Positions 1 to 64,000 of a stretch of DNA of 64,000 nt are shown piece by piece. Position numbers and translations under genes: made by a program. Position 1 is the stretch's first letter; the number at the start of each line of letters is the position of its first letter. This DNA comes from an uncultured bacterium. GTDB lineage: Bacteria > Planctomycetota > Phycisphaerae > UBA1845. A model generated the notes under the pieces. That model did not search any database. It had not been told where the DNA came from and saw only the letters and a list, made by a program, of their open reading frames with translations. The stretch covers positions 20,118 to 84,117 of the forward strand of contig CBDUXT010000006.1 in NCBI GenBank assembly GCA_965371245.1, in the 5' to 3' direction.

Positions 1-1899
1 GGTCCCCACGATGGTCCGCCCGTCGGGCGTCATGTCCGTGACACTGGTGAGCGTCCAGCCGGTCAGGTCCAAACCCAATTCATCAACCAGCACGTCGCGC
101 AGGTTGCGCAGACCGTTAAGCTCGTCCCAGATGAATGCTTCGGGACCATCACAGCCCATGTCGAACATCTCGGTGCACCCGATTCCCACGACAATCGACC
201 CATCTGCGGACACGGCCACCGCAGCGCTATGGACAAAGTCCCCTGGGAGGTCCCCAAGACCGATCATGCCCGTCTCCGCTGTCCAGCGGAAGGCCTCACG
301 GGTGCCCTCTTTTAGGTCGAGGCCACCGAACCCCACGATGACCGACCCATCTGCCGATACGGCGGTCGCAGCGCCCTCGAAACTCGCCCCGGGCAGGGTG
401 CCCAGGCCAACCATCCCCGTTTCCGCCGTCCATCGGAAGACCTCCAAGGCATTGTTTGCGGCTTCGGAGCGGCTCTGGCCTGCGACGACGGATCCGTCGG
501 CAGAGACGGCGGTGGCCTCGCTCTGGAAGTTTCCCCCGGGCAGGTCGCCCAGGCCCGCCATACCCCCCGCTTGCGTCCAGCGGAACGCCTCCCCCCCGCT
601 CGTGGCGTTACCAGAGGTGGCTCGCCCCACGATGACCGATCCATCGGCGGACATGGCGTTAGCGAGGCTGTTGGCGGCGGGGAATCCCCCGGGCAGACTG
701 CCCAGGCCGACCATGCCGGTGGCTTCCGTCCATCGGAAGGGCTCGTTTGCACCCCCAGGCGATACAGGACTCTCCTCACTGCGGCCTGAGCCCACGACGA
801 CCAGGCCATCATCGGACACAAAGTTAGCACTGCTGGCGAATATACCACCCGGCAGGTCCCCCAATCCCACCATGCCGCCGGCCTTGGTCCATCTGAATGA
901 CTCGTTGGCCGAGGCGGGATCGGTATTGCTGGAATTGGACGCGCCCACGATGACCGATCCGTCCGGCGAGATGGCGGTTCCCACGCTTATGTCGCTTCCA
1001 CCGGGCAACGAGCCCAAACCAACCATGCCGGACTCCTCTGTCCAGAGGAAGGCGTCAGGGCGGAACAAGTTCCCGGTGGTTCCCAAAGTGCCCTGTCCCA
1101 GCACGGACGCCCCGTCCGCCGACACCGCGACGGCGCCGCTGGAGAAGCGCCCACCGGGCAAATCGCCCAGAGGGATAAAACTCGCGGCGGCGGCGCAGGG
1201 ACTCAACGGTTGGATTTGGAGCAGCAGGTCGAACGCGGCATCAGTGGTGCCATGTGGTGGCACGTCCTCATCAAGGACGGCGTTCGTGGACGCCTTGAGC
1301 GTGTAAGTCCCCGGTTCCAGAACGCCACTTTCGGCAAAGGGGAGTTGCTGATCGGGCGCACCGGCGGCCAGTTCGACGGAGAAGATTACCGTTCCATCCG
1401 AGCGGGTCAGGCTTGCGTCCGAAAACACCAACACCGGCACGGCGAAGGCCCCCGTGGCGTCGGCCGCGATCAGGCCGTCGAGGGTGAAGTTTACCGCCGA
1501 AGCGATCGAAAAGGTAACTTCGAACATCGTGTCCGCCAGCACGATCATCAGGCCGGTCGGACCGGCGGCCACGCTGGCGGACAGACTCCCCGAGGCTGTG
1601 ATCGACGTGGCGTTGATCTGTGATTGCTGAACAACGGTCGTGACGGCCGAGGCATCGGCACAGGTGAGATTGAGCGACGCCGTGCTATCAAACGGCTCGA
1701 AACCCACGGCCTGGAAACCGTCTGTACCGTCCATCGCGCACTGCGATATGACCGCGTCCGTCTGGGTCCACCGGCGCTGGCTCACGGGGATGATGGTCGC
1801 GGGGTCTGTCTGCCCCGTGGCCGCATCTATACCGACAAGCAGTATCGCGATGGTGCAGGCGGTAGTCAGGCTCCGATGGAATCGACGTGGCCACAACAT
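1..1899 (-). CDS. Secreted protein with HAF-like extracellular tandem repeats (N-terminus in window, C-terminus beyond left edge)
   Basis: Absent from the ORF track because it has no stop in the window. My minus-strand translation starts at ATG 1899-1897, preceded by AAGGAGG with a 7-nt spacer. N-terminus MLWPRRFHRSLTTACTIAILLVGIDAATGQ looks like a signal peptide. At least 8 tandem ~50-aa units follow, of the form EAFRWT.ETGM.GLGDLPGG.F.S.A.AVSADGSV.VG (period ~150 nt across 10-1150). Frame verified at 36, 375 and 1899. Confidence 0.75.
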   Translation of the reverse strand, partial: MLWPRRFHRSLTTACTIAILLVGIDAATGQTDPATIIPVSQRRWTQTDAVISQCAMDGTDGFQAVGFEPFDSTASLNLTCADASAVTTVVQQSQINATSITASGSLSASVAAGPTGLMIVLADTMFEVTFSIASAVNFTLDGLIAADATGAFAVPVLVFSDASLTRSDGTVIFSVELAAGAPDQQLPFAESGVLEPGTYTLKASTNAVLDEDVPPHGTTDAAFDLLLQIQPLSPCAAAASFIPLGDLPGGRFSSGAVAVSADGASVLGQGTLGTTGNLFRPDAFLWTEESGMVGLGSLPGGSDISVGTAISPDGSVIVGASNSSNTDPASANESFRWTKAGGMVGLGDLPGGIFASSANFVSDDGLVVVGSGRSEESPVSPGGANEPFRWTEATGMVGLGSLPGGFPAANSLANAMSADGSVIVGRATSGNATSGGEAFRWTQAGGMAGLGDLPGGNFQSEATAVSADGSVVAGQSRSEAANNALEVFRWTAETGMVGLGTLPGASFEGAATAVSADGSVIVGFGGLDLKEGTREAFRWTAETGMIGLGDLPGDFVHSAAVAVSADGSIVVGIGCTEMFDMGCDGPEAFIWDELNGLRNLRDVLVDELGLDLTGWTLTSVTDMTPDGRTIVGT

Positions 1900-2031
1900 G
1901 ACTGATCCTCCTTTCGTGCCCGGCCACGACGGGCCGGGCGCGGATACACTCCAGGCGCGAGCGCCGTGGTTCCCCATAACGCACGGTGCCGACGCGAGGT
2001 CGGCGCCGTCCGCCCGGGCGCATAGCACATC

Positions 2032-2060
2032 TTGAAGCGGGTTGCACGATCTTCTACAAT
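2032..2060 (+). promoter_or_regulatory. Sigma-70-like promoter candidate for the ECF sigma / kinase operon
   Basis: TTGAAG (2032-2037), 17-nt spacer, TACAAT (2055-2060), about 70 nt upstream of the ATG at 2130, in the divergent intergenic region. Confidence 0.35.
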
Positions 2061-2129
2061 GGTAAGCGCATTGGGGATCCGGATCGGAACACCGAACAAT
2101 GAAGAAACTGCCAAGTCCTGAGGCCTGCC

Positions 2130-2696
2130 ATGGGCACGACCGGAGATGTCACGCGTCTTCTTGACGAACTGAGTGCCGGAGCGGACGGTGCGGCGGACAG
2201 GCTGTGGCCGATCGTCTACGGCGCCCTCCGCGATCTGGCGGATCGTTATCTGGGGCAGGAGTCGGTGGGCCATACACTTCAACCCACTGCCCTGGTTCAC
2301 GAGGCCTACTTGCGTCTGGTCGGAAACGGCAACCTGGGTGCGGGGGGACGCGGTCATTTCTATGCCGTGGCGGCCCGGGCGATGCGGCGCATTCTGGTGG
2401 ATCACGCCCGTCGACGGGGGGCGGTCAAACGCGGAGGTGGTGTGCAGCGTGTCCCGCTGGCCGAAGCCGCCGACGCGGACGTGGCGCCCGATGATTACAT
2501 CCTGGAACTGGACGAAGCCCTTACGGAGCTGGCGTCTCTCGATCTGCCGCTCGCCTGCGTGGTGGAACTGCGCTTTTTCGGCGGCCTGACAATCGAAGAG
2601 ACCGCCGCTCTGCTGGAGGTGTCGTCCATGACGGTCAAGCGAAGGTGGCGCATGGCCAAGGGTTGGCTTCACCGCCGGATCACGGAGAGGCCGTAG
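2130..2696 (+). CDS. ECF-type RNA polymerase sigma factor (TIGR02999 / ECF43-like)
   Basis: 188 aa. N-terminus DVTRLLDELSAGADGAADRLWPIVYGALRDLADRYL and region 2 LQPTALVHEAYLRL are typical of the kinase-associated ECF group. C-terminal region 4 HTH reads LTIEETAALLEVSSMTVKRRWRMAKGWL. Confidence 0.9.
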   Translation: MGTTGDVTRLLDELSAGADGAADRLWPIVYGALRDLADRYLGQESVGHTLQPTALVHEAYLRLVGNGNLGAGGRGHFYAVAARAMRRILVDHARRRGAVKRGGGVQRVPLAEAADADVAPDDYILELDEALTELASLDLPLACVVELRFFGGLTIEETAALLEVSSMTVKRRWRMAKGWLHRRITERP

Positions 2697-2700
2697 CGTC

Positions 2701-5403
2701 ATGCCATTACCGTGGCATCAAGTCCGTGCCCTGTTCGAGCGAGTGTGCGAGCTCGATCCCAAGGAGCGCGAGTCGGAGTTGGCGAAGCGATGCAAAGATG
2801 ATCCGGCCCTGCGGGCGGAGGTGGAGTCACTCCTGGCCGCCAGCGACGCGGCGCCGGCGTTTTTCGAAACGCCACCGGGGGCGCCCCCCGGCGCGTTGAC
2901 CGAGGAGTGTCCGATCGGTCGCCGCGTGGGCCGCTACCGGATCGACGCACGGATCGCCTCGGGTGGGATGGGGACGGTCTACGAGGCCACGCGGGCGGAC
3001 GAGCACTACGACCAGAAGGTGGCGCTGAAGCTCATGGCGCCGCACACGGCGCTGTCACCCGGCGCCCTTTCCCGTTTCCGCGACGAGCGGCAGACGTTGG
3101 CCAATCTTGCGCACGCGAACATTGCGCGGCTGCTGGACGGCGGTGTCGCCGATGACGGCCGGCCCTACCTGGTGATGGAATATGTGGACGGCGTGCCGTT
3201 GGATGTCTATTGCGACAAGCAGCGGTTGACCACGACCAGGCGGCTTCGCCTCTTTCGCACGGTGTGCGCGGCCGTACAGTTCGCCCACCGGAACCTGGTG
3301 GTCCATCGCGATCTCAAGCCCGGTAACATTCTGGTCTCGCGCGACGGCGTGGTGAAGCTGGTTGACTTCGGCATCGCGAAGATCTTGCAGGCGGACAACG
3401 CGAACGACGCCACCTCGACGTTGCCCGGGCAGCGCCTGATGACGCCGCAGTATGCCAGCCCGGAGCAGATTCGCGGCGAGCCAGTCACCACAGCTAGCGA
3501 CATTTATTCCCTGGGCGTGATTCTTTATGAACTGCTGACGGGACACCGCCCCTACCGGCTGAGCGGCCTCGGCCCTTTTGACATCGAGCGCACGATTCGC
3601 GAGACCGACCCGGTGCGGCCCAGTGCGGTCGTTCTGCGCAGCGAGCCGCTTCTTGGCGATGACGGAACGACGCGTGGCACGGTAACACCCGAGGCCGTCA
3701 GCCGGGTTCGCGACGGGCAGCCCCAAGCCCTGCGCCGCCGCTTGGCAGGCGACCTCGATGCCATCGTGTTCAAGGCCATGCGCAGCGAACCGCAGCAGCG
3801 ATACATCTCCGTCGAGCGGCTGTCGGACGACATTTTCCGGCATCTGGAGGGGCTGCCGGTTTCGGCGCGTCGCGGTACCGTTCGCTATCGGATCGGTAAG
3901 TTCATCCGGCGGAACAAAACGGCGGTGATTGCCGCGGCGACCGGCGGGGCGGCCATCCTTGCCGGCATGGTCGCGGTCGTGCGGGAGAGCCGGATCGCGG
4001 CCGAGCAGCGGGACCAGGCCGTCGCCGCGCGGCAGCGCACGCTGACCGAGGCACTCAAAGCAACGCACATCAACGCGTTTCTGCAGGACATGTTGGCCTC
4101 AGTGGATCCCCGGGCCGCGGGCCGGGAAGTCACGGTTCGAGCGGCGCTCGATCAGGCGTCGCTTCGCGTGGGGCGCGAGCTGGCGGACTATCCGCAGGTC
4201 CAGGCCGGCATCCGGGCGGTGATCGGGCGATCATATCATAGTTTGGGTGACTACGACGCGGCACTACCGCATCTGCGTACCGCGCTGGCCCTTCGTCGCG
4301 ACGCGCACGGGTCCGAGCACGCCGAAGTGGGTGAGAGCATGGACGACCTCGGCTCGCTCTTGACCAGCCGCGGGGACTACGATGAGGCCGAGCCGCTGCT
4401 ACGCGGCGGTCTGGCGCTGCGGCGAAGGCTGCTCGGAGAAAAAAGCCTCGAGGTCGCGACCAGTCTGACCAACCTGGGCAAGCTGCTGCATCTTCGCGGC
4501 GACCTTTCCGCGGCGGAGCCGTTGCGGCGCCAGGCTCTGTCGATACGACAAACGCACCACGGTGATGATCACCTCGACGTGGCCAGCAGCATGACGAACT
4601 TGGCTACGGTGCTTCAGGGCCGCGGCCGCATCGCTGAGGCGGAGCGCCTCTACCGTGGCGCGCTGGCGATCTATGTCAAGCTCGTCGGGCGAAACCATTC
4701 CGACGTATCGGACGTGCTGAACAATCTGGCCAGTCTGCTACAGCGTTCCGGCCGCAGCGACTTGGCCGAGCCGATGTTCCGAGAGTCGCTTGCGATTCGG
4801 CGCGAGATACTGGGCGACGATCACCCCAACGTGGCAAGGAGCCTGAGCAATCTGGCCGGTCTGCTGGGGGCGAAGGGCGATCGGAAGGCCGCGGAGCCGC
4901 TGCTGCGCGAGGCTCTGGCGATCCGTCGGAAACGCCTGGGCGAGAACCACCCGGACGTGGCGATCAGTCTCAATAAACTGGCTGAAAGCGTGCGCGCCGA
5001 TGGCAAAGCGGAAGAGGCCGCCGGGTTTTTCGGCGAGGCCGTGCGCATCGCCGATCGCGCTTGGCCCGAGGGCCACCGCTTCAGGGCGGAGTTCCATCGC
5101 AACTACGGCGCATGCCTGACGGAACTCAAACGCTACGAAGAGGCCGAGTCTCAACTTCGATTGAGCCATCGCCTCTGCAACCGGGCCTTGGATTCCGATC
5201 CGGACAGAACGCGGACCGTAGTTCAGAACCTGATCGAGCTGTACACGAGCTGGGGCAAGCCGACGGAGGCGGCTGCTTGGACGGCCCGGCTGCAACGGAT
5301 CAACCACGACGGCCCGTCGCGAGCCTCGAAGGCCGGGGCTGCGCCGAGGGCGTCAATCCGGGTTCCGCCGGGAGAGCCCGGATTGCGGGAAGAATCGCAA
5401 TAG
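2701..5403 (+). CDS. Serine/threonine protein kinase with transmembrane segment and C-terminal TPR repeats
   Basis: 900 aa. Hanks kinase motifs GGMGTVYEA, VALK, HRDLKPGNILV, DFGIAK and SPEQ. TM helix AVIAAATGGAAILAGMVAVV. Then about 8 TPR_12-like units (NLGSLL..GDYDEAEPL..ALAI). Confidence 0.9.
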   Translation: MPLPWHQVRALFERVCELDPKERESELAKRCKDDPALRAEVESLLAASDAAPAFFETPPGAPPGALTEECPIGRRVGRYRIDARIASGGMGTVYEATRADEHYDQKVALKLMAPHTALSPGALSRFRDERQTLANLAHANIARLLDGGVADDGRPYLVMEYVDGVPLDVYCDKQRLTTTRRLRLFRTVCAAVQFAHRNLVVHRDLKPGNILVSRDGVVKLVDFGIAKILQADNANDATSTLPGQRLMTPQYASPEQIRGEPVTTASDIYSLGVILYELLTGHRPYRLSGLGPFDIERTIRETDPVRPSAVVLRSEPLLGDDGTTRGTVTPEAVSRVRDGQPQALRRRLAGDLDAIVFKAMRSEPQQRYISVERLSDDIFRHLEGLPVSARRGTVRYRIGKFIRRNKTAVIAAATGGAAILAGMVAVVRESRIAAEQRDQAVAARQRTLTEALKATHINAFLQDMLASVDPRAAGREVTVRAALDQASLRVGRELADYPQVQAGIRAVIGRSYHSLGDYDAALPHLRTALALRRDAHGSEHAEVGESMDDLGSLLTSRGDYDEAEPLLRGGLALRRRLLGEKSLEVATSLTNLGKLLHLRGDLSAAEPLRRQALSIRQTHHGDDHLDVASSMTNLATVLQGRGRIAEAERLYRGALAIYVKLVGRNHSDVSDVLNNLASLLQRSGRSDLAEPMFRESLAIRREILGDDHPNVARSLSNLAGLLGAKGDRKAAEPLLREALAIRRKRLGENHPDVAISLNKLAESVRADGKAEEAAGFFGEAVRIADRAWPEGHRFRAEFHRNYGACLTELKRYEEAESQLRLSHRLCNRALDSDPDRTRTVVQNLIELYTSWGKPTEAAAWTARLQRINHDGPSRASKAGAAPRASIRVPPGEPGLREESQ

Positions 5404-5448
5404 GGTTTCCGCCTGGCCGCGCGGTTCAACGCCCCGCGCTCGGCCGGA

Positions 5449-6939
5449 TCAGGCGGTTGCCGGCTGGGCCTTCGGCGCCTTCGCGAACTGTGCGGTGTCG
5501 ATTTCGAGCTTCTTCGCCACGCGCCGACCGTAGTCCTCATCCACAAGGAAGAAGTGCCCCAGTTGCCGGATTTGCACCTCCTTGCGCGCCTGGCTCAACG
5601 GGCCGGCGATGGCCGTGGCGAGTCGTTCGCGCTGACCGTCGTCGAACAAGTTGTAGAGCATGCCTACCTGGGTGTAGTCGTCGTGATCCACGGTGGAGTC
5701 GTAGCGGTCGGCGATGACCTCGCCCAACTGCCAGGCCGTGTCTTTGTAAACCGCGTCTACCTCCGGGGTTCCGGGTCGGCTGTTGGGCCAATAGTTCGGG
5801 CTGCCGGCGTAGTTCTCGGCCGTGGCCAGGCTACCGTCACGCGAGTAGCTCCGCACGGCACAACGCGGCTTGTTGACCGGAATCTGGTGGTGATTGACCC
5901 CCAGGCGGTGGAGGTGCGTGTCGGCGTAGCTCATCAGCCGCGCCTGGAGCATCTTGTCGGGGCTCGACCCGATGCCCGGCACCAACGCACTGGGTTTGAA
6001 AGCCGACTGCTCAACGTCCGCGTGATAGTTCTCCGGGTTGCGGTTGAGTTCCATCATCCCCACCTCGATCAGCGGGAAGTCCCCGTGTGGCCAGACCTTT
6101 GTCAGGTCGAACGGATTCCAGCGGAAGCCGTCGGCCTGTGCCTGCGTCATCACCTGAATCCACACGCGCCACTTCGGGAAGTCGCCCCGTTCGATCGCTT
6201 CAAACAGGTCGCGCTGGTGGCTTTCGCGGTCGCGTGCGATGGTCTCGGCGGACTCGGCATCCATCATGCACTTGATGCCCTGCTCCGTCTTGAAGTGGAA
6301 TTTGCACCAGACCCGTTCGCCGGCCGCGTTGATCAGCGAGTAGGTGTGGCTGCCGTAGCCGTTCATGTTTCGATAGCTGACGGGTATGCCGCGGTCGGAG
6401 AAGAGAATCGTCACCTGGTGCAGCGACTCGGGGCACAGTGACCAGAAATCCCACTGCATGTCCATGCAGCGCATGTTGGTCTTGGGGTCGCGCTTCTGCG
6501 TGTGGATGAAGTTCTGGAACTTGAAGGGGTCGCGGACGAAGAAGACGGGCGTGTTGTTGCCCACCAGGTCCCAGTTCCCCTCCTCGGTGTAGAACTTCAT
6601 GGCGAAGCCTCGGACATCTCGCTCCGCATCGGCCGCCCCGCGCTCGCCGGCCACGGTCGAGAAGCGCACGAACATCTCCGTCTTCTTGCCAACCTCGCTG
6701 AGAAAGCGGGCCTTGGTGTACTTCGTTATGTCGTGGGTGACGGTGAAGGTGCCGAACGCACCGGAGCCCTTCGCATGCACCACGCGCTCGGGGATGCGCT
6801 CGCGGTTGAAGTGCTGCATCTGCTCGATGAGCTGTACGTCTTGCATGAGGACCGGTCCGCGAGGTCCGGCTGTCATGGCCTGCTGCTCGCCGATTGGCGC
6901 TCCGTTGGCGGTGGTCAGGGTCGGGCGTTTTTCTGACAT
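5449..6939 (-). CDS. katA: Monofunctional haem catalase (small-subunit type)
   Basis: 496 aa. Catalase hallmarks FNRERIPERVVHAKGSGAFG, RFSTVAGERGAAD, VGNNTPVFF and the proximal-Tyr region RLMSYADTH. Confidence 0.95.
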   Translation of the reverse strand: MSEKRPTLTTANGAPIGEQQAMTAGPRGPVLMQDVQLIEQMQHFNRERIPERVVHAKGSGAFGTFTVTHDITKYTKARFLSEVGKKTEMFVRFSTVAGERGAADAERDVRGFAMKFYTEEGNWDLVGNNTPVFFVRDPFKFQNFIHTQKRDPKTNMRCMDMQWDFWSLCPESLHQVTILFSDRGIPVSYRNMNGYGSHTYSLINAAGERVWCKFHFKTEQGIKCMMDAESAETIARDRESHQRDLFEAIERGDFPKWRVWIQVMTQAQADGFRWNPFDLTKVWPHGDFPLIEVGMMELNRNPENYHADVEQSAFKPSALVPGIGSSPDKMLQARLMSYADTHLHRLGVNHHQIPVNKPRCAVRSYSRDGSLATAENYAGSPNYWPNSRPGTPEVDAVYKDTAWQLGEVIADRYDSTVDHDDYTQVGMLYNLFDDGQRERLATAIAGPLSQARKEVQIRQLGHFFLVDEDYGRRVAKKLEIDTAQFAKAPKAQPATA

Positions 6940-7251
6940 GGTCTGCTCCCTTTCGAGGATCGTTTTCTTGAAGGGTATACCGCTCCGATCACGTTGTGCC
7001 GGACCAGCTTAAACAGGGCTCGCTATTGCCCGCCGTGTTCGACCGGATGAAGGCGGGCAATAGCCCGCCCTGCCCGCTGCTCCATCGCGAGAGTCCTTTT
7101 CTTGTTAAGGCGAATGCCGCTCCAAAAACGCATCACCGAAGCAATGCAAAAAGGCGGCGTGTGCGGAAGCACAAACCGACGCCGGTCGCTGAAGCCTATC
7201 ATGTCGTATCAACGATGGAATGCCAAGACCGCTTTGCGTGCGCCTTGGGCT

Positions 7252-7384
7252 CCGTGACACGTCCGGCCGGAGGGGAACTCCGATTCAGAGCCGCAGGCGC
7301 CAGCCTGCGGACCCCCGCGTCAGCACGTCACCGGGCTCGCACCCGGCGCTCTGAGAACTGCCCAACGCCGATTCCGTCACGCGC
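7252..7384 (+). repeat. Intergenic hairpin repeat element, family 1 copy A
   Basis: CCGTGACACGTCCGG, then CAGAGCC plus perfect hairpin CCGCAGGC-gcca-GCCTGCGG (7291-7310), then second hairpin CCGGGCTCGCACCCGG, then CTGAGAACTGCCC..CCGATTCCGTCA. Related copies at 14445-14510(-), 29694-29765(-), 39547-39640(+), 53225-53430(+) and 63426-63447. Confidence 0.8.
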
Positions 7385-7391
7385 CCCCGGG

Positions 7392-8582
7392 CTACGGCGT
7401 TTCTCCCGGTGCGTCTTCCGGCGGCAGAAAGAGGGCGATGCTGGCCGTGAACCCGTGGACGAAGTTGCGCCCGCCGATGGGTCCGAACTCGCCGCCGCAG
7501 AAGAACCCTGCGGCCGGAACGTCGCCGAGCACGTCACGCAGAACACCGATGTCGTGGCCGGACTCTTCCCACATCTGGGTGCCTCGTCCGTTGCAACCGA
7601 AGACGGCCGCACCGCAGACGTCCAGATCGGCATACGGCTCCAGGAGTTGGCGGAGATCTTCATCAGCACTGTCCGAATCACGGACATGGAACTGAATGCT
7701 GGCGCCGACACGGGCTCGACCGGCAATACCGATCGCCCCGGATCCCCGATCCACCCCGATGATGTTCTGAATCAGAAAGTCGCCGCGGTCGAAGTGATCC
7801 TTGTACTCGTCGATCACCCGCCCCACGAACAGCGAGTCCTTCGCCAGCTTTTCGTCGTCGGGCGAGAGCGAGACCAAGACGCTGTGAAGTTGCTGGAGGG
7901 CAGCCTTGCCGCCCAACTCGCGAACCACGTTGCGGTCGCCCTTGGTGATGACGAAAGGTCTTCCAATCGGGCGGCACCCCTGCGAAACGACGGGGTGTAC
8001 CGTCAGCTGTCCGGTGAGCGCGACGCCCACCAAGCCGTCCCTGTGGATCTCGCCGTTGATCATGAGGCGGTTTTCCAGCGGTCGTTGGGCCGCGCTGGCG
8101 ATACCGCCTAGAAGGGGCGCGCCGGGAAATACCTCGTTGAGTTGCTCCAGGAAATCGGGGACGGCGAACCGAAACGGGTCGGCCAGGCAGAGGAACGTCG
8201 GATGACTCTCCCCGGAGACGCCGACGGTCCGCTCCCAATCCATGGGACCGGCCAGCGCCTCGAGATCCTGCTGTCGCAGATGAAACGGGCGGATGGTCAC
8301 CTCGGGCATTGAAGCCACGAGGAGCGACATGGACGGCCCATGCTCGACCTCTCGGTCGCCCCCGATGGTGCCGCCGGCCGAGCAGCCTAGCAGCGTCGCC
8401 CCGGGGAAAGCGGAACCGAATCGCTCGATCACCTCGGGAAGGTCGTCCTCAAAGTGGGCGGTGGCGAAGAGCATCGCCAGATCGACCATCCCCGGCGTCA
8501 ACCGGGCACCGATGGTCTCCAGCATCTCGTCCACGGCCTGAGCTGCGTCACTCGCGGTTGTGATGGAGCAGGCGAAGCGCAT
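7392..8582 (-). CDS. FIST (FIST_N + FIST_C) sensory domain protein
   Basis: Start trimmed to MRFACSITTASD (cat at 8580-8582), because the 479-aa ORF would overlap purL. Sequence ...DLAMLFATAHF...ATLLGCSAGGTIG...FFCGGEFGPIGGRNFVHGFTASIALF is typical of FIST proteins. Confidence 0.75.
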   Translation of the reverse strand: MRFACSITTASDAAQAVDEMLETIGARLTPGMVDLAMLFATAHFEDDLPEVIERFGSAFPGATLLGCSAGGTIGGDREVEHGPSMSLLVASMPEVTIRPFHLRQQDLEALAGPMDWERTVGVSGESHPTFLCLADPFRFAVPDFLEQLNEVFPGAPLLGGIASAAQRPLENRLMINGEIHRDGLVGVALTGQLTVHPVVSQGCRPIGRPFVITKGDRNVVRELGGKAALQQLHSVLVSLSPDDEKLAKDSLFVGRVIDEYKDHFDRGDFLIQNIIGVDRGSGAIGIAGRARVGASIQFHVRDSDSADEDLRQLLEPYADLDVCGAAVFGCNGRGTQMWEESGHDIGVLRDVLGDVPAAGFFCGGEFGPIGGRNFVHGFTASIALFLPPEDAPGETP

Positions 8583-8758
8583 TGTGGGCTTGTCCCCTCT
8601 GTCGTACCCTTGCGGTCGGGCGGCACTCAATCCGTTGAGCGACACTCGCCGAGCCGCACGATAGGGCGGACTGGCGACGGAATCAATTCGACTATATCGT
8701 TGAGGTTCGTTCCCACCGACCCCTTGGTGATACCCGATCCTGGAGACGCCCGCCGCCG

Positions 8759-11719
8759 ATGACCTCGCCGCACACCCTACACTCCGCCGCGAGCCATTGG
8801 CAGGTGCAGGTCCGTCCGCGGAGCGCCACACTCGACGGACACGGACGGGCCGTACTGGCCGACGTACGTCAGATCGGCCTGGACCACGTCGAGGGCATAC
8901 GATCGAGCCGTGTCTATCTGCTGGCGGGTCGGTTGACCGAGGACGACGTCGGACTTCTCGCCCACGCGCTTCTTAGCGACCCCGTGGCCGAGGTGTTTGA
9001 TATCGGTCGGGGCTTTTCCACCCGCGAAGGGACTCATCCGGCCGTCGAGGTACACGCCCTTCCGGGGGTGATGAACCCCGTGGCGATGAGCGCTCACGAG
9101 GCCATCGAGCGACTACTGTCCGCGCGGGGGTCATCGAACGCTCGAATCGATGCGGTCCAGACGGCACGACGTTATGAGGTCATAGGGGCGGGCGCCGTGA
9201 GTGAGTTGGAGCGCATCGCGGCTGAGGTCGTGGCAAACGGCTGCATCGAAACGTGCTACATCGAGGGGTTCGGTCGGCGCGACCCCATTCCCGACGAGTT
9301 CCCGACCCCACCGAGTAAACCCTTCTCGCTTCGCAACGTGCCGATTCGCGAGATGCAGGACGATGCCCTGGCGAAGCTCTCGCGCAGCGGGCACCTGTTT
9401 CTCTCGATGGGGGAGATGCAGACCATCCGCGATCATTTCGTCGCACTCGGGCGCGATCCGACCGACCTGGAACTCGAGACCCTCGCTCAAACCTGGTCCG
9501 AGCATTGCGTCCACAAAACGCTCAAGAGCGCGTTCGACTACTCGGGCGACGACTTCGGCCGACCGGGACGGGTCGAGGTTGGGTTTGACAACCTGCTGAA
9601 GGAAACGATCGTCGCGGCCACCGAAGGGCTCAACCGCGACTGGTGCCTTTCCGTCTTCGTGGACAACGCGGGCGTGATTGCATTCGACGATGAGCTGGGT
9701 CTGGCGTTCAAGGCGGAGACGCACAACCATCCGTCGGCCATCGAACCGTACGGCGGCGCGGCCACCGGCATCGGCGGGTGCATCCGCGACATCATGGGTT
9801 GTGGCTTGGGGGCCAAGCCGATCGCCTCGACGGACGTGTTCTGCCTGGCGCCGCCGGACTTCGACGCCGCGCGCCTGCCCAAAGACGTGCTGCACCCTCG
9901 GCGCGTGCTCAAGGGAGTCGTGGGCGGCGTTCGCGACTACGGCAACCGCATGGGGATCCCCACGGTCAACGGCGCGATCTACTTTGACGAGCGATATCTG
10001 GCCAACCCGTTGGTTTTTTGCGGCTGCATCGGTTTGATCCCGCGCGACAAGATCGACAAGGCGCCGCGCTCGGGCGATCTGATCGTGGTCGCCGGCGGGC
10101 GAACCGGTCGAGACGGCATCCACGGCGCGACGTTCTCCTCGGCCGAACTTACCGATACGCACGCCGACGAGTTCTCCCACGCCGTCCAGATCGGTCACGC
10201 GATCGAAGAAAAAAAGGTTCTCGATGCGCAGCTTCTAGCACGCGATCATCCCAGCGGCTGCCTCTACTCCGCCGTGACGGACTGCGGCGCCGGTGGGCTC
10301 AGCAGCGCGATCGGCGAGATGGGCGAACACATCGGCGCCCTCGTCGATCTGGAGAAGGTGCCTCTTAAGTACAGCGGCCTGCGGTACGACGAGATCTGGA
10401 TATCAGAAGCGCAGGAGCGAATGGTTTTTTCCGTCGCGCCGGACCGACTGGAGACGTTGTTGACTCTGTTTGCCGCGGAAGAGGTCGAGGCCACCGTCAT
10501 CGGACGCTTCAGCGACGACCAAGTCCTTCACCTCCGCTTCCAAGGCGAAACCGTCGGCAAGCTGGACATGTCCTTCCTGCACGAAGGCTTTCCTCGACAA
10601 CGGCTCAAGGCGAGCTGGACGGCCAGGCCCGCGACGGAACCCCTGCCCGGTCAGCACGATAAGGGCGGAACCTGCCCTGACCCCAACGCGCGGCTGCTGT
10701 CATCGCTGGGTTCGCTGAACACGGCCTCGAAGGAATGGGTGATTCGCCAGTACGACCACGAAGTTCAAGGGCGCAGTGTCATCAAGCCGCTGTCCGGTCC
10801 GGGTTGTGGTCCATCGGACGCGGCCGTCCTGCGACCGCGGTACGACTCCGATCGGGGTGTGGCCGTCGGCTGCGGGCTGTGCCCGGAGCTGGGCGATGTC
10901 GATCCTTATGCGATGGCCGTCGCGGCGGTGGATGAGGCGTTTCGCAACGTCATCTGCGTCGGCGCCAGCCCCGACCGGGTCGCGATCCTGGACAACTTCT
11001 GCTGGCCCAAGGTCGATAACGAGGAATCGCTCGGGGCTCTGGTGCGAACATGCCGCGGTGCCTACGACGTGGCCATGGCGTTCGGGCTGCCGTTCATCTC
11101 CGGCAAAGACTCGCTGAACAACGAGTTTACGATGAGTAAGGCGGAGGCCGGACGTACCGGTCTACCCGAACGAATCGCGATTCCCTACACATTGCTGGTC
11201 AGCGCCGTGGGCATCGTTCATGACGTTGGGCGATGCGTCTCCTCGGATCTCAAAGCGCCGGATCATGCGTTGGTGCTCGCCTCGGCCCCGGTGATCCATT
11301 TTCCCAAAGTCAACGACGCCAGGGTTCCCATCGTCCAAACGTCGTTCGAGACAGCCCTGGCGATGCACCAACGTGTGGCCGGGCTGATCGGTGCGGGTAA
11401 GGTGTTCGCCGCGCACGACATCAGTGACGGCGGCTTGACAGTGGCACTGGCGGAGATGTGCATCGCAAGCGGGTTGGGCGCCACGGTTGACATCACGAGT
11501 GAGGCGTTCGCCGGATGCGTGTTTTCTTCCGTGACCACGACCTATCTTCTGGAGATGGACGCCGACGACGCGCGGGCGACGGGCTTGCCCGTCATCGGCC
11601 ACGTCACAAGTGAGCCGCGGCTACGACTCGCGCGGAACGGTCGTCCGCGGATCGACCTTGCCGTTGCGGATGCGGCCGAGGCGTGGCGGGCGCCGTTGGC
11701 AGCCGGCGGAGGACATTAA
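8759..11719 (+). CDS. purL: Phosphoribosylformylglycinamidine synthase subunit PurL with N-terminal PurS-like extension
   Basis: 986 aa. PurL motifs LAQTWSEHCVHKT, ETHNHPSAIEPYGGAATGIGG and two AIR-synthase-like halves. These begin about 200 aa later than in stand-alone PurL. The extension contains a PurS-like segment VQVRPRSATLDGHGRAVLADVRQIGL..VEGIRSSRVYLL. Confidence 0.9.
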   Translation: MTSPHTLHSAASHWQVQVRPRSATLDGHGRAVLADVRQIGLDHVEGIRSSRVYLLAGRLTEDDVGLLAHALLSDPVAEVFDIGRGFSTREGTHPAVEVHALPGVMNPVAMSAHEAIERLLSARGSSNARIDAVQTARRYEVIGAGAVSELERIAAEVVANGCIETCYIEGFGRRDPIPDEFPTPPSKPFSLRNVPIREMQDDALAKLSRSGHLFLSMGEMQTIRDHFVALGRDPTDLELETLAQTWSEHCVHKTLKSAFDYSGDDFGRPGRVEVGFDNLLKETIVAATEGLNRDWCLSVFVDNAGVIAFDDELGLAFKAETHNHPSAIEPYGGAATGIGGCIRDIMGCGLGAKPIASTDVFCLAPPDFDAARLPKDVLHPRRVLKGVVGGVRDYGNRMGIPTVNGAIYFDERYLANPLVFCGCIGLIPRDKIDKAPRSGDLIVVAGGRTGRDGIHGATFSSAELTDTHADEFSHAVQIGHAIEEKKVLDAQLLARDHPSGCLYSAVTDCGAGGLSSAIGEMGEHIGALVDLEKVPLKYSGLRYDEIWISEAQERMVFSVAPDRLETLLTLFAAEEVEATVIGRFSDDQVLHLRFQGETVGKLDMSFLHEGFPRQRLKASWTARPATEPLPGQHDKGGTCPDPNARLLSSLGSLNTASKEWVIRQYDHEVQGRSVIKPLSGPGCGPSDAAVLRPRYDSDRGVAVGCGLCPELGDVDPYAMAVAAVDEAFRNVICVGASPDRVAILDNFCWPKVDNEESLGALVRTCRGAYDVAMAFGLPFISGKDSLNNEFTMSKAEAGRTGLPERIAIPYTLLVSAVGIVHDVGRCVSSDLKAPDHALVLASAPVIHFPKVNDARVPIVQTSFETALAMHQRVAGLIGAGKVFAAHDISDGGLTVALAEMCIASGLGATVDITSEAFAGCVFSSVTTTYLLEMDADDARATGLPVIGHVTSEPRLRLARNGRPRIDLAVADAAEAWRAPLAAGGGH

Positions 11720-11721
11720 CC

Positions 11722-12522
11722 GTGGCACGGGTACGGGTTCTGGTCTTGCGGGCGGCGGGCATCAACTGTGACGAAGAGGTGATGCATTGCTGGCGCACGG
11801 CCGGCGCGCTACCCGAACTCGTCCACATCAACGCGGTGGCCGACAAACCCTCGCTGATCGACGACTTTCAGATCGTCACCATTCCCGGCGGCTTCAGCTA
11901 TGGCGACGACATCGCTGCGGGCGTGATCCTGGCGCAGCGCGTCGTCCACGATCTGGATGAGGCCTTGCGCCGGCTGGTGGAGCGCGGCGGCGGCGTGCTC
12001 GGCATCTGCAACGGCTTCCAGGTGCTGGTGAAGATGGGCTTGCTGCCCGGGGGGGCTGCGGGCCGCGATCAGGTCACCGTAACCTACAACGACTCGGCCC
12101 GTTTCGAGGCCCGCTGGGTACGCTTGGCCGTTGGCACCGACCAATGTCCGTTCCTCCCCTCGACCGAATCCGGCGAACGGCACGCGGCGCCAATCTGTCT
12201 GGAAATGCCCGTCGAACATGCCGAGGGAAAGGTCGTCGTCGCCAGTGCCTCGGTGATGACACAACTCAGCGACGCCGGTCAGATCGCCGTACGCTATGTA
12301 GACGCGGCGGGCAACCCCGGCGCCTACCCGGAAAACCCGAACGGTAGCGACGGCGGCATCGCCGGACTGTGCGACCCCACGGGCCGCATCTTCGGGCTGA
12401 TGCCCCACCCCGACCGCGCGTTCGCCCACACCCACCACCCCGAGTGGACGCGCCGCAACCCGGATGGTCCGCCGGACGGCCTGGGCGTGTTTCTAAACGC
12501 CGTGGCACATTGGTCGGCGTAG
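11722..12522 (+). CDS. purQ: Phosphoribosylformylglycinamidine synthase glutaminase subunit PurQ
   Basis: GTG at 11722 lies 2 nt after the purL stop (in frame with track ORF 11683). Motifs VRVLVLRAAGINCDEE, GGFSYGDD, GICNGFQVL (nucleophile Cys) and MPHPDRAF. Confidence 0.85.
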   Translation: MARVRVLVLRAAGINCDEEVMHCWRTAGALPELVHINAVADKPSLIDDFQIVTIPGGFSYGDDIAAGVILAQRVVHDLDEALRRLVERGGGVLGICNGFQVLVKMGLLPGGAAGRDQVTVTYNDSARFEARWVRLAVGTDQCPFLPSTESGERHAAPICLEMPVEHAEGKVVVASASVMTQLSDAGQIAVRYVDAAGNPGAYPENPNGSDGGIAGLCDPTGRIFGLMPHPDRAFAHTHHPEWTRRNPDGPPDGLGVFLNAVAHWSA

Positions 12523-12575
12523 CAACGCGCTGGAGAGTCGTCACATCACCGTGGGGTTGATCCGGTGTCGATCGA

Positions 12576-12839
12576 TTACGTTTCCCGGTCGCCGGATCCG
12601 CACCGCATCGCCCGGATCGCGCCGACACTCGAGAACGTTGAGACCAGGTACGGAACGGCCGCCGTCGCGGCCATCTTGATCAGCCGCGTCGATGTAATGT
12701 CGCCGGCCCAAACCGCGTCCCCGTGATTGATAAGAATCAGGACCGTGCCCACAATGACCGCAAAGCAAAGCGCCCGCCGCACGACGGGCGGCTCGAAGGC
12801 AATCTCCATCCAATCGGTCAGCTTCGTTGCGTTGCTCAT
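12576..12839 (-). CDS. Small membrane protein, NrtS-like (putative nitrate/nitrite transporter family)
   Basis: Last 87 codons of the 309-aa track ORF (ATG = cat 12837-12839). MSNATKLTDWMEIAFEPPVVRRALCFAVIVGTVLILINHGDAV...AVPYLVSTFSSVGA matches my memory of the NrtS family. The upstream part of the long ORF is antisense to the aminotransferase. Confidence 0.55.
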   Translation of the reverse strand: MSNATKLTDWMEIAFEPPVVRRALCFAVIVGTVLILINHGDAVWAGDITSTRLIKMAATAAVPYLVSTFSSVGAIRAMRCGSGDRET

Positions 12840-12892
12840 GGTCTGATCATCCGTTGGATTTGAGCGCATCGGCCGAGGCGTTGTGCGCTGTC

Positions 12893-14050
12893 TTATCTTG
12901 CCGGGAGCGCCTCGGAAAAACGGTCTCGCAGCTCGCGCAGGCGCTCGACCGGCTCGTTGCTGAAGACCAAACGCACGAATCGGTCGCCGTGTTCCTCGCC
13001 CCAGTCGCGCATGGGCGTGGCCGCCACCCGCCCTTTCTCCAGCAGCAGTTCGGAGGCAGAGAACGAATCGTAGCCCATGCTTCCCACGTCGAGCAACATC
13101 GACCACCCGCCGCGTGCGGGAATGATCGGATAGCCGGCCAACTCTTCGAGCACGACATCGCGCCGCATCTTCCAAGTATGGATGCACGCGTCCAGGTCGG
13201 AGACGGGTGTCTCCAACGCCGCACAGGCGCCGGCCTGGGCGATGCCGGTCGGCGTGACCACGTTGTAGAGACGGACTCTGGCGATGTCGGCCATGACGGT
13301 CTCGTGGCCGGCGACCCATCCGACGCGCCAGCCGATCATCCGGTATTCCTTGGACATGGAGCCGACGATGATGGTGCGCTCGACCATGCCTGGTAGCCGG
13401 GCGGGATGGATGAGCGGCGTGTCGTCGTAGAGGATGCGCTCCATCGCGGCGTTGTAGATCAGCCACAGGTTGTGCCGCGCGCAGAGCTGCGCAACCGCCT
13501 CCCACTCCTGGTGATTCATCACGGCGCCCGAGGGCATGGAGGGGTTCATGATGAGCATGGCCCGTGTTTGGGGTGTGACGACGTCGTGCAACGCCTCGAG
13601 ATCAAGCCGCCGGCTTCCGCCCTCCTCGCGAAACGGGACGAACTGCGGTGACCCGCCGCAAAGACGCACCCGGTTGATCATCCCCGCATAGGTCGGGTCG
13701 GTGAGAATCACCTCGTCGCCGGGATCGGTCGTCGCCAACAACGCGTCGAACAGGCCCTCCGTGCCGCCGCATGTGATGACCACTTCCGTGTCCGCGCTGT
13801 ACTCGTACCCGGCCGTCACCGACAGCTTTCGCGCAATGATCCCGCGAAGCTCGCGGCTGCCGGCAAAGGGCAGATAGCTGTTGGCCGATCTGGTTCCGAC
13901 GGCGGACTTGGTTGCGGCGATCGCCCCGGGCGGCGGTGGAAGGTCGGTGTCGAGGCTCTCGAGGCGCAGGACGGCTGGATCACCGCCGGCCGCCGCAGCG
14001 ACCTTGTCGATGGCGAGCCCCGAAATGCAGTCCAGTCTCTTGACGCTCAT
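12893..14050 (-). CDS. Class I/II PLP-dependent aminotransferase
   Basis: 385 aa. Motifs YLPFAGSRELR, ITCGGTEGLF, DPTYAGM, NPSMPSG and the PLP-lysine region VGSMSKEYRMIGWRVGW. Confidence 0.9.
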   Translation of the reverse strand: MSVKRLDCISGLAIDKVAAAAGGDPAVLRLESLDTDLPPPPGAIAATKSAVGTRSANSYLPFAGSRELRGIIARKLSVTAGYEYSADTEVVITCGGTEGLFDALLATTDPGDEVILTDPTYAGMINRVRLCGGSPQFVPFREEGGSRRLDLEALHDVVTPQTRAMLIMNPSMPSGAVMNHQEWEAVAQLCARHNLWLIYNAAMERILYDDTPLIHPARLPGMVERTIIVGSMSKEYRMIGWRVGWVAGHETVMADIARVRLYNVVTPTGIAQAGACAALETPVSDLDACIHTWKMRRDVVLEELAGYPIIPARGGWSMLLDVGSMGYDSFSASELLLEKGRVAATPMRDWGEEHGDRFVRLVFSNEPVERLRELRDRFSEALPAR

Positions 14051-14444
14051 GCGATCGTTTGGTGCACAACCTTTGCGAAGCAGCGATACGGCGGCTCAGA
14101 CGCCGCGCAATCTATCTTCCCCCTTCGCCAATGTCGATCCGTTTCGCGAGCACCTGCGGGGACGGGTGCGGGACAGAATCGGCGACGTTCAAAAACGTAG
14201 GGCAGGTCGTTGTTCCGCGTAAGCGCAACGTTGACCTGTCATGGGGCGAGGCAGGTGAACCCCCCGGCATAACTGGGAGAACCACCTGCCCTACCTTGAA
14301 GCCGCCCAAAGTATCATGCACCGTACGGTACGGGGACAGGCGTGTGACGGAATTGGCGCCCACTGTTTCCAGCGATGGGGCACGGACGAGACCGTGGAAC
14401 CGTCAGCTGGTCAATCCATTCCCCACCTTTGCTTCGCAAGAATT

Positions 14445-14510
14445 GGGCAGCCACGCGGCTGCGGCTCTGACTCGATCTACCCGTCCTACCGGAAGTGTCA
14501 CGGACCCTAC
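14445..14510 (-). repeat. Family 1 repeat, copy E (3' flank of truD)
   Basis: Reverse complement reads GTCCGTGACACTTCCGG...GAGTCAGAGCC plus hairpin GCAGCC-gcgt-GGCTGC. It shares the CCGGAAGTGTCACGGACC block with 29742-29760. Confidence 0.7.
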
Positions 14511-14551
14511 CGAGACCTGTTTGGTTCCCGACACCCCGCCGGACGGTGGCT

Positions 14552-15790
14552 CTAACGCTCGGACTTACAAACCTCGCGCGTCACGCTGGTGGCGTATGAA
14601 CCGGGCGGAAGTGAGAACGAAAGCTGCACGAACGACCCGCGCTCGTCGGTTCCCACGTCGGTGCAGGCCTCGGCGAGCGGAACACGCAGCGGGCGGCGGG
14701 CGCCGTCCATCCGGCCTACTCCCTGGGCCTGAGGTTGCTCGCTAGTAAGCCCGGACGCGGCAAACACCTCTTGTTCCATCTGCCGCGGCGCGCCGCCTGG
14801 CTCTTTCATTTTTCGCCCGAACAGCGGTCCGGTGGGCGAGATTTCGAAGTCGTCGCAACGCGGTTGCTCGACGGCCGCATCCTCGACGGCGAAACAGGCC
14901 CCGTTCGCATGCTTCCAGGCCACGTCCCCGTCAAAGAGGCGGTTGATCGACTCGATCCGCGCGGCGAGCACGCGGTTGAACAGCTCGCTCTGCACGGCCG
15001 AGATGTAGAGCTTCCTCAAGGAGTGATCGACGGCCCGCCATGCCACTTTGGTGTCACCCTTCGCGGCGATCAGAGCTCGGCAGACCTTTCCGGGACCCGG
15101 CAAGCGCCGTGGCCAGGCGGCGGCCGCGCCCGCGAGATCGCCCGCGTCGAACAATTCCCTCGCGCGACGGGCCTCTCCCCGGTCGCTTTCACCCGGACGA
15201 CCGAGCATCAGCGCGATAGCCTCGTTGAAGTTACCGTGAAGCACAGCGCGCCCGACGGCCGCGTTGTCGCCGCGAGCCCCGAACCGCTGCGGGCCGAAGT
15301 AATTCGGCACACCCCGCTTCGAAAGCACCTCCACGATCTGATGCACCCGCTCGCTCGCCGCACACGCGGCATCGCGCACCTTGATAACGAATCGGTTCCC
15401 GGCCAGGTGCCCCAGCTTGAGCTTGTTGGTGTGGCGGCTCAGAGAAAGAACGCTGATCCCCGCGAGTTTCATCGCCTCGATCTTCCCACGCTCGACGTGC
15501 TCGATGCTGAGCGTTTGCCGGGTGACTCCGTGCGCATCCTTGAGCCCGGCGTATCCGACATCGCGCCGCTCTTTGCCAAGGGCTCGGGCGATGGCGGAGA
15601 TGGCGGCATGCGTCGTCAGCCCGCGCTTCTCGATCACCAGATAGGCGTGGGTGCCGGCGCCCGACGGAGCATAGCGCGGAATCTCCTCGACGAGAAAATC
15701 CTCGTCATGGCGTTTGATGACGCCTCCGACGCCGGGCAGGTCGGCCGTCAAGAATGGCAGGCTTGATGCTTCGGTGCCGAGCGTCTCCAT
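14552..15790 (-). CDS. truD: tRNA pseudouridine(13) synthase TruD
   Basis: Start taken at METLGTEAS (cat 15788-15790). Motifs IKRHDEDFLVEEIP, THAYLVIEKRGLTT, GYAGLKDAHGVTRQ and PNYFGPQRFG. Confidence 0.85.
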   Translation of the reverse strand: METLGTEASSLPFLTADLPGVGGVIKRHDEDFLVEEIPRYAPSGAGTHAYLVIEKRGLTTHAAISAIARALGKERRDVGYAGLKDAHGVTRQTLSIEHVERGKIEAMKLAGISVLSLSRHTNKLKLGHLAGNRFVIKVRDAACAASERVHQIVEVLSKRGVPNYFGPQRFGARGDNAAVGRAVLHGNFNEAIALMLGRPGESDRGEARRARELFDAGDLAGAAAAWPRRLPGPGKVCRALIAAKGDTKVAWRAVDHSLRKLYISAVQSELFNRVLAARIESINRLFDGDVAWKHANGACFAVEDAAVEQPRCDDFEISPTGPLFGRKMKEPGGAPRQMEQEVFAASGLTSEQPQAQGVGRMDGARRPLRVPLAEACTDVGTDERGSFVQLSFSLPPGSYATSVTREVCKSER

Positions 15791-15902
15791 GCCGCGCAAT
15801 GTACAGGGCGTGCGTCGCCGACAACAGCACACCACCCACCGTCATTGGTTTGGAAGCCGTTCTTGTAGCTTCTACAGCGAAGGTTTTCGTAGGCCCGCGA
15901 CT

Positions 15903-16784
15903 CTATTCCGACAGGAGGAGACGGTCGTGAACCACCTCCTCTTCCAAGGTCCGCCCGCCCATTTGGAAGCGGCGAAGCATCGACCGTCCGACGTGGATGA
16001 AGACCTCGCGTTTAAAGAGCCCGTCAGGGATGGGAAGCTCACAGACGGTCGCTCCAGAACGCTTTTTCCCATCGATGCTTAACGCGACAAGGACGCCGCG
16101 ACGGCTACACCGCTCGATGACTTCGAAAAGATGCCCTAGGCTAAAGTCTTGAGCCCCGTAAAGGATGGCCTGGCTGTGACTGTATGGTGGGTCGCAGTAC
16201 ACGAGGTCACCGGGGCGGGCCTCGTCCATCGCCTCTTCGAACTCAAGCCGTCGGAAACTGGTCCCGTGTACTCGACTGCGCCACTCGTCTACCCGCTTCG
16301 CAAACGCCTCTGGCGAGATCGGCTGATGAGCTCCGCACGGCGTAGACATGCACCCGTCCTGTTTCCGAAAGCGAACCACACCACCGTACGCTGCCCGGCA
16401 AAGGAAAAGCAGGTCCGCTCCGTTCGGAGCGCGGTTGTACGAGGCCTTAATTTTTTCGTACACAGCGACCTTGTCGTCCGCGACCATTCGATTCCAACGG
16501 ACCGTATACCACGACTTCAGCGTCTCCGGCTCTGCACGCAGCGTCGTCCATATTTCCATCAACGGCACGAACGAATCGCTAGCGAAGGCTCGGTTTGGAG
16601 CAAGCGTCGCAAGCACGGCCCCGCTGCCAACAAACGGCTCGTGATACGCTCCGAATTCCGCCGGGAAGTACGAGAGGATTTCTTCCGCCATGCGCTGCTT
16701 GTTGCCGATCCATTTGAGCAGTTGTCCCTTCGGCCGCTTCGCGGTAAGAAGCGGCGAGTCAAACAAGCTTCCTTGCAATTCCAT
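15903..16784 (-). CDS. Dam-family (D12 class) N6-adenine DNA methyltransferase, R-M system 1
   Basis: 293 aa. Motifs LKWIGNKQRM, HEPFVGSGAV (AdoMet motif) and VYCDPPYSHSQ (DPPY catalytic motif). Divergent from a C-protein plus nuclease pair. Confidence 0.85.
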   Translation of the reverse strand: MELQGSLFDSPLLTAKRPKGQLLKWIGNKQRMAEEILSYFPAEFGAYHEPFVGSGAVLATLAPNRAFASDSFVPLMEIWTTLRAEPETLKSWYTVRWNRMVADDKVAVYEKIKASYNRAPNGADLLFLCRAAYGGVVRFRKQDGCMSTPCGAHQPISPEAFAKRVDEWRSRVHGTSFRRLEFEEAMDEARPGDLVYCDPPYSHSQAILYGAQDFSLGHLFEVIERCSRRGVLVALSIDGKKRSGATVCELPIPDGLFKREVFIHVGRSMLRRFQMGGRTLEEEVVHDRLLLSE

Positions 16785-16833
16785 CCTTCAACCGTCCCTC
16801 GACCAGTTCAGTGCTCACACGCCCATCGCCGAT

Positions 16834-16873
16834 GGATCATATCCCGAAACGGGATATTCGCAAGTGGGATATA
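16834..16873. promoter_or_regulatory. Candidate C-box operator of R-M system 1
   Basis: ATATCCC (16839-16845) - GAAAC - GGGATAT (16851-16857) is a perfect inverted repeat. A third GGGATAT lies at 16867-16873. An overlapping GGAT-cat-ATCC palindrome contains GATC (16835-16838). The site lies 14-50 nt upstream of the C gene ATG. Confidence 0.4.
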
Positions 16874-16886
16874 GCCTCCGGCTCCA

Positions 16887-17129
16887 ATGGACAAGACCGT
16901 CTTTTCCGCTTTGCAGGTACGGCTCCGCACCGTCCTCCGAGACTTGAGAAACGAGGCGGGCCTCCGCCAAGTCGATCTTGCAGCCAAACTGGAAGAGCCG
17001 CAGTCTTTCGTAAGCAAGTACGAAAGCGGCGAACGACGCCTCGACTTCGTCGAGGTCGTCGAAATCTGCAAGGCTCTCGGCATTACGCTACACGAATTCG
17101 TCCGCCGGTTCGAGGCGTCCACTCGATGA
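16887..17129 (+). CDS. Controller (C) protein, XRE-family HTH regulator of R-M system 1
   Basis: 80 aa. LRDLRNEAGLRQVDLAAKLEEPQSFVSKYESGERRLDFVE is a classic Cro/C1 HTH. Its stop overlaps the next start (ATGA at 17126-17129). Confidence 0.8.
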   Translation: MDKTVFSALQVRLRTVLRDLRNEAGLRQVDLAAKLEEPQSFVSKYESGERRLDFVEVVEICKALGITLHEFVRRFEASTR

Positions 17130-17989
17130 CGCCCAAATCTCGCTTCGCTAAACAGCCGCGCCATTTCTGGGCAAATGTTAGAACAATCGGCCAAGGCGTC
17201 GGATACTCTGTCAGACGCCGGGGGCTCATCAAGATCCCGACACCCCCCGAAGTCCGTCGTGCCTACGCGCGGCTCAAACTTTCCACCGACCACCTGTTTG
17301 ACCCCAACGATCAACCAACGCCGCTTGGGCAAACCCTGTTTGAGTACTTTTCGTACCGAGCCGACACGCTCAACAAATACGTTGAACCTCGTCTGATGGA
17401 CGCTGAACGCGCACGCCGCACGTTCTCACAACTCAAGAAAAAGCTTCGACCGTCGTGCCCGCTTCCCATGAACAAGCAGAAGGGAGCAAAGAGAGCCCAC
17501 GCCTACTTCACTGGCATCATCAACATGCTCATCGAAGCGAACGCCGGCTCATTCCCATGCGATTACGACCCACGCAAGCTGACGACAGTAACGCATAATC
17601 GAGCCCCACTCAGAACGCTGGCCCGACGCGTCGATGGGGCCTTTCCGCAAACCGTGAACCCGCTGGCCGTCTGGGAGATCAAAGAATACTACTACACGAC
17701 GACCTTCGGTAGCCGAGTCGCCGACGGCGTCTACGAAAGCCTCCTCGATGGGATGGAACTCGAGGAACTCTTCAGATCCGAAGGCGTCAAGATCCTTCAC
17801 TACTTGTTCATAGACGCACACTACACGTGGTGGGATTGTGGTCGCTCATACCTCTGCCGCATCCTCGACATGCTTCACATGGGCTTTGTCGATGAAGTCC
17901 TCTTCGGATACGAGGTCGTTGAACGACTCCCGAAAATCGTTCGCGGATGGACCCGGCTCGCCAAGAAACTGCCTCGGAAAGCACCGTAG
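17126..17989 (+). CDS. Putative type II restriction endonuclease (PD-(D/E)XK) of R-M system 1
   Basis: 287 aa from MTPKSRFAKQ. Translationally coupled to the C gene. D-X13-E-X-K signature in VDGAFPQTVNPLAVWEIKEY. The upstream part of track ORF 16811-17989 is a different frame over the C gene. Confidence 0.6.
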   Translation: MTPKSRFAKQPRHFWANVRTIGQGVGYSVRRRGLIKIPTPPEVRRAYARLKLSTDHLFDPNDQPTPLGQTLFEYFSYRADTLNKYVEPRLMDAERARRTFSQLKKKLRPSCPLPMNKQKGAKRAHAYFTGIINMLIEANAGSFPCDYDPRKLTTVTHNRAPLRTLARRVDGAFPQTVNPLAVWEIKEYYYTTTFGSRVADGVYESLLDGMELEELFRSEGVKILHYLFIDAHYTWWDCGRSYLCRILDMLHMGFVDEVLFGYEVVERLPKIVRGWTRLAKKLPRKAP

Positions 17990-18154
17990 CCCGACGCACG
18001 CCCACCGACGGTGCGATCACGGGAAGCAAGCGGGATGAGGTGTCGGACCTCGCGGTGCCGGCAATGTGCAAATCAAGACACCGCGCCACGTTGCCGCCTT
18101 CGCCGTCGCTTCGGAATTGCCGGTAGCTGCGGGCGAACGTACGATCCGAACCCC

Positions 18155-19492
18155 ATGCGGTGGCTCGCCGACCTAATCTATCTACTCGCGGCGCTGATCT
18201 ACCTGCCCGTGGCCGCCTACCACGCGATCGTTCTCGGCAAGAACCGACGTGGCTGGGGCGAACGGCTCGGTTTCGTCGCCCGGCGAGACCCCGATCGACG
18301 GCGCGTCTGGCTCCATGCCGTTTCGCTGGGCGAGATCAACGCCACGCCTCTATTGCTCGAAGGCCTGCGCGAACGCCTCGATGCGTTCGACTTCGTCATC
18401 TCGACCACCACGGACACGGGCTATGCCCGAGCGGTCGATCTGTATGGCGCCGACCGCGTCTTTCGATTCCCGCTCGATTTCAGTCCCGTGGTGGCCCGCG
18501 TGCTGCGGCGCGTCAGCCCGAGCCTGATCGTGCTGGTTGAGCAGGAGGTTTGGTACAACCTCACCCGAATGGCCACGTGCCGTGGGACGCCCGTCGTGGT
18601 GGTCAACGGTCGATTGACGGAGCGAAGCGCGCGGCGGCTGGCGCGGCTGGGTCGGGTGGTCCGGGCGATGTTCCGGGATCTGGCGTGGGTGGGTGCCCAG
18701 GACGAGGCTATCGCGGCTCGGTTCCGTCGGCTCGGTACCGCGGCAGATCGCGTGGAGGTGACGTCGTCGCTCAAGTGGGATTCAGCCGCCGTGACCGACG
18801 AGGTCCCAGGGGCATCCTCCCTAGCGCAGGCGCTGGGACTTGATGGGTCGCGCCCGCTGTGGGTCTGCGGAAGCACCGGGCCGGGGGAGGAGGCGATGAT
18901 CCTCCAGGCGTATCGCCGTCTTGTAGGTAGTGACGTGGATACGTCAGCTCGGCTCGCCATCGTCCCGCGAAAGCCCGAGCGTTTTGATGAGGTCGCGCGG
19001 CTGATCGAGCGAGGCGGGTTCTCGTGCCTTCGCCGAACGCGCCACCCCGACGGCGCCGACGCCTCCATGGCGACCGGCCGCGGCGTCATTCTGGGGGACA
19101 CCATGGGCGAGCTGCGCAAGTTCTATTCGCTGGCGGATGCCGTCTTTGTCGGTCGCTCGCTGGTGCCCATGGGCGGCTCCGACCCGATGGAGGTGGCGGC
19201 CTTGCAAAAGCCGATCGTGATCGGGCCCCATGTCGAGAACTTCCGCCTTCCGGTCGAGGCGCTGGCCCGCGCGGACGCGATCGCTACGGTTGATTCGGTC
19301 GAGAGCCTCGCCACGCGGATCGGTTCGATCTTGGGCGATTCGGAGCTGGCGGAGGGGCTTGGGCGCCGGGCTCGCCAGGTGGTTGTCGAGCACCAGGGGG
19401 CTACCGCCCGCACAATCGATGGGTTGATGCGCGTGATCGAACAGCATTTTGGCGCCGAATCCGTCGGAGCGTCAGTCCCGCCCCCTGCGTAA
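18155..19492 (+). CDS. waaA: 3-deoxy-D-manno-octulosonic acid (Kdo) transferase
   Basis: Start at MRWLADLIYLLAAL (ATG 18155). Motifs VWLHAVSLGEINA, FVISTTTDTG and GGSDPMEVAALQKPIVIGPHVENF are typical WaaA/KdtA. Confidence 0.85.
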   Translation: MRWLADLIYLLAALIYLPVAAYHAIVLGKNRRGWGERLGFVARRDPDRRRVWLHAVSLGEINATPLLLEGLRERLDAFDFVISTTTDTGYARAVDLYGADRVFRFPLDFSPVVARVLRRVSPSLIVLVEQEVWYNLTRMATCRGTPVVVVNGRLTERSARRLARLGRVVRAMFRDLAWVGAQDEAIAARFRRLGTAADRVEVTSSLKWDSAAVTDEVPGASSLAQALGLDGSRPLWVCGSTGPGEEAMILQAYRRLVGSDVDTSARLAIVPRKPERFDEVARLIERGGFSCLRRTRHPDGADASMATGRGVILGDTMGELRKFYSLADAVFVGRSLVPMGGSDPMEVAALQKPIVIGPHVENFRLPVEALARADAIATVDSVESLATRIGSILGDSELAEGLGRRARQVVVEHQGATARTIDGLMRVIEQHFGAESVGASVPPPA

Positions 19493-19535
19493 CCAGGCCC
19501 GACCCGTCTTGGTCCGAAAAAGATTGGCGGTTTCC

Positions 19536-19564
19536 TTGACAAACTTCGTGAAATATGGAACAAT
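19536..19564 (+). promoter_or_regulatory. Sigma-70-like promoter candidate in the 530-nt gap after waaA
   Basis: TTGACA (19536-19541), 17-nt spacer, AACAAT (19559-19564), in an unusually AT-rich patch. Confidence 0.3.
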
Positions 19565-20021
19565 GTTAGTGCGGGATGCAGGTTTTCCTGCCGCTCGTTC
19601 CGATAAGGGCCTCTTCCGGGGTAAATATCCCGGCCAGCCGACCACAACACGACGCGCACCACGGGGGGTGGCGAGAGTCTGCCGCCCGATTTCCGGCGTG
19701 GTGTTTGTGAGATTTTCACAAACGGCCTAGTCTCCAGCTACGCGCTGACTTGGCGCGGGTGGTCTGCCGATGGCCCTTGAGTTTGCTGACCGTGTCGGCA
19801 TGATCCCCGTTATGTGGTGCTGTCGATAGCTGTGGTGGCGGGAATCGAACGCGGCGCGGCGCTGATTGACGCGGTCGCCATGGTCCTTTGCCGGCCGGTT
19901 ATAGGAAATAGGCATTGGCCAGCCCGTTTGTTGCGCAAGCGGCAGCACGCAGGCCGTGGCACCTGTTTTGAGTCGCACCCTTTGCGACCTGCCGTGATGG
20001 CGATCGCCGCAGAGTTCTGAG

Positions 20022-21158
20022 ATGGACACTGAATCCACATCACGCCCAATCGACCAGCCGTCGGAAGACGGCGCTCCGCCGCCTCCGTCGCCCGACGTCG
20101 CCGGTGAACCGCCTGATCTCGAGCCGATGACCTTCTCGATGTTGGGTCGTTTCTTCGCGGTTCCGTTGGTAATCATCGCGACCATCGTCGGTGGCGCGGT
20201 GCTTGTCGTTCTGTTGTTTGGCGGTCCCGCCTCTCCGGAGCGTCGCAGCATTGAGGATCTCTTGCTGGCTCTGGAAGCCGGCAGTGGCGACCGGAGCTTG
20301 GGCGTCCTGCTCCCTCGAGAGAAAGAGTTGTGGCAGACGGCCCTTGAGCTCAGCCTCCGTTTGGAAGGCAAGGACAAGGAGCTGGAACTCTCAAACGAAG
20401 AGCTGGACGCCGCGGCCAAGCGCCTTAGCGCGATGGTGAAGACCGACCTGGGGATGATCGATCACGTACCCACTGTGGGCGATGAACGTGAGCGACAAGT
20501 GAAGATTCGCTCGCGCCGTCTTGAGTTCCTCCTCCGGGCGCTGGGCCGAACCAGGCGCCCGATAGCGGTCAGGACGCTGACGGGTGTCGTCGGCGGCGAG
20601 CGCGAGTCGTACGCCCAGGTCGCGATGCAGATACTGGGCGACCTCCACGAGATGCCCGAAACCCGCCGGGCCGTGGATCCGGTGCTTCGTCGCCTCGCCC
20701 CTTCCAACAAGGACGAAACGCGACTGGTGGCCGCCACCGTGCTGTCGCTCCTGGCGAGTCCGGGGGATGAGCGCGTGATCGACGCCCTCGCCGACCTGAG
20801 TCGCACAACCGAAGGCGAGGTGGCGTGGTCCGCGGCGCTGGCGTTGGCGCGGCTGGGCAGCCCGGCGGCGAAATCGACTCTTTATGACCTGATGGATCGA
20901 GCGTTCCTCAGCTCGGGCGACCGCTACGTCGTCAGGGGCGACGGCGGTTCTGTCCAGCGATACCCCATGCCGCCGGCAAAGGTGGATGCCGTCATCCTCG
21001 CCGCGATCGATGCGGCCTCGAATCTCGACGGTCCGGACTTGTGGGACGCCATTGAGGGATTAGAGTCGGACCCGTCCCCAGCCGTTCGCGGCAGGGCCGA
21101 GGAAGTTCGGCGCCGCCGAGAAGAGGACCAGGGCGCCAAAGCGAGGAAGAAGGACTAG
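20022..21158 (+). CDS. Membrane-anchored HEAT-repeat protein
   Basis: 378 aa. N-terminal TM FFAVPLVIIATIVGGAVLVVLLF. C-terminal HEAT-like units (TRLVAATVLSLLASPGDERVIDAL, EVAWSAALALARLGSPAA, PSPAVRGRAEEV). Confidence 0.6.
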   Translation: MDTESTSRPIDQPSEDGAPPPPSPDVAGEPPDLEPMTFSMLGRFFAVPLVIIATIVGGAVLVVLLFGGPASPERRSIEDLLLALEAGSGDRSLGVLLPREKELWQTALELSLRLEGKDKELELSNEELDAAAKRLSAMVKTDLGMIDHVPTVGDERERQVKIRSRRLEFLLRALGRTRRPIAVRTLTGVVGGERESYAQVAMQILGDLHEMPETRRAVDPVLRRLAPSNKDETRLVAATVLSLLASPGDERVIDALADLSRTTEGEVAWSAALALARLGSPAAKSTLYDLMDRAFLSSGDRYVVRGDGGSVQRYPMPPAKVDAVILAAIDAASNLDGPDLWDAIEGLESDPSPAVRGRAEEVRRRREEDQGAKARKKD

Positions 21159-21162
21159 GTCG

Positions 21163-22257
21163 ATGGCAACAAAGGAAATGGTGACGAAGGTCTGGATCGA
21201 AGACGGTTGCATCGTCTGCGACGCCTGCGAGACGGCGGCTCCCGATGTCTTCGAGGTACAGGACGAGACCTGCATTATTCGTCCCGAGGCGCTCTCGCCC
21301 GACTTCAACAAGCCACGAACCGAAGGCATCATCGACGCGGCCGAGGAGTGTCCGGTCGATGTCATTAAGTTCGAGGTCGTGACGGAAGAGGTACCGGACG
21401 GCGAGACCGCCCCGGCGGATGGGGCAACAGTAGCGGCCTCCGCCGCGCCTGAAGCCGCCGCGGCAGAGCCGTCCAAAGCCGCCGCGTCCAAACCGGCCGC
21501 GCCGAGCGAGCCGATGCCCGCCGTCGCGAAGGCGTCCGCGACCGCCTCCAAGGCGTCGCCGGAGGGGACGGCCGACCCCGGGATCGACGCGCTGCTTCGG
21601 GCCGCAACGTCGCGCGGGGGGAACATCGGCATCCTTCGACGACAGCAATCGGTCCCGGAAGCCATTCAGGCGCTCGATCGCAAGGATCCTCGCGAGCTCC
21701 CCACCGATGCCCGGCAGGCCAGGATTCTGGAGGCGGCTCGCAAGGCAAAGGCCGACCCGGACGTGCCGCGGCGGGCCTTCTTGGGTGGAGTGACGCTTGG
21801 GGCCGGATGGATCTTCTTCGGCGTGGGTGCCGGCGTAGCCGCCGGTCCCGCGTTCGCGCGTTTCATGATGCCCAACGTGCTGGAGGAACCGGACCCGCGC
21901 GTTCGCGTGGGCAAACTTCAGCGCTATCTGCAATTGGTTCGAGGCGAGGTGATCGAGGACTACAAACCGCAGGGTATCTGGATGACCCGTGATCGGGATC
22001 GACTCGTGGCCTTGAACATCATCTGCACGCATTTGGGTTGCATCCCGAACTGGCTGCCCAACGACCGAAAGTTCAAGTGTCCGTGCCACGGAAGCGGGTA
22101 CAAGCCGAACGGGATCAACTTCGAGGGTCCGACGCCGCGCCCGCTCGAGCGCTTCCGCCTGTTGGTTGATGGCGGTGAGGTGATCGTCGATAAGAGCAAG
22201 AAATATCAGTTTGAACTGGGTCAGTGGGACCAGCCGGGAAGTTTCATCGAAGTCTAA
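21163..22257 (+). CDS. Rieske [2Fe-2S] subunit with N-terminal 4Fe-4S ferredoxin domain
   Basis: 364 aa. CIVCDACETAAP...ECPVDV is a CxxCxxC...CP motif. An Ala/Pro-rich linker follows, then twin-arginine/TM PRRAFLGGVTLGAGWIFFGVG, then Rieske boxes CTHLGC and CPCHGSGY. Confidence 0.85.
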   Translation: MATKEMVTKVWIEDGCIVCDACETAAPDVFEVQDETCIIRPEALSPDFNKPRTEGIIDAAEECPVDVIKFEVVTEEVPDGETAPADGATVAASAAPEAAAAEPSKAAASKPAAPSEPMPAVAKASATASKASPEGTADPGIDALLRAATSRGGNIGILRRQQSVPEAIQALDRKDPRELPTDARQARILEAARKAKADPDVPRRAFLGGVTLGAGWIFFGVGAGVAAGPAFARFMMPNVLEEPDPRVRVGKLQRYLQLVRGEVIEDYKPQGIWMTRDRDRLVALNIICTHLGCIPNWLPNDRKFKCPCHGSGYKPNGINFEGPTPRPLERFRLLVDGGEVIVDKSKKYQFELGQWDQPGSFIEV

Positions 22258-22356
22258 CTGCGCGATGGACGGCGGCGCGCGAGTCGCTAGAGTACGCCGT
22301 CGTTTGGCACCGGTCGGCTGGTGCTCGTCGGGATCACTCAAGGAACCTGTGAATAC

Positions 22357-23136
22357 ATGTTGGGACGAATACAAAACTGGGTGTCAGAGGGGCAGATCTG
22401 GGGGAGCGTGTTTCGCCACGGCGTGCCGCGCGATCGCCGAACGAGGGCGATGGCGATCCTCAGCAACGTCTTCCTTCACCTTCACCCGGTCGCCGTCCGC
22501 AAGAGCGGCATCCGGCTCTCATTCACCTGGTGCATGGGCGGGTTGACGTTCTTTTTGTTTCTCGTCGAGATCGTCACCGGCGTGCTGCTCATGTTTTACT
22601 ACCGCCCGACGGTCGAATACGCGTACTTCGACATCCAGGGTCTCCGGGCACACGTGACGCTCGGCTTGCAGCGTGAGCTTCATCGCTGGGGAGCCCATGC
22701 GATGATCATTACCATCTGGCTGCACATGCTGCGCGTGTTCTTAACGGGCAGCTACAAGCCGCCGCGAGAGTTCAACTGGAGCATCGGCGTCATCCTGCTC
22801 GTGCTGACGCTGCTCTTGTCCTTTACCGGATACTTGCTTCCCTGGGACCAGCTTGCCATGTGGGCCATCACCGTCGGCTCGAACATGGCCCGGGCGACCC
22901 CGCTGGCCGGGTCCGAAGGCCCTGGGGCGGCGTTCCTCCAGATCGGCGGTGTGCCCCTGGTTCATGCGGGTGATGACGCACGGTTCGGGCTTCTTGCGGG
23001 CACCTTCGTCGGGCCCAACGCCCTCCTTCGATTCTACGTGCTGCACTGTGTTTTTATCCCAGTCGTGGTGACGGTTCTGCTCGCCGTCCATTTCTGGCGG
23101 GTGCGCAAGGACGGCGGCATCAGCGGACCCCTATAG
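22357..23136 (+). CDS. Cytochrome b, N-terminal (b6-like) subunit
   Basis: Start at MLGRIQNW. Motifs [53 protein letters not shown] and [13 protein letters not shown]. Confidence 0.9.
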
Positions 23137-23225
23137 GTTCCGTTCGACAGGATCACCGCCCCAGGCGTAAACGGTACGACGGATTCGAGTAACCGGGCGG
23201 GACAGGCCACACGGTAACGTAAACC

Positions 23226-24353
23226 ATGATGAACCTTCTGGCAGCATCCTCCGCGATCGACACGCTCAAGCACTGGATCAACGTGGCTTGTCAGCCGCAT
23301 TGGTTCATGATCCTTGCCGTGATCGGGTTCGCGCTGTGCCTGATCTTCTATCGCAAACTCACGCAGCCGGTTTGGGCCGTGCCGCTCGCGCTGGTGGGCG
23401 TGCTGATTTTCGTGGCGAGTTGCTTCGACCCCAACTTCGTCAAGATCGTCGCCAAGGCCGACAACGTGCCGATCGTGATGATGCTTTTTGTCACCGCGTT
23501 CTTCCTTTGGTTGGCGTTCCGCCAGGCCGCGATCAATGACAAGCGGATGGAGGACGGAGAGCCCCTCATCGAGGCCGGGGCGGACGACAAGGTGTTGGTC
23601 TGGCCTGACCTGATCTACAGCGAGTTCATTGCGCTGGTTCTGTTTACGGCGTTCCTGACGGTGTGGGCCATTCTGCTTCGCGCGCCGCTGGAGCAGGCCG
23701 CGGACCCCAACGTCGCGCCGAACCCGGCCAAAGCGCCGTGGTATTTCCTGGGCCTTCAGGAGATGTTGGTCTACTTCGACCCGTGGCTGGCCGGCGTGGT
23801 CTTTCCCGGTCTGATCATCGTCGGTCTGATCGCCATCCCGTACATGGACAAGAACCCGCGCGGCAACGGCTACTACACCTTCAAGGAGCGACCGTTCGCC
23901 ATCACGACGTTCCTCTTCGGGTTTGTGGTCCTCTGGGTTCTGCTGATCGCGTTCGGGACGTTCTTGCGCGGTCCGAACTGGAACTTCTTCGGACCCTACG
24001 AGTTCTGGGACCACAACCGCCCGGCCGCCCTGCTCAACCGCGAGCCGCGCGACATTTTCTGGATCGAGATGCTGGGGGAACCCATCTGGACGAAGGACGT
24101 CTGGATGATCCCGGGCTATCTGATCCGGGAGCTGCCCGGCATGTTGCTGCTGGGGTTCTATTTCGTGGTCGGGCCGCTCATTTTGTGGGCGCTCTTTTTC
24201 CGCAAGATGTACCGCCAGATGGGCGTTGTCCGCTACGGCATCATGGCGTTTCTCTTACTCACCATGCTCTTAATGCCGATCAAGATGGCACTTCGTTGGG
24301 CATTCAACCTGCACTACGTCGTGGCCGTCACGGAGTGGTTTTTCAACGTGTAG
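23226..24353 (+). CDS. Cytochrome b C-terminal (subunit IV-like) membrane subunit, extended
   Basis: 375 aa, multi-TM. PetD/cyt b C-terminal signature NPAKAPWYFLGLQEMLVYF. Confidence 0.8.
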   Translation: MMNLLAASSAIDTLKHWINVACQPHWFMILAVIGFALCLIFYRKLTQPVWAVPLALVGVLIFVASCFDPNFVKIVAKADNVPIVMMLFVTAFFLWLAFRQAAINDKRMEDGEPLIEAGADDKVLVWPDLIYSEFIALVLFTAFLTVWAILLRAPLEQAADPNVAPNPAKAPWYFLGLQEMLVYFDPWLAGVVFPGLIIVGLIAIPYMDKNPRGNGYYTFKERPFAITTFLFGFVVLWVLLIAFGTFLRGPNWNFFGPYEFWDHNRPAALLNREPRDIFWIEMLGEPIWTKDVWMIPGYLIRELPGMLLLGFYFVVGPLILWALFFRKMYRQMGVVRYGIMAFLLLTMLLMPIKMALRWAFNLHYVVAVTEWFFNV

Positions 24354-24445
24354 GTGTAGCAGCCGCGTCGGCGGAACGGTCGCCGATTCATCCGGTGCTG
24401 AGGACTTGCTGACGGTTTCGCCGCGGAGGCACTTGCGCCGCGGAC

Positions 24446-27400
24446 ATGGATGTTGGTTTTATGCCGATCCCAGAGGACAAACTAAGGAAACCCGAGACGC
24501 TCCACCGGTGGTTCGCCATCAGCAGCCTGCTGATGACCGCATCGATCTTTTGGATGATCTGGATCGACTACGACCGACCCTGGCGAGCGTTTCAGGATGA
24601 CTACGCCACGGGCAAAGCGGTATTGGCCCATCTGGACTACCTGGATGCCACGCGCCAGGAGCGGATCCAGGAGATCGATGAAGCCCGTCAGGGGCTTGCC
24701 GACGCCCGCGACCTGGCGGCTCAGACAACCGGCGTCCAGCGGGCGAAGCTCGTCGCCGACTTGTCCGAGGCCGACCTGAGGTTCCGCAAGTTCGACGGGG
24801 AGTGGAGCCGCAAGAGCCAGGTGCATGACGTTTCGCGAGATACCTACGAGAAGATCGTCGGCGAGCACGGGCCTGACGCGGCCGAAACAATACATGCACG
24901 CGAAGAACTGCAGGTCGAAGAAGCAGAGGTTGAGCGTGTTCTGAAGATCAAGGAGGGCTGGGGGGACAAGAAAGAGCGATTCGAAGCGGAGCTGAAGCTT
25001 CTCGATGCGTCGGTTAGCACCGCCGCCAAGCGACTGACGGAGCTTGAGGACGTCGCGGCGGATGCCTTGAAAGAGGACATGAGCTACCGCGGCGTGCTGT
25101 ACAACGACGGCTTGCTCGGTGGTCTCGCTATCGTCAGTACGATCATCAATCTCCCGCTCCTGGATTTCACGGCGCCCAACGCGACGCCGGCGCGACATCA
25201 GGTGAAACAGCTCGTCTTGCCCGATGTCCGGCAGCGGCTCAACTACCTCGAGAGCTACACGACGGACCGATGTACCACCTGCCACATTGCCATCGACGAT
25301 CCGGAGTTCTCCAAGGACCGCCTCGCAAAGAGGCTTGAACGTGCCCTTTCGGCGATCAACGAGGCCATGCAGCGTCTGGCGCACGAGCCGTTCCCCATTC
25401 CCGTTCCGCCCGTGGCCGCCGCGACCGGTCAACCGCTCCCCGCCGGCCACGTGACCGATCACTGGGCCGAGCTCACCGACGAACAACAGGACGCCTACTT
25501 CGAGCGCCTGCTCGGGATGGTGAACAGCTACCTGGAGTTGAGCGGGCGCAAGACCATCGACCTGGGACAGCCGCTGCTCGCCCATCCGGACCTGGGTCTG
25601 TTCCTCTCGGTCGATTCACCGCACCCGATGGCGCGAATGGGCTGCACCGTTTGCCACGAGGGCAACCCTCAGGAGACGGACTTCGTTCAGGCGGCGCACA
25701 GCCCCGCCACCCACGAGATCCGTGAGGCCTGGGAAAAAGAGTACTACATCCGCCTGATGGGGGTTCCCAACGTAACGTTCGAGACGATCGAACATTACTG
25801 GGACCGCCCGATGCTCCTGCCGCAGTACACCGAAGCGGGTTGCGCCAAGTGCCACAGCGAGATCAGCGACATTCAGCAGTACGACGGTGAGCGCAAGGGG
25901 TCGCGCATCAATCTGGGTCGCCACCTCTTCGCCACGGTCGGCTGCATCAACTGTCACAAAGAGGACTCCCTGGAAGGCGCCCCGCGCGTCGGACCCGACC
26001 TTCGCCAGCTAGCGGTCAAGCTTACGCCGGGGTTCGTGCAGAAGTGGGCGTACTACCCGCAAAAGTTCCGCCCCTCGACACGCATGCCGCACTTTTTCGA
26101 GCAGGAAAACAGCGGACCGCAGAGCGCCAACTCCTTCGACACCGAGCCCGTCCGACGGACGGAGACGGAGGTCGCGGCCATCACCAAGTATCTGTTCGCG
26201 GTGTCGGGCGAATGGACGCCCATCGAAAAGCCGGCCGACGTGAAGGGCGACGTGGAACGGGGAAGACAACTGTTCACGTCGATGGGGTGTCTGGGATGCC
26301 ACGCCAACATCACCGAGTACGGTGAGGCGTGGATCACGGCGGACCTCGCGCACCGCGAAGGGATCGACGAGGAAACGGCTACGCATCGGTACAAGGGCAT
26401 GACCTACGAGCAGCGCATGCGCTACGCGATGGACCACTTTGGCAACGAGCGCGAGACGTTCCTCCAGCCCGACCTGGCGCGGTTTGATCCCGACGCGTCC
26501 TACAACACCCCGACGCTGACCAGCTTCGGCCCCGAGGTGTCCGGCCTGGGTTCGAAGGTCAACGAGGCGTGGCTCTACTCGTGGCTGATCGAGCCGACGC
26601 ACTACTCGCCCGACACCAAGATGCCCAACATGCGGCTGACGCCGGCTGAGGCCGCCGATCTGACGGCCTATCTCCTTACTCTCAAGAACGACGACTTCGA
26701 GCAAGGCGAGTTCGAACTCGACGAGGCCCGGCAACGGAAGGCTGATGAGCTTGTTTTCATTCTGTTGTCGGCGCAACGGTCCGCGGGACGAAGTCGGGCC
26801 ATCATGAAAGACGAAGGCGGCGAGCTGAGCGACATGCTCATATCCCTTCTGAAATCGTCGCGGGAGATCAACGAGGAGCAGGCCACGCAACTGATCGACC
26901 CGATGAGCCTGCTGGACAAGAAGCTGATGTACCTGGGTAACAAGATGATCAGCCACTACGGGTGCTACGCCTGTCATGAGATTCCCGGGTTCGAAACGAC
27001 TACACCGCCCGGCACCGACATGAGCGCCTGGGCGGAAAAACCCGTCGGGCAGCTCGACTTCGCCTTCTACGATCATGCCTTCGAGCATCTTCGGGAGGAA
27101 AAGCCCGACGTGTTCGGCTACCTCTACCCACTCGACGCGACGGAGCTGAACGCTCGGTCGCCGATGGACGACCGGGCGCGTGAGCAGGTATCCGGCACCC
27201 ATGCCGCCTTCGCCAAACACAAGATGCTCAACCCGCGCATCTGGGATCGCGAGAAGATCAAGCGACCGTACGACAAGCTCAAGATGCCCAACTTCTATTT
27301 CACCGAAGAAGAGGCCGAAGCGCTGACTGCCTTCCTGCTTTCGCGCATTCCACCGCGGGTCAACGACGTGCTGAAGATCGACTACGAAGGCACCGCGCTC

Positions 27401-28663
27401 GGTCCGATTGCACGTGGTCGAAACCTGACGCGGGAGCTGAACTGCGTCGGCTGCCACGAGATCGAGGACAACGCCCCGACGATCCAGCAGTACTACCGCC
27501 GAACGGTCGGGGGCGAACTGACCTTCGATTCACTCAACGCGCCGCCGCTTTTGTGGGGGGAAGGGGCCAAGGTGCAGCACAACTGGCTGCACGGGTTCTT
27601 CCAAAACGTCGAGCCGCTCAGGCCGTGGCTTCAGGCGCGGATGCCCACGTTCAACCTGACAGGCGAGGAAGCCACCACCCTGGTGGAATATTTCGCCGCG
27701 CTGAGCCGGAAGGACGCGCAGGTGTTACACGCGGCCCGCGCGCCGATCCGTGAGTACATCGATGAGCAGAAGGACAGGGTCACGGACGAAGACGCCAAGG
27801 CCTCGGCCGGCGACGACTGGTATCAACAGGAGCGGGTCGAGCGGAGAACCGACGTGTTGCGGCGCTGGGTCGTCGATCGAAAGCTGACACGGGCTCGCTC
27901 GCTGGACCCACTTCGTACGCCGGCGGACCGAGTGCGCCAGGCTCATGCCGGCGTGCTCGAACGTGTCGATTTCATGGCGGATCTCTATGACGTGGCCTAC
28001 CCGTTTGTCGAGCCGCCCAAGCCGCTGTCATCCCCGGAGGTGTTCGATCGTGGGAGGAGCCTGTTCAACGACATGGGTTGCCTCCAGTGCCACGTGCTTG
28101 GAAACATGCTTCCCGGGCCGGCGAAGAACACGGATGACTTCGTGCAGATGTACCGCCTGGACGGCGTGCGCGGCGAGGGGGACAAGGCCATCGCTTTGAT
28201 TAACGAAACCCCCTACGCGGTCGGCTCGGTGATTGACGGGCACACACTGATCAGCGCCGCCAATGTGTATTCCGACACCGGCGACGTGGACACGTCGGCC
28301 ATCTTCGAGGGTCCCAGTGCGGCCGGGGAGACGGAGAGAATCCGCCTCCAGCCGCCCAGCGCCCCGAACCTGTCCCTGACCTATCAGCGGCTGCGTCGGG
28401 CGTGGGTGTATGCGTGGATGCTTCAACCAATGTGGATTCAGCCCGGCACCAGAATGCCCCAGAACTTCCCCGACGGGGTCAGCCCGTTCGAGGGCGACCC
28501 GAACTACCCCGGAAACGGCCTCGACCACATCAATCTGTTGGTCGATTTTCTCTATCATGCCGGGGCGACCGGGGCTCGATCGCCGCTGACCAAGCTGATG
28601 GCGGGTGATGAGGACGAAGAATTCGACGAGGACTTTGACGAAGATTTCGACGACGGCGATTGA
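24446..28663 (+). CDS. Membrane-anchored octahaem c-type cytochrome
   Basis: 1405 aa. N-terminal TM WFAISSLLMTASIFWMIWIDY, then a ~200-aa charged helical region. Eight CXXCH motifs (CTTCH, CTVCH, CAKCH, CINCH, CLGCH, CYACH, CVGCH, CLQCH). C-terminal acidic tail DEDEEFDEDFDEDFDDGD. Confidence 0.85.
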   Translation: MDVGFMPIPEDKLRKPETLHRWFAISSLLMTASIFWMIWIDYDRPWRAFQDDYATGKAVLAHLDYLDATRQERIQEIDEARQGLADARDLAAQTTGVQRAKLVADLSEADLRFRKFDGEWSRKSQVHDVSRDTYEKIVGEHGPDAAETIHAREELQVEEAEVERVLKIKEGWGDKKERFEAELKLLDASVSTAAKRLTELEDVAADALKEDMSYRGVLYNDGLLGGLAIVSTIINLPLLDFTAPNATPARHQVKQLVLPDVRQRLNYLESYTTDRCTTCHIAIDDPEFSKDRLAKRLERALSAINEAMQRLAHEPFPIPVPPVAAATGQPLPAGHVTDHWAELTDEQQDAYFERLLGMVNSYLELSGRKTIDLGQPLLAHPDLGLFLSVDSPHPMARMGCTVCHEGNPQETDFVQAAHSPATHEIREAWEKEYYIRLMGVPNVTFETIEHYWDRPMLLPQYTEAGCAKCHSEISDIQQYDGERKGSRINLGRHLFATVGCINCHKEDSLEGAPRVGPDLRQLAVKLTPGFVQKWAYYPQKFRPSTRMPHFFEQENSGPQSANSFDTEPVRRTETEVAAITKYLFAVSGEWTPIEKPADVKGDVERGRQLFTSMGCLGCHANITEYGEAWITADLAHREGIDEETATHRYKGMTYEQRMRYAMDHFGNERETFLQPDLARFDPDASYNTPTLTSFGPEVSGLGSKVNEAWLYSWLIEPTHYSPDTKMPNMRLTPAEAADLTAYLLTLKNDDFEQGEFELDEARQRKADELVFILLSAQRSAGRSRAIMKDEGGELSDMLISLLKSSREINEEQATQLIDPMSLLDKKLMYLGNKMISHYGCYACHEIPGFETTTPPGTDMSAWAEKPVGQLDFAFYDHAFEHLREEKPDVFGYLYPLDATELNARSPMDDRAREQVSGTHAAFAKHKMLNPRIWDREKIKRPYDKLKMPNFYFTEEEAEALTAFLLSRIPPRVNDVLKIDYEGTALGPIARGRNLTRELNCVGCHEIEDNAPTIQQYYRRTVGGELTFDSLNAPPLLWGEGAKVQHNWLHGFFQNVEPLRPWLQARMPTFNLTGEEATTLVEYFAALSRKDAQVLHAARAPIREYIDEQKDRVTDEDAKASAGDDWYQQERVERRTDVLRRWVVDRKLTRARSLDPLRTPADRVRQAHAGVLERVDFMADLYDVAYPFVEPPKPLSSPEVFDRGRSLFNDMGCLQCHVLGNMLPGPAKNTDDFVQMYRLDGVRGEGDKAIALINETPYAVGSVIDGHTLISAANVYSDTGDVDTSAIFEGPSAAGETERIRLQPPSAPNLSLTYQRLRRAWVYAWMLQPMWIQPGTRMPQNFPDGVSPFEGDPNYPGNGLDHINLLVDFLYHAGATGARSPLTKLMAGDEDEEFDEDFDEDFDDGD

Positions 28664-28751
28664 TGCCCATGGCCGCGGGGCGCGTGGTCCCGAACCGGCC
28701 TGATCGATCCCGCTTCCAATTTCTCAGTGGACCCTTTTTGGGAGTCTTGTC

Positions 28752-29486
28752 ATGTTACGTAGCAAACTGTTGGTGTCGGCGCTGGCTGCCGGCTGTCTGT
28801 TCGCCTTTGCGGGGCCTGCGGCCGCGCAGGACAGCGGCATAATCAAGGGCAAAGCGATCTTCAAGGGCAACGCCGGCAATTTCAAACGCAAGAGGATCAA
28901 CACCGGCAAGGATCCCAACTGCAAGAAGGCCAAGCCCAAGGGCATCGGGACGGACACCATCATCATCAACAAAAAGACAACGCCGATGACGCTCCGCAAC
29001 GTCATGGTCTACGTCAAAGAGGGCCTGGGCGACCGCAAGTTCGAGGCTCCCACCACGCCCTTCATTCTCGACCAGGTCGGCTGTCAGTACGTCCCGCACG
29101 TGATCGCGATCATGGACGGTCAGCCCCTCCGTGTCCGCAACAGTGATCCGACCAACCACAACATTCACCTGCTTCCGAGGATCAACGCCGAGATGAACTT
29201 TTCACAGCCGAAACAGGGCATGAAACGAGACCTGACGCTCGTCAAGGAGGGCGTGTTCAAGGCCAAGTGCGACGTTCACCCCTGGATGGGGTGCTTCATC
29301 AAGGTGTTCGACCACCCGTTCCACGCCGTCACGGACAAGACCGGTACGTTCGAGATTACCGGGCTACCGCCGGGCAAGTATGTCGTTGAGGCCTGGCACG
29401 AGAAGTTCGGAATACAGACCATGACCATCGAGGTGGCCTCCGGTGACACGAAGGAGGCGGACTTCACCTTCGAGCCGGGCAAGTAA
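28752..29486 (+). CDS. Secreted blue-copper (cupredoxin) protein with C-terminal carboxypeptidase-regulatory-like domain
   Basis: 244 aa. Signal peptide MLRSKLLVSALAAGCLFAFAGPAAA. Lys-rich segment follows. Type-1 Cu ligand pattern NHNIH ... CDVHPWM (C-x2-H-x2-M). C-terminal beta-sandwich motif TGTFEITGLPPGKYVVEAWHE. Confidence 0.7.
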   Translation: MLRSKLLVSALAAGCLFAFAGPAAAQDSGIIKGKAIFKGNAGNFKRKRINTGKDPNCKKAKPKGIGTDTIIINKKTTPMTLRNVMVYVKEGLGDRKFEAPTTPFILDQVGCQYVPHVIAIMDGQPLRVRNSDPTNHNIHLLPRINAEMNFSQPKQGMKRDLTLVKEGVFKAKCDVHPWMGCFIKVFDHPFHAVTDKTGTFEITGLPPGKYVVEAWHEKFGIQTMTIEVASGDTKEADFTFEPGK

Positions 29487-29579
29487 GCATCGGCGATGGA
29501 TAGTTTTCAGAGCACCGGGCGCGAGCCCGGTGACATGATGACCTAGTGTATGGTCAACCTTGAATCTGCGGGTTTGCTC

Positions 29580-29665
29580 GGTGGGTGGCCCACTCTTTAG
29601 AGGTGGGGGACTCGAATGGGCTCCGGATTCGCGTCCCCCACGGCTAAAGCCACGGGCCACCCAAC
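29580..29665. repeat. Family 2 palindromic repeat pair (copy 1)
   Basis: Left arm GGTGGGTGGCCCACTCTTTAGAGGTGGGGGACTCGAAT (29580-29617) is the imperfect reverse complement of right arm GGATTCGCGTCCCCCACGGCTAAAGCCACGGGCCACCCAAC (29625-29665). The same architecture occurs at 63487-63586. Confidence 0.85.
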
Positions 29666-29693
29666 CCGCGAGTCTACGCGTGACGATGCACTA

Positions 29694-29765
29694 GGGGACC
29701 GCAGGCTGGCGCCAGCGGCTCTGACTCATCGTCCCCGTTGGGCCGGAAGTGTCACGGACCCGGTT
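29694..29765 (-). repeat. Family 1 repeat, copy D
   Basis: Reverse complement reads GTCCGTGACACTTCCGGCCCAACGGGGACGATGAGTCAGAGCCGCTGGCGCCAGCCTGCGGTCCCC, near-identical in layout to 7252-7315. Confidence 0.8.
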
Positions 29766-29898
29766 GGTAAAGATCGGACGACAGGCGGTTGCGTCCTTGG
29801 GCCGATACGTGTAAAAAGCCATGCGTCACGGCGGGTGATGATTCGCGCGGTTCGGCGCCCGCCGGTGGGCCAGCTATACCTGACAGGAGATCGGTTCG

Positions 29899-30783
29899 AT
29901 GAGAAGCCGTTCGGCAACGGCCATCGTGGGTGTCATGTTCGTCATGATCGGGTTGGCCGTCGCGTCGCCGGCGCTCGCCCAGACAACGACAACGGCCCCC
30001 GCGTTCGACGTGAAAATCGACGGCGACTACGGCTGGCATCTGCCGCCGGACGTCTCCGAGCATGGCCACGGCGTGGACCTGCTCATCAACACGCTCCACC
30101 TCTTCATGATTGCTCTGTTCGTTGCCTGGGGCATCTTCATGCTCCATTGCCTGGTGAAGTTCCGGCAACGGCCGGGACACAAGGCCAACGCCGATCCGAT
30201 CAAGGCGAAGGCTTCCAAGTACGCCGAGGTGGGCGTGGCAGTGTTCGAGGCGTTCCTGCTCATCGGTCTGTCCATGCCCGTCTGGGCGAGCGTGAAGAAC
30301 GAGATTCCGATGGATGATCCGGATGCGATCCACATCCGGGTGGTGGCCGAGCAGTTTCAGTGGAATTTCCACTACCCCGGAGCCGACGGCGTGTTCGGTC
30401 GAACGGCGCCCGAGCACATCGACGCCGTGAACCCCGTGGGGATCGACCCGAGCGACCCGAACGGCGCGGACGATGTGCAGAGCCCGGAGCTACACTTCCC
30501 GAAGGAAAAACCAGTAGTTTGCTACGTCACGTCCAAGGACGTGATCCACAGCTTTGCCCTTCCCGTGATGCGGGTGAAACAGGACGTCATCCCCGGTATG
30601 CGCATCCCGATTGGATTCAAGGCGACGCAGGCGGGCAACTACGAGGTTGCCTGTGCCCAGCTTTGCGGAAACAACCACTATTCAATGCGTGCCTTGATGG
30701 CCATCCACGAGACAGAGGAAGAGTTCGTTGCGTGGCTGGATACGCAGAAGGTGGAAGACTTTGACGAAGACGACTTCGATTAG
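29899..30783 (+). CDS. ctaC: Cytochrome c oxidase subunit II (CuA, no haem c domain)
   Basis: 294 aa. AGGAGA RBS. Signal peptide plus 2 TM. CuA motif HSFALP...CAQLCGNNHYSM. Acidic C-terminus VEDFDEDDFD. Confidence 0.9.
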   Translation: MRSRSATAIVGVMFVMIGLAVASPALAQTTTTAPAFDVKIDGDYGWHLPPDVSEHGHGVDLLINTLHLFMIALFVAWGIFMLHCLVKFRQRPGHKANADPIKAKASKYAEVGVAVFEAFLLIGLSMPVWASVKNEIPMDDPDAIHIRVVAEQFQWNFHYPGADGVFGRTAPEHIDAVNPVGIDPSDPNGADDVQSPELHFPKEKPVVCYVTSKDVIHSFALPVMRVKQDVIPGMRIPIGFKATQAGNYEVACAQLCGNNHYSMRALMAIHETEEEFVAWLDTQKVEDFDEDDFD

Positions 30784-30795
30784 GACCGACGCCCC

Positions 30796-32598
30796 ATGAG
30801 CACCGAACACCATCACGAACAGCCCGGCTTCATCCGTCGGTGGGTGTTCTCGACCGACCACAAGGTCATCGGGATTCAATACACCGTCACCGCGCTGTGC
30901 TTTCTGTTCTTCGGCTTCTGCCTCATGATGATGATGCGGTGGCAGCTAGCGAACCCGCTGGAGGAGATGCCCGTGATCCCGGGCCTCTTGGCCGCGATCC
31001 TGGGTCAGGAGTGGGCGGAAATCTACATGCCCGGCGGCGTCATGACGCCGGACTTTTACAACTCGCTTGGGGCGATGCACGGGACGATCATGATCTTCCT
31101 CGGCGTCGTGCCCATCGTCGTCGGCGGATTCGGCAACTTCGTGATGCCGCTTCAGATCGGCGCCCCCGACATGTCCTTCCCCAAGATCAACATGGTGAGC
31201 TACTGGGTCTACTTCGTCGGCGGCGTCATCATGCTGGTCAGCTTCTTCACGCCAGGTGGGGCGGCCAACTCCGGCTGGACCTCCTATCCGCCGCTTGCCG
31301 ACATCGCCCAGCCTGCGGATCCGACGCTGCCTTTCTTCTTCACCGGGCAGACCATGTGGCTCGTGGGCATGGTGTGTCTGATTACCTCGTCGCTCCTGGG
31401 TTCGATCAACTTCATCGTGACGATCCTGCAACTCCGTGCCAACGGGTTGACAATGTTCCGCCTGCCGTTTTTCGTGTGGGCCCAGTTCGTCACCGCCTTT
31501 CTCTTGCTGCTGGCGTTCCCGCCGCTCGAGGCCGCCGGCATCTTGCAGCTTATGGACCGCCTGGTCGGCACGAGCTTCTTTTTGCCCGAGGGACTCGTGG
31601 TCAGCGGTCAGATCGCGACCGTGCAACAGGGCGTCGTGGCCGGCGGCGGCAGTCCGCTTCTCTGGCAACACCTGTTCTGGTTCCTTGCCCACCCGGAGGT
31701 CTACGTCCTGATCCTGCCGGGCATGGGGATCATCGCGGAGATCGTGGCCAACAACACCCGAAAGCCGCTCTGGGGCTATCGGGCGATGGTTTACTCGACC
31801 GTCTTTTTGGGTTTCATGTCGTTCGTGGTTTGGGCCCACCACATGTTCATGACGGGCATGGGCACTACCATCAGCGCGTTTTTCGCCACGACGACCATGA
31901 TCATCTCGATCCCCTCGGTCGTGATTCTGACGGCGCTGGTCATCAGCCTGTACAACGGGGCCATCCGCTTCAATGTTCCGATGCTGTTCGCCCTGGCGTG
32001 GATGCCGATGTTCGCGATCGGCGGGCTGACCGGTCTTCCCCTGGGGCTTCCGGTCTCCGACATCGCGCTGCACGACACCTACTACGTGATCGGACACTTT
32101 CATTACGTGGTCGCGCCGGGGACGATCTTCGCCATCTTCGCGGGCATCTACTTCTGGTTTCCCAAGGTCACCGGACGAACGATGAACGAGACGCTCGGGA
32201 AGATTCACTTCTACCTGTCGTTCATCTTCATCAACGTGCTGTTCATGCCCATGTTCTTTCAAGGACTGGGCGGCATGCTGCGCCGTGGGTATGACCCCAC
32301 CTCGTATGAATTCAACGCGCCGCTGATGAGCCTGGTGACAACGGCATCATGGGGTGCGTGGCTTCTGGGGCTGGCTCAGATTCCCTTCATCATCAACTTC
32401 CTTATTAGCATCCTGGCCGGCAAGAAGGCTGCGGAAAACCCGTGGGAGGCGACCACCCTCGAGTGGTTGGCTCCTTCGCCGCCGCCGCATGGCAACTTCG
32501 CGTCCGTGCCGGTCGTGTACCGTGACCCCTATGTCTACAGCGTTCCCGGGATGAGCAAGGATTTCTTCCCGCAACACGCAGCTTCAGCGGAGGCCTAA
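30796..32598 (+). CDS. ctaD: Cytochrome c oxidase subunit I
   Basis: 600 aa. Motifs GAMHGTIMIFLGVVP, WFLAHPEVYVLILPGMG, VWAHHMFMTGM and HDTYYVIGHFHYV. Confidence 0.95.
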   Translation: MSTEHHHEQPGFIRRWVFSTDHKVIGIQYTVTALCFLFFGFCLMMMMRWQLANPLEEMPVIPGLLAAILGQEWAEIYMPGGVMTPDFYNSLGAMHGTIMIFLGVVPIVVGGFGNFVMPLQIGAPDMSFPKINMVSYWVYFVGGVIMLVSFFTPGGAANSGWTSYPPLADIAQPADPTLPFFFTGQTMWLVGMVCLITSSLLGSINFIVTILQLRANGLTMFRLPFFVWAQFVTAFLLLLAFPPLEAAGILQLMDRLVGTSFFLPEGLVVSGQIATVQQGVVAGGGSPLLWQHLFWFLAHPEVYVLILPGMGIIAEIVANNTRKPLWGYRAMVYSTVFLGFMSFVVWAHHMFMTGMGTTISAFFATTTMIISIPSVVILTALVISLYNGAIRFNVPMLFALAWMPMFAIGGLTGLPLGLPVSDIALHDTYYVIGHFHYVVAPGTIFAIFAGIYFWFPKVTGRTMNETLGKIHFYLSFIFINVLFMPMFFQGLGGMLRRGYDPTSYEFNAPLMSLVTTASWGAWLLGLAQIPFIINFLISILAGKKAAENPWEATTLEWLAPSPPPHGNFASVPVVYRDPYVYSVPGMSKDFFPQHAASAEA

Positions 32599-32602
32599 CC
32601 AA

Positions 32603-33229
32603 GTGTCAGCAGAGGTTCTTCCCTACACCGTCAAACCCCACCCCGTCACCGGGGTCTACAGCGGCAAGCTGGGCACGTGGCTCTTCCTGGCTTCAGAGGT
32701 CATGCTCTTCGGGGCGATGTTTTCCACGTACCTGCTTCTCCGCGTCGGAGCGCCGGTCGAAGGGCATGCGGCCTGGCCGGTTGACAACGCGGCCACTCAT
32801 CTGAGTTGGAAGATCGGCGGCATCAACACGCTCGTGCTGATTCTCTCCAGCGTCACGATGGTCATGGCGTGGGTGTCGCTCAAGATGAACGACCTGGGCA
32901 AAGGGCGGATGTACCTGGGCATTACACTCGGGCTGGCACTGCTGTTCCTCGTGCTCAAGATCTCGTTGGAGTATATCCCCCACTGGCAGGATGGGTACAC
33001 GACGCGATACAACAATTTTTACGCCCTCTACTACACGATGACCGGCCTGCACGGGCTGCACATCCTGGCCGGGATTGTCGTCATCGGTTATTTCATCGGC
33101 CCCGGGGCCGGGCTATGGAAGACGAACCCGGAGTACTACACCAACCGTATCGAGTGTACCGGCTTGTACTGGCACTTTGTCGATCTCGTATGGATTTTTC
33201 TTTTCCCGACGCTCTATCTGATGAACTAG
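32603..33229 (+). CDS. ctaE: Cytochrome c oxidase subunit III
   Basis: 208 aa, GTG start. Motifs GTWLFLASEVMLFGAMF, YYTMTGLHGLHILAG and LYWHFVDLVWIFLFP. Confidence 0.9.
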   Translation: MSAEVLPYTVKPHPVTGVYSGKLGTWLFLASEVMLFGAMFSTYLLLRVGAPVEGHAAWPVDNAATHLSWKIGGINTLVLILSSVTMVMAWVSLKMNDLGKGRMYLGITLGLALLFLVLKISLEYIPHWQDGYTTRYNNFYALYYTMTGLHGLHILAGIVVIGYFIGPGAGLWKTNPEYYTNRIECTGLYWHFVDLVWIFLFPTLYLMN

Positions 33230-33238
33230 GAGTCCGTG

Positions 33239-33565
33239 ATGGGTGATGCGCACGGAGATGTCAGCGGACACGTCAAGACCTACATGCTTGTGTTTGCGGC
33301 GCTTTTCGCGGGAACCCTGCTCACCGTGTTCGCTTCGACGGTGGACATGGGGAAGTCCGTCAACATGCTGGTGGCCGTCGGCATCGCGGTGGTCAAGGCC
33401 TCCCTGGTCGCGGCCATCTTCATGCACCTGAAGTGGGAAAAATCGATCTCGATCTGGTGGCCGCTGGCGTTGTGCGCGTTCTTCTTCGCCGTCTTGATGT
33501 TGGTGCCGCTCCTGGTGTCACTGGACATGACGCCGAACACCGTCATGCGAACGTGGGGCTCCTGA
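33239..33565 (+). CDS. Cytochrome c oxidase subunit IV (prokaryotic COX4 family)
   Basis: AGGAG lies 6 nt upstream of ATG 33239. HVKTYMLVFAALFAGTLLTV...VVKASLVAAIFMHLKWEK is typical of the family. Confidence 0.8.
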   Translation: MGDAHGDVSGHVKTYMLVFAALFAGTLLTVFASTVDMGKSVNMLVAVGIAVVKASLVAAIFMHLKWEKSISIWWPLALCAFFFAVLMLVPLLVSLDMTPNTVMRTWGS

Positions 33566-33607
33566 CATGGCTCATACCCCGCTTGAAGCATCACAGGATC
33601 CCAAGCC

Positions 33608-33814
33608 ATGTCGTTGAAGGCCTTCCACATCTTCTTTGTCTTCGTCTCCACGCTGCTGGCTGTGGGGTTCGGCGCGTGGGGAATCCGAGAGTACACCGTC
33701 ACCGGGCAGGCAGACACGCTGATCGCCGGGATCGGATCGCTTGTCGGCGCGGTCGTCCTCGTGATATACGGCGTCTGGTTCCTCAAGAAGCTACGAGGGG
33801 TGAGCTACCTATGA
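33608..33814 (+). CDS. Small two-TM membrane protein in the oxidase operon
   Basis: 68 aa. Two hydrophobic helices (FHIFFVFVSTLLAVGFGAW, LIAGIGSLVGAVVLVIYGVWF). Its stop overlaps the next start (ATGA 33811-33814). Confidence 0.5.
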   Translation: MSLKAFHIFFVFVSTLLAVGFGAWGIREYTVTGQADTLIAGIGSLVGAVVLVIYGVWFLKKLRGVSYL

Positions 33815-34086
33815 CAGCGCTTGCCCGGCGATGTTGCGTTCGGCTATCTGTCATCGGCGCTGCGCTTTTGGCGCAGGCGACCCGCGTCGAGGCGTGTGCG
33901 GTTTGCTTCGGCGACCCCGACTCGCCGATGGCCAAGGGCGTTGTGGCCGGTGTGATTGTGCTGGTCGGCGTGGTGAGCGTTGTTCTTCTGGGGTTTGCGG
34001 GCACGGGGCTGTTCTGGGCGCATCGAAGTCGCCGCCTGGCTGCCGGCGATCCCGAAACAACGGCCGAGGACGGTTTCTCCGACTGA
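33811..34086 (+). CDS. Small exported CxxC protein with C-terminal TM anchor
   Basis: 91 aa read from the frame of track ORF 33433-34086. Signal-like LSVIGAALLAQATRVEA, then CAVCFGDPDSPMAKG, then TM VVAGVIVLVGVVSVVLLGFAG. Translationally coupled on its upstream side. Confidence 0.5.
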   Translation: MTALARRCCVRLSVIGAALLAQATRVEACAVCFGDPDSPMAKGVVAGVIVLVGVVSVVLLGFAGTGLFWAHRSRRLAAGDPETTAEDGFSD

Positions 34087-34090
34087 CGCC

Positions 34091-35038
34091 ATGCCCGTGT
34101 CCTCACTGAGCCCAATAGCCCCAGCGAACACCTATCGACGGGGTCTTCACCGACTTGCCCTCTTGACCGCCTGTGCCGTCTTTCCGCTCATCTTCGTGGG
34201 GCAGGGTGTCACCAGCAAAGAGGCGGGGATGGCCTTCCCTGATTGGCCGACATCGGACGGCTACTTCGTCAATCCGCCCGGTTGGTTCGGGCAGGAGCAT
34301 ACCCGTTGGGAGCATGGTCACCGGCTGATCGGCTGGACCGTTGGCATGCTGGCGATCGCCACGGCTGCGGCTGCGTGGTCCAGCGGTGGCGTCGTTCGGA
34401 CGATCGCGATTCTCACCCTCTTCGCCATAGGCATCCAGGGTGTTCTTGGCGGCATCCGCGTGAACGAGATCTCCACGGCGTTTGCCATGATCCACGGCAT
34501 TTTGGGACAGGTGTGCCTCTCGTTGGCGGCGACGACCGCCCTGATCACATCGCGCGTGTGGGTCGAGTGCCGCCGGCCCGATCCGATTCGAGCGGCCGCC
34601 TTCTTGCGCAAGCTTTGCGCGGCCGGAACCGTGGCCGTCTTTGTGCAGCTTCTGTTGGGGGCAGGGCAGCGTCATTTCGCCTGCACTTACTCATTGGTCT
34701 TTCACGTTCTCTGGGCGATTGTCGTGGCCTTCGTACTGGGCTGGATCGCACTCTGGTTGATGGGGCACCAAGGCGGAAGGCACCTGCTTTCCCGGCTGGG
34801 ATGCGTAATCGCGGCGTTGACGGCCGTGCAGCTTCTTCTCGGCGGGCTGACCTTCGTGGTCACGGCGATGGTCTCGGCGGCGTTCTCTCCGCTTGTCGAG
34901 TGGCTCGTCCCGACGATCCATTCGGCGGTCGGGGCACTGATGCTGGCCTGCATGGTGTTGACGACGGCCTGCGCACACCGGATGGTGAGACCGGAACTTG
35001 AGCTGGATGGGATGGAGGCGGCATTGCCGGCGGTGTGA
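34091..35038 (+). CDS. ctaA: Haem A synthase (COX15/CtaA)
   Basis: Start at MPVSSLSPIA (ATG 34091). Motifs GQGVTSKEAGMAFPDWPTS and WEHGHRLIGW, with 8 predicted TM. Confidence 0.85.
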   Translation: MPVSSLSPIAPANTYRRGLHRLALLTACAVFPLIFVGQGVTSKEAGMAFPDWPTSDGYFVNPPGWFGQEHTRWEHGHRLIGWTVGMLAIATAAAAWSSGGVVRTIAILTLFAIGIQGVLGGIRVNEISTAFAMIHGILGQVCLSLAATTALITSRVWVECRRPDPIRAAAFLRKLCAAGTVAVFVQLLLGAGQRHFACTYSLVFHVLWAIVVAFVLGWIALWLMGHQGGRHLLSRLGCVIAALTAVQLLLGGLTFVVTAMVSAAFSPLVEWLVPTIHSAVGALMLACMVLTTACAHRMVRPELELDGMEAALPAV

Positions 35039-35952
35039 TGAGCGACACTCTCGAACTACACGAGGCAACCCGGGTTCTGGCGCGTTCGCGCGTCGCCGAC
35101 TACTGGGAGCTGACCAAGCCGCGGATCGCCGGCATGGTGCTGGCGGCCACGGGCATCGGGTTCTACCTCGCCTTGCCCTCGGAGGCATCGATCGCCGTAC
35201 TGCCGCTCCTATTTCACACGTTGATCGCAACGGCTCTGGTGGGCGGCGGAGCGAACGCCCTCAATCAATACATCGAGGCGCCCTATGACCGGATGATGGT
35301 CCGGACCGCCCGGCGACCACTGGCGGCGGGTCGTCTGACCGCGGCGGAAGGGTTGTGGTTCGCCATCCTCCTTGGGATCGCGGGTGTCTCTTATCTGGCA
35401 CTGATGGTGAACCCGCTGGCGGCCGCGATTGCGGCGGTGTCGTTTTTGACATACGCGCTGGTCTACACGCCGCTCAAACGGACCACGATGATGTGCGTCT
35501 TCGTGGGCGCGGTCCCGGGGGCGTTGCCGCCGGTGATCGGTTGGGCGGCGGTGTCCGGTTCGCTGACGACCGGTACGTGGTTGCTCTTCGCCGTGCTGTA
35601 TTTCTGGCAACTTCCGCACTTCGCCGCGATCGCCTGGCTGTACAAAGAGGACTATGCCCGCGCCGGTTATCCGATGCTTCCGGTGATCGACCCTAACGGC
35701 ACGCGCACGAACATGCACGTGGTCACGCACTCGGTCGCCCTGTTGACCGCGAGCCTGCTGCCCGCTTTTTACGGCATGGTCGGTGCGATCTACGCGATTA
35801 GTGCCGTCGTCCTCGGGTTGGCCTTTCTGGGGTTCGGCATCTCGTTTCTGATGTCCAAGACCAAGGCCCGCGCGCGCCGGCACCTGATCGCCTCGTTGGT
35901 GTACCTGCCGGCGCTGTTCGCCACCATGCTGATCGATAAGGTGGCGGCGTAG
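35038..35952 (+). CDS. ctaB: Protohaem IX farnesyltransferase (haem O synthase)
   Basis: Overlaps the ctaA stop (TGATG). UbiA-family motifs GGGANALNQYIEAPYDRMMVRTARRP and YKEDYARAGYPMLP. Confidence 0.9.
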   Translation: MSDTLELHEATRVLARSRVADYWELTKPRIAGMVLAATGIGFYLALPSEASIAVLPLLFHTLIATALVGGGANALNQYIEAPYDRMMVRTARRPLAAGRLTAAEGLWFAILLGIAGVSYLALMVNPLAAAIAAVSFLTYALVYTPLKRTTMMCVFVGAVPGALPPVIGWAAVSGSLTTGTWLLFAVLYFWQLPHFAAIAWLYKEDYARAGYPMLPVIDPNGTRTNMHVVTHSVALLTASLLPAFYGMVGAIYAISAVVLGLAFLGFGISFLMSKTKARARRHLIASLVYLPALFATMLIDKVAA

Positions 35953-35983
35953 ACGGCTGTCCTCTCTCCACGCGGAACTCGCC

Positions 35984-36937
35984 GTGAATCCATCCCTAGC
36001 CGCTGAAATCGAATCGGTGACTCATCGGTACGGCTCGCGCGTCGCGCTGAACGACGTGACGTTGTCGGTCTCACAGCCGTCGATCTTCGGGCTCGTCGGA
36101 CCCAACGGTGGTGGAAAGACCACACTCTTCCGCATCCTCACAACCCTGCTGACCCCTTCCAGCGGGGTTGCTCGGGTAGCGGGGGCGGATGTCGTGCGCG
36201 AACGGGAACAGGTTCGCTCGAGAATCGGCATCGTCTTCCAGCACCCGAGCCTGGATCGCGAGCTTTCCGTTCGTGAGAACATGCATCACCAGGGTCACCT
36301 GTACGGCCTGAAGGGGGCGGAACTGAAGCGGCGAACCGTGACGCTTCTCGAACGCTTCGGCGTTCTCGACCGCGCCGAAGATCGCGTGAAGACGCTGTCG
36401 GGCGGGTTGCAGCGTCGGGTCGAGCTGGCCAAGGCGCTGCTGCACGATCCGCGGGTCTTGCTTCTCGATGAGCCCAGCACGGGGCTCGACCCCGGCGCGC
36501 GGATGGCGCTGATGGACCGGCTGGTGGAGCTGCGCGACGGCTGTGGGGTCAGCACGCTCATCACCACGCACCTGATGGATGAGGCCGACCGGTGCGACCG
36601 CGTCGGGTTTCTCGACCAAGGTCGGCTTGTGGCGGTGGATACGCCGGCGGCGCTGAAGGCCACCATTGGCGGCGACGTCGTGACCGTGGCGACCGGTCAT
36701 CCCGCGGCACTGGCCGCCGCCGTGTCGAAACGCTTCGGCGTCGCCCCCGAAGTGATCGACGGATTGGTTCACATCGAGTGGGACCGGGGGCACGAGTTCG
36801 TGCCGGAGCTGATCGAGGCGTTTCCCGGCGAGGTCGAGAGTGTGACCGTGGGCAAGCCGACATTGGACGATGTGTTCGTCCGCCTGACCGGTCATCGGAT
36901 AGAGGAAGAGACGCCCGGCGCTTCGAAATCGAGTTAA
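35984..36937 (+). CDS. ABC transporter ATP-binding protein
   Basis: 317 aa, GTG start. Walker A GPNGGGKTT, signature LSGGLQRR, Walker B LLLDEPSTGLD. Confidence 0.9.
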   Translation: MNPSLAAEIESVTHRYGSRVALNDVTLSVSQPSIFGLVGPNGGGKTTLFRILTTLLTPSSGVARVAGADVVREREQVRSRIGIVFQHPSLDRELSVRENMHHQGHLYGLKGAELKRRTVTLLERFGVLDRAEDRVKTLSGGLQRRVELAKALLHDPRVLLLDEPSTGLDPGARMALMDRLVELRDGCGVSTLITTHLMDEADRCDRVGFLDQGRLVAVDTPAALKATIGGDVVTVATGHPAALAAAVSKRFGVAPEVIDGLVHIEWDRGHEFVPELIEAFPGEVESVTVGKPTLDDVFVRLTGHRIEEETPGASKSS

Positions 36938-36943
36938 CGAACC

Positions 36944-37747
36944 ATGGCACACGCACCGTCCGCCAGCGCTACGCTGTTACCCGCCCTCTCTCTTTGGCGG
37001 CGAGAGGTCGTGCGCTTTGTCCGACAGCGCAGCCGCGTGATCGGGGCGCTGGGGACCCCGGTGGTCTTCTGGTTGTTGATCGGCTCAGGGCTGCGCAACT
37101 CATTCCGGATGAGCGGGAATGACTCCGTGAGCTATCTGACCTTCGCGTTCCCCGGGACGATCGTGTTGATCGTGCTCTTCACGGCCATCTTCTCGACCAT
37201 CTCGATCATTGAGGATCGCCGAGAGGGGTTCTTGCAAGCGGTCCTGGCGGCCCCCGTTGGTCGCTTGGCCATCGTTCTCGGCAAGGTGCTGGGCAGCACG
37301 ACCCTCGCGGTTGTTCAGGGGATGCTGTTTCTTCTTTTGGCTCCTTTCGCGGGCGTACCGACGAGCGTCGGCTCCGTACTCGCGGTGTTCGGCGTGCTTG
37401 TGCTGGTAGGGCTGGGGCTCAGCGCGCTGGGTTTCCTGATCGCCTGGCGGATGGAGTCCACGCAGGGGTTCCACGCCGTGATGAATCTCTTCTTGATGCC
37501 GATGTGGTTATTGTCCGGGGCGTTCTTCCCCGCCGGCGGAGCGTCAAGCTGGTTGGCTTGGGTGATGGCGATCAATCCCCTGACGTACGGCGTGTCCGCG
37601 CTACGCCACGCGATGTATCTGGGCACCGGTGACGCGCGGGCGGATTTGCCGTCGCTGCCGTGGTCGCTGGCCGTTACCGTTGCGTTCACGCTGGTGATGT
37701 TGGCACTGTCCGCCCGAGCGGTCGGACGCAATGGAGCGGCGCGATGA
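36944..37747 (+). CDS. ABC-2 type transporter permease
   Basis: 267 aa, 6 TM, ABC-2 layout. Lies immediately after the ATPase. Confidence 0.85.
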   Translation: MAHAPSASATLLPALSLWRREVVRFVRQRSRVIGALGTPVVFWLLIGSGLRNSFRMSGNDSVSYLTFAFPGTIVLIVLFTAIFSTISIIEDRREGFLQAVLAAPVGRLAIVLGKVLGSTTLAVVQGMLFLLLAPFAGVPTSVGSVLAVFGVLVLVGLGLSALGFLIAWRMESTQGFHAVMNLFLMPMWLLSGAFFPAGGASSWLAWVMAINPLTYGVSALRHAMYLGTGDARADLPSLPWSLAVTVAFTLVMLALSARAVGRNGAAR

Positions 37748-37786
37748 AGGGCTTGCGTACGATCGAACGGCGTGGCGTTGAAGAGC

Positions 37787-37897
37787 GGTTGGGTGGCATG
37801 GTCCACGCTCGCGTGGCCATGTGCTGGGTGCGTCGATCCATGCCCGCGCCTCCTGCTTGGGCATGCCACCCGACTCGGGCTTGGGCATGCCACCCGA
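37787..37897. repeat. Repeat insertion: inverted GGTTGGGTGGCATGG plus two perfect 18-nt direct repeats
   Basis: CTTGGGCATGCCACCCGA occurs at 37856-37873 and again at 37880-37897 (24-nt period). An inverted relative GGTTGGGTGGCATGG lies at 37787-37801. The GGGC..CCACCC core resembles the family 2 arms. Confidence 0.8.
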
Positions 37898-38574
37898 AGA
37901 AAGGAAGAGCCTTCTTAGAAACGGTACTAGCTAGACCGCGTTTCCGCGAAGGCAACATCATCGCCCCGGGCCGGCTCGCCGTTGTACTGGCCGCGCTCCT
38001 CGTGCCCATGGGATGCTCGCGCGACAAAGAAAACGGCGCGGGGGGCACGTTCCTCTTAGCCGACAACGGAATTCCCCTGCCGGAGTTCGCGTTGATCCGT
38101 GCCGACGGGAAGACGGTCTCGAAGGCCGACTTTATCGGTACCGTCTGGGTCGCGGACTTCATCTTCACGACGTGCGCCGGGCCTTGTCCGGAGCTTACCC
38201 TGCGAATGCGGAGTCTCCAAAAGGGGCTGGAACAGTTCGGCAGCGATGCCAAGAGCGTGTCGTTCACGGTCGATCCCGCCCACGACAAGCCCGCCGTGCT
38301 ACGGGCCTATGCGAAGCGCTTCGACGCCGACCCGAGCCGTTGGTGGTTTCTCACCAGCAACGACGAGGCCGCCATGCACGAGCTGGTGACCGCCGGGTTT
38401 CTCCAAGCGCTCTCGCCGTCGCGCGGCGGGTCGGCGATCATCCACAGCACGCGATTCGTTCTGGTGGATAAGGCCGGTCGCATCCGCGGCTGGTATGACG
38501 GCCTCCAGGCAGCCTCCAAAGCGGCCATCCTTCGCGCCGTCGAAACCCTGTTGCGTGAGCCGACGGGCACATGA
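37840..38574 (+). CDS. SCO1/SenC copper chaperone (lipoprotein); start codon uncertain
   Basis: Thioredoxin-fold CxxxC motif FIFTTCAGPCPELT. Lipobox-like LAALLVPMGCS. The in-frame ATGs (37744, 37840) lie upstream of or inside the repeat insertion. A non-canonical start near 37960 (ATC after GAAGG) is possible. Confidence 0.75.
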   Translation: MPAPPAWACHPTRAWACHPKKGRAFLETVLARPRFREGNIIAPGRLAVVLAALLVPMGCSRDKENGAGGTFLLADNGIPLPEFALIRADGKTVSKADFIGTVWVADFIFTTCAGPCPELTLRMRSLQKGLEQFGSDAKSVSFTVDPAHDKPAVLRAYAKRFDADPSRWWFLTSNDEAAMHELVTAGFLQALSPSRGGSAIIHSTRFVLVDKAGRIRGWYDGLQAASKAAILRAVETLLREPTGT

Positions 38575-39005
38575 TCCAGCTCACCGACCTACCAGGCGTC
38601 AACGCCACCCTGAACTCGATCAGCTTCGTGCTGTTGATGACCGGCTACGCCTTCATTCGGCGACGGCGGATCACCGCCCACAAGCGGTGCATGGTGGCCG
38701 CCTTCGTCGTCTCGATCCTGTTCCTGATCTCGTATCTGACGTACCGGTTCCTCGGTTCGGACAAGCACTTCGGCGGTACGGGGTGGATTCGACCCGTGTA
38801 CTTCGTCATTCTGATCACGCACGTGGCGCTGGCCGCCACGGTTCCGGTGCTGGCAAGCTGGACGCTCTACCTTGGGCTGAAGGGGCGGGTCGAGAAGCAC
38901 CGGCGAATGGCGCGGATCACCTTTCCGATCTGGACCTACGTGTCCGTTACCGGCGTGGTCGTGTATCTGCTTCTCTTCAAAATCTACGGAACCGCCGAGG
39001 GTTAG
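38571..39005 (+). CDS. DUF420 membrane protein (CtaM-like oxidase assembly factor)
   Basis: 144 aa. ATGA overlap with SCO1. LPGVNATLNSISFVLLMTGYAFIRRRRITAHKRCM plus 4 TM matches my memory of DUF420. Confidence 0.75.
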   Translation: MIQLTDLPGVNATLNSISFVLLMTGYAFIRRRRITAHKRCMVAAFVVSILFLISYLTYRFLGSDKHFGGTGWIRPVYFVILITHVALAATVPVLASWTLYLGLKGRVEKHRRMARITFPIWTYVSVTGVVVYLLLFKIYGTAEG

Positions 39006-39095
39006 ATGTCCGGTTTTGCGGCAAATGGTCCCGTGCGATAGAATGTTGGCTCGTGGTTGGGCCGTTTGCCGGAGCATTCGTAAGGAGCAGTAACG

Positions 39096-39530
39096 ATGGT
39101 TGAGGAAACGGTGGACCTGAAGGCGTGCGTCGAGGGCGGCGACGGCATCTCCGTGATTCGTGGCAGCGAGATATGCCGTGGATGGAACAACATTCGCTAC
39201 AAGGTGGGGCTGTCGGCCAAGAACGTGGGCAGCAAGAAGCTGTCGATGAACGTGGCCACCATTCCACCCGGCGGCGTGGCGTTCGCCCACATCCATGTGG
39301 ATTTCGAGGTGATGCTGTACCTGCTGAAGGGCGACGTCCGCCACGAGTATGGGCCGGGGTGCAAGACGGTGGTTGAGAACACCGCGGGCGATTTCATCTT
39401 CATTGAGCCCGGCATCCCGCATGAGGTGTTCAACAAGAGCGACACGGAGCCGGTGGTGGCCGTCGTGGCACGCTCCGACGCCAACGAGTGGGAAAACATC
39501 ATCAACTACGACCGCAAGGCCGGGGGGTAG
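39096..39530 (+). CDS. Cupin domain protein
   Basis: 144 aa, AAGGAG RBS. Cupin metal motifs in PPGGVAFAHIHVDFEVMLYLLKGD and GDFIFIEPGIPHEVFN. Confidence 0.8.
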   Translation: MVEETVDLKACVEGGDGISVIRGSEICRGWNNIRYKVGLSAKNVGSKKLSMNVATIPPGGVAFAHIHVDFEVMLYLLKGDVRHEYGPGCKTVVENTAGDFIFIEPGIPHEVFNKSDTEPVVAVVARSDANEWENIINYDRKAGG

Positions 39531-39546
39531 AACCGGGCCGGCATGG

Positions 39547-39640
39547 GTCCGTGAGACTTCCCACGGGCTCGGCGCGCCCAGTCAGAGCCGCGGGCGCCAA
39601 CCCGCGAACCCAGGCGTCAGCTTGCCACCAGGCTGGCATT
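39547..39640 (+). repeat. Family 1 repeat, copy C
   Basis: GTCCGTGAGACTTCC...GTCAGAGCC plus hairpin GCGGG-cgccaa-CCCGC (39590-39605), then GCGTCAGC. Confidence 0.7.
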
Positions 39641-39657
39641 CGCCCATTTCCGGGGTC

Positions 39658-39685
39658 TTGACGCGGGTAGCGGATAGGCTACAGT
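39658..39685 (+). promoter_or_regulatory. Sigma-70-like promoter candidate for rplM-rpsI
   Basis: TTGACG (39658-39663), 16-nt spacer, TACAGT (39680-39685), about 47 nt upstream of the rplM ATG. Confidence 0.4.
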
Positions 39686-39731
39686 AATGGGCTCGGCGCG
39701 GATGGCCCGAGCGGTTTCAGGCGATAACCTC

Positions 39732-40175
39732 ATGGTGCAAGCGAACTTACGAACAACGTTGGCCAAGACGGGCAAGGTCGAACAGGCGTGGTTCATCGTT
39801 GACGCAACGGACATGATCCTCGGTCGGCTGGCGACCAGGATCGCTACGGTGTTGATGGGCAAGCACAAGCCCTCCTACACGCCTCACGTGGACACCGGCG
39901 ACTTCGTCATCGTCACCAACGCCCACAAGATCCGCGTCACCGGACGCAAGAACGAGACGATGAGTTACCCGCGGTACTCCTATTACCCCGGCGGGTACAA
40001 GGAGACGCCCTACGAGACCGTGCTGGAACGCCATCCGGACCGAATTCTTCGGGAGTCCGTTCGGCGTATGCTGCCCAAGAGCGCCCTTGGCCGGCACATG
40101 CTCATGAAGCTCAAGCTGTATACATCCGACGAGCATCCGCACGCGGCGCAGCAACCCGTCCCGTTTGAGTTCTAA
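39732..40175 (+). CDS. rplM: 50S ribosomal protein L13
   Basis: WFIVDATDMILGRLATRIATVLMGKHKPSYTPHVDTGDFVIVTNA is canonical L13. Confidence 0.95.
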   Translation: MVQANLRTTLAKTGKVEQAWFIVDATDMILGRLATRIATVLMGKHKPSYTPHVDTGDFVIVTNAHKIRVTGRKNETMSYPRYSYYPGGYKETPYETVLERHPDRILRESVRRMLPKSALGRHMLMKLKLYTSDEHPHAAQQPVPFEF

Positions 40176-40204
40176 GAAGATCGAACCGGAAAGAATGAAC
40201 CACC

Positions 40205-40696
40205 ATGACCGACGAGCCGACCCCCACCACCCCGGACGTAGTCAAACCGCCTTCCGACGGGGCGCCAACGCCCCCGCAAACCCCGAAGCCCAAAAAGTCG
40301 AAGGTCAACAACCCCTACATTTGGGGTACGGGGCGGCGAAAGGCCGCGGTTGCCCGCGTCCGGATTCGTCCCGGCGAGGGCAAGTTCCTCATCAACAAAC
40401 GCGAGATCGGCAAGTACTTCTGCCTGGAGAAGGATCGCGATTGGGCCACCACGCCGCTCCGCGTGACCGACACCGCCAAGACCTTCGACGTGTGGGTCAA
40501 CGTCGGCGGCGGCGGAATCACCGGCCAAGCGGGTGCCGTGCTGCTGGGGCTCGCCCGGGCACTCAGCAAGATCGATCCTGAGTACAACACCAAACTGCGC
40601 GAGCAACATCTTCTCAAGCGCGACCCGCGACGGGTCGAGCGCAAAAAGCCCGGCCAACCCGGCGCTCGCAAGAAGTTCCAGTTCTCGAAGCGTTAA
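40205..40696 (+). CDS. rpsI: 30S ribosomal protein S9 (with Pro/Thr-rich N-terminal extension)
   Basis: GTGRRKAAVARVRIRPGEGKFLIN ... KKPGQPGARKKFQFSKR is canonical S9. It is preceded by about 35 aa of PTPTTPDVVKPPSDGAPTPPQTPKPKK. Confidence 0.95.
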   Translation: MTDEPTPTTPDVVKPPSDGAPTPPQTPKPKKSKVNNPYIWGTGRRKAAVARVRIRPGEGKFLINKREIGKYFCLEKDRDWATTPLRVTDTAKTFDVWVNVGGGGITGQAGAVLLGLARALSKIDPEYNTKLREQHLLKRDPRRVERKKPGQPGARKKFQFSKR

Positions 40697-40733
40697 GAGT
40701 CCGGTTCATCCGGCACGGCGGCGAAACAACGAC

Positions 40734-40764
40734 GGCTCCCCTGTCTTGGGGAGCCGTTTTTTTT
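40734..40764 (+). terminator. Rho-independent terminator of rplM-rpsI
   Basis: GGCTCCCC-tgtctt-GGGGAGCC followed by GTTTTTTTT. Confidence 0.85.
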
Positions 40765-40900
40765 GCGCGTGTCGGCGATCGGCACGACGACCACGACCGC
40801 CGCCATGATCGCTTCGCACCTTTCACGATGAGTTCCGATCAAGTTGTCCGACCTCCCGTGATGTAGACGGCGGACGCAGTACGGGAACATCCGCGGATAG

Positions 40901-41344
40901 CTAGGCGTGCCCTGGTAAACGCCGCTTCATCAGTAGATCGACGTTCCCGTATTGAGCCCCTTCCAGCGCGTGAAGGTCGTGTTCGATGTCGATATTGGGA
41001 CCGAGCTTGCTCGTCCAGCTCCCGTCCGCGTTTTGCCGTGCGGCATGGGTCGGTTTGCCCTTCGGATCGACGAAAACGGCGACCTTCTCGTAGCCCGATT
41101 CCGGGGCATCCGAATCACACTCCTTGAATCCCTGTAGCGAGTACGCGGCTGCGTAAGCCTCGACCGTATAGGCGCGCGGCACCTCGGCGGGCCAATAGTA
41201 AAGATACTGGGCGTCCGGCCACCACCAGCACGTCATGTCATGCGCGGCCCAGGCGATGCAGTTGTATCGGTTGTCGCGTGGACTCGTGATCTTATAGTGC
41301 TTATCGCGAAGTCCCGGAAACGCTTGCTCCAGCCAATCCGTCAT
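40901..41344 (-). CDS. Uncharacterised 147-aa protein with conserved-looking Cys/His motifs (possible thiol hydrolase)
   Basis: Start at MTDWLEQAFPG, overlapping the upstream stop (ATGA at 41341-41344). Motifs RYNCIAWAAHD, KPTHAARQNADGSWTSKLG and DIEH. Trp/Tyr-rich, not a shadow-ORF composition. Confidence 0.7.
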   Translation of the reverse strand: MTDWLEQAFPGLRDKHYKITSPRDNRYNCIAWAAHDMTCWWWPDAQYLYYWPAEVPRAYTVEAYAAAYSLQGFKECDSDAPESGYEKVAVFVDPKGKPTHAARQNADGSWTSKLGPNIDIEHDLHALEGAQYGNVDLLMKRRLPGHA

Positions 41345-41805
41345 CCGTGGTACCCACGCCCCCGCCCCCAACGCAACCACGCCTCGGTCATGCGTTCAAC
41401 GCGACCCCGATCCTTTGCGGGGACCGGATCGCAGCCAGTGATGGCCTTGAGTGCCCAGAACCAATGATCCGGCGTTTCGCCCAGTTCCCGTAGTAGAAAC
41501 GGCAGTGCTTTGGACCCCATCCCGATGATCCGCTGGTAGGCCGGGTGCATGGCCATCTCTTCGACCGATGACGTCCATTGGGTGTCTCTGCGCCAAATCA
41601 CCACGAGTTCGGCGAACTCGTGCTCGACGCTGATCGCCTGTCGTGATGCCGGAGCGCGCCATTCCTGATGAAGTTCCTGAAAAATGCGTTGAAGCTCGAG
41701 CGCTTCCTCTCCCCCGCCAACGAAGCCGTCAACATCTTCCCCGATATGACTGCTCCCAAACCACCCCTGAAGCGGAAGGCTGGACGGACGGACAGCTAAC
41801 GTCAT
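41341..41805 (-). CDS. Uncharacterised 154-aa protein
   Basis: Start overlaps the upstream stop (ATGA at 41802-41805). C-terminal half MHPAYQRIIGMGSKALPFLLRELGETPDHWFWALKAITGCDPVP...AWLRWG looks helical. No family recognised. Confidence 0.7.
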   Translation of the reverse strand: MTLAVRPSSLPLQGWFGSSHIGEDVDGFVGGGEEALELQRIFQELHQEWRAPASRQAISVEHEFAELVVIWRRDTQWTSSVEEMAMHPAYQRIIGMGSKALPFLLRELGETPDHWFWALKAITGCDPVPAKDRGRVERMTEAWLRWGRGRGYHG

Positions 41806-42578
41806 CTGAACAACTCCTTCGTTCTTGGAGTGAGGCTATCGAAGAAGACCGTGTTCTTGACCGTTCGCAAGTCCTCGAATCTTCTCCATAGCGCTTCGTC
41901 CTTCGGATCGAGCTGCGCCGGCATGAAAGCATCGACGTCGAAGATCAGCGGGACTGTTGCGGCTGATTCTCCAAGATTGACGTTCTGAGTCAGATTCACG
42001 AAACAGGGCGGGTCATCGAACGGAATGTTAAGCCGAACAAAGAACCCTGCTAGCGTTTGCGGAAGCTTCGGCGACACCGCTGGGGCCGTCAGAACCCAAT
42101 CGCTCAACTTGGTCACCGGCGCAGGCAACTCGATGCGGTTGATGTAACGAACCGCGATCCGTTCGACCTGCCCCGGTTTCGCGATATCGACATAGGTACG
42201 CCATAAGTCTTGCGCTGCTTGCTTCAAAGCGTCCCAGGTGTCGTACGGCTTGAGTTGGCTGAAGGTGAACCCGTCGAGACGCGCCTGCACAACCTGGGTT
42301 TCGTCGGAGGACGCGAGGAGATAGCCGTCGGGTCCCTGAGATCCGGCATCCATAGCTGGGGGTCGGTCCGCCCGGAACGTGAACTGCCCTTGTAGCTTCC
42401 AGCGTTGGCGACACTTGGGAAATCGCTCGGACACGGCGTCGCGGAAGCCCGCGAGCGTTTCGAACGTCGTCGTCGATGGAAGCCTCACGCGAACGTCGAG
42501 CAGGGCTTCCGTGATCGGTGCGTTTGGAAAGTGTTCCCACTGGGTCTTCATCGGTTGCGCTCGCGACGCACCTTTCAT
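41802..42578 (-). CDS. TIGR04255-like uncharacterised protein
   Basis: Start chosen at MKGASRAQP (cat 42576-42578), preceded by GGAAGG. FPNAPITEALLDVRV...RIAVRYINRIELP...LRTVKNTVFFDSLT resembles my memory of the TIGR04255 family. Lies 35 nt downstream of the decarboxylase stop. Confidence 0.65.
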   Translation of the reverse strand: MKGASRAQPMKTQWEHFPNAPITEALLDVRVRLPSTTTFETLAGFRDAVSERFPKCRQRWKLQGQFTFRADRPPAMDAGSQGPDGYLLASSDETQVVQARLDGFTFSQLKPYDTWDALKQAAQDLWRTYVDIAKPGQVERIAVRYINRIELPAPVTKLSDWVLTAPAVSPKLPQTLAGFFVRLNIPFDDPPCFVNLTQNVNLGESAATVPLIFDVDAFMPAQLDPKDEALWRRFEDLRTVKNTVFFDSLTPRTKELFR

Positions 42579-42613
42579 AGGCTGCCTTCCCGGCGTTGTC
42601 AATTCGTTCGGGC

Positions 42614-44086
42614 TTATGCCTCCGCAAACAACGACCCGATCCGGAGCACCTCTTCGACAAGCAAATCGATGTCGGCCTCGCTCGTGCGGAAGTTCACGAT
42701 GCACACGCGCAGGCAGTAGCGACCCTCGAGCGTCGTCGGCGACATGTACACGCGGCCCTCCCTGACGAGTCGCTCCAGGAGGCAGCGGTTGAGGTCGTTG
42801 AGAGATTGCTGGTCACGGGCTCCGGTGGGCACGTACCGAAAGCAACATATGCTCAGCTCGGAACCGACGAGTTCGAGTGACGCCTCGGCGGCGATTCGCT
42901 CATCGAGCCGGCGGCGCAGCGCGATGTTTTGTTCGATGACACGAGCGATCCCCTCGGTGCCGCGCGTCTTCAGGATCATCCACACCTTCAGCGCGCGAAA
43001 GCGACGCGACAGTTCCGGGCCGTGGTCGAAGAAGGCGAAGCTCTCGGTTGTGTCGGTTTGTGAGACGGCCATGTAGGCCGCGCTCTCGGCGAACGCACGG
43101 CGCGACGCTTGCCGGCTACGGATCAACACGCACCCAACATCGAGCGGGGCGAAGAGCCATTTGTGTGGGTCGAGCGAGAGCGAGTCGGCCCGCGCCAGGG
43201 CGCCGCGCATCCAGCGATATTCCCTCGTCGCGGCAGCCGGGGCACCGTATGCGCCGTCGATGTGCAGCCACACGCCGTGGCATCGACAAACGTCGGCGAT
43301 GTCGCCCAGCGGGTCGATGATCCCGGTGTTGGCCGTTCCCGCCGAAGCGCACACGCAGGCGGGGACGAGGCCATCCGCCAGGTCTGTTTGGACGGCTTTC
43401 TCAAGATGCGCGGCGCTCATCCGCCGCGATTCGTCAACCGGCACGGTCTTGATGTGCGCCTCGCTCACGCCGAGCGCTCGTGCGGCCTTGCGAAGTGAGA
43501 GGTGTCCTTCGGCGGACACGTAGAGCGTGAGGGTATCGCGTGAGCCAAGTGTTTCGCCTGGTCGGCTTACCAGGGCCTCATTGATGGCACACGCGATGGC
43601 CGCGGCATTGGCGGTCGATCCGCCGCTGACGAGCAATCCGTGACCGCCGCCGTCGAACCCGACCAGTTCGTCGAGCCAGCGAATGACCAGCCGCTCGAGG
43701 GTCGTGGCCGCGGGCGCCGAACGCCACGAGGTGACGTTCTGATTCATCGCCGACGCCAGCGCATCGGCCAGGATGCCGACGGGGTCTGCCGAGGCGGAGA
43801 CGTACGCGAAGAACCGCGGGTGCCCGTTGCGGCGACCGTACTCCGTCAGCGCGCCGCGGCACATCTCGAATGCCTCTTCGGGTGGGCATCCTTCTCTCGG
43901 AAGCGGTTCGTCCAGCAGCTCGGTCAGCGCCTTGCCGTCGATGTGTTTGAGCACGGGATCACGACGCTCGGTCAGGAGCAGATCGGCTATCTGATCGATC
44001 ACTTCGTAACCCAGGCGGCGGAATGCTTCCGGATCCAGATCGAAGTCAAGCCGTCGGTCGTGGTCTTGTGGCGATGTCACGATCAC
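42614..44086 (-). CDS. Group II pyridoxal-dependent amino-acid decarboxylase
   Basis: 490 aa. Motifs HPRFFAYVSASADP, GGSTANAAAI, HIDGAYGAPA and PLP-lysine region SLSLDPHKWLFAPLDVG. Confidence 0.9.
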   Translation of the reverse strand: MIVTSPQDHDRRLDFDLDPEAFRRLGYEVIDQIADLLLTERRDPVLKHIDGKALTELLDEPLPREGCPPEEAFEMCRGALTEYGRRNGHPRFFAYVSASADPVGILADALASAMNQNVTSWRSAPAATTLERLVIRWLDELVGFDGGGHGLLVSGGSTANAAAIACAINEALVSRPGETLGSRDTLTLYVSAEGHLSLRKAARALGVSEAHIKTVPVDESRRMSAAHLEKAVQTDLADGLVPACVCASAGTANTGIIDPLGDIADVCRCHGVWLHIDGAYGAPAAATREYRWMRGALARADSLSLDPHKWLFAPLDVGCVLIRSRQASRRAFAESAAYMAVSQTDTTESFAFFDHGPELSRRFRALKVWMILKTRGTEGIARVIEQNIALRRRLDERIAAEASLELVGSELSICCFRYVPTGARDQQSLNDLNRCLLERLVREGRVYMSPTTLEGRYCLRVCIVNFRTSEADIDLLVEEVLRIGSLFAEA

Positions 44087-44331
44087 GAGTATATCGGTGT
44101 CTCACGCCAAGTCACAGTTGCGTTGGTGCTTGGCGTCTCGTGCGGCGCATGACGCGACGACGCGAAGGTAACACGAGATTGATCCGATGAGGGCCGCGTG
44201 GTAGGGTGCCACTCGAAACGCAAGAGGGCGACACGCCGACGGGCCGGGCGTGATCTCGCGACGTTGTACCGTTGGACGCCTCGACGACTACGGCTGGCGC
44301 GTCACCACTGAGCAGAGGAGAGTGCGAAGCC

Positions 44332-46143
44332 ATGACAATGGACAAGGAATTGACCAACGTGGATACGGCAAGGGAACCCCATACGGATCGAACACCCCGG
44401 CTTTCGCGGCGGCGCGTGTTGCAACTCCTTGCCGCCGGGGGCGTGGGAACGGTCGTCTTTCGGCGGGCGCTGGCTTCCATGGTACAGGGCGAGTCTCGGG
44501 TCACGGCGGCCATGATCAAACAGGCCGAATGGATCGCCGGGCTCGACTACACCGACCAAGAGCGAGAGATGTTGGTCGGCGGAGTCAATCGGACGCTGCG
44601 CGGCTACCAGCGGATTCGTGACGTGCCGCTCGACAACGGCGTGCCACCGGCCGTTCAGTTCACGTCGATGCCCAATGCGACCGCGCACGAATCGGGCGAC
44701 CGCGGAACTGTTTCTCTAACCGAGTCGGCCGCCACGCGCCGCCCGAAGACGGAAGACGACCTCGCCTTCGCGCCGGTGACGGAGCTGGCGGCGCTGGTTC
44801 GCACGCGTCAGGTCTCGTCCGTCGAGCTGACGCGGCTGTACCTGAAGCGACTTAAACGTTTCGATCCGACGTTGCACTTCGTGATCAACCTCACCGAGGA
44901 GTCGGCGCTCAAACAAGCCGCCCATGCCGACCGCGAGATCGCCGCGGGGCGCTATCGCGGCCCGTTGCACGGCATTCCCTGGGGCGCCAAGGATCTGCTC
45001 GCTTTCCCCGGCTATCCCACCACATGGGGCGCCAAACCGTTCAAGGATCAGGTTCGCAAAGACAAGGCCACCGTCATCGCGCGGCTCGAAGAGGCGGGTG
45101 CGGTCCTTGTCGCCAAGCTCGCGGTGGGCGCGCTCGCCCAGGGCGACGTTTGGTTCAAGGAGAAGACGCGAAACCCGTGGAACCCGGAGCAAGGCTCGAG
45201 CGGCTCGTCGGCGGGTCCGGCGTCGGCCACCGTCGCGGGCGCGGTCGGCTTTTCCATCGGCACCGAGACACTCGGTAGCATCGTCTCACCGTGCAGCCGG
45301 TGCGGCGCTACCGGTCTGCGACCCACCTTCGGGAGGGTGAGCCGGGCGGGCTGCATGGCACTGTCGTGGAGCATGGACAAGATCGGTCCGATCTGTCGCT
45401 CGGTCGAGGACTGTGCCCTGGTGCTGGGCGCCATCCACGGACGTGACGGGCTTGACCCCACGTCCGTCGATCGCCCGTTCTCGTGGCCTATGCGGCGCGA
45501 TCCGCGATCGCTTCGCGTCGGGTATGTCAAATCACTGTTCGACCAGGCCCGGCTCAAGCGCATCGAGAGCGAGCAAAGACGAGCGCGCATGGCCGCGTCG
45601 ATGAAGATGGATCGTGCCGTGCTCGATGTCCTTCGAGGCCTGGGGATCGAGCTGATTCCCATCGAACTGCCGGACAAGTACCCGATCGGCTCGCTACGTT
45701 TCATTCTCTCGGCCGAAGCGGCGGCGGCTTTCGATGAACTCACCCGAAGCGGTCGCGACGACGAACTCGTGGCGCAAGGTCGTAACGCGTGGCCCAACTC
45801 GTTCAGGCAGGGGCAGTTGATTCCCGCCGTCGAATACATCCGCGCCAATCGCGTCCGGACCCTGTTGATGCGGGAGATGGAGGAGATGATGTCGCGCATT
45901 GACGTATACGTGGCACCAAGCATCGGGGGGAGCAACCTGCTTCTTACGAACCTGACGGGTCATCCGACGGTGGTTCTCCCGCACGGTTTCCGCAAGAGCA
46001 ACGGGACGCCGACCAGTATCACCTTCTCGGGCAAGCTGTTCGGGGAAACCGAGCTGTTGGCGGTGGCCCATGCCTACCAGCGGGCGACGGACTTTCACCT
46101 GAAGCGACCGTCCATAAAGGCCCCAACGGGCGCGGGCGGATAG
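44332..46143 (+). CDS. Tat-exported amidase (amidase-signature family)
   Basis: AGGAGAG RBS precedes ATG 44332. Twin-arginine SRRRVLQLLAAGGVG. AS motifs GPLHGIPWGAKD and GSSGSSAGPASATVAGAVGFSIGTETLGSI. Confidence 0.9.
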   Translation: MTMDKELTNVDTAREPHTDRTPRLSRRRVLQLLAAGGVGTVVFRRALASMVQGESRVTAAMIKQAEWIAGLDYTDQEREMLVGGVNRTLRGYQRIRDVPLDNGVPPAVQFTSMPNATAHESGDRGTVSLTESAATRRPKTEDDLAFAPVTELAALVRTRQVSSVELTRLYLKRLKRFDPTLHFVINLTEESALKQAAHADREIAAGRYRGPLHGIPWGAKDLLAFPGYPTTWGAKPFKDQVRKDKATVIARLEEAGAVLVAKLAVGALAQGDVWFKEKTRNPWNPEQGSSGSSAGPASATVAGAVGFSIGTETLGSIVSPCSRCGATGLRPTFGRVSRAGCMALSWSMDKIGPICRSVEDCALVLGAIHGRDGLDPTSVDRPFSWPMRRDPRSLRVGYVKSLFDQARLKRIESEQRRARMAASMKMDRAVLDVLRGLGIELIPIELPDKYPIGSLRFILSAEAAAAFDELTRSGRDDELVAQGRNAWPNSFRQGQLIPAVEYIRANRVRTLLMREMEEMMSRIDVYVAPSIGGSNLLLTNLTGHPTVVLPHGFRKSNGTPTSITFSGKLFGETELLAVAHAYQRATDFHLKRPSIKAPTGAGG

Positions 46144-46668
46144 GGCTGCGTCGCCGCACCTCGGAGTGCGCGGCCCAGGCGTGGTTCTTGAAATGCTGCC
46201 AGAATCGGCGCGTGAGTCTTGTCGATACCCGTACCCGGATACAGGGCGATCACCCCGTTTATCGGCCCGTGTCACTTCCGGTCATCTTCGCGCCACCGGC
46301 CGATAAGAACCACACGCAGCGCCATCCACATGTCATCATAAAGTGCGGCCGGAAGGCGTCTCTGTTTTTCGACACCGTCATGCTTTACGACTACGCGTTG
46401 GTACATATACTATCTGTAGAGGTTCAGAGCGGACGCCACGGCGCCGCTCTTCGGGTTCCTTGATTCCTAACGGCTCTTGGGCATCGGGCCTAACACCTCA
46501 CCGGCAAGATGCCGGTTCCACCGCGCCTATCGGCGCGCGCTGCCAGACCGGTCGGACGGAGGTCCGATCCTTCGCGACGGGCACGTCGAGGTCGAGCGCG
46601 GCACCAGTTCCTGAAGCACTCTGCTGAAATCCAGTTGTGCTTAATCTCACGCGGTTGGGAGGATTCTT

Positions 46669-47859
46669 ATGATCCGTATGCCACTGCCACTGGTCGAAGT
46701 ACCGACTCAGACGCCCAAACGGGTCAAGTACATCCGTAGCCTGGAGAATGTGCCCAACATTCCCGCTGAGGAGCTGGAGAAGCTCAAAAAAGTGGCCGAG
46801 CAGTACGTCTTTCGGGCAAACGACTACTACCTGGGTCTGATCAACTGGGACGACCCGTCCGACCCGATCAAGCAGCTCATCATTCCGCGGGAAGAGGAAC
46901 TCAACGACTTCGGCAAGCTGGATGCGAGCAACGAAGAGGCCGTCACCGTCGCGCGCGGCGTGCAACACAAGTACGCCGACACGGTGTTGTTGTTGTGCAA
47001 CGAGGTGTGCGGCGCGTATTGCCGATACTGTTTCCGCAAGCGTCTGTTCATGGATGAGAACGATGAAGTGACCAACGACATCTCGGAAGGGCTGGCCTAC
47101 ATTTCCGAGAACCCCTGCGTCACGAACGTGCTGCTGACCGGCGGCGACCCGCTACTGATGAGCACGCGGCGCATCGTTGATATCCTCGCAGCGCTTCGCG
47201 CGATACCCCACGTGGAGATCATTCGATTCGGGTCCAAGATGCCGGCCTTCGATCCGTGGCGGCTGGTCAACGATCCGGAACTTCAGGAGGCGTTCCGCAG
47301 GTACTCAACACCTACCAAGCGCATCTACCTGATGGCCCACTTCGATCACCCGCGCGAGTTGACCGAAGAGGCCGTCCGCGGAATCGACTGCTTCATCCGC
47401 AACGGTGTGATCTGTGTCAATCAGTGCCCGCTGATCCGCGGGGTCAACGACGACCCCCACGTGCTGGCGGCCATGTACCGCAAGCTCTCGCACATCGGCT
47501 GCCCGTCGTACTACCTGTTCCAGGGCAGGCCCACCTCGGGCAACGAGCCGTATGCCGTGCCGATTGTTCGCGGCTGGGAGATCTTCAACGAGGCGCTGGG
47601 TCTTGGGTCCGGGCTGGCGCGACGGGCACGGTTCGCCATGTCCCACGAAACCGGCAAGGTTGAGATCGTCGCCATCGACGATCATCACATCTACCTTCGG
47701 TACCATCGCGCGCAGGACCAGGCGCGTCACGGCCGGTTCATGATCTACAAGCGAAACGACGAGGCATGCTGGCTCGATGAGCTCGAGCCGGCGGACGGGT
47801 TGGGGGCCCCGAAGTTCGCGCCATCGCCCCGTGACGCCATCCTCGACGGCCCTGAATAG
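46669..47859 (+). CDS. KamA-family radical SAM aminomutase (lysine/glutamate 2,3-aminomutase-like)
   Basis: 396 aa, GGGAGG RBS. Radical SAM CGAYCRYCFRKR (CxxxCxxC). Motifs LLTGGDPL, NQCPLIRGVNDD and YYLFQGRP. Confidence 0.9.
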   Translation: MIRMPLPLVEVPTQTPKRVKYIRSLENVPNIPAEELEKLKKVAEQYVFRANDYYLGLINWDDPSDPIKQLIIPREEELNDFGKLDASNEEAVTVARGVQHKYADTVLLLCNEVCGAYCRYCFRKRLFMDENDEVTNDISEGLAYISENPCVTNVLLTGGDPLLMSTRRIVDILAALRAIPHVEIIRFGSKMPAFDPWRLVNDPELQEAFRRYSTPTKRIYLMAHFDHPRELTEEAVRGIDCFIRNGVICVNQCPLIRGVNDDPHVLAAMYRKLSHIGCPSYYLFQGRPTSGNEPYAVPIVRGWEIFNEALGLGSGLARRARFAMSHETGKVEIVAIDDHHIYLRYHRAQDQARHGRFMIYKRNDEACWLDELEPADGLGAPKFAPSPRDAILDGPE

Positions 47860-47948
47860 AAGCTCGCGGAGGGCTGGCACCAACGGGACACGAGCTTCCT
47901 GTCGTGGCTATCGTTGCCAGAACGGGCAATCCACCGGATAATGCCGCG

Positions 47949-48587
47949 ATGACCAAGCCCGACGGAGAACACCCCGATGCGCGGCCCGGCGCTGTGCGAA
48001 ACTATTTGCTTGAGTGGGAACTCACCCCCGAGGAAATCAACGAAATCATCGCGGAAAACCCGCCGGTGTTGTCGATACTTTCCGGGTTCATCGCGGAGTA
48101 CAAGCTGCGGAAGCTATGGTTGCATGACGGACGGATTTCGGCGCTGTCCCGTCCCAGGTCGCACGACCGGAAGAGCAAGGGCGATTTCAAGTTCACCTAT
48201 CGGCGTCATTCCTTCACGCTTGAGGTGAAATCACTTGACGTCCCGAAGGTGCGAAAAGATGAGGGCGGGCTTCGCGGCACATTCCAGTGCAACGCCAGCG
48301 ACTCACGAGAAGTTCAGCTGCCCAATGGCGAACGCCTGAAAACGAATTGCCTCGTCGCCGGCGAATTCGACGTTGTGGGCGTGTCCCTCTTCGCGTTTGA
48401 GCGCCGATGGAGATTCGCTTTCGCGCGCAACTGCGACCTTCCGCGATCGACGTGGAGGAAGTACACCGAGTCGCAGAGAAAACACCTACTCAAGAGCGCG
48501 ATGCCCATCAGTTGGCCGCTGGAATCGCCGTATCGTGACGACTTATTTTCCGTCCTTGATTCGATTCTGCGGGAGGGCCGAAGTTGA
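47949..48587 (+). CDS. Putative type II restriction endonuclease (PD-(D/E)XK) of R-M system 2
   Basis: 212 aa from MTKPDGEH (an alternative GTG lies at 47904). D-X12-E-X-K in [19 protein letters not shown]. Its 3' end overlaps the convergent methyltransferase by 45 nt. Confidence 0.55.
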
Positions 48588-49313
48588 TCGCCTTCTTCGG
48601 GTCTTGACGAAGACAAGAAAATACGAGTGGTTCTTTCTCGCGTGAACCTGCCCTTTGGTTCTCGTCACCGCAGGTCTGTTTGGGCGCACGACTATGAACA
48701 GGTCCTTCGTGTACAACCCGAGCTTCTCGTACTGATTGATGATTTCGACGTGCGTGAGCCGCTGCGTGTTCGCACTGACTTCATCTTGGCACTTTACGAT
48801 GAGGATCCCCTCGGGGCGCAGCACTCGATAAGCCTCTTTCCCAGCTCGAAAGTAGAGGTCCAGAACGGCGTCGTGGTACTTGGGGCCGCCGGGCGTTTTC
48901 TCCCCATTTGAGTAGTACTCGCGAAAGGCCGCATGGGAACCCGCCCCGGCAAGGTGGGCTCTTGAACGACGAAAAAGTCCTTCCATATAGGGAGGGTCGA
49001 GTACCACGCAATGGAACGACCGCTTCTCATAAGGAAGCGCGCGGCAATCCACGCCGTCCTGTAAATCAGACGCAACCAGTTTGTAGTCGTTCTTAGGGAT
49101 GTTCCGCCAGAAAACACCCTTTCCGAACGTCACGTCAGCGACCTTGGCGCCCTTGGCGACATGAAGGTAAAGCATCTTCTCGAAAACATCGGCGTTGGTT
49201 GAGACATACGCGCTCAAGACCAAATCGGAAGTCGTAATCCCGTCCGGCGCTTTCCGTCGGCTTCGCGTGGGCGGGCCATCGACGTCAAAGAGTGTCGCCT
49301 GAACCCGCGTCAT
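48543..49313 (-). CDS. DNA methyltransferase (N6A/N4C amino-methyltransferase), R-M system 2
   Basis: 256 aa. AdoMet motif [12 protein letters not shown] precedes catalytic [10 protein letters not shown]. Confidence 0.8.
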
Positions 49314-49525
49314 TTTCGCGATCCTTTGTTTCGACCCTTATGCGTCTCGCGTGGCCCAGGACTGATATGAGAAGACAAGGCACGGCGGATGACCCAGGCG
49401 AGGGATGCCTGCATTCTTATTGCCTCAGCGCGTAGTCGCGCATAATCGTCCCGAGACAGGCTAATCGTGAGTCGCACCGGCTTGTCCGACGCCACCCGTC
49501 GCTCCTGTGCATCACGTTTCACCAT
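49310..49525 (-). CDS. Ribbon-helix-helix (CopG/MetJ-like) regulator upstream of the methyltransferase
   Basis: 71 aa. [34 protein letters not shown] fits a beta-strand plus two helices RHH pattern. Its stop overlaps the methyltransferase start (4-nt overlap 49310-49313). Confidence 0.7.
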
Positions 49526-49533
49526 AGTTCACC

Positions 49534-49561
49534 ACGATATACGCAGGATGGTCCTTGTCAA
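49534..49561 (-). promoter_or_regulatory. Promoter candidate giving a leaderless or near-leaderless RHH-methyltransferase mRNA
   Basis: On the minus strand: TTGACA (49561-49556), 16-nt spacer, TATCGT (49539-49534). The ATG at 49525 lies only about 8 nt after the -10. Confidence 0.3.
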
Positions 49562-49981
49562 GTAGGCCGTCTAAGTTTTTTTCGAGCCTTTAGCCATTGC
49601 CCTCGCAGGGCCCCCCTCTGCCGGGGCTGTCAGAAGTGAGGCACAAGACGGCCGGGTGTCGGCGGCGGGCGCGGTTCGCTCGGACACGGACTTCGTTTCG
49701 TAGCTTGCGGCCGCACGCTAGTGTAGTATTCCTCGCGCTATGGTCTTGAACATCCGCACTGGGATTGCACGTTCCCTCTTCATGTTGTTGCTTTTTGCGC
49801 TGCGCCCGGTGGTGATCGATTCCGCGCCGAGATCGAAACGCAAGGACACGCCGTAATGGGGCGGGCTGACGCTAGGGAGTTGTGGACACCGGGAGTTCCG
49901 TGCGGGCTGAAGCCCGCGGCTCGGGAAGCGGTCCGGGGCACAGTGCGATGCACACCTGGCGCCAAGGCTCTGGGGTTAGTG

Positions 49982-50890
49982 ATGCTTACGGCGTGCTCCG
50001 GCTGTGCGATGCGCGCGGCGTCGCATGGGGCAAGCATCAAAGATGCACCGGAACCCGGCCGCACGAGAATCGTTCTGCTGGGCACTGGCAACCCCAACGC
50101 TGATCCGGCGCGTTCCGGTCCCTCCGTCGCGATCGTGGTTGATGACACGCCCTACCTTATCGACTGCGGCCCCGGCGTGGTTCGCCGCGCCTCGGCCGCC
50201 CATGCCCGCGGCGTCGAGGCGCTGCGGGTTGAGAATCTCAAACATCTCTTCGTGACGCATCTGCACACAGACCACACCGTGGGGCTGGCGGACCTGATCT
50301 TCACGCCCTGGGTTCTGGAGCGCGACGAACCGCTGAACGTCTTCGGTCCGCCCGGTATCGCGGCCATGGTCGATCACATCCTTGCAGCGTACGAGCAGGA
50401 CATCCGGATTCGCCTTGATGGGCTGGAGCCGGCCAACACCGAGGGCTACCGAGTCAACGTGCATGAAATCCGCGAGGGTGTGGCGTACGAAGACGGCAAG
50501 ATCAAGGTGAGTGCGTTCGAGGTCGAGCACGGGTCGTGGAAACATGCTTTCGGCTATCGGTTTGAGACGCCCGACCGGACGATCGTGATTTCAGGGGACA
50601 CCAGGCCCAGCGAGAACCTTGTGGCGCACGCGAAAGGCTGCGATGTGCTTCTGCACGAAGTCTTTTGGACGGCCGGTTTCGCCAAGCGTCCGCCCGTGTG
50701 GCAGCGCTATCACGCAAGCTTTCACACCTCAACCGTCGAGCTGGCGGACATCGCCAGCCGCGTGCGGCCGGGCTTGCTGATTCTGTACCATCAGCTCTTC
50801 TGGGGGGCAACGGACCGGGACTTGCTTGGAGAAATCCAGCAGACATATCAGGGCCGTGTCGTGTCCGGACAAGACCTGGACGTGTACTGA
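49982..50890 (+). CDS. MBL-fold metallo-hydrolase, probably exported
   Basis: Start tentatively at MLTACSGC. Metal motif FVTHLHTDHTVGL. Segment TRIVLLGTGNPNADPARSGPSVAIVVDDTPYLIDCG. Confidence 0.8.
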   Translation: MLTACSGCAMRAASHGASIKDAPEPGRTRIVLLGTGNPNADPARSGPSVAIVVDDTPYLIDCGPGVVRRASAAHARGVEALRVENLKHLFVTHLHTDHTVGLADLIFTPWVLERDEPLNVFGPPGIAAMVDHILAAYEQDIRIRLDGLEPANTEGYRVNVHEIREGVAYEDGKIKVSAFEVEHGSWKHAFGYRFETPDRTIVISGDTRPSENLVAHAKGCDVLLHEVFWTAGFAKRPPVWQRYHASFHTSTVELADIASRVRPGLLILYHQLFWGATDRDLLGEIQQTYQGRVVSGQDLDVY

Positions 50891-50941
50891 GCCGCCCCAT
50901 ACACAAGTGCCGTATGAATGGCACGCCTGAGGAAACGGGTT

Positions 50942-51934
50942 ATGCGAATCAAAGTGATGGGTCTACTGATGGTCGGCGCGACTGCGGCGACTGCGTGCCG
51001 GGCGCCTGCGCCACAAGCGACTGTGGGACCCGACAGGGCTCTTCCGATCGTGGCCGACATGCCGCTTGACGGTCCGGAGGTTACCACATCCTTTGGTCGG
51101 CCTCTTTTCGCAAAACCGCCGGGTGACCTGCCAAAGCTGACGGAGAACCTGGCCGCGGCGCGGGCGGCGCTCGCACAGGACACCGACAGCGCCGAGCGGA
51201 TGGTGTGGGTGGGTCGGCGGCTCGGCTACCTCTGGCGGATCAGAGAGGCGGTCAACGTCTTCTCCTTGTCTGTTTCCATCCATCCCGATCATGCGCCGAG
51301 CTATCGGCACCGGGGGCATCGGCTCATCACGCTGCGCCGTTTCGACGACGCCATCGTTGATCTTGAGAAGGCGGCCGCCCTGATCGATGGCAAGCCCGAT
51401 GCCATCGAACTCGACGGCGCGCCCAACGCCCTCGACATTCCTTTGACGACCACGGCCTTCAACGTCTGGTATCACCTGGCCCTCGCCCATTACCTCAAGG
51501 GCGACTTCGAGGGAGCACTGGCCGGCTGGCGGGAGACGATGAAGTACGTCGGTCGGTTCGATGACAACCTCGTGGCAACCACCGATTGGATGTACATGAC
51601 GCTCCGACGCCTCGACCGACCCGATGAGGCCGCCGCCCTGCTCGAGCCGATTACCTCCGACATGGACATCATCGAAAACCACGCCTATCACCGGCGGGTC
51701 ATGATGTACAAAGGGCTGATTTCGCCAAGCCGGTTGATCGATCCGGACAGGGCCGGCGAACTGGACCTGGCGACACTTGGCTACGGGCTGGGCAACTGGT
51801 ATTTGTTCAACGGTGAGACCAAGGAGGCGGTCAAGCAGTTCAAGCGAATAGTCGCCGGCCCTTACTGGCCCTCGTTCGGCTACATCGCGGCCGAGGTCGA
51901 GCTGACGCGGTGGGAGGCGTCGCTACAGCAGTAG
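50942..51934 (+). CDS. TPR-like lipoprotein, function unknown
   Basis: Lipoprotein signal MRIKVMGLLMVGATAATAC. Helical-repeat segments (PSYRHRGHRLITLRRFDDAIVDLEKAAAL, WYHLALAHYLKGDFEGALAGW). Confidence 0.6.
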   Translation: MRIKVMGLLMVGATAATACRAPAPQATVGPDRALPIVADMPLDGPEVTTSFGRPLFAKPPGDLPKLTENLAAARAALAQDTDSAERMVWVGRRLGYLWRIREAVNVFSLSVSIHPDHAPSYRHRGHRLITLRRFDDAIVDLEKAAALIDGKPDAIELDGAPNALDIPLTTTAFNVWYHLALAHYLKGDFEGALAGWRETMKYVGRFDDNLVATTDWMYMTLRRLDRPDEAAALLEPITSDMDIIENHAYHRRVMMYKGLISPSRLIDPDRAGELDLATLGYGLGNWYLFNGETKEAVKQFKRIVAGPYWPSFGYIAAEVELTRWEASLQQ

Positions 51935-51947
51935 GGAACGAGGGCCT

Positions 51948-51965
51948 GTGCCGACTCCTCGGCAC
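51948..51965. terminator. Possible bidirectional hairpin between convergent genes
   Basis: GTGCCG-actcct-CGGCAC. No clear U-tract. Confidence 0.25.
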
Positions 51966-51974
51966 TGAAGGGGA

Positions 51975-53135
51975 CTACAAGAGGTATCGGGCGGTGAGCA
52001 CGCCCAGGAACGTGCCGACTCCATAGCCCAGCGAGCCTACTAGAACGGCCGGCAGAACGAGATCGGGGCGACCCAGACTCCTGGCCAGCGCCAAAGCGGA
52101 GGTGCCGCCGCCGATGTTCGCCTGTGACGCAACGGCCACGATGTCCGGGTCAACCCGGAATAGCGCACCCAGCCCGAACGTGATGACCGCGTGGACGGCG
52201 ACGACGATCGCCACGAACGTCAATAGCGTGACACCGAGTTGTCCGATGCCGCGCAGGGCGGCGACATCGCAAAACGCACCGATGACGGCCAGGAAAAGCA
52301 GCACCGCGAACATGCCCAAGAGCCGCGTTCCCTTGAGACGGTTGACGGCGGGTATCTGTGCCAGTGCCAGCGCCATGGCCGTGAGGATCACGATCGAAGG
52401 GATGTGCCAATCCCGCTGTGTCAAGTGCGCCGCCGCCAGGTTCGAGAGCCACACGCCACCCGCGCCCAAGGCGACGACCACGCCGAGGTCCATCGGATCC
52501 ACCGTTTCGACGTCGTCGTGCAACAGGTCGGTTGTGACGGCCGCACGAACGGCGCGCCGGGCCGACCGACTGCGCGGCCAAACCGAAGCCAGCGCCCTGG
52601 GTAGCGCAATGGTCGCGACCATCCAGACGGCCGTCATGATGTTGTCCACGGCCGTGGCGCCGGCGTAGAGCACACCGTCGCGCATCACGCCATACTCGAG
52701 CGCCAGGGCATTGAAGTTGACGCTTCCGCCCGTATAGGTGCCAACGAACATCGCGCCGAGCGGCGCGTACTTGTCGCCGATGGCCGACGGTCCGTTGATC
52801 GCCCACATGCCGACCAGGACGCCGACAAGCGTTCCGACTGAGCCGATCAGGAAGGTGACGAGCATCGGGGCGCCGGCTTGAAGAATGTCCCGCAGATTGA
52901 CTCTAAGAAGGAGCCAGAAAATCGCCAGTGGGGCGATGTATTCGAAGATGGCGTCGTAGAGCGGCGCGGCGTTCGACGAGGTGGGAATCAGGCCGAGGTT
53001 CGCCACGACGGCCGTCACGACGATCACCAATAGCGCGCTGCCGAAGTGGCGAAGGACGGTGTGGCGAACCAGCCACTCCGAAATCGCCACGTTCAGGGCA
53101 AGGACGGTGAGAATGTATAGAGGTGCCGTGAGCAT
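51975..53135 (-). CDS. DUF819-family polytopic membrane protein
   Basis: 386 aa, about 11 TM. N-terminus LALNVAISEWLVRHTVLRHFGSALLVIVVTAVVANLGLIP is as I remember DUF819. Confidence 0.7.
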   Translation of the reverse strand: MLTAPLYILTVLALNVAISEWLVRHTVLRHFGSALLVIVVTAVVANLGLIPTSSNAAPLYDAIFEYIAPLAIFWLLLRVNLRDILQAGAPMLVTFLIGSVGTLVGVLVGMWAINGPSAIGDKYAPLGAMFVGTYTGGSVNFNALALEYGVMRDGVLYAGATAVDNIMTAVWMVATIALPRALASVWPRSRSARRAVRAAVTTDLLHDDVETVDPMDLGVVVALGAGGVWLSNLAAAHLTQRDWHIPSIVILTAMALALAQIPAVNRLKGTRLLGMFAVLLFLAVIGAFCDVAALRGIGQLGVTLLTFVAIVVAVHAVITFGLGALFRVDPDIVAVASQANIGGGTSALALARSLGRPDLVLPAVLVGSLGYGVGTFLGVLTARYLL

Positions 53136-53224
53136 GTTCTGTTCCGGTGCCAGCCGGCCCGTTCGATCCGCATCAGCAGTCTAACTGCTCTCGCCGACCG
53201 ACGCATCGGGTGCCAGGCACCTGC

Positions 53225-53430
53225 CCAGGGTCACGGGTGCATGACAGTTTTGGCGGACCGTGCAAAGCCATCTCGACGGCGCCACGCCGCGTCAGAGCCG
53301 TGGGCGCAAGCCCACGGACACGATGCGAACAAGCACAGGGCTTCTGCGATACCAGGCCGGTCACGGGGCTCGCGCCCCGTGCGCTGAAAACTGCCCGCCG
53401 ATTCGGTCATGCACCCCAGGGTCACGGCGG
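53225..53430 (+). repeat. Family 1 repeat, long copy B
   Basis: GTCAGAGCC plus hairpin GTGGGC-gcaa-GCCCAC (53300-53315). Then GTCACGGGGCTCGCGCCCCGTGCGCTGAAAACTGCCCGCCGATTCGGTCATGC, parallel to 7328-7381. Flanked by CCAGGGTCACGG at 53225 and 53416, and inverted GTGCATGAC / GTCATGCAC. Confidence 0.75.
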
Positions 53431-53780
53431 TGGCGGCCGGACGTTGATTCCGGCGCCGATTCCGGGTAAGACCAAGACTCTGGATCGACGCGCGGGGCGA
53501 TGGGCGTTTGACTCAGAGGGTCTATATGAGGGGCTATGACAAACCGAGCCGCGACCGTCAGGGAGCGATTCTCCGCGCGAAACCGGACCGCTTTCTCACG
53601 GGCGCGGCACTGAAAGGGCGTTCCCAAGCATGCTCGCAGACCGCGCGCCGGCAGGTACGCTTTCATCGATTGTGACCCCGGGGGGTTGAGCACCGCAGTC
53701 GGTCGTGGCCGAAACCAACCGTGCGAGACCCACCGTGTCGGCGATCGAGGGTCACCGAGTTTCTACGGAGGTGTACGAAC

Positions 53781-54560
53781 ATGATTCATCGATTCGTCCG
53801 CCACGGGGCCGTGTGCTGTGCCCTGGGCGTCGTATCCGCCGCGCCAGGCGCGGTGTCGGCACAGAGCATGGGCTCCGAGGCCGAAACGGTTCTTCGACAA
53901 ATGAGCGTCCATGTGGCTGGCCTTCGCCAAGTCCGTATCGAGGCGGAGATTCTGTTCGACCGGGTCGAGGCTTCGGGTGAAAAGATCGAGCTCTCCAACC
54001 GCACGCGCGTGGACGTACTCAAGCCGGACCGGCTGTACGTACAGACCAGCGGCGACGCCGTCAATCGGCGCCTGTGGTACGACGCGAAAGAGTTTTGCCT
54101 GCTCAGGACCAAAGAGAAGCTCTACTCCAAGTTGCCGATGACCGGCTCGGTCGATTCCGTGCTTGGGGTGCTCAGCGAAAAATATGGCGTGACGGTCCCC
54201 GTGTTCACGGAGCTGCTCGCGCCAAGCCCCTATTCGGCCCTGACGCAGGAAGTGCTGACGGGGCGCAAGGTCGGCGTCCATCGTGTACGGGGCCGTGAGT
54301 GCCATCATCTGGCACTAACCCAGAAAGACATCGACTGGCAGATCTGGATCGAAACGGGCAACAACCCGGTTCCGCGCAAGATCGTGATCACCTACAAGAA
54401 CCGGCCGGGGCAGCCGCAATACAGCGTCGTGTTCATCCGGTGGGATACCAAGGTTGATTTCGACGACGCCCATTTTACGCTCGTCGCCTCCGGTGGCTGG
54501 GGGCGGATTCAGTTGGCTCCCGTGGGGGCGGCGTCCGAGACCAGGCCCACGAAGCCGTAG
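53781..54560 (+). CDS. DUF2092-like periplasmic (LolA-fold) protein
   Basis: GGAGG RBS precedes ATG 53781. Signal peptide MIHRFVRHGAVCCALGVVSAAPGAVSA. LKPDRLYVQTSGD...WYDAKEFCLL...WIETGNNPVPRKIVITYK is as I recall for DUF2092. Confidence 0.7.
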   Translation: MIHRFVRHGAVCCALGVVSAAPGAVSAQSMGSEAETVLRQMSVHVAGLRQVRIEAEILFDRVEASGEKIELSNRTRVDVLKPDRLYVQTSGDAVNRRLWYDAKEFCLLRTKEKLYSKLPMTGSVDSVLGVLSEKYGVTVPVFTELLAPSPYSALTQEVLTGRKVGVHRVRGRECHHLALTQKDIDWQIWIETGNNPVPRKIVITYKNRPGQPQYSVVFIRWDTKVDFDDAHFTLVASGGWGRIQLAPVGAASETRPTKP

Positions 54561-54625
54561 CCCAGGGGTATCGCCTTGTTGCTCGCAAACACTGATGGCG
54601 CTGACCTGACGGGAGGTTGCGTGGA

Positions 54626-56755
54626 ATGAGGACCGTCCGCAACGTCGATGCAAGAAGGATGACCCTGCCACTGGGCTCCAATCTCGTGAGCACGATAGTG
54701 ACGCTCGTTGTCGTGGGGCTCTTTGCCGTCGCTGTTGCGCGGGCGACGAAGGGAGACGAGCCACCGCTGCTGCCCTCCTCGGTCGTGGCGGCCATCGCCA
54801 ACGAGCTGTCCGGCACGAACGCCAAACAAATCGTTCAGGATCTAACGCGTTTCCACCGCATGCGCGGGTCGCGCGGCTTCCGCGCCGCCGCCGAGCAGGT
54901 CCGTGCCCGCGCGAGTCGCTACGGTCTTGATCGCGTCGAGATCGTCGAGTTGCCGGCCGACGGTAAGGTGTTCTACGGTACACAGCGTTCCCGCCCGGCC
55001 TGGGACGCCGACTTTGCGGAACTCTGGGAGCTTCGCGAAGACCAGGGTCGCTCCGTGCCCTGGAAACGCATCGCATCTTGGGCGGACCGACCGGTCACTT
55101 TGGCGCAGGACAGCGCCGGCGGCGAGGCAACTGCGGATTTGATCGATGTCGGTCGCGGAACGGATCCGTCGGACTACGAAGACAAGAACGTGAGGGGGAA
55201 GTTCGTCCTCGCCGGCGCCCAACCGGGGCCGGTTTCCGTGCTTGCCGTCCAAAAGCATGGGGCGGCCGGTATCGTCTCATACGCCCAGAACCAGCACACC
55301 GCGTGGTGGGGCGAAGACGAGAACCTGATTCGCTGGGGGCACCTGAACACCTTCCCGCCGCCCAACACCTTCGCCTTCATGGTCTCGCTCAAGCAGGCCC
55401 GTCTCTGGCGTGAGCGCTTAGCGCGGGGAGACACGGTGCGCCTTGCGGCGCGCGTCGAAGCCGGTCAGCACGCCGGTACGTATGACATCGTCACCGGCGT
55501 GATTCCCGGCGACGACGCCGTCGGCACTGAGGAGATCATCCTCTCTTGCCATCTCGACCATCTGCGCCCCGGTGCCAACGACAACGCCAGTGGCTGCGCA
55601 ACGATCCTGGAGGTGGCGCGGACGCTCACGAAGCTGATCCGCGAGTCCAAGATCGACGCGCCCCGACGAACCATCCGGTTCATCTGGCCGGCCGAGGTCG
55701 AGGGCACGGTCGCGCTGCTGAGCGCCCGACCCGAACTGTCGAAACGGGCGCGGGCCGTGATTCACATGGACATGGTCGGCGGCGACGCGGAGATCACCAA
55801 GGCTGTCTTTCATGTCACCAAGTCGCCGAAGAGCCTTCCGACATTCGTGAACGACGTGGCCGAGGCGTTCGGGCGGTTCGTCAATGACCAGTCATACGCC
55901 CACGCCGCCGGTGAACAGACGCCCTACCCGTTGACGGACCCCGACGGGGGCAAAGAAGCGCTCCGTGCGCAAATGACCGACTTCACCTCCGGCAGCGATC
56001 ACCAGGTGTGGGCCGAAGGATCCTTCCGCGTCCCCGTCGTGTACCTCAACGACTGGCCGGACCGCTACATTCACACCAACATGGACCGCGTGGACAACAT
56101 TGACGCCACGAAACTGCTCCGCGCCGGGTTCATCGGCGCGGCCACGGCCTACTATTTGGCCGATCTCGACTCTGAAAAAGTGACGGACCTCTGGCACGTC
56201 GTGCGCGGGTATGCCCTGCGGCGCGCCGCGGACGCGCTCACGCGCGCGGAGCTACTGCGACCCGAGGCGCCGGTTGAGGCGGAGAACCTCCTCGCGTTCG
56301 CTCGGGCCTATGAGCGCGGCGTTCTCGAATCGATTGAGCGGTTCGTCACGATCCCCGCCGGAGTTGGCAACGAGGCCGCCTTGTTCCTGGATCGGCTCGA
56401 CGGTCTCGCGCCGGTGCAAGCGGGCCGCCTGGACCTCGGCCAACTGGCATTGGAGCAAAGCCGTGTTGTGTACCGTCGCAGCCCCAATCCAAAGGGGCCG
56501 ATGTCGGTCTTCGGATACAGCTATTTCGAGGACAAGCTGCCCGCGACCGGGCTACCACGTCCGCGGCTCCTCGGCTATAAGGGGCGGTGGGGCGCCGGGT
56601 CGGACTACGCGTACGAAGCGCTCAACCTGGTCGATTCAAAGCGGTCGGTCCTGCAACTTCGCGACGACCTGTCGGCCATCCATGGTCCCGTATCGCTTCC
56701 ACTGGTTGCCGAGTATCTGACCGCGCTGGAACGCATCGGCGTGATTGCCCGCTGA
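54626..56755 (+). CDS. M28-family metallopeptidase with PA domain
   Basis: GGGAGG lies 9 nt upstream of ATG 54626. N-terminal TM. Zn-ligand region ILSCHLDHLRPGANDNASGCATILEVAR and IWPAEVEGT. Confidence 0.85.
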   Translation: MRTVRNVDARRMTLPLGSNLVSTIVTLVVVGLFAVAVARATKGDEPPLLPSSVVAAIANELSGTNAKQIVQDLTRFHRMRGSRGFRAAAEQVRARASRYGLDRVEIVELPADGKVFYGTQRSRPAWDADFAELWELREDQGRSVPWKRIASWADRPVTLAQDSAGGEATADLIDVGRGTDPSDYEDKNVRGKFVLAGAQPGPVSVLAVQKHGAAGIVSYAQNQHTAWWGEDENLIRWGHLNTFPPPNTFAFMVSLKQARLWRERLARGDTVRLAARVEAGQHAGTYDIVTGVIPGDDAVGTEEIILSCHLDHLRPGANDNASGCATILEVARTLTKLIRESKIDAPRRTIRFIWPAEVEGTVALLSARPELSKRARAVIHMDMVGGDAEITKAVFHVTKSPKSLPTFVNDVAEAFGRFVNDQSYAHAAGEQTPYPLTDPDGGKEALRAQMTDFTSGSDHQVWAEGSFRVPVVYLNDWPDRYIHTNMDRVDNIDATKLLRAGFIGAATAYYLADLDSEKVTDLWHVVRGYALRRAADALTRAELLRPEAPVEAENLLAFARAYERGVLESIERFVTIPAGVGNEAALFLDRLDGLAPVQAGRLDLGQLALEQSRVVYRRSPNPKGPMSVFGYSYFEDKLPATGLPRPRLLGYKGRWGAGSDYAYEALNLVDSKRSVLQLRDDLSAIHGPVSLPLVAEYLTALERIGVIAR

Positions 56756-56794
56756 GTCGTAGGTTCATCGTCGCTCTTACAGGAGAAAACAGCC

Positions 56795-57724
56795 ATGTCA
56801 TCACCGTTTGGACGTCCAACACCATTGCAATGGGTCTCGTTCTGTCTGCTTACCTTCACGATTGTATCCTCCGCCCATGCGCACCAACCGATTCGGGTCG
56901 AATACACGACCACCGACGGGGTTGAGATCGTGGGCGACTACTGGACGCCGATTCGAACCAAGGACGCGGCCCCCGTCGTCATTCTCCTGCACATGTACCA
57001 GTCTAATCGTCAGGCCTGGCGCCCGCAGATCGTAGCCCTGGAGTACGCCGGTTTCGCCATCATGTCCATCGACCTCCGCGGACACGGTGACAGCGTCAAG
57101 CCGACTTCGATGAATCTCAAGGAGCGCGTCGAGAGCCGCGATACCGAGTTGTTCCAGGCCATGCACCGCGACGTGGCCGGAGCCTACCAGTGGCTCGCCG
57201 AAAGACCCGAGGCCGACCTGTCACGCATCGCACTGATCGGGGCGAGCGTCGGTTGCAGCGTGGCCATCGACTACGCCCAAAGAGACAAGTCGGTCGATGT
57301 CGCGGCCGTCCTCTCCCCTGGGACGAAGTATCTGGGCATCGACTCCATCGCGCACATCAAGCGATACGGATCTCGGCCTTTGCTGATCCTCACCTCCGAA
57401 CAAGAGCGCGGACGTGGTGCCGCCACGTTGTATGACCTGGCGACCGAGTCCGGCGTGCTCATCGAGCAAGCCGTCTTTTCGCAAACCGGGATCCACGGAA
57501 CGCGCATGTACGGCAAAGTCGATGGCATCGACAAGCGGATCGCGGCGTTCCTGAAGGAACACGTATCCGCGATGCCCGGGGAGAAGGTCTTCGCCGCCAT
57601 TGATGGTGACGAGTTCTTCCCCGAGGGGCACGCAGCGATCAAGAAGATCAAGCCCAGTGCCCTGCGCATCTTCAGCAGCGCGGAAGAGGCAACGAAACGC
57701 GGGCTCCGACCGGCAGGGAAGTAG
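56795..57724 (+). CDS. Secreted alpha/beta hydrolase
   Basis: AGGAGA RBS and signal peptide. Motifs PVVILLHMY, nucleophile elbow LIGASVGCS and HGT. Confidence 0.8.
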   Translation: MSSPFGRPTPLQWVSFCLLTFTIVSSAHAHQPIRVEYTTTDGVEIVGDYWTPIRTKDAAPVVILLHMYQSNRQAWRPQIVALEYAGFAIMSIDLRGHGDSVKPTSMNLKERVESRDTELFQAMHRDVAGAYQWLAERPEADLSRIALIGASVGCSVAIDYAQRDKSVDVAAVLSPGTKYLGIDSIAHIKRYGSRPLLILTSEQERGRGAATLYDLATESGVLIEQAVFSQTGIHGTRMYGKVDGIDKRIAAFLKEHVSAMPGEKVFAAIDGDEFFPEGHAAIKKIKPSALRIFSSAEEATKRGLRPAGK

Positions 57725-58016
57725 TACGCGAGCCCGTTACGGACCGCGCGAATCCCGACCGGCCCGACCGGATGCACGCCTGTTTCAGACAGCGGAAACG
57801 GAACCCCAAGCCGCGTCAGTGGCACTGCGCACTCGTTTCGGGTTCCCATCCCGTGCCGCGCAGACCGCTTTCGGGCGCCGAACCGGGGGCGGTTTGACAC
57901 GGTTCAAGGAGAGGCCGACAATCCGTCGCGGCGGGTGGGGGACGCTCGCTGACGCGAATTGCTTGATGCAGCGGCCGCCGCCACTTAGCGACCGGCCTCC
58001 CCTGGCTGACGGGACA

Positions 58017-59321
58017 ATGGCAACCCAGCAAACGGCCTCCCCGGCGACACCCACGGTTTCCAAGACCGGCGATCGCGCCGAGTCGTTGGTCTCCCGCTAC
58101 CGCGCGGTCCGCCGCTTCAGCGAACAACTCTGCGAGCCCCTCGAGACCGAGGACTTCGTCATCCAATCGATGACCGAAGCGAGTCCGACGCGGTGGCACC
58201 TGGCACACACGACGTGGTTTTTCGAAACGTTCGTGCTCACGAAGGTTGTCCCGAGCTACAAGCCCTTCCACTCGGACTTCGTCTATCTGTTCAACTCGTA
58301 CTACAACGCCGTCGGCGATCAGTTCCCCCGGCCGCAGCGCGGGCTTCTCTCGCGACCGACGGTCAAGCAGGTGTTCGAGTATCGCCGGTACGTTGACGAC
58401 CGGATGGTCGAATGGCTCGAGGGGAGTGGCGCGGAGAGATCGCCCGATGTGATCGGTGTCGTCGAGATCGGCCTCAACCACGAACAGCAACACCAGGAGT
58501 TGATACTCACCGACATCAAACACGTGTTCTCGTGCAATCCACTTCATCCGATCTACCGGGAGCGTGCGGCTTTCTCCGAGACCTCGCCTCCCGCGCTTCG
58601 ATGGGTCGGCCACGAAGGCGGCGTTCGCTGGATCGGGCACGAGGGCGCCGGTTGCTGCTACGACAATGAGAAGCCGCGACACCAGGTCTATGTCCAGCCG
58701 TTCGAACTCGCGTCGCGACTGGTCACCAATGGTGAGTTCCTCGAGTTCTTGGCCGGCGGCGGTTACGAGCGGCCGGAGTTCTGGCTTTCCGACGGGTGGG
58801 CCGCCGTCCAGCAGCGCGGATGGAGAGCCCCGCTCTACTGGGAAGAGCGCGACGGCCTGTGGTGCTACCACACACTCAGCGGGTTTCGGCCAGTCGATCG
58901 GGCCGAACCGGTCTGTCACGTCAGCTACTTCGAAGCCGACGCCTATGCACGCTGGGCGGGGGCGTGGCTGCCCCTGGAGGCGGCCTGGGAATTCGCGGCC
59001 GGGGCGACCGAAATCGTCGGCAACTTCGTGGAGAGCGAAGCCTACCATCCTGTCCCGTGCGACGTCTCCGAACATGCCGGCGGTTTGTCACAGATGTTCG
59101 GCGACGTTTGGGAATGGACGATGAGTGCCTACGCGGCCTATCCCGGCTACCGTGCGGCCAAAGGCGCCCTCGGCGAGTACAACGGGAAGTTCATGTGCAA
59201 CCAGATGGTGCTACGCGGCGGTTCGTGCGCCACGTCGCAGTCGCACATACGCAAGACCTACCGGAACTTCTTCCAACCAGACGCCCGTTGGCAGTTCAGC
59301 GGGTTTCGCCTGGCGAGATAG
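58017..59321 (+). CDS. egtB: EgtB-type sulfoxide synthase (DinB_2 + FGE-sulfatase domains)
   Basis: Start at MATQQTASP (ATG 58017). Motifs SPTRWHLAHTTWFFETFVL, GLNHEQQHQELILTDI, GDVWEWTMSAYAAYPGY and VLRGGSCATS. Confidence 0.85.
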   Translation: MATQQTASPATPTVSKTGDRAESLVSRYRAVRRFSEQLCEPLETEDFVIQSMTEASPTRWHLAHTTWFFETFVLTKVVPSYKPFHSDFVYLFNSYYNAVGDQFPRPQRGLLSRPTVKQVFEYRRYVDDRMVEWLEGSGAERSPDVIGVVEIGLNHEQQHQELILTDIKHVFSCNPLHPIYRERAAFSETSPPALRWVGHEGGVRWIGHEGAGCCYDNEKPRHQVYVQPFELASRLVTNGEFLEFLAGGGYERPEFWLSDGWAAVQQRGWRAPLYWEERDGLWCYHTLSGFRPVDRAEPVCHVSYFEADAYARWAGAWLPLEAAWEFAAGATEIVGNFVESEAYHPVPCDVSEHAGGLSQMFGDVWEWTMSAYAAYPGYRAAKGALGEYNGKFMCNQMVLRGGSCATSQSHIRKTYRNFFQPDARWQFSGFRLAR

Positions 59322-59502
59322 TAACGATCGCAAGGGAGCGTCGTCCCTAGGGTGCGACTCATCGCCCAATCCTCGCCATGTATTCGTCTGCGTCAGCCCC
59401 GTCCGAGGTGTGTACCTTACCATTCTCCGGGGGCGCGACGGTTGCGTCGAGGCGAAAGCGACGGTAGTGTCTGTACACGCCGAGTGACACAGAGTGCCGC
59501 GC

Positions 59503-59910
59503 ATGAACCAGTCAGAACACGAAGAAGCCATGGTCAAGGCCTTCATCGTTCCGAGTAAACGCGAGCGCTGGCTGTACTTGCTGACGAATCCCAAGAGGCG
59601 TCGGACGGCCCTCGATGCGCTGTACCACTTCCACGATCGGGACGACCGCTTTGTAATCCGTTGGCCGCCACGGCACGACACCTCAGCGAATAGAGCGGAA
59701 ACGCTGCGCGGCTATGGTGCGCCGGACACGTGCTGGGTGATCTCCACAAGCGATTCCCTGGACGCGCGTGAGATGCTCTTGGACGAAGCACTCGGCGAGT
59801 GCATCGGATACGGGGAGGGCATTCTCATATCCTGCGTGCCGGGCAAGCTGGCTTTCTTTGAGGGTGAGGGTCCGGAAGATCGGTGTATCCTCCGCCGGAC
59901 GTGTAAGTAA
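59503..59910 (+). CDS. Hypothetical 135-aa protein
   Basis: ORF with non-shadow composition (MNQSEHEEAMVKAFIVPSKRERWLYLL...GILISCVPGKLAFFEGEGPEDRCIL). No family recognised. Confidence 0.45.
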   Translation: MNQSEHEEAMVKAFIVPSKRERWLYLLTNPKRRRTALDALYHFHDRDDRFVIRWPPRHDTSANRAETLRGYGAPDTCWVISTSDSLDAREMLLDEALGECIGYGEGILISCVPGKLAFFEGEGPEDRCILRRTCK

Positions 59911-60021
59911 GCGGTAAACCCATGGGACGGCTAGCAGTCCGTCGAAGAACGCCCGACTCCGTCTCGGACGAACTGCTGCAGCAGGATGTTGCGCCCATTC
60001 CTAGGCCTTTCATCGTTTGCA

Positions 60022-61701
60022 TCAATACTGCCACGGCGAGAAGTCCGTACCCGGCGGCGCTTGCTTCTCGACTTGGGCTTTCATCAGTTCAAGCAATTCG
60101 GCCCCCCGTGGACCCCAGCAGTGCGGCTTTCGCCGACCGTACTTGACCACGCCGGCATAGTAGGGATCCTTCGTGGACTCCAGGAACTCCTCCATCAGGC
60201 GCACGCCTTCGTTGAGGTAGTAGGAGTCCATGTCGCCAACGTAGATGTGCAGCTTGCCGACCAGCTTAGCGCCCAGCGTGTCCCAGTGGGTGGCCAGGAT
60301 GTGTCGCAGGTCGAAGTGCTCCTTCCAATACGCGGCCACCTCGTGATCGATCGTCCCCGTGCGTTTGTCCCAGATGCGTTGGGGGTAGCCGTCCTCGCCG
60401 ACGGGCCCGAACGCGGCCTCCCAAATGTCCCACTGTCCGCCGGATCGCGACTTGTCGCCCACGGTCAGCTCGAAGAGGTTCTCGTCCTTCATCATCGAGC
60501 GAACGTTGCCGTCGGGCGAGCGTCGGTTGGGTCGCTCGACGCGCGTCCAACCGCGGTCGAACCAGTAGGCATTGTCGTCCTCGTAGATGTTGACGATCTG
60601 GTGGTATCGAAAATCGAGCGGGTCGGGGCAGCTCGCAAAGCAGCCGCCGAAGGAGTCAGGCTGAAACACCTGAAGGGCCACCGCCTCCCAGCCGCCCGTC
60701 GAACCGCCGGAGAGGACGCGACCCCACGACTCGCGGATGACGCGAAAGCGTCTTTCGATCTCAGGGATCAGTTCCTGCATGAGCGCGTCAGCGTAGGGTC
60801 CGTTGTTGGCCGAGTTCACGGCGTAGGAGTCGTCGTAGTAGGGCGTGGGGTGCTGGAAGGTGACGTAGACAAACCGCGGCGTGCCATCGGCCAGCCAGAT
60901 GTCGTCGAACGTGCGGCGCCGACCAAAGCCGCCCGGGGTCCGTGTCGAGAAATGTCCCTGAATATAGTTGACCGGGTACAGCGTGTCGGAGTGGTCGTCA
61001 TAGCCCCTGGGAAGAAGAACGGTCGCGCCGACGTACATCGGCCGACCCCACCAGTTGGTCAGGATGCGGCTCTGCATGCGAAAGCGCTTCACGTGCGCGG
61101 TGTCCTCGGGCAACTCGATCGGTGGAATCACGTTGTCGCAAACGAGGCGGATGGGTTCGCCTGCTTCCGGGTCGAGCGTGACCTTCCGCGGCGTGCTGAA
61201 CAGGTTGCCGGGCGAGCGCCGCCAGCGCTGCCCTTCCCACTGGTCCATGTGCAGCCACACGCGGTGGCCATCGGTCCGGTCGAAGCGCGTGTACACGTTG
61301 ACGAACGCCTGAACGAAGTACTCACCGGGGGGAAGGTCGTTCAGGCTCGCTACGGGATACCCGACCACGTCGCCGTCAATGACGATCGCCTGACCGGGGA
61401 TCAGTTCGTCGATGTTGCGACCGAAGAAGGGCACGCCGGTTTCACCGACCTGCGCTACCGGTGGGCGACGGTCGGACTGCGTAACGATGACGTAGACTCG
61501 GCCCGTGATCGGCTCTGGTCGCACGGATTCGTCATAGCTGATCTCGAATCGAAGACCGCCACTCACCGAGGTTCGGCCCCCTTCCCCAGCCGATGACAGA
61601 GCTGGCTCGGTGATGTCGAACCGGGGCGGTCGGTTCTGCTCCAAACAGCCCGCCGCGAGTATGGCCAGCGCCACGATGATCACTCTCTTTGCCTCTTTCA
61701 T
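60022..61701 (-). CDS. Lipoprotein with esterase-like alpha/beta hydrolase domain
   Basis: 559 aa. Lipobox ILAAGC. GxSxG-type LSGGSTGGWEA. Putative-esterase-like C-terminal half. Confidence 0.75.
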   Translation of the reverse strand: MKEAKRVIIVALAILAAGCLEQNRPPRFDITEPALSSAGEGGRTSVSGGLRFEISYDESVRPEPITGRVYVIVTQSDRRPPVAQVGETGVPFFGRNIDELIPGQAIVIDGDVVGYPVASLNDLPPGEYFVQAFVNVYTRFDRTDGHRVWLHMDQWEGQRWRRSPGNLFSTPRKVTLDPEAGEPIRLVCDNVIPPIELPEDTAHVKRFRMQSRILTNWWGRPMYVGATVLLPRGYDDHSDTLYPVNYIQGHFSTRTPGGFGRRRTFDDIWLADGTPRFVYVTFQHPTPYYDDSYAVNSANNGPYADALMQELIPEIERRFRVIRESWGRVLSGGSTGGWEAVALQVFQPDSFGGCFASCPDPLDFRYHQIVNIYEDDNAYWFDRGWTRVERPNRRSPDGNVRSMMKDENLFELTVGDKSRSGGQWDIWEAAFGPVGEDGYPQRIWDKRTGTIDHEVAAYWKEHFDLRHILATHWDTLGAKLVGKLHIYVGDMDSYYLNEGVRLMEEFLESTKDPYYAGVVKYGRRKPHCWGPRGAELLELMKAQVEKQAPPGTDFSPWQY

Positions 61702-62000
61702 CCAGCGTGTTCCTCGTCAGGGGTCTGTCGCGACGTCAAACGGTATCACGTCGTGTCCGGCACAAGGCGAGCATGATGCCGTACTTTCCCCCATGATGCA
61801 CGTCTTGGGGCGGTAAAAACTCCCCTGCACGGTCTGGCGACCGGTCTGACGCTCGGCGCATGCGGTCGCGGGTGTGTCCGCGGGCCACCCGCCGCCGGCT
61901 TCGCGCCGACCCAGCGTGCCTCTCGGGTGGAATCGCGAGGTTCGTTTCTGATAGACTGGATGGCCGGCCCACCGTCACGGGTTAAGGGCCGCGGAGGATC

Positions 62001-62432
62001 ATGAAGCGATTCGTTTGGAGTATCCCGTTGCTGTTGAGCGCCGGTTGCGGCGTGGCGCCGTCGGCCGGTCCGAATGCTTGCGCCGACGACTCGACCTGTG
62101 CCTTTGTTTCGACGGCAGCGGATACGGCGACCGGCGCCGCCCTCGTGGATCCACGGTCAATCTCCACACCGGTGCCGGAACACAGGGACGTTGCGACGTC
62201 CGACCCGCCCGCCGACGGCTCATCCGCGCAACTGCCGCTCGATCCGTTCACGGGGTTCCTGGTGGATGCGGTTGGTATCGATGCACTGCTCTCACTGTTG
62301 TTCAATGATAGGGCGATCGACCAGCTCGACCCGAGCGGGCCCCGGCTCAACGACAGCCTCACTTTCCTGGAACGGCTATGTCGTGAAGGCGACACACCCG
62401 ACTTCGTCTGCCGTGATCGATACGGCAACTAG
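62001..62432 (+). CDS. Hypothetical lipoprotein
   Basis: GGAGG RBS. Lipoprotein signal MKRFVWSIPLLLSAGC. Confidence 0.55.
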   Translation: MKRFVWSIPLLLSAGCGVAPSAGPNACADDSTCAFVSTAADTATGAALVDPRSISTPVPEHRDVATSDPPADGSSAQLPLDPFTGFLVDAVGIDALLSLLFNDRAIDQLDPSGPRLNDSLTFLERLCREGDTPDFVCRDRYGN

Positions 62433-62737
62433 AGACCACCCAAGAACGGGGTTCGGCAGGTTCCTCGGCCACATCGGCCGTTCGCCCGACAACGAGGACG
62501 AAGTCGCCCCCATAACCGACCGATAAACAGTCGGGCCGTGCGTTGACGGCACTGCGGACGCCGCGCCCGACCGTCGGTCCGGAAAAGAAGTCGGCGCCGA
62601 CCCGTGAAACCTGAAGCCGACGCCCAGCCGTCGTCGGTTCGTGCAGCGCTCTTCGCTTTCATCCCGACCGGCGTTTTCGTATGATGAATCCCTTCGGGGG
62701 TTCATGAAGTCAGCAAACCTCGCGAGTCGAGTGACGC

Positions 62738-63361
62738 ATGCGTGTCTACGCTCTGAGATGTTTGGGGGTTCTGGCGGCTGCGGCCATGGCATGTCCTGCC
62801 GCGGCGCATGCCACCGCCGGCCTCACGTTAAGTGATGCAAGCAGCGACGAGACCGCCCCGGCGCTTCTTGATGCCCGGCTAACATTCGCCCTGTCCGGCG
62901 ATGAGCTGACCCTCACCGTTGAAAACCACACGCTCGCGCCCTTCGGCTTCGACATCAGCGCCATCTATTTCAACGCGTCACCCTCGGTGGACAGCCTTTC
63001 CTTACCGGCCTCGCCGACCGGGTGGACGCTCGAAGTCGATAAGAAAGCAGGCGGCTTCGGCACGTTCGATTTCGCACTGCTCAGCGAACGCGGCAACGAC
63101 CCCGCCGAGATCGGCCCGGGGCAGTCCTCGTCCTTTGTCCTGGATGTGTCCGCGAGCGGACCGCTGTCGGCCGAGGACTTCACCTCGTTCTTCAGTGATC
63201 CACCGCCCGCCGTCAACCTCTCGTTGGCGGCGGCCAAGTTCGTCAACGGTCCCGGCGACGACAGCGCCTTCGGCGCCGTGGTTCCCGAGCCGGCGACCCT
63301 CTTGCTCATGCTCCTCGCGGCCGCGTTCGTTGGTCTGTCCGCCTTGGAAAAGCGCCGCTAA
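62738..63361 (+). CDS. PEP-CTERM sorting-domain protein
   Basis: Signal peptide, then C-terminal VPEPATLLLMLLAAAFVGLSALEKRR (PEP motif, TM, basic tail). Confidence 0.85.
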   Translation: MRVYALRCLGVLAAAAMACPAAAHATAGLTLSDASSDETAPALLDARLTFALSGDELTLTVENHTLAPFGFDISAIYFNASPSVDSLSLPASPTGWTLEVDKKAGGFGTFDFALLSERGNDPAEIGPGQSSSFVLDVSASGPLSAEDFTSFFSDPPPAVNLSLAAAKFVNGPGDDSAFGAVVPEPATLLLMLLAAAFVGLSALEKRR

Positions 63362-63425
63362 GCGCGTCACCCAACCCAACCCGGTTTCGCGTGGGAACCA
63401 TGAGATTCATCCTAGCCTCTGTCCC

Positions 63426-63586
63426 GAGCCGCGGGCTTCAGCCCGCGCGGACGCTCGTTCGTGCAAACATCGCAAGACGCAGGCTCGGTGGCCCATGGCT
63501 TCAGCCGTGGGGGACACGAATGTGTGCGGCACATGAACGGACGTCGGATTCGCGTCCCCCACCTCTAAAGAGGCGGGCCACCCAAC
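63426..63586. repeat. Composite repeat (family 1 hairpin + family 2 palindromic pair), copy 2
   Basis: GAGCC plus hairpin GCGGGC-ttca-GCCCGC (63430-63445). Left arm GGTGGCCCATGGCTTCAGCCGTGGGGGACACGAAT (63487-63521). Right arm GGATTCGCGTCCCCCACCTCTAAAGAGGCGGGCCACCCAAC (63546-63586). Same module order as the reverse complement of 29580-29765. Confidence 0.85.
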
Positions 63587-63664
63587 GAAGGATGCACCGT
63601 TCAAGCCGAAACGACTCCATCTCTTGCTCGGAAAGACATGAGCGGCTTGGGACGCGCGATCAAC

Positions 63665-64000
63665 TCAGTCAAACACCACGGTTCGGTTCTGATTGACAAG
63701 AATCTTGTCTTCCACGTGTTGCCGAACGGCCGTGGCGAGCACGATTCGCTCGAGGTCGCGACCCTTGCGGATCATGTCGTCGATCGTGTCGCGGTGATCG
63801 ACCGGCATGGTGGACTGCGCAATGATCGGCCCTTCGTCCAGCTCGTCGGTGACGTAGTGGCTGGTCGCGCCGATGATCTTCACGCCGCGCTCAAAGGCCT
63901 GATGATAGGGCTTGGGGCCGGCGAAGGCGGGCAGGAAACTGTGATGGATGTTGATGATCCGGTCGCGGTATCGCGCGACCAATGACGGCGAAAGAATCTG
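63665..64000 (-). CDS. purU: Formyltetrahydrofolate deformylase, C-terminal part (gene continues beyond right edge)
   Basis: [47 protein letters not shown] is canonical PurU. The frame stays open to position 64000 ([11 protein letters not shown]...). Confidence 0.85.

Follow-up and report, generated by a model that had tools for sequence, protein, structure and literature searches.

A translationally coupled three-gene cassette encoding a DUF7689 protein: a candidate tripartite toxin-antitoxin-like module

What is the role of three tightly chained genes of unassigned function lying among housekeeping genes in the genome of an uncultured member of the Phycisphaerae? The question arises from a 64,000-nucleotide stretch of one contig (the window), in which a sequence-only reading had singled out a coupled minus-strand cassette as a candidate undescribed defence or toxin-antitoxin (TA)-like system. 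The three genes, referred to here as A, B and C, and the two ATGA overlaps that chain them were confirmed in the sequence, along with a hairpin on the side of gene C, and are located as follows.

41802-42578, minus strand: gene A, TIGR04255-family protein of 258 aa from the ATG at 42578; optional first gene of the module
41802-41805, minus strand: ATGA overlap of the A stop and B start codons, read directly from the sequence
41341-41805, minus strand: gene B, 154 aa, without family; C-terminal core of about 95 aa preceded by an N-terminal extension
41632-41805, minus strand: N-terminal extension of B, residues 1-58 (...VGGGEEALELQ...EWRAPASRQ), accompanying gene A
41341-41344, minus strand: ATGA overlap of the B stop and C start codons, read directly from the sequence
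40901-41344, minus strand: gene C, DUF7689 protein of 147 aa; predicted papain/NlpC-P60-like thiol enzyme
40731-40758, both strands: GC-rich, terminator-like hairpin between the convergent rpsI gene and gene C

Layout of the cassette in the window

Gene A begins only 35-62 nt past the stop codon of a PLP-decarboxylase gene, with an alternative start at ATG 42551 that yields a 249-aa product; both the 258-aa and the 249-aa versions occur in public gene calls. Given this short gap and the fact that no promoter-like site was found on its strand, the cassette may be co-transcribed with the decarboxylase gene. At the other end, the hairpin, which the cassette shares with rpsI and whose T-run is strong on the plus strand and weak on the minus strand, is likely the 3' end of the cassette transcript. 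The cassette had been described as visibly more AT-rich than its flanks. Its overall GC content departs only modestly from that of the window (0.594 vs 0.631, 5.6th percentile among same-size windows) and makes a weak argument; the difference is clearer at third codon positions, with a GC3 of 0.66-0.72 in the cassette vs 0.78-0.82 in neighbouring genes. An R-M system was also thought to lie in the neighbourhood, yet all that was found about 6 kb from the cassette is a lone N6_N4 methylase ORF (48543-49313) and a 227-aa ORF without assigned family.

Gene order and distribution across genomes

Gene B lies directly upstream of gene C in all 80 genome loci, which span at least 14 phyla, as well as in all 59 metagenome loci and all 31 viral contigs. 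The two families thus co-occur far outside close relatives, which strongly bears out the B-C pairing in unrelated phyla that the sequence-only reading had put forward. Gene A is less constant, being directly upstream of B in at least 39 of the 80 genome loci (about half) and in 19 of the 31 viral loci, while 59 of the 61 loci found from the A subfamily carry B-C. The 4-nt overlap between the A stop and the B start is kept in 96 of 100 A-linked homologous loci. Genes B and C overlap in 108 of 140 loci, most commonly by 4 nt (57 loci), and are no more than 30 nt apart in 30 others (138 of 140 together). Both the A/B and the B/C overlaps exceed chance, and the description of the cassette as a translationally coupled unit of uncharacterised proteins is supported.

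No other conserved neighbour was found, as no family besides A, B and C recurs in more than 6 of the 80 related genome loci; this holds for decarboxylases, phage gene families, metabolic genes and secretion-system genes alike. The cassette is present in tandem in two loci (three copies in L012, two in L056), two loci occur in each of several MAGs, and degenerate copies were seen in L197-L199. VapBC-like and PanA modules adjoin the cassette in some loci. At 50% identity the C family itself falls into 4,410 clusters, and species-representative genomes contain at least 593 of its loci. The layout of type II TA systems, namely two small genes in the same orientation that overlap or nearly abut, are co-inherited and patchily distributed, and often occur in several copies and on mobile elements, is the one seen here. 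Altogether, the comparison of loci indicates that A-B-C is a self-contained, horizontally mobile module. In weighing mobility of the TA type, we counted the tandem, phage-borne and degenerate copies, the lack of a conserved neighbour, the lower GC3 and the nearby TA modules.

Alternatively, the genes could be remnants of a phage tail tip, namely of the genes for an NlpC/P60 tail assembly protein resembling lambda gpK and for adjacent products, or they could function as part of the PLP-decarboxylase operon. The cassette does lie directly after the tape measure gene in two phage-borne loci (L176 and L192), a phage 'tail assembly protein' is found among the weak fold matches to C (see below), and gene A nearly abuts the decarboxylase gene in the window. 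However, the cassette follows the terminase gene in L186, neither a phage gene family nor a decarboxylase recurs beside the module in the 80 genome loci, and its GC3 is unlike that of the adjoining decarboxylase gene. We therefore see hardly any chance that this explanation is right, and the possibility that the cassette is syntenic with a decarboxylase elsewhere is not borne out. A role of the phage-borne copies as tail structural genes was rejected on the same grounds of variable position between phages and absence of a neighbouring phage gene family in the 80 genome loci.

Properties of the three proteins

Gene C codes for a full-length DUF7689 protein (Pfam PF24738, 5.5e-38; 130.7 bits for a cut-off of 22.6, with all 118 profile positions covered). 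The motifs RYNCIAWAAHD, KPTHAARQ...GSWTSKLG and DIEH, on which a papain-like Cys...His...His arrangement had been proposed, are all present and contain the following candidate catalytic codons.

41258-41260, minus strand: Cys29 of C
41045-41047, minus strand: His100 of C
40988-40990, minus strand: Asp119 of C
40979-40981, minus strand: His122 of C

These residues are essentially invariant across loci (C29 in 138 of 138, H100 in 135 of 136, D119 and H122 each in 136 of 136). In the AF2 model of C (pLDDT 92.8), read at the level of secondary structure, Cys29 begins a helix (29-33), His100 lies within a strand (98-104), and Asp119 and His122 belong to a further strand (119-122) that ends at His122. 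An invariant Cys at the N-terminus of a helix, followed by a His on a downstream strand and a third polar residue on the next strand, is the arrangement of clan CA enzymes. The top Foldseek matches point in the same direction and include AvrPphB, a Josephin-type DUB, NlpC/P60 proteins, LytE, CwlO, Tse1 and phage lysins, though none is strong and each is non-significant when taken individually (E 0.035-0.3 in the PDB, E of at least 0.005 in BFVD, TM 0.3-0.52). No NLPC_P60 or CHAP match was obtained in Pfam at E up to 1, the profile of C matched nothing in the PDB, and searches of the PDB with the sequences and profiles of A, B and C returned nothing significant. On the strength of the conserved residues and their placement in the model, C is predicted to be a papain/NlpC-P60-like cysteine hydrolase; the ordered Cys...His...His residues of the earlier proposal are thus supported, whereas none of the structural matches is significant.

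The weak resemblance in fold to NlpC/P60 endopeptidases, Tse1 and phage lysins, together with an exported lipoprotein relative in Phocaeicola, could be taken to mean that C is a secreted polymorphic toxin or a T6SS-type peptidoglycan amidase effector, with B as its immunity protein. We find this very improbable. Neither a signal peptide nor a hydrophobic segment was seen in the sequences of the window's B and C, and C stands alone, at 140-160 aa and without trafficking domains, in almost all of the 150 best representatives, nearly all of which measure 114-225 aa. Moreover, the partner gene is upstream of C rather than downstream, and no secretion-system genes recur nearby. The analogy with polymorphic toxins drawn by the sequence-only reading fails on two of these counts, the standalone form of C and the upstream position of B.

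Gene B has no match in Pfam, NCBIfam, PADLOC or PHROGs; its 349 aligned homologues share a conserved C-terminal core containing HPAYQRIIGMG...PDHWFWALKAITG... in the window. This core is as conserved as C (mean pairwise identity 0.49 vs 0.51), and loci that differ more in B also tend to differ more in C (r 0.60, Mantel p 0.001). Natural fusions of the two also occur: in P0412 a B domain (E 3e-29) is joined to DUF7689 in the order B-C, whereas a protein encoded by a Phocaeicola plasmid has the order C-B (hhalign 98% and 78%) and is predicted to be an exported lipoprotein. Conservation on a par with C and the existence of such fusions may mean that B is an obligate partner of C rather than a simple labile antitoxin. 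The fusions would support physical partnership only, not neutralisation. Type II antitoxins typically regulate their own genes through a DNA-binding domain; neither Pfam nor NCBIfam recognises any domain in B, and an HTH_17 was found in a single homologue (P0197). The conservation of the B core and the lack of a recognisable DNA-binding domain in all but that homologue both speak against a simple labile type II antitoxin. DUF7689 is also fused to a dephospho-CoA kinase (CoaE) in two representatives; these fusions, like the C-B exported lipoprotein, are as compatible with an enzymatic role without toxicity as with a toxic role.

Gene A matches TIGR04255 over nearly its entire profile (NCBIfam, 1.4e-40, 139.7 bits against a cut-off of 30, positions 2-251 of 252) and has no match in Pfam; no match to SecB was found in either database. 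Its AF2 model (pLDDT 89.9) predicts a duplicated beta-alpha-beta(n)-alpha fold resembling that of TBP, which is also the top Foldseek match in the PDB (E 7.9e-5, prob 1.0, TM 0.26-0.41), followed by AdoMetDC and helix-grip proteins. TIGR04255 proteins head other cassettes as well. On the Vibrio plasmid CP063527, the family precedes a 179-aa protein and a Zeta_toxin/AAA_33 kinase, and further TIGR04255-headed cassettes with unrelated downstream pairs were found in Crinalium, in Thermus and in loci L142 and L161. In the Vibrio, Crinalium and Thermus cassettes, neither the middle nor the last protein is homologous to B or C. In L142 and L161, the third protein (120 aa) resembles HEPN proteins by eye, an identity that we do not claim because it has no support in Pfam, NCBIfam or the PDB.

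The link between A and B runs through the N-terminus of B. An HMM built on the N-termini of A-linked B proteins matched the window's B (13.3 bits) and none of 46 B ORFs from A-less loci. Likewise, tblastn matches start at a median residue of 30 on the B query in A-linked loci vs 58 in A-less loci (Mann-Whitney p 1e-14). Sequence comparison thus indicates that an N-terminal extension of about 55 aa is present on B only when A is present. Applied to the divergent phage-borne A-linked cassettes, the HMM failed to recognise the N-terminal module, and this statement therefore covers only the subfamily of the window's cassette. The extension is also homologous to the N-terminus of the otherwise unrelated middle protein of the L161 A-cassette (BLASTP, 36% over 59 aa, E 1e-9). 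Neither the optional nature of A nor its coupling to the extension of B had been noticed by the sequence-only reading.

Several of these properties would suit a non-toxic two-subunit enzyme, in which C would be the catalytic thiol hydrolase or acyl-transferase, B an obligate scaffold, activator or substrate adaptor, and A an accessory, the genes having spread by virtue of a useful activity (CoA/thioester metabolism, peptide processing) rather than by addiction. Equal conservation and co-evolution of B and C, single-chain fusions in both orders including the exported lipoprotein form, the fusions to dephospho-CoA kinase and the absence of a PADLOC match are all compatible with such an enzyme. 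Against it, no metabolic neighbour is conserved in the 80 loci, tandem multicopy arrays and positions as phage cargo are unusual for housekeeping enzymes, degenerate copies exist, and the A family also heads the zeta-toxin cassette. We consider this explanation a minority possibility.

A proposed tripartite module and its relatives

The explanation that we favour, and to which we give about an even chance, is that the cassette is a self-contained, horizontally transferred three-part module of the toxin-antitoxin type, with C as the effector, B as its partner and A as an optional third component. C would be a small cytoplasmic papain/NlpC-P60-like enzyme using Cys29 with His100 and His122/Asp119, and presumably the toxin, with hydrolase, deamidase or acyl-transferase activity towards an intracellular target. 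B would be its dedicated partner, produced in a fixed ratio through translational coupling, whose conserved helical C-terminal core would bind C and most likely keep it inactive. A, with its TBP-like fold, would work through the extension of about 55 residues that is confined to the B proteins of A-linked loci, and by analogy with TAC systems might stabilise, regulate or sense via this extension, so that loss or diversion of A, upon phage infection or in the course of plasmid or prophage maintenance, would free C. The TA analogy made by the sequence-only reading is strengthened by the further cassettes headed by TIGR04255, among them the one with a terminal zeta toxin, and weakened by the fact that B is as conserved as C and can be fused to it. 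In sum, what that reading observed is confirmed, and its interpretation is partly supported.

As a specialisation of this three-part module rather than a strict alternative to it, the cassette could mediate anti-phage abortive infection, in which A would sense a phage product, B would relay the signal and C would kill or arrest the cell. The architecture parallels that of the TAC and CmdTAC systems, the module is cargo in phage or prophage contigs, and other TA modules are found close by. However, A, B and C have no match in PADLOC or PHROGs, no consistent association with known defence genes emerged in the loci examined, and the flanks in the window are housekeeping genes. The defence link suggested earlier thus gains neither a PADLOC match nor a defence-island signal, and we rate abortive infection as a minority possibility. 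A broader proposal, which we put forward tentatively and hold to be well short of an even chance, is that TIGR04255 is a TBP-fold addiction or sensor component that docks as a third partner on a transferable antitoxin N-terminus and combines with several unrelated toxins, DUF7689 intracellular papain-like toxins among them. A-B-C modules would then be phage-triggered abortive-infection or prophage/plasmid-maintenance devices distributed over at least 14 phyla and present in phages as well.

To our knowledge, papain-like cysteine enzymes are absent from the characterised toxins of type II TA systems, and a literature search on papain-like TA toxins returned nothing relevant; another on DUF7689, PF24738 and TIGR04255 found no paper in the library searched. 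If the three-part reading is right, it would provide a new enzymatic class of toxin and a partner family, B, that databases do not yet contain. TIGR04255, until now an orphan family described as 'sporadically distributed', would acquire a role as a modular third component, comparable to the SecB chaperone of TAC systems but without structural relationship to it. A function for the C family would annotate thousands of genes.

Compared with known systems, C and A are clear members of DUF7689 (PF24738) and TIGR04255 by curated thresholds, both families being annotated as of unknown function. None of the three proteins matches a known anti-phage system in PADLOC-DB v2 at E up to 1, and the standalone C, preceded by B in every locus, sets the module apart from polymorphic toxin/immunity pairs. 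With clan CA enzymes (NlpC/P60, CHAP, YopT/AvrPphB C58 and Josephin-type), C shares the ordered Cys...His...His/Asp and, in the predicted model, a Cys at the N-terminus of a helix that packs against the antiparallel sheet on which the His residues lie; it differs in having no sequence-profile match, in Foldseek scores no better than E 0.005 and TM 0.52, and in being small, cytoplasmic and standalone.

The succession of an accessory gene, a gene in antitoxin position and a gene in toxin position is that of omega-epsilon-zeta, paaR-paaA-parE and hipBST. The likeness to omega-epsilon-zeta extends to the cassette on the Vibrio plasmid, with its terminal Zeta_toxin/AAA_33 kinase. Unlike omega, a small ribbon-helix-helix repressor, A is a protein of about 250 aa without a recognised DNA-binding family, and the terminal gene C is cysteine-hydrolase-like rather than a kinase.

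Other parallels are with TAC systems (HigBA-SecB of Mycobacterium tuberculosis and CmdTAC). According to published accounts, their third protein binds an extension of the antitoxin, and phage proteins trigger release (PMC5105189, PMC11618068, bioRxiv 10.1101/2024.02.24.581848). A differs in having a TBP-like duplicated fold of the TIGR04255 family rather than being SecB-like, and in being encoded by the first gene instead of the last; the extension is on the N-terminus of B instead of the C-terminus. As in TAC, there are three genes, which are co-transcribed in TAC, and the partner has a terminal extension that is present only with the third protein, an analogous form whose module is unrecognisable in the divergent phage copies. 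Also as in TAC, the third protein and the extension appear to combine with unrelated modules, here B-C, the zeta-toxin pair and at least two other pairs.

Gene content and setting of the cassette

The sequence-only reading had described three minus-strand open reading frames chained by ATGA stop/start overlaps and transcribed in the order A-B-C, exactly as we find them. These genes and the neighbouring features discussed below are as follows.

Features of the cassette and its surroundings (window positions)
41802-42578, minus strand: gene A, 258 aa (249 aa from a second in-frame ATG at 42551)
41802-41805, minus strand: ATGA stop/start overlap of A and B, read from the sequence
41341-41805, minus strand: gene B, 154 aa
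41341-41344, minus strand: ATGA stop/start overlap of B and C, read from the sequence
40901-41344, minus strand: gene C, 147 aa
40731-40758: hairpin, terminator-like on both strands, between the convergent rpsI and C
48543-49313, minus strand: N6_N4 DNA methylase ORF, 256 aa, about 6 kb from the cassette
47904-48587, plus strand: 227-aa ORF, overlapped by the convergent methylase ORF

Both the 258-aa and the 249-aa versions of A are present among public gene calls. A is a full-length match to NCBIfam TIGR04255 (1.4e-40) and to no Pfam family, C is a full-length match to Pfam DUF7689 (5.5e-38), and B has zero matches in Pfam, NCBIfam, PADLOC and PHROGs. Searches of the PDB by sequence and by profile revealed no detectable relative of any of the three proteins.

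The flanking genes are ordinary: an ABC-2 permease, SCO1, DUF420, a cupin, rplM and rpsI on one side, and a PLP-dependent decarboxylase, an amidase and a radical-SAM protein on the other. The decarboxylase gene lies on the same strand as the cassette and stops 35 nt ahead of A. The cassette, which had been called visibly AT-rich, has a GC content of 0.594 compared to 0.631 for the window (5.6th percentile among same-size windows) and a GC3 of 0.66-0.72 compared to 0.78-0.82 for neighbouring genes; its composition is thus genuinely but only modestly atypical. The restriction-modification system proposed nearby may be a small pair formed by the methylase and the overlapping 227-aa ORF, although the latter matches no family in Pfam or NCBIfam. 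The RpsI ORF (40205-40696) carries a Pro/Thr-rich N-terminal extension of about 35 residues, and the rplM ORF (39687-40175), in its public call, also begins far ahead of the conserved L13 core. At 90% identity in a collection of 15 billion proteins, RpsI, DUF420 and the decarboxylase each stand as singletons, indicating that the organism belongs to a poorly sampled lineage.

Linkage and mobility of the B-C pair

Scanning one genome per species yielded at least 593 loci with C relatives, of which we analysed the best 80. These belong to Planctomycetota, Cyanobacteria, Desulfobacterota, Myxococcota, Nitrospirota, Acidobacteriota, Armatimonadota, Pseudomonadota, Gemmatimonadota, Chlorobi, Actinomycetota, Chloroflexota, Latescibacteria, Binatia and a CPR bacterium. 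In all 80 of these best loci the gene directly preceding C encodes a B homologue, bearing out the suggestion that the pair recurs in unrelated phyla. A homologue of A detected by BLAST immediately precedes B in 39 of the 80, and two more loci (L061 and L074) carry a divergent protein at this position that scores above the TIGR04255 cut-off. Clustering of all ORFs within 4 kb revealed no other neighbour family in more than 6 of the 80 loci, so neither the decarboxylase nor the ribosomal genes are conserved partners. Hence the cassette is not syntenic with the decarboxylase across these loci, a linkage that would have counted against the sequence-only reading, and its interpretation as part of a decarboxylase operon is poorly supported despite the 35-nt spacing in the window.

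The reverse test, starting from the A subfamily in metagenomes, found B and C as the next genes downstream in 59 of the 61 loci with enough sequence. The 4-nt A/B overlap is retained in 96 of 100 A-linked loci (those with A directly upstream of B), while B and C share an overlap in 108 of 140 loci and lie within 30 nt of each other in 30 more. The B core, the C-terminal ~95 residues of B, and C are equally conserved on average (mean pairwise identity 0.49 and 0.51, respectively), and their pairwise identities are correlated (r = 0.60, Mantel P = 0.001); B and C evolve as a unit. An exhaustive profile search recovered C relatives in 4,410 clusters (50% identity) at E ≤1e-3, and in 3,203 at E ≤1e-10.

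Some loci without a recognisable A code for a different 200-240-aa protein directly upstream of B, sometimes overlapping it (L016:6730-7452, L054:6822-7523, L060:2084-2791, L058:6852-7517 and L079:693-1307). Those of L054 and L060 belong to one common family. These proteins may replace A as the first component or be very distant versions of that component.

Three tandem B-C pairs occur at L012:7669-10826 and two at L056:3581-7190, several MAGs contain two separate loci (e.g. L008/L037, L022/L068, L045/L076, L059/L066 and L069/L078), and, where annotation was precomputed, the genes surrounding the pair are unrelated, all of which points to a mobile element. On two unrelated contigs, a small ORF and a PIN-domain gene (VapBC-like) immediately follow B-C (L083:8583-9235 and L084:8653-9383), and another pair has a SocA_Panacea (PanA) gene and its small partner 4 kb away (L082:5038-6076). 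The GenBank phage collection yielded no C relative, and the plasmid collection held a single distant one, in Phocaeicola. IMG/VR contains 31 viral contigs with C relatives, with B upstream in all 31 and A as well in 19; three of these copies have a split or truncated C (L197-L199). The cassette follows the tape-measure gene (PhageMin_Tail) in L176 and L192, which would suit a set of phage tail genes, but the large terminase gene in L186. Its position thus varies between phages, which fits cargo better than a structural gene, and the tail-gene explanation is poorly supported.

Protein C, the core of B and their fusions

Among 139 locus-derived C homologues, Cys29 (138/138), His100 (135/136), Asp119 (136/136) and His122 (136/136) are nearly invariant, and Asn28, Trp32 and the Trp51-Pro52 and Trp110-x-Ser-Lys motifs are likewise conserved. 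In the confident AlphaFold2 model of C (pLDDT 92.8, pTM 0.87), helix 29-33 begins at Cys29, strand 98-104 contains His100 and strand 119-122 contains Asp119 and His122, an order and placement that, at the secondary-structure level of the model, is the canonical, non-permuted papain-like arrangement. Foldseek returned no significant match; the best non-significant ones were AvrPphB, a Parachlamydia Josephin-type deubiquitinase and several NlpC/P60 endopeptidases, LytE and CwlO in the PDB, with NlpC/P60 proteins, Tse1, lysins and a tail assembly protein among viral models. The proposed likeness to Cys-His-His thiol hydrolases thus holds for residue conservation and modelled placement, but not for significant structural matches, and we read C as a predicted divergent papain-like fold, assigned to no subfamily. 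Neither C nor B of the window has a signal peptide, so the predicted C enzyme would be cytoplasmic. The suggestion that C is a polymorphic toxin, paired with B, is poorly supported.

B combines a variable N-terminus with the strongly conserved core, which contains the motif HPAYQRIIGMG, an ALP-x-LLREL stretch and PDHWFWALKAITG-DPVP and, by eye, may resemble HEAT-like helical hairpins. In P0412 (307 aa), a homologue from the C profile search, a single chain has the B core at residues 62-152 (E = 3e-29) and DUF7689 at 172-296, in the order of the separate genes. A 328-aa protein of Phocaeicola salanitronis (L085:5220-6206, minus strand), encoded by the small mobilizable 6.3-kb plasmid pBACSA03 (NC_015166.1) together with a YoeB-type toxin-antitoxin system, is a predicted lipoprotein (MKKLFYSLMLCSFFVAC-SNEDD...) in which the lipoprotein signal precedes DUF7689 (84.9 bits; hhalign 98%) and a B-like segment (hhalign 78%, E = 1.8e-5), and is, judging from these matches, a C-B fusion in a predicted exported form. 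Two kinds of natural fusion thus appear to tie B physically to C. Two further proteins from separate 50%-identity clusters, P0385 (355 aa) and P0408 (225 aa, probably cut), join DUF7689 in frame with a dephospho-CoA kinase (CoaE) domain; they may point to a chemistry involving CoA, or have arisen by accident through fusion with a downstream housekeeping gene. The main rival explanation, in which B-C would be a two-subunit enzyme without toxicity, draws support from the strong conservation of B, the single-chain B/C fusions, one of them predicted to be exported, and the CoaE fusions.

Protein A, the N-terminal module of B and a toxin-antitoxin-type reading

In the model of A (pLDDT 89.9), a beta-alpha-beta(n)-alpha unit occurs twice. 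TATA-binding proteins rank first among the PDB matches of the model (E = 7.9e-5, probability 1.0, with a TM of only 0.26-0.41), ahead of AdoMetDC and helix-grip proteins; this would place A in the TBP-like fold class, the match not being evidence of membership in the TBP, AdoMetDC or helix-grip families. Conserved charged residues (E24, D28, R100, D102, R140, R144, R148, E150, D214 and D216) alternate along strands and would line one face of the sheet.

TIGR04255 proteins also head other cassettes, none of whose downstream partners is homologous to B or C. On the Vibrio parahaemolyticus plasmid CP063527 (L087:158-2105), the two genes after A encode a 179-aa protein and a Zeta_toxin/AAA_33 kinase and overlap by 4 nt. 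On a Crinalium plasmid (L086:3992-5822), A precedes a 180-aa and a 171-aa protein; the 180-aa protein recurs after A in L089, where the contig ends soon after this middle gene, with faint HEAT-like matches in the L089 copy and none in the Crinalium copy. At L142:1974-3623 and L161:158-1810, A precedes a different 180-aa protein and a 120-aa protein, and on a Thermus megaplasmid (L088:3989-5291) a 118-nt gap separates A from a 147-aa protein that, by eye, has C-terminal motifs in common with the L142 and L161 middle proteins.

The presence of A is linked to the N-terminus of B. Matches to the window's B begin at median residue 30 in A-linked loci versus 58 in A-less loci (P = 1e-14), and called B genes code for about 146-150 aa in the former; among the five A-less loci that have called genes, the length is 107-112 aa in four and 140 aa in one. 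An HMM built from the first ~58 residues of B proteins from A-linked loci matched the window's B but none of 46 A-less B ORFs, even when these were extended upstream. The otherwise unrelated L161 middle protein opens with this module (36% identity over 59 residues, E = 1e-9), and that of L142 matches the HMM only weakly (E = 0.04). The module is unrecognisable in the divergent phage-borne cassettes, which limits the link to the window's subfamily. A-status agrees with that of the nearest neighbour in C similarity at 114 of 133 loci, and is therefore largely, not wholly, coherent.

Of the readings considered, a toxin-antitoxin-type module has the best support, which comes from the linkage and coupling of the genes, their mobility and multiple copies, their carriage by phages and the parallel with the zeta-toxin cassette. 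The earlier observation is confirmed and its interpretation partly supported. C would be the effector, B the partner bound to it, and A an optional third component acting via the N-terminal extension of B. A literature search found no paper naming DUF7689, PF24738 or TIGR04255, and PADLOC v2 has no entry for A, B or C. The cassette would be a tripartite toxin-antitoxin-like module in which the effector represents a fold family not described before, the partner belongs to no classified family and the third component is of a new type. In the TAC and CmdTAC systems, a SecB-like chaperone binds a transferable extension of the antitoxin, and phage proteins can trigger release. This family would be the closest mechanistic precedent for the A-B-C module, a likeness of function rather than of membership: unlike in TAC and CmdTAC, the third component A does not resemble SecB, the genes run in the opposite order and B carries its extension at the N-terminus.
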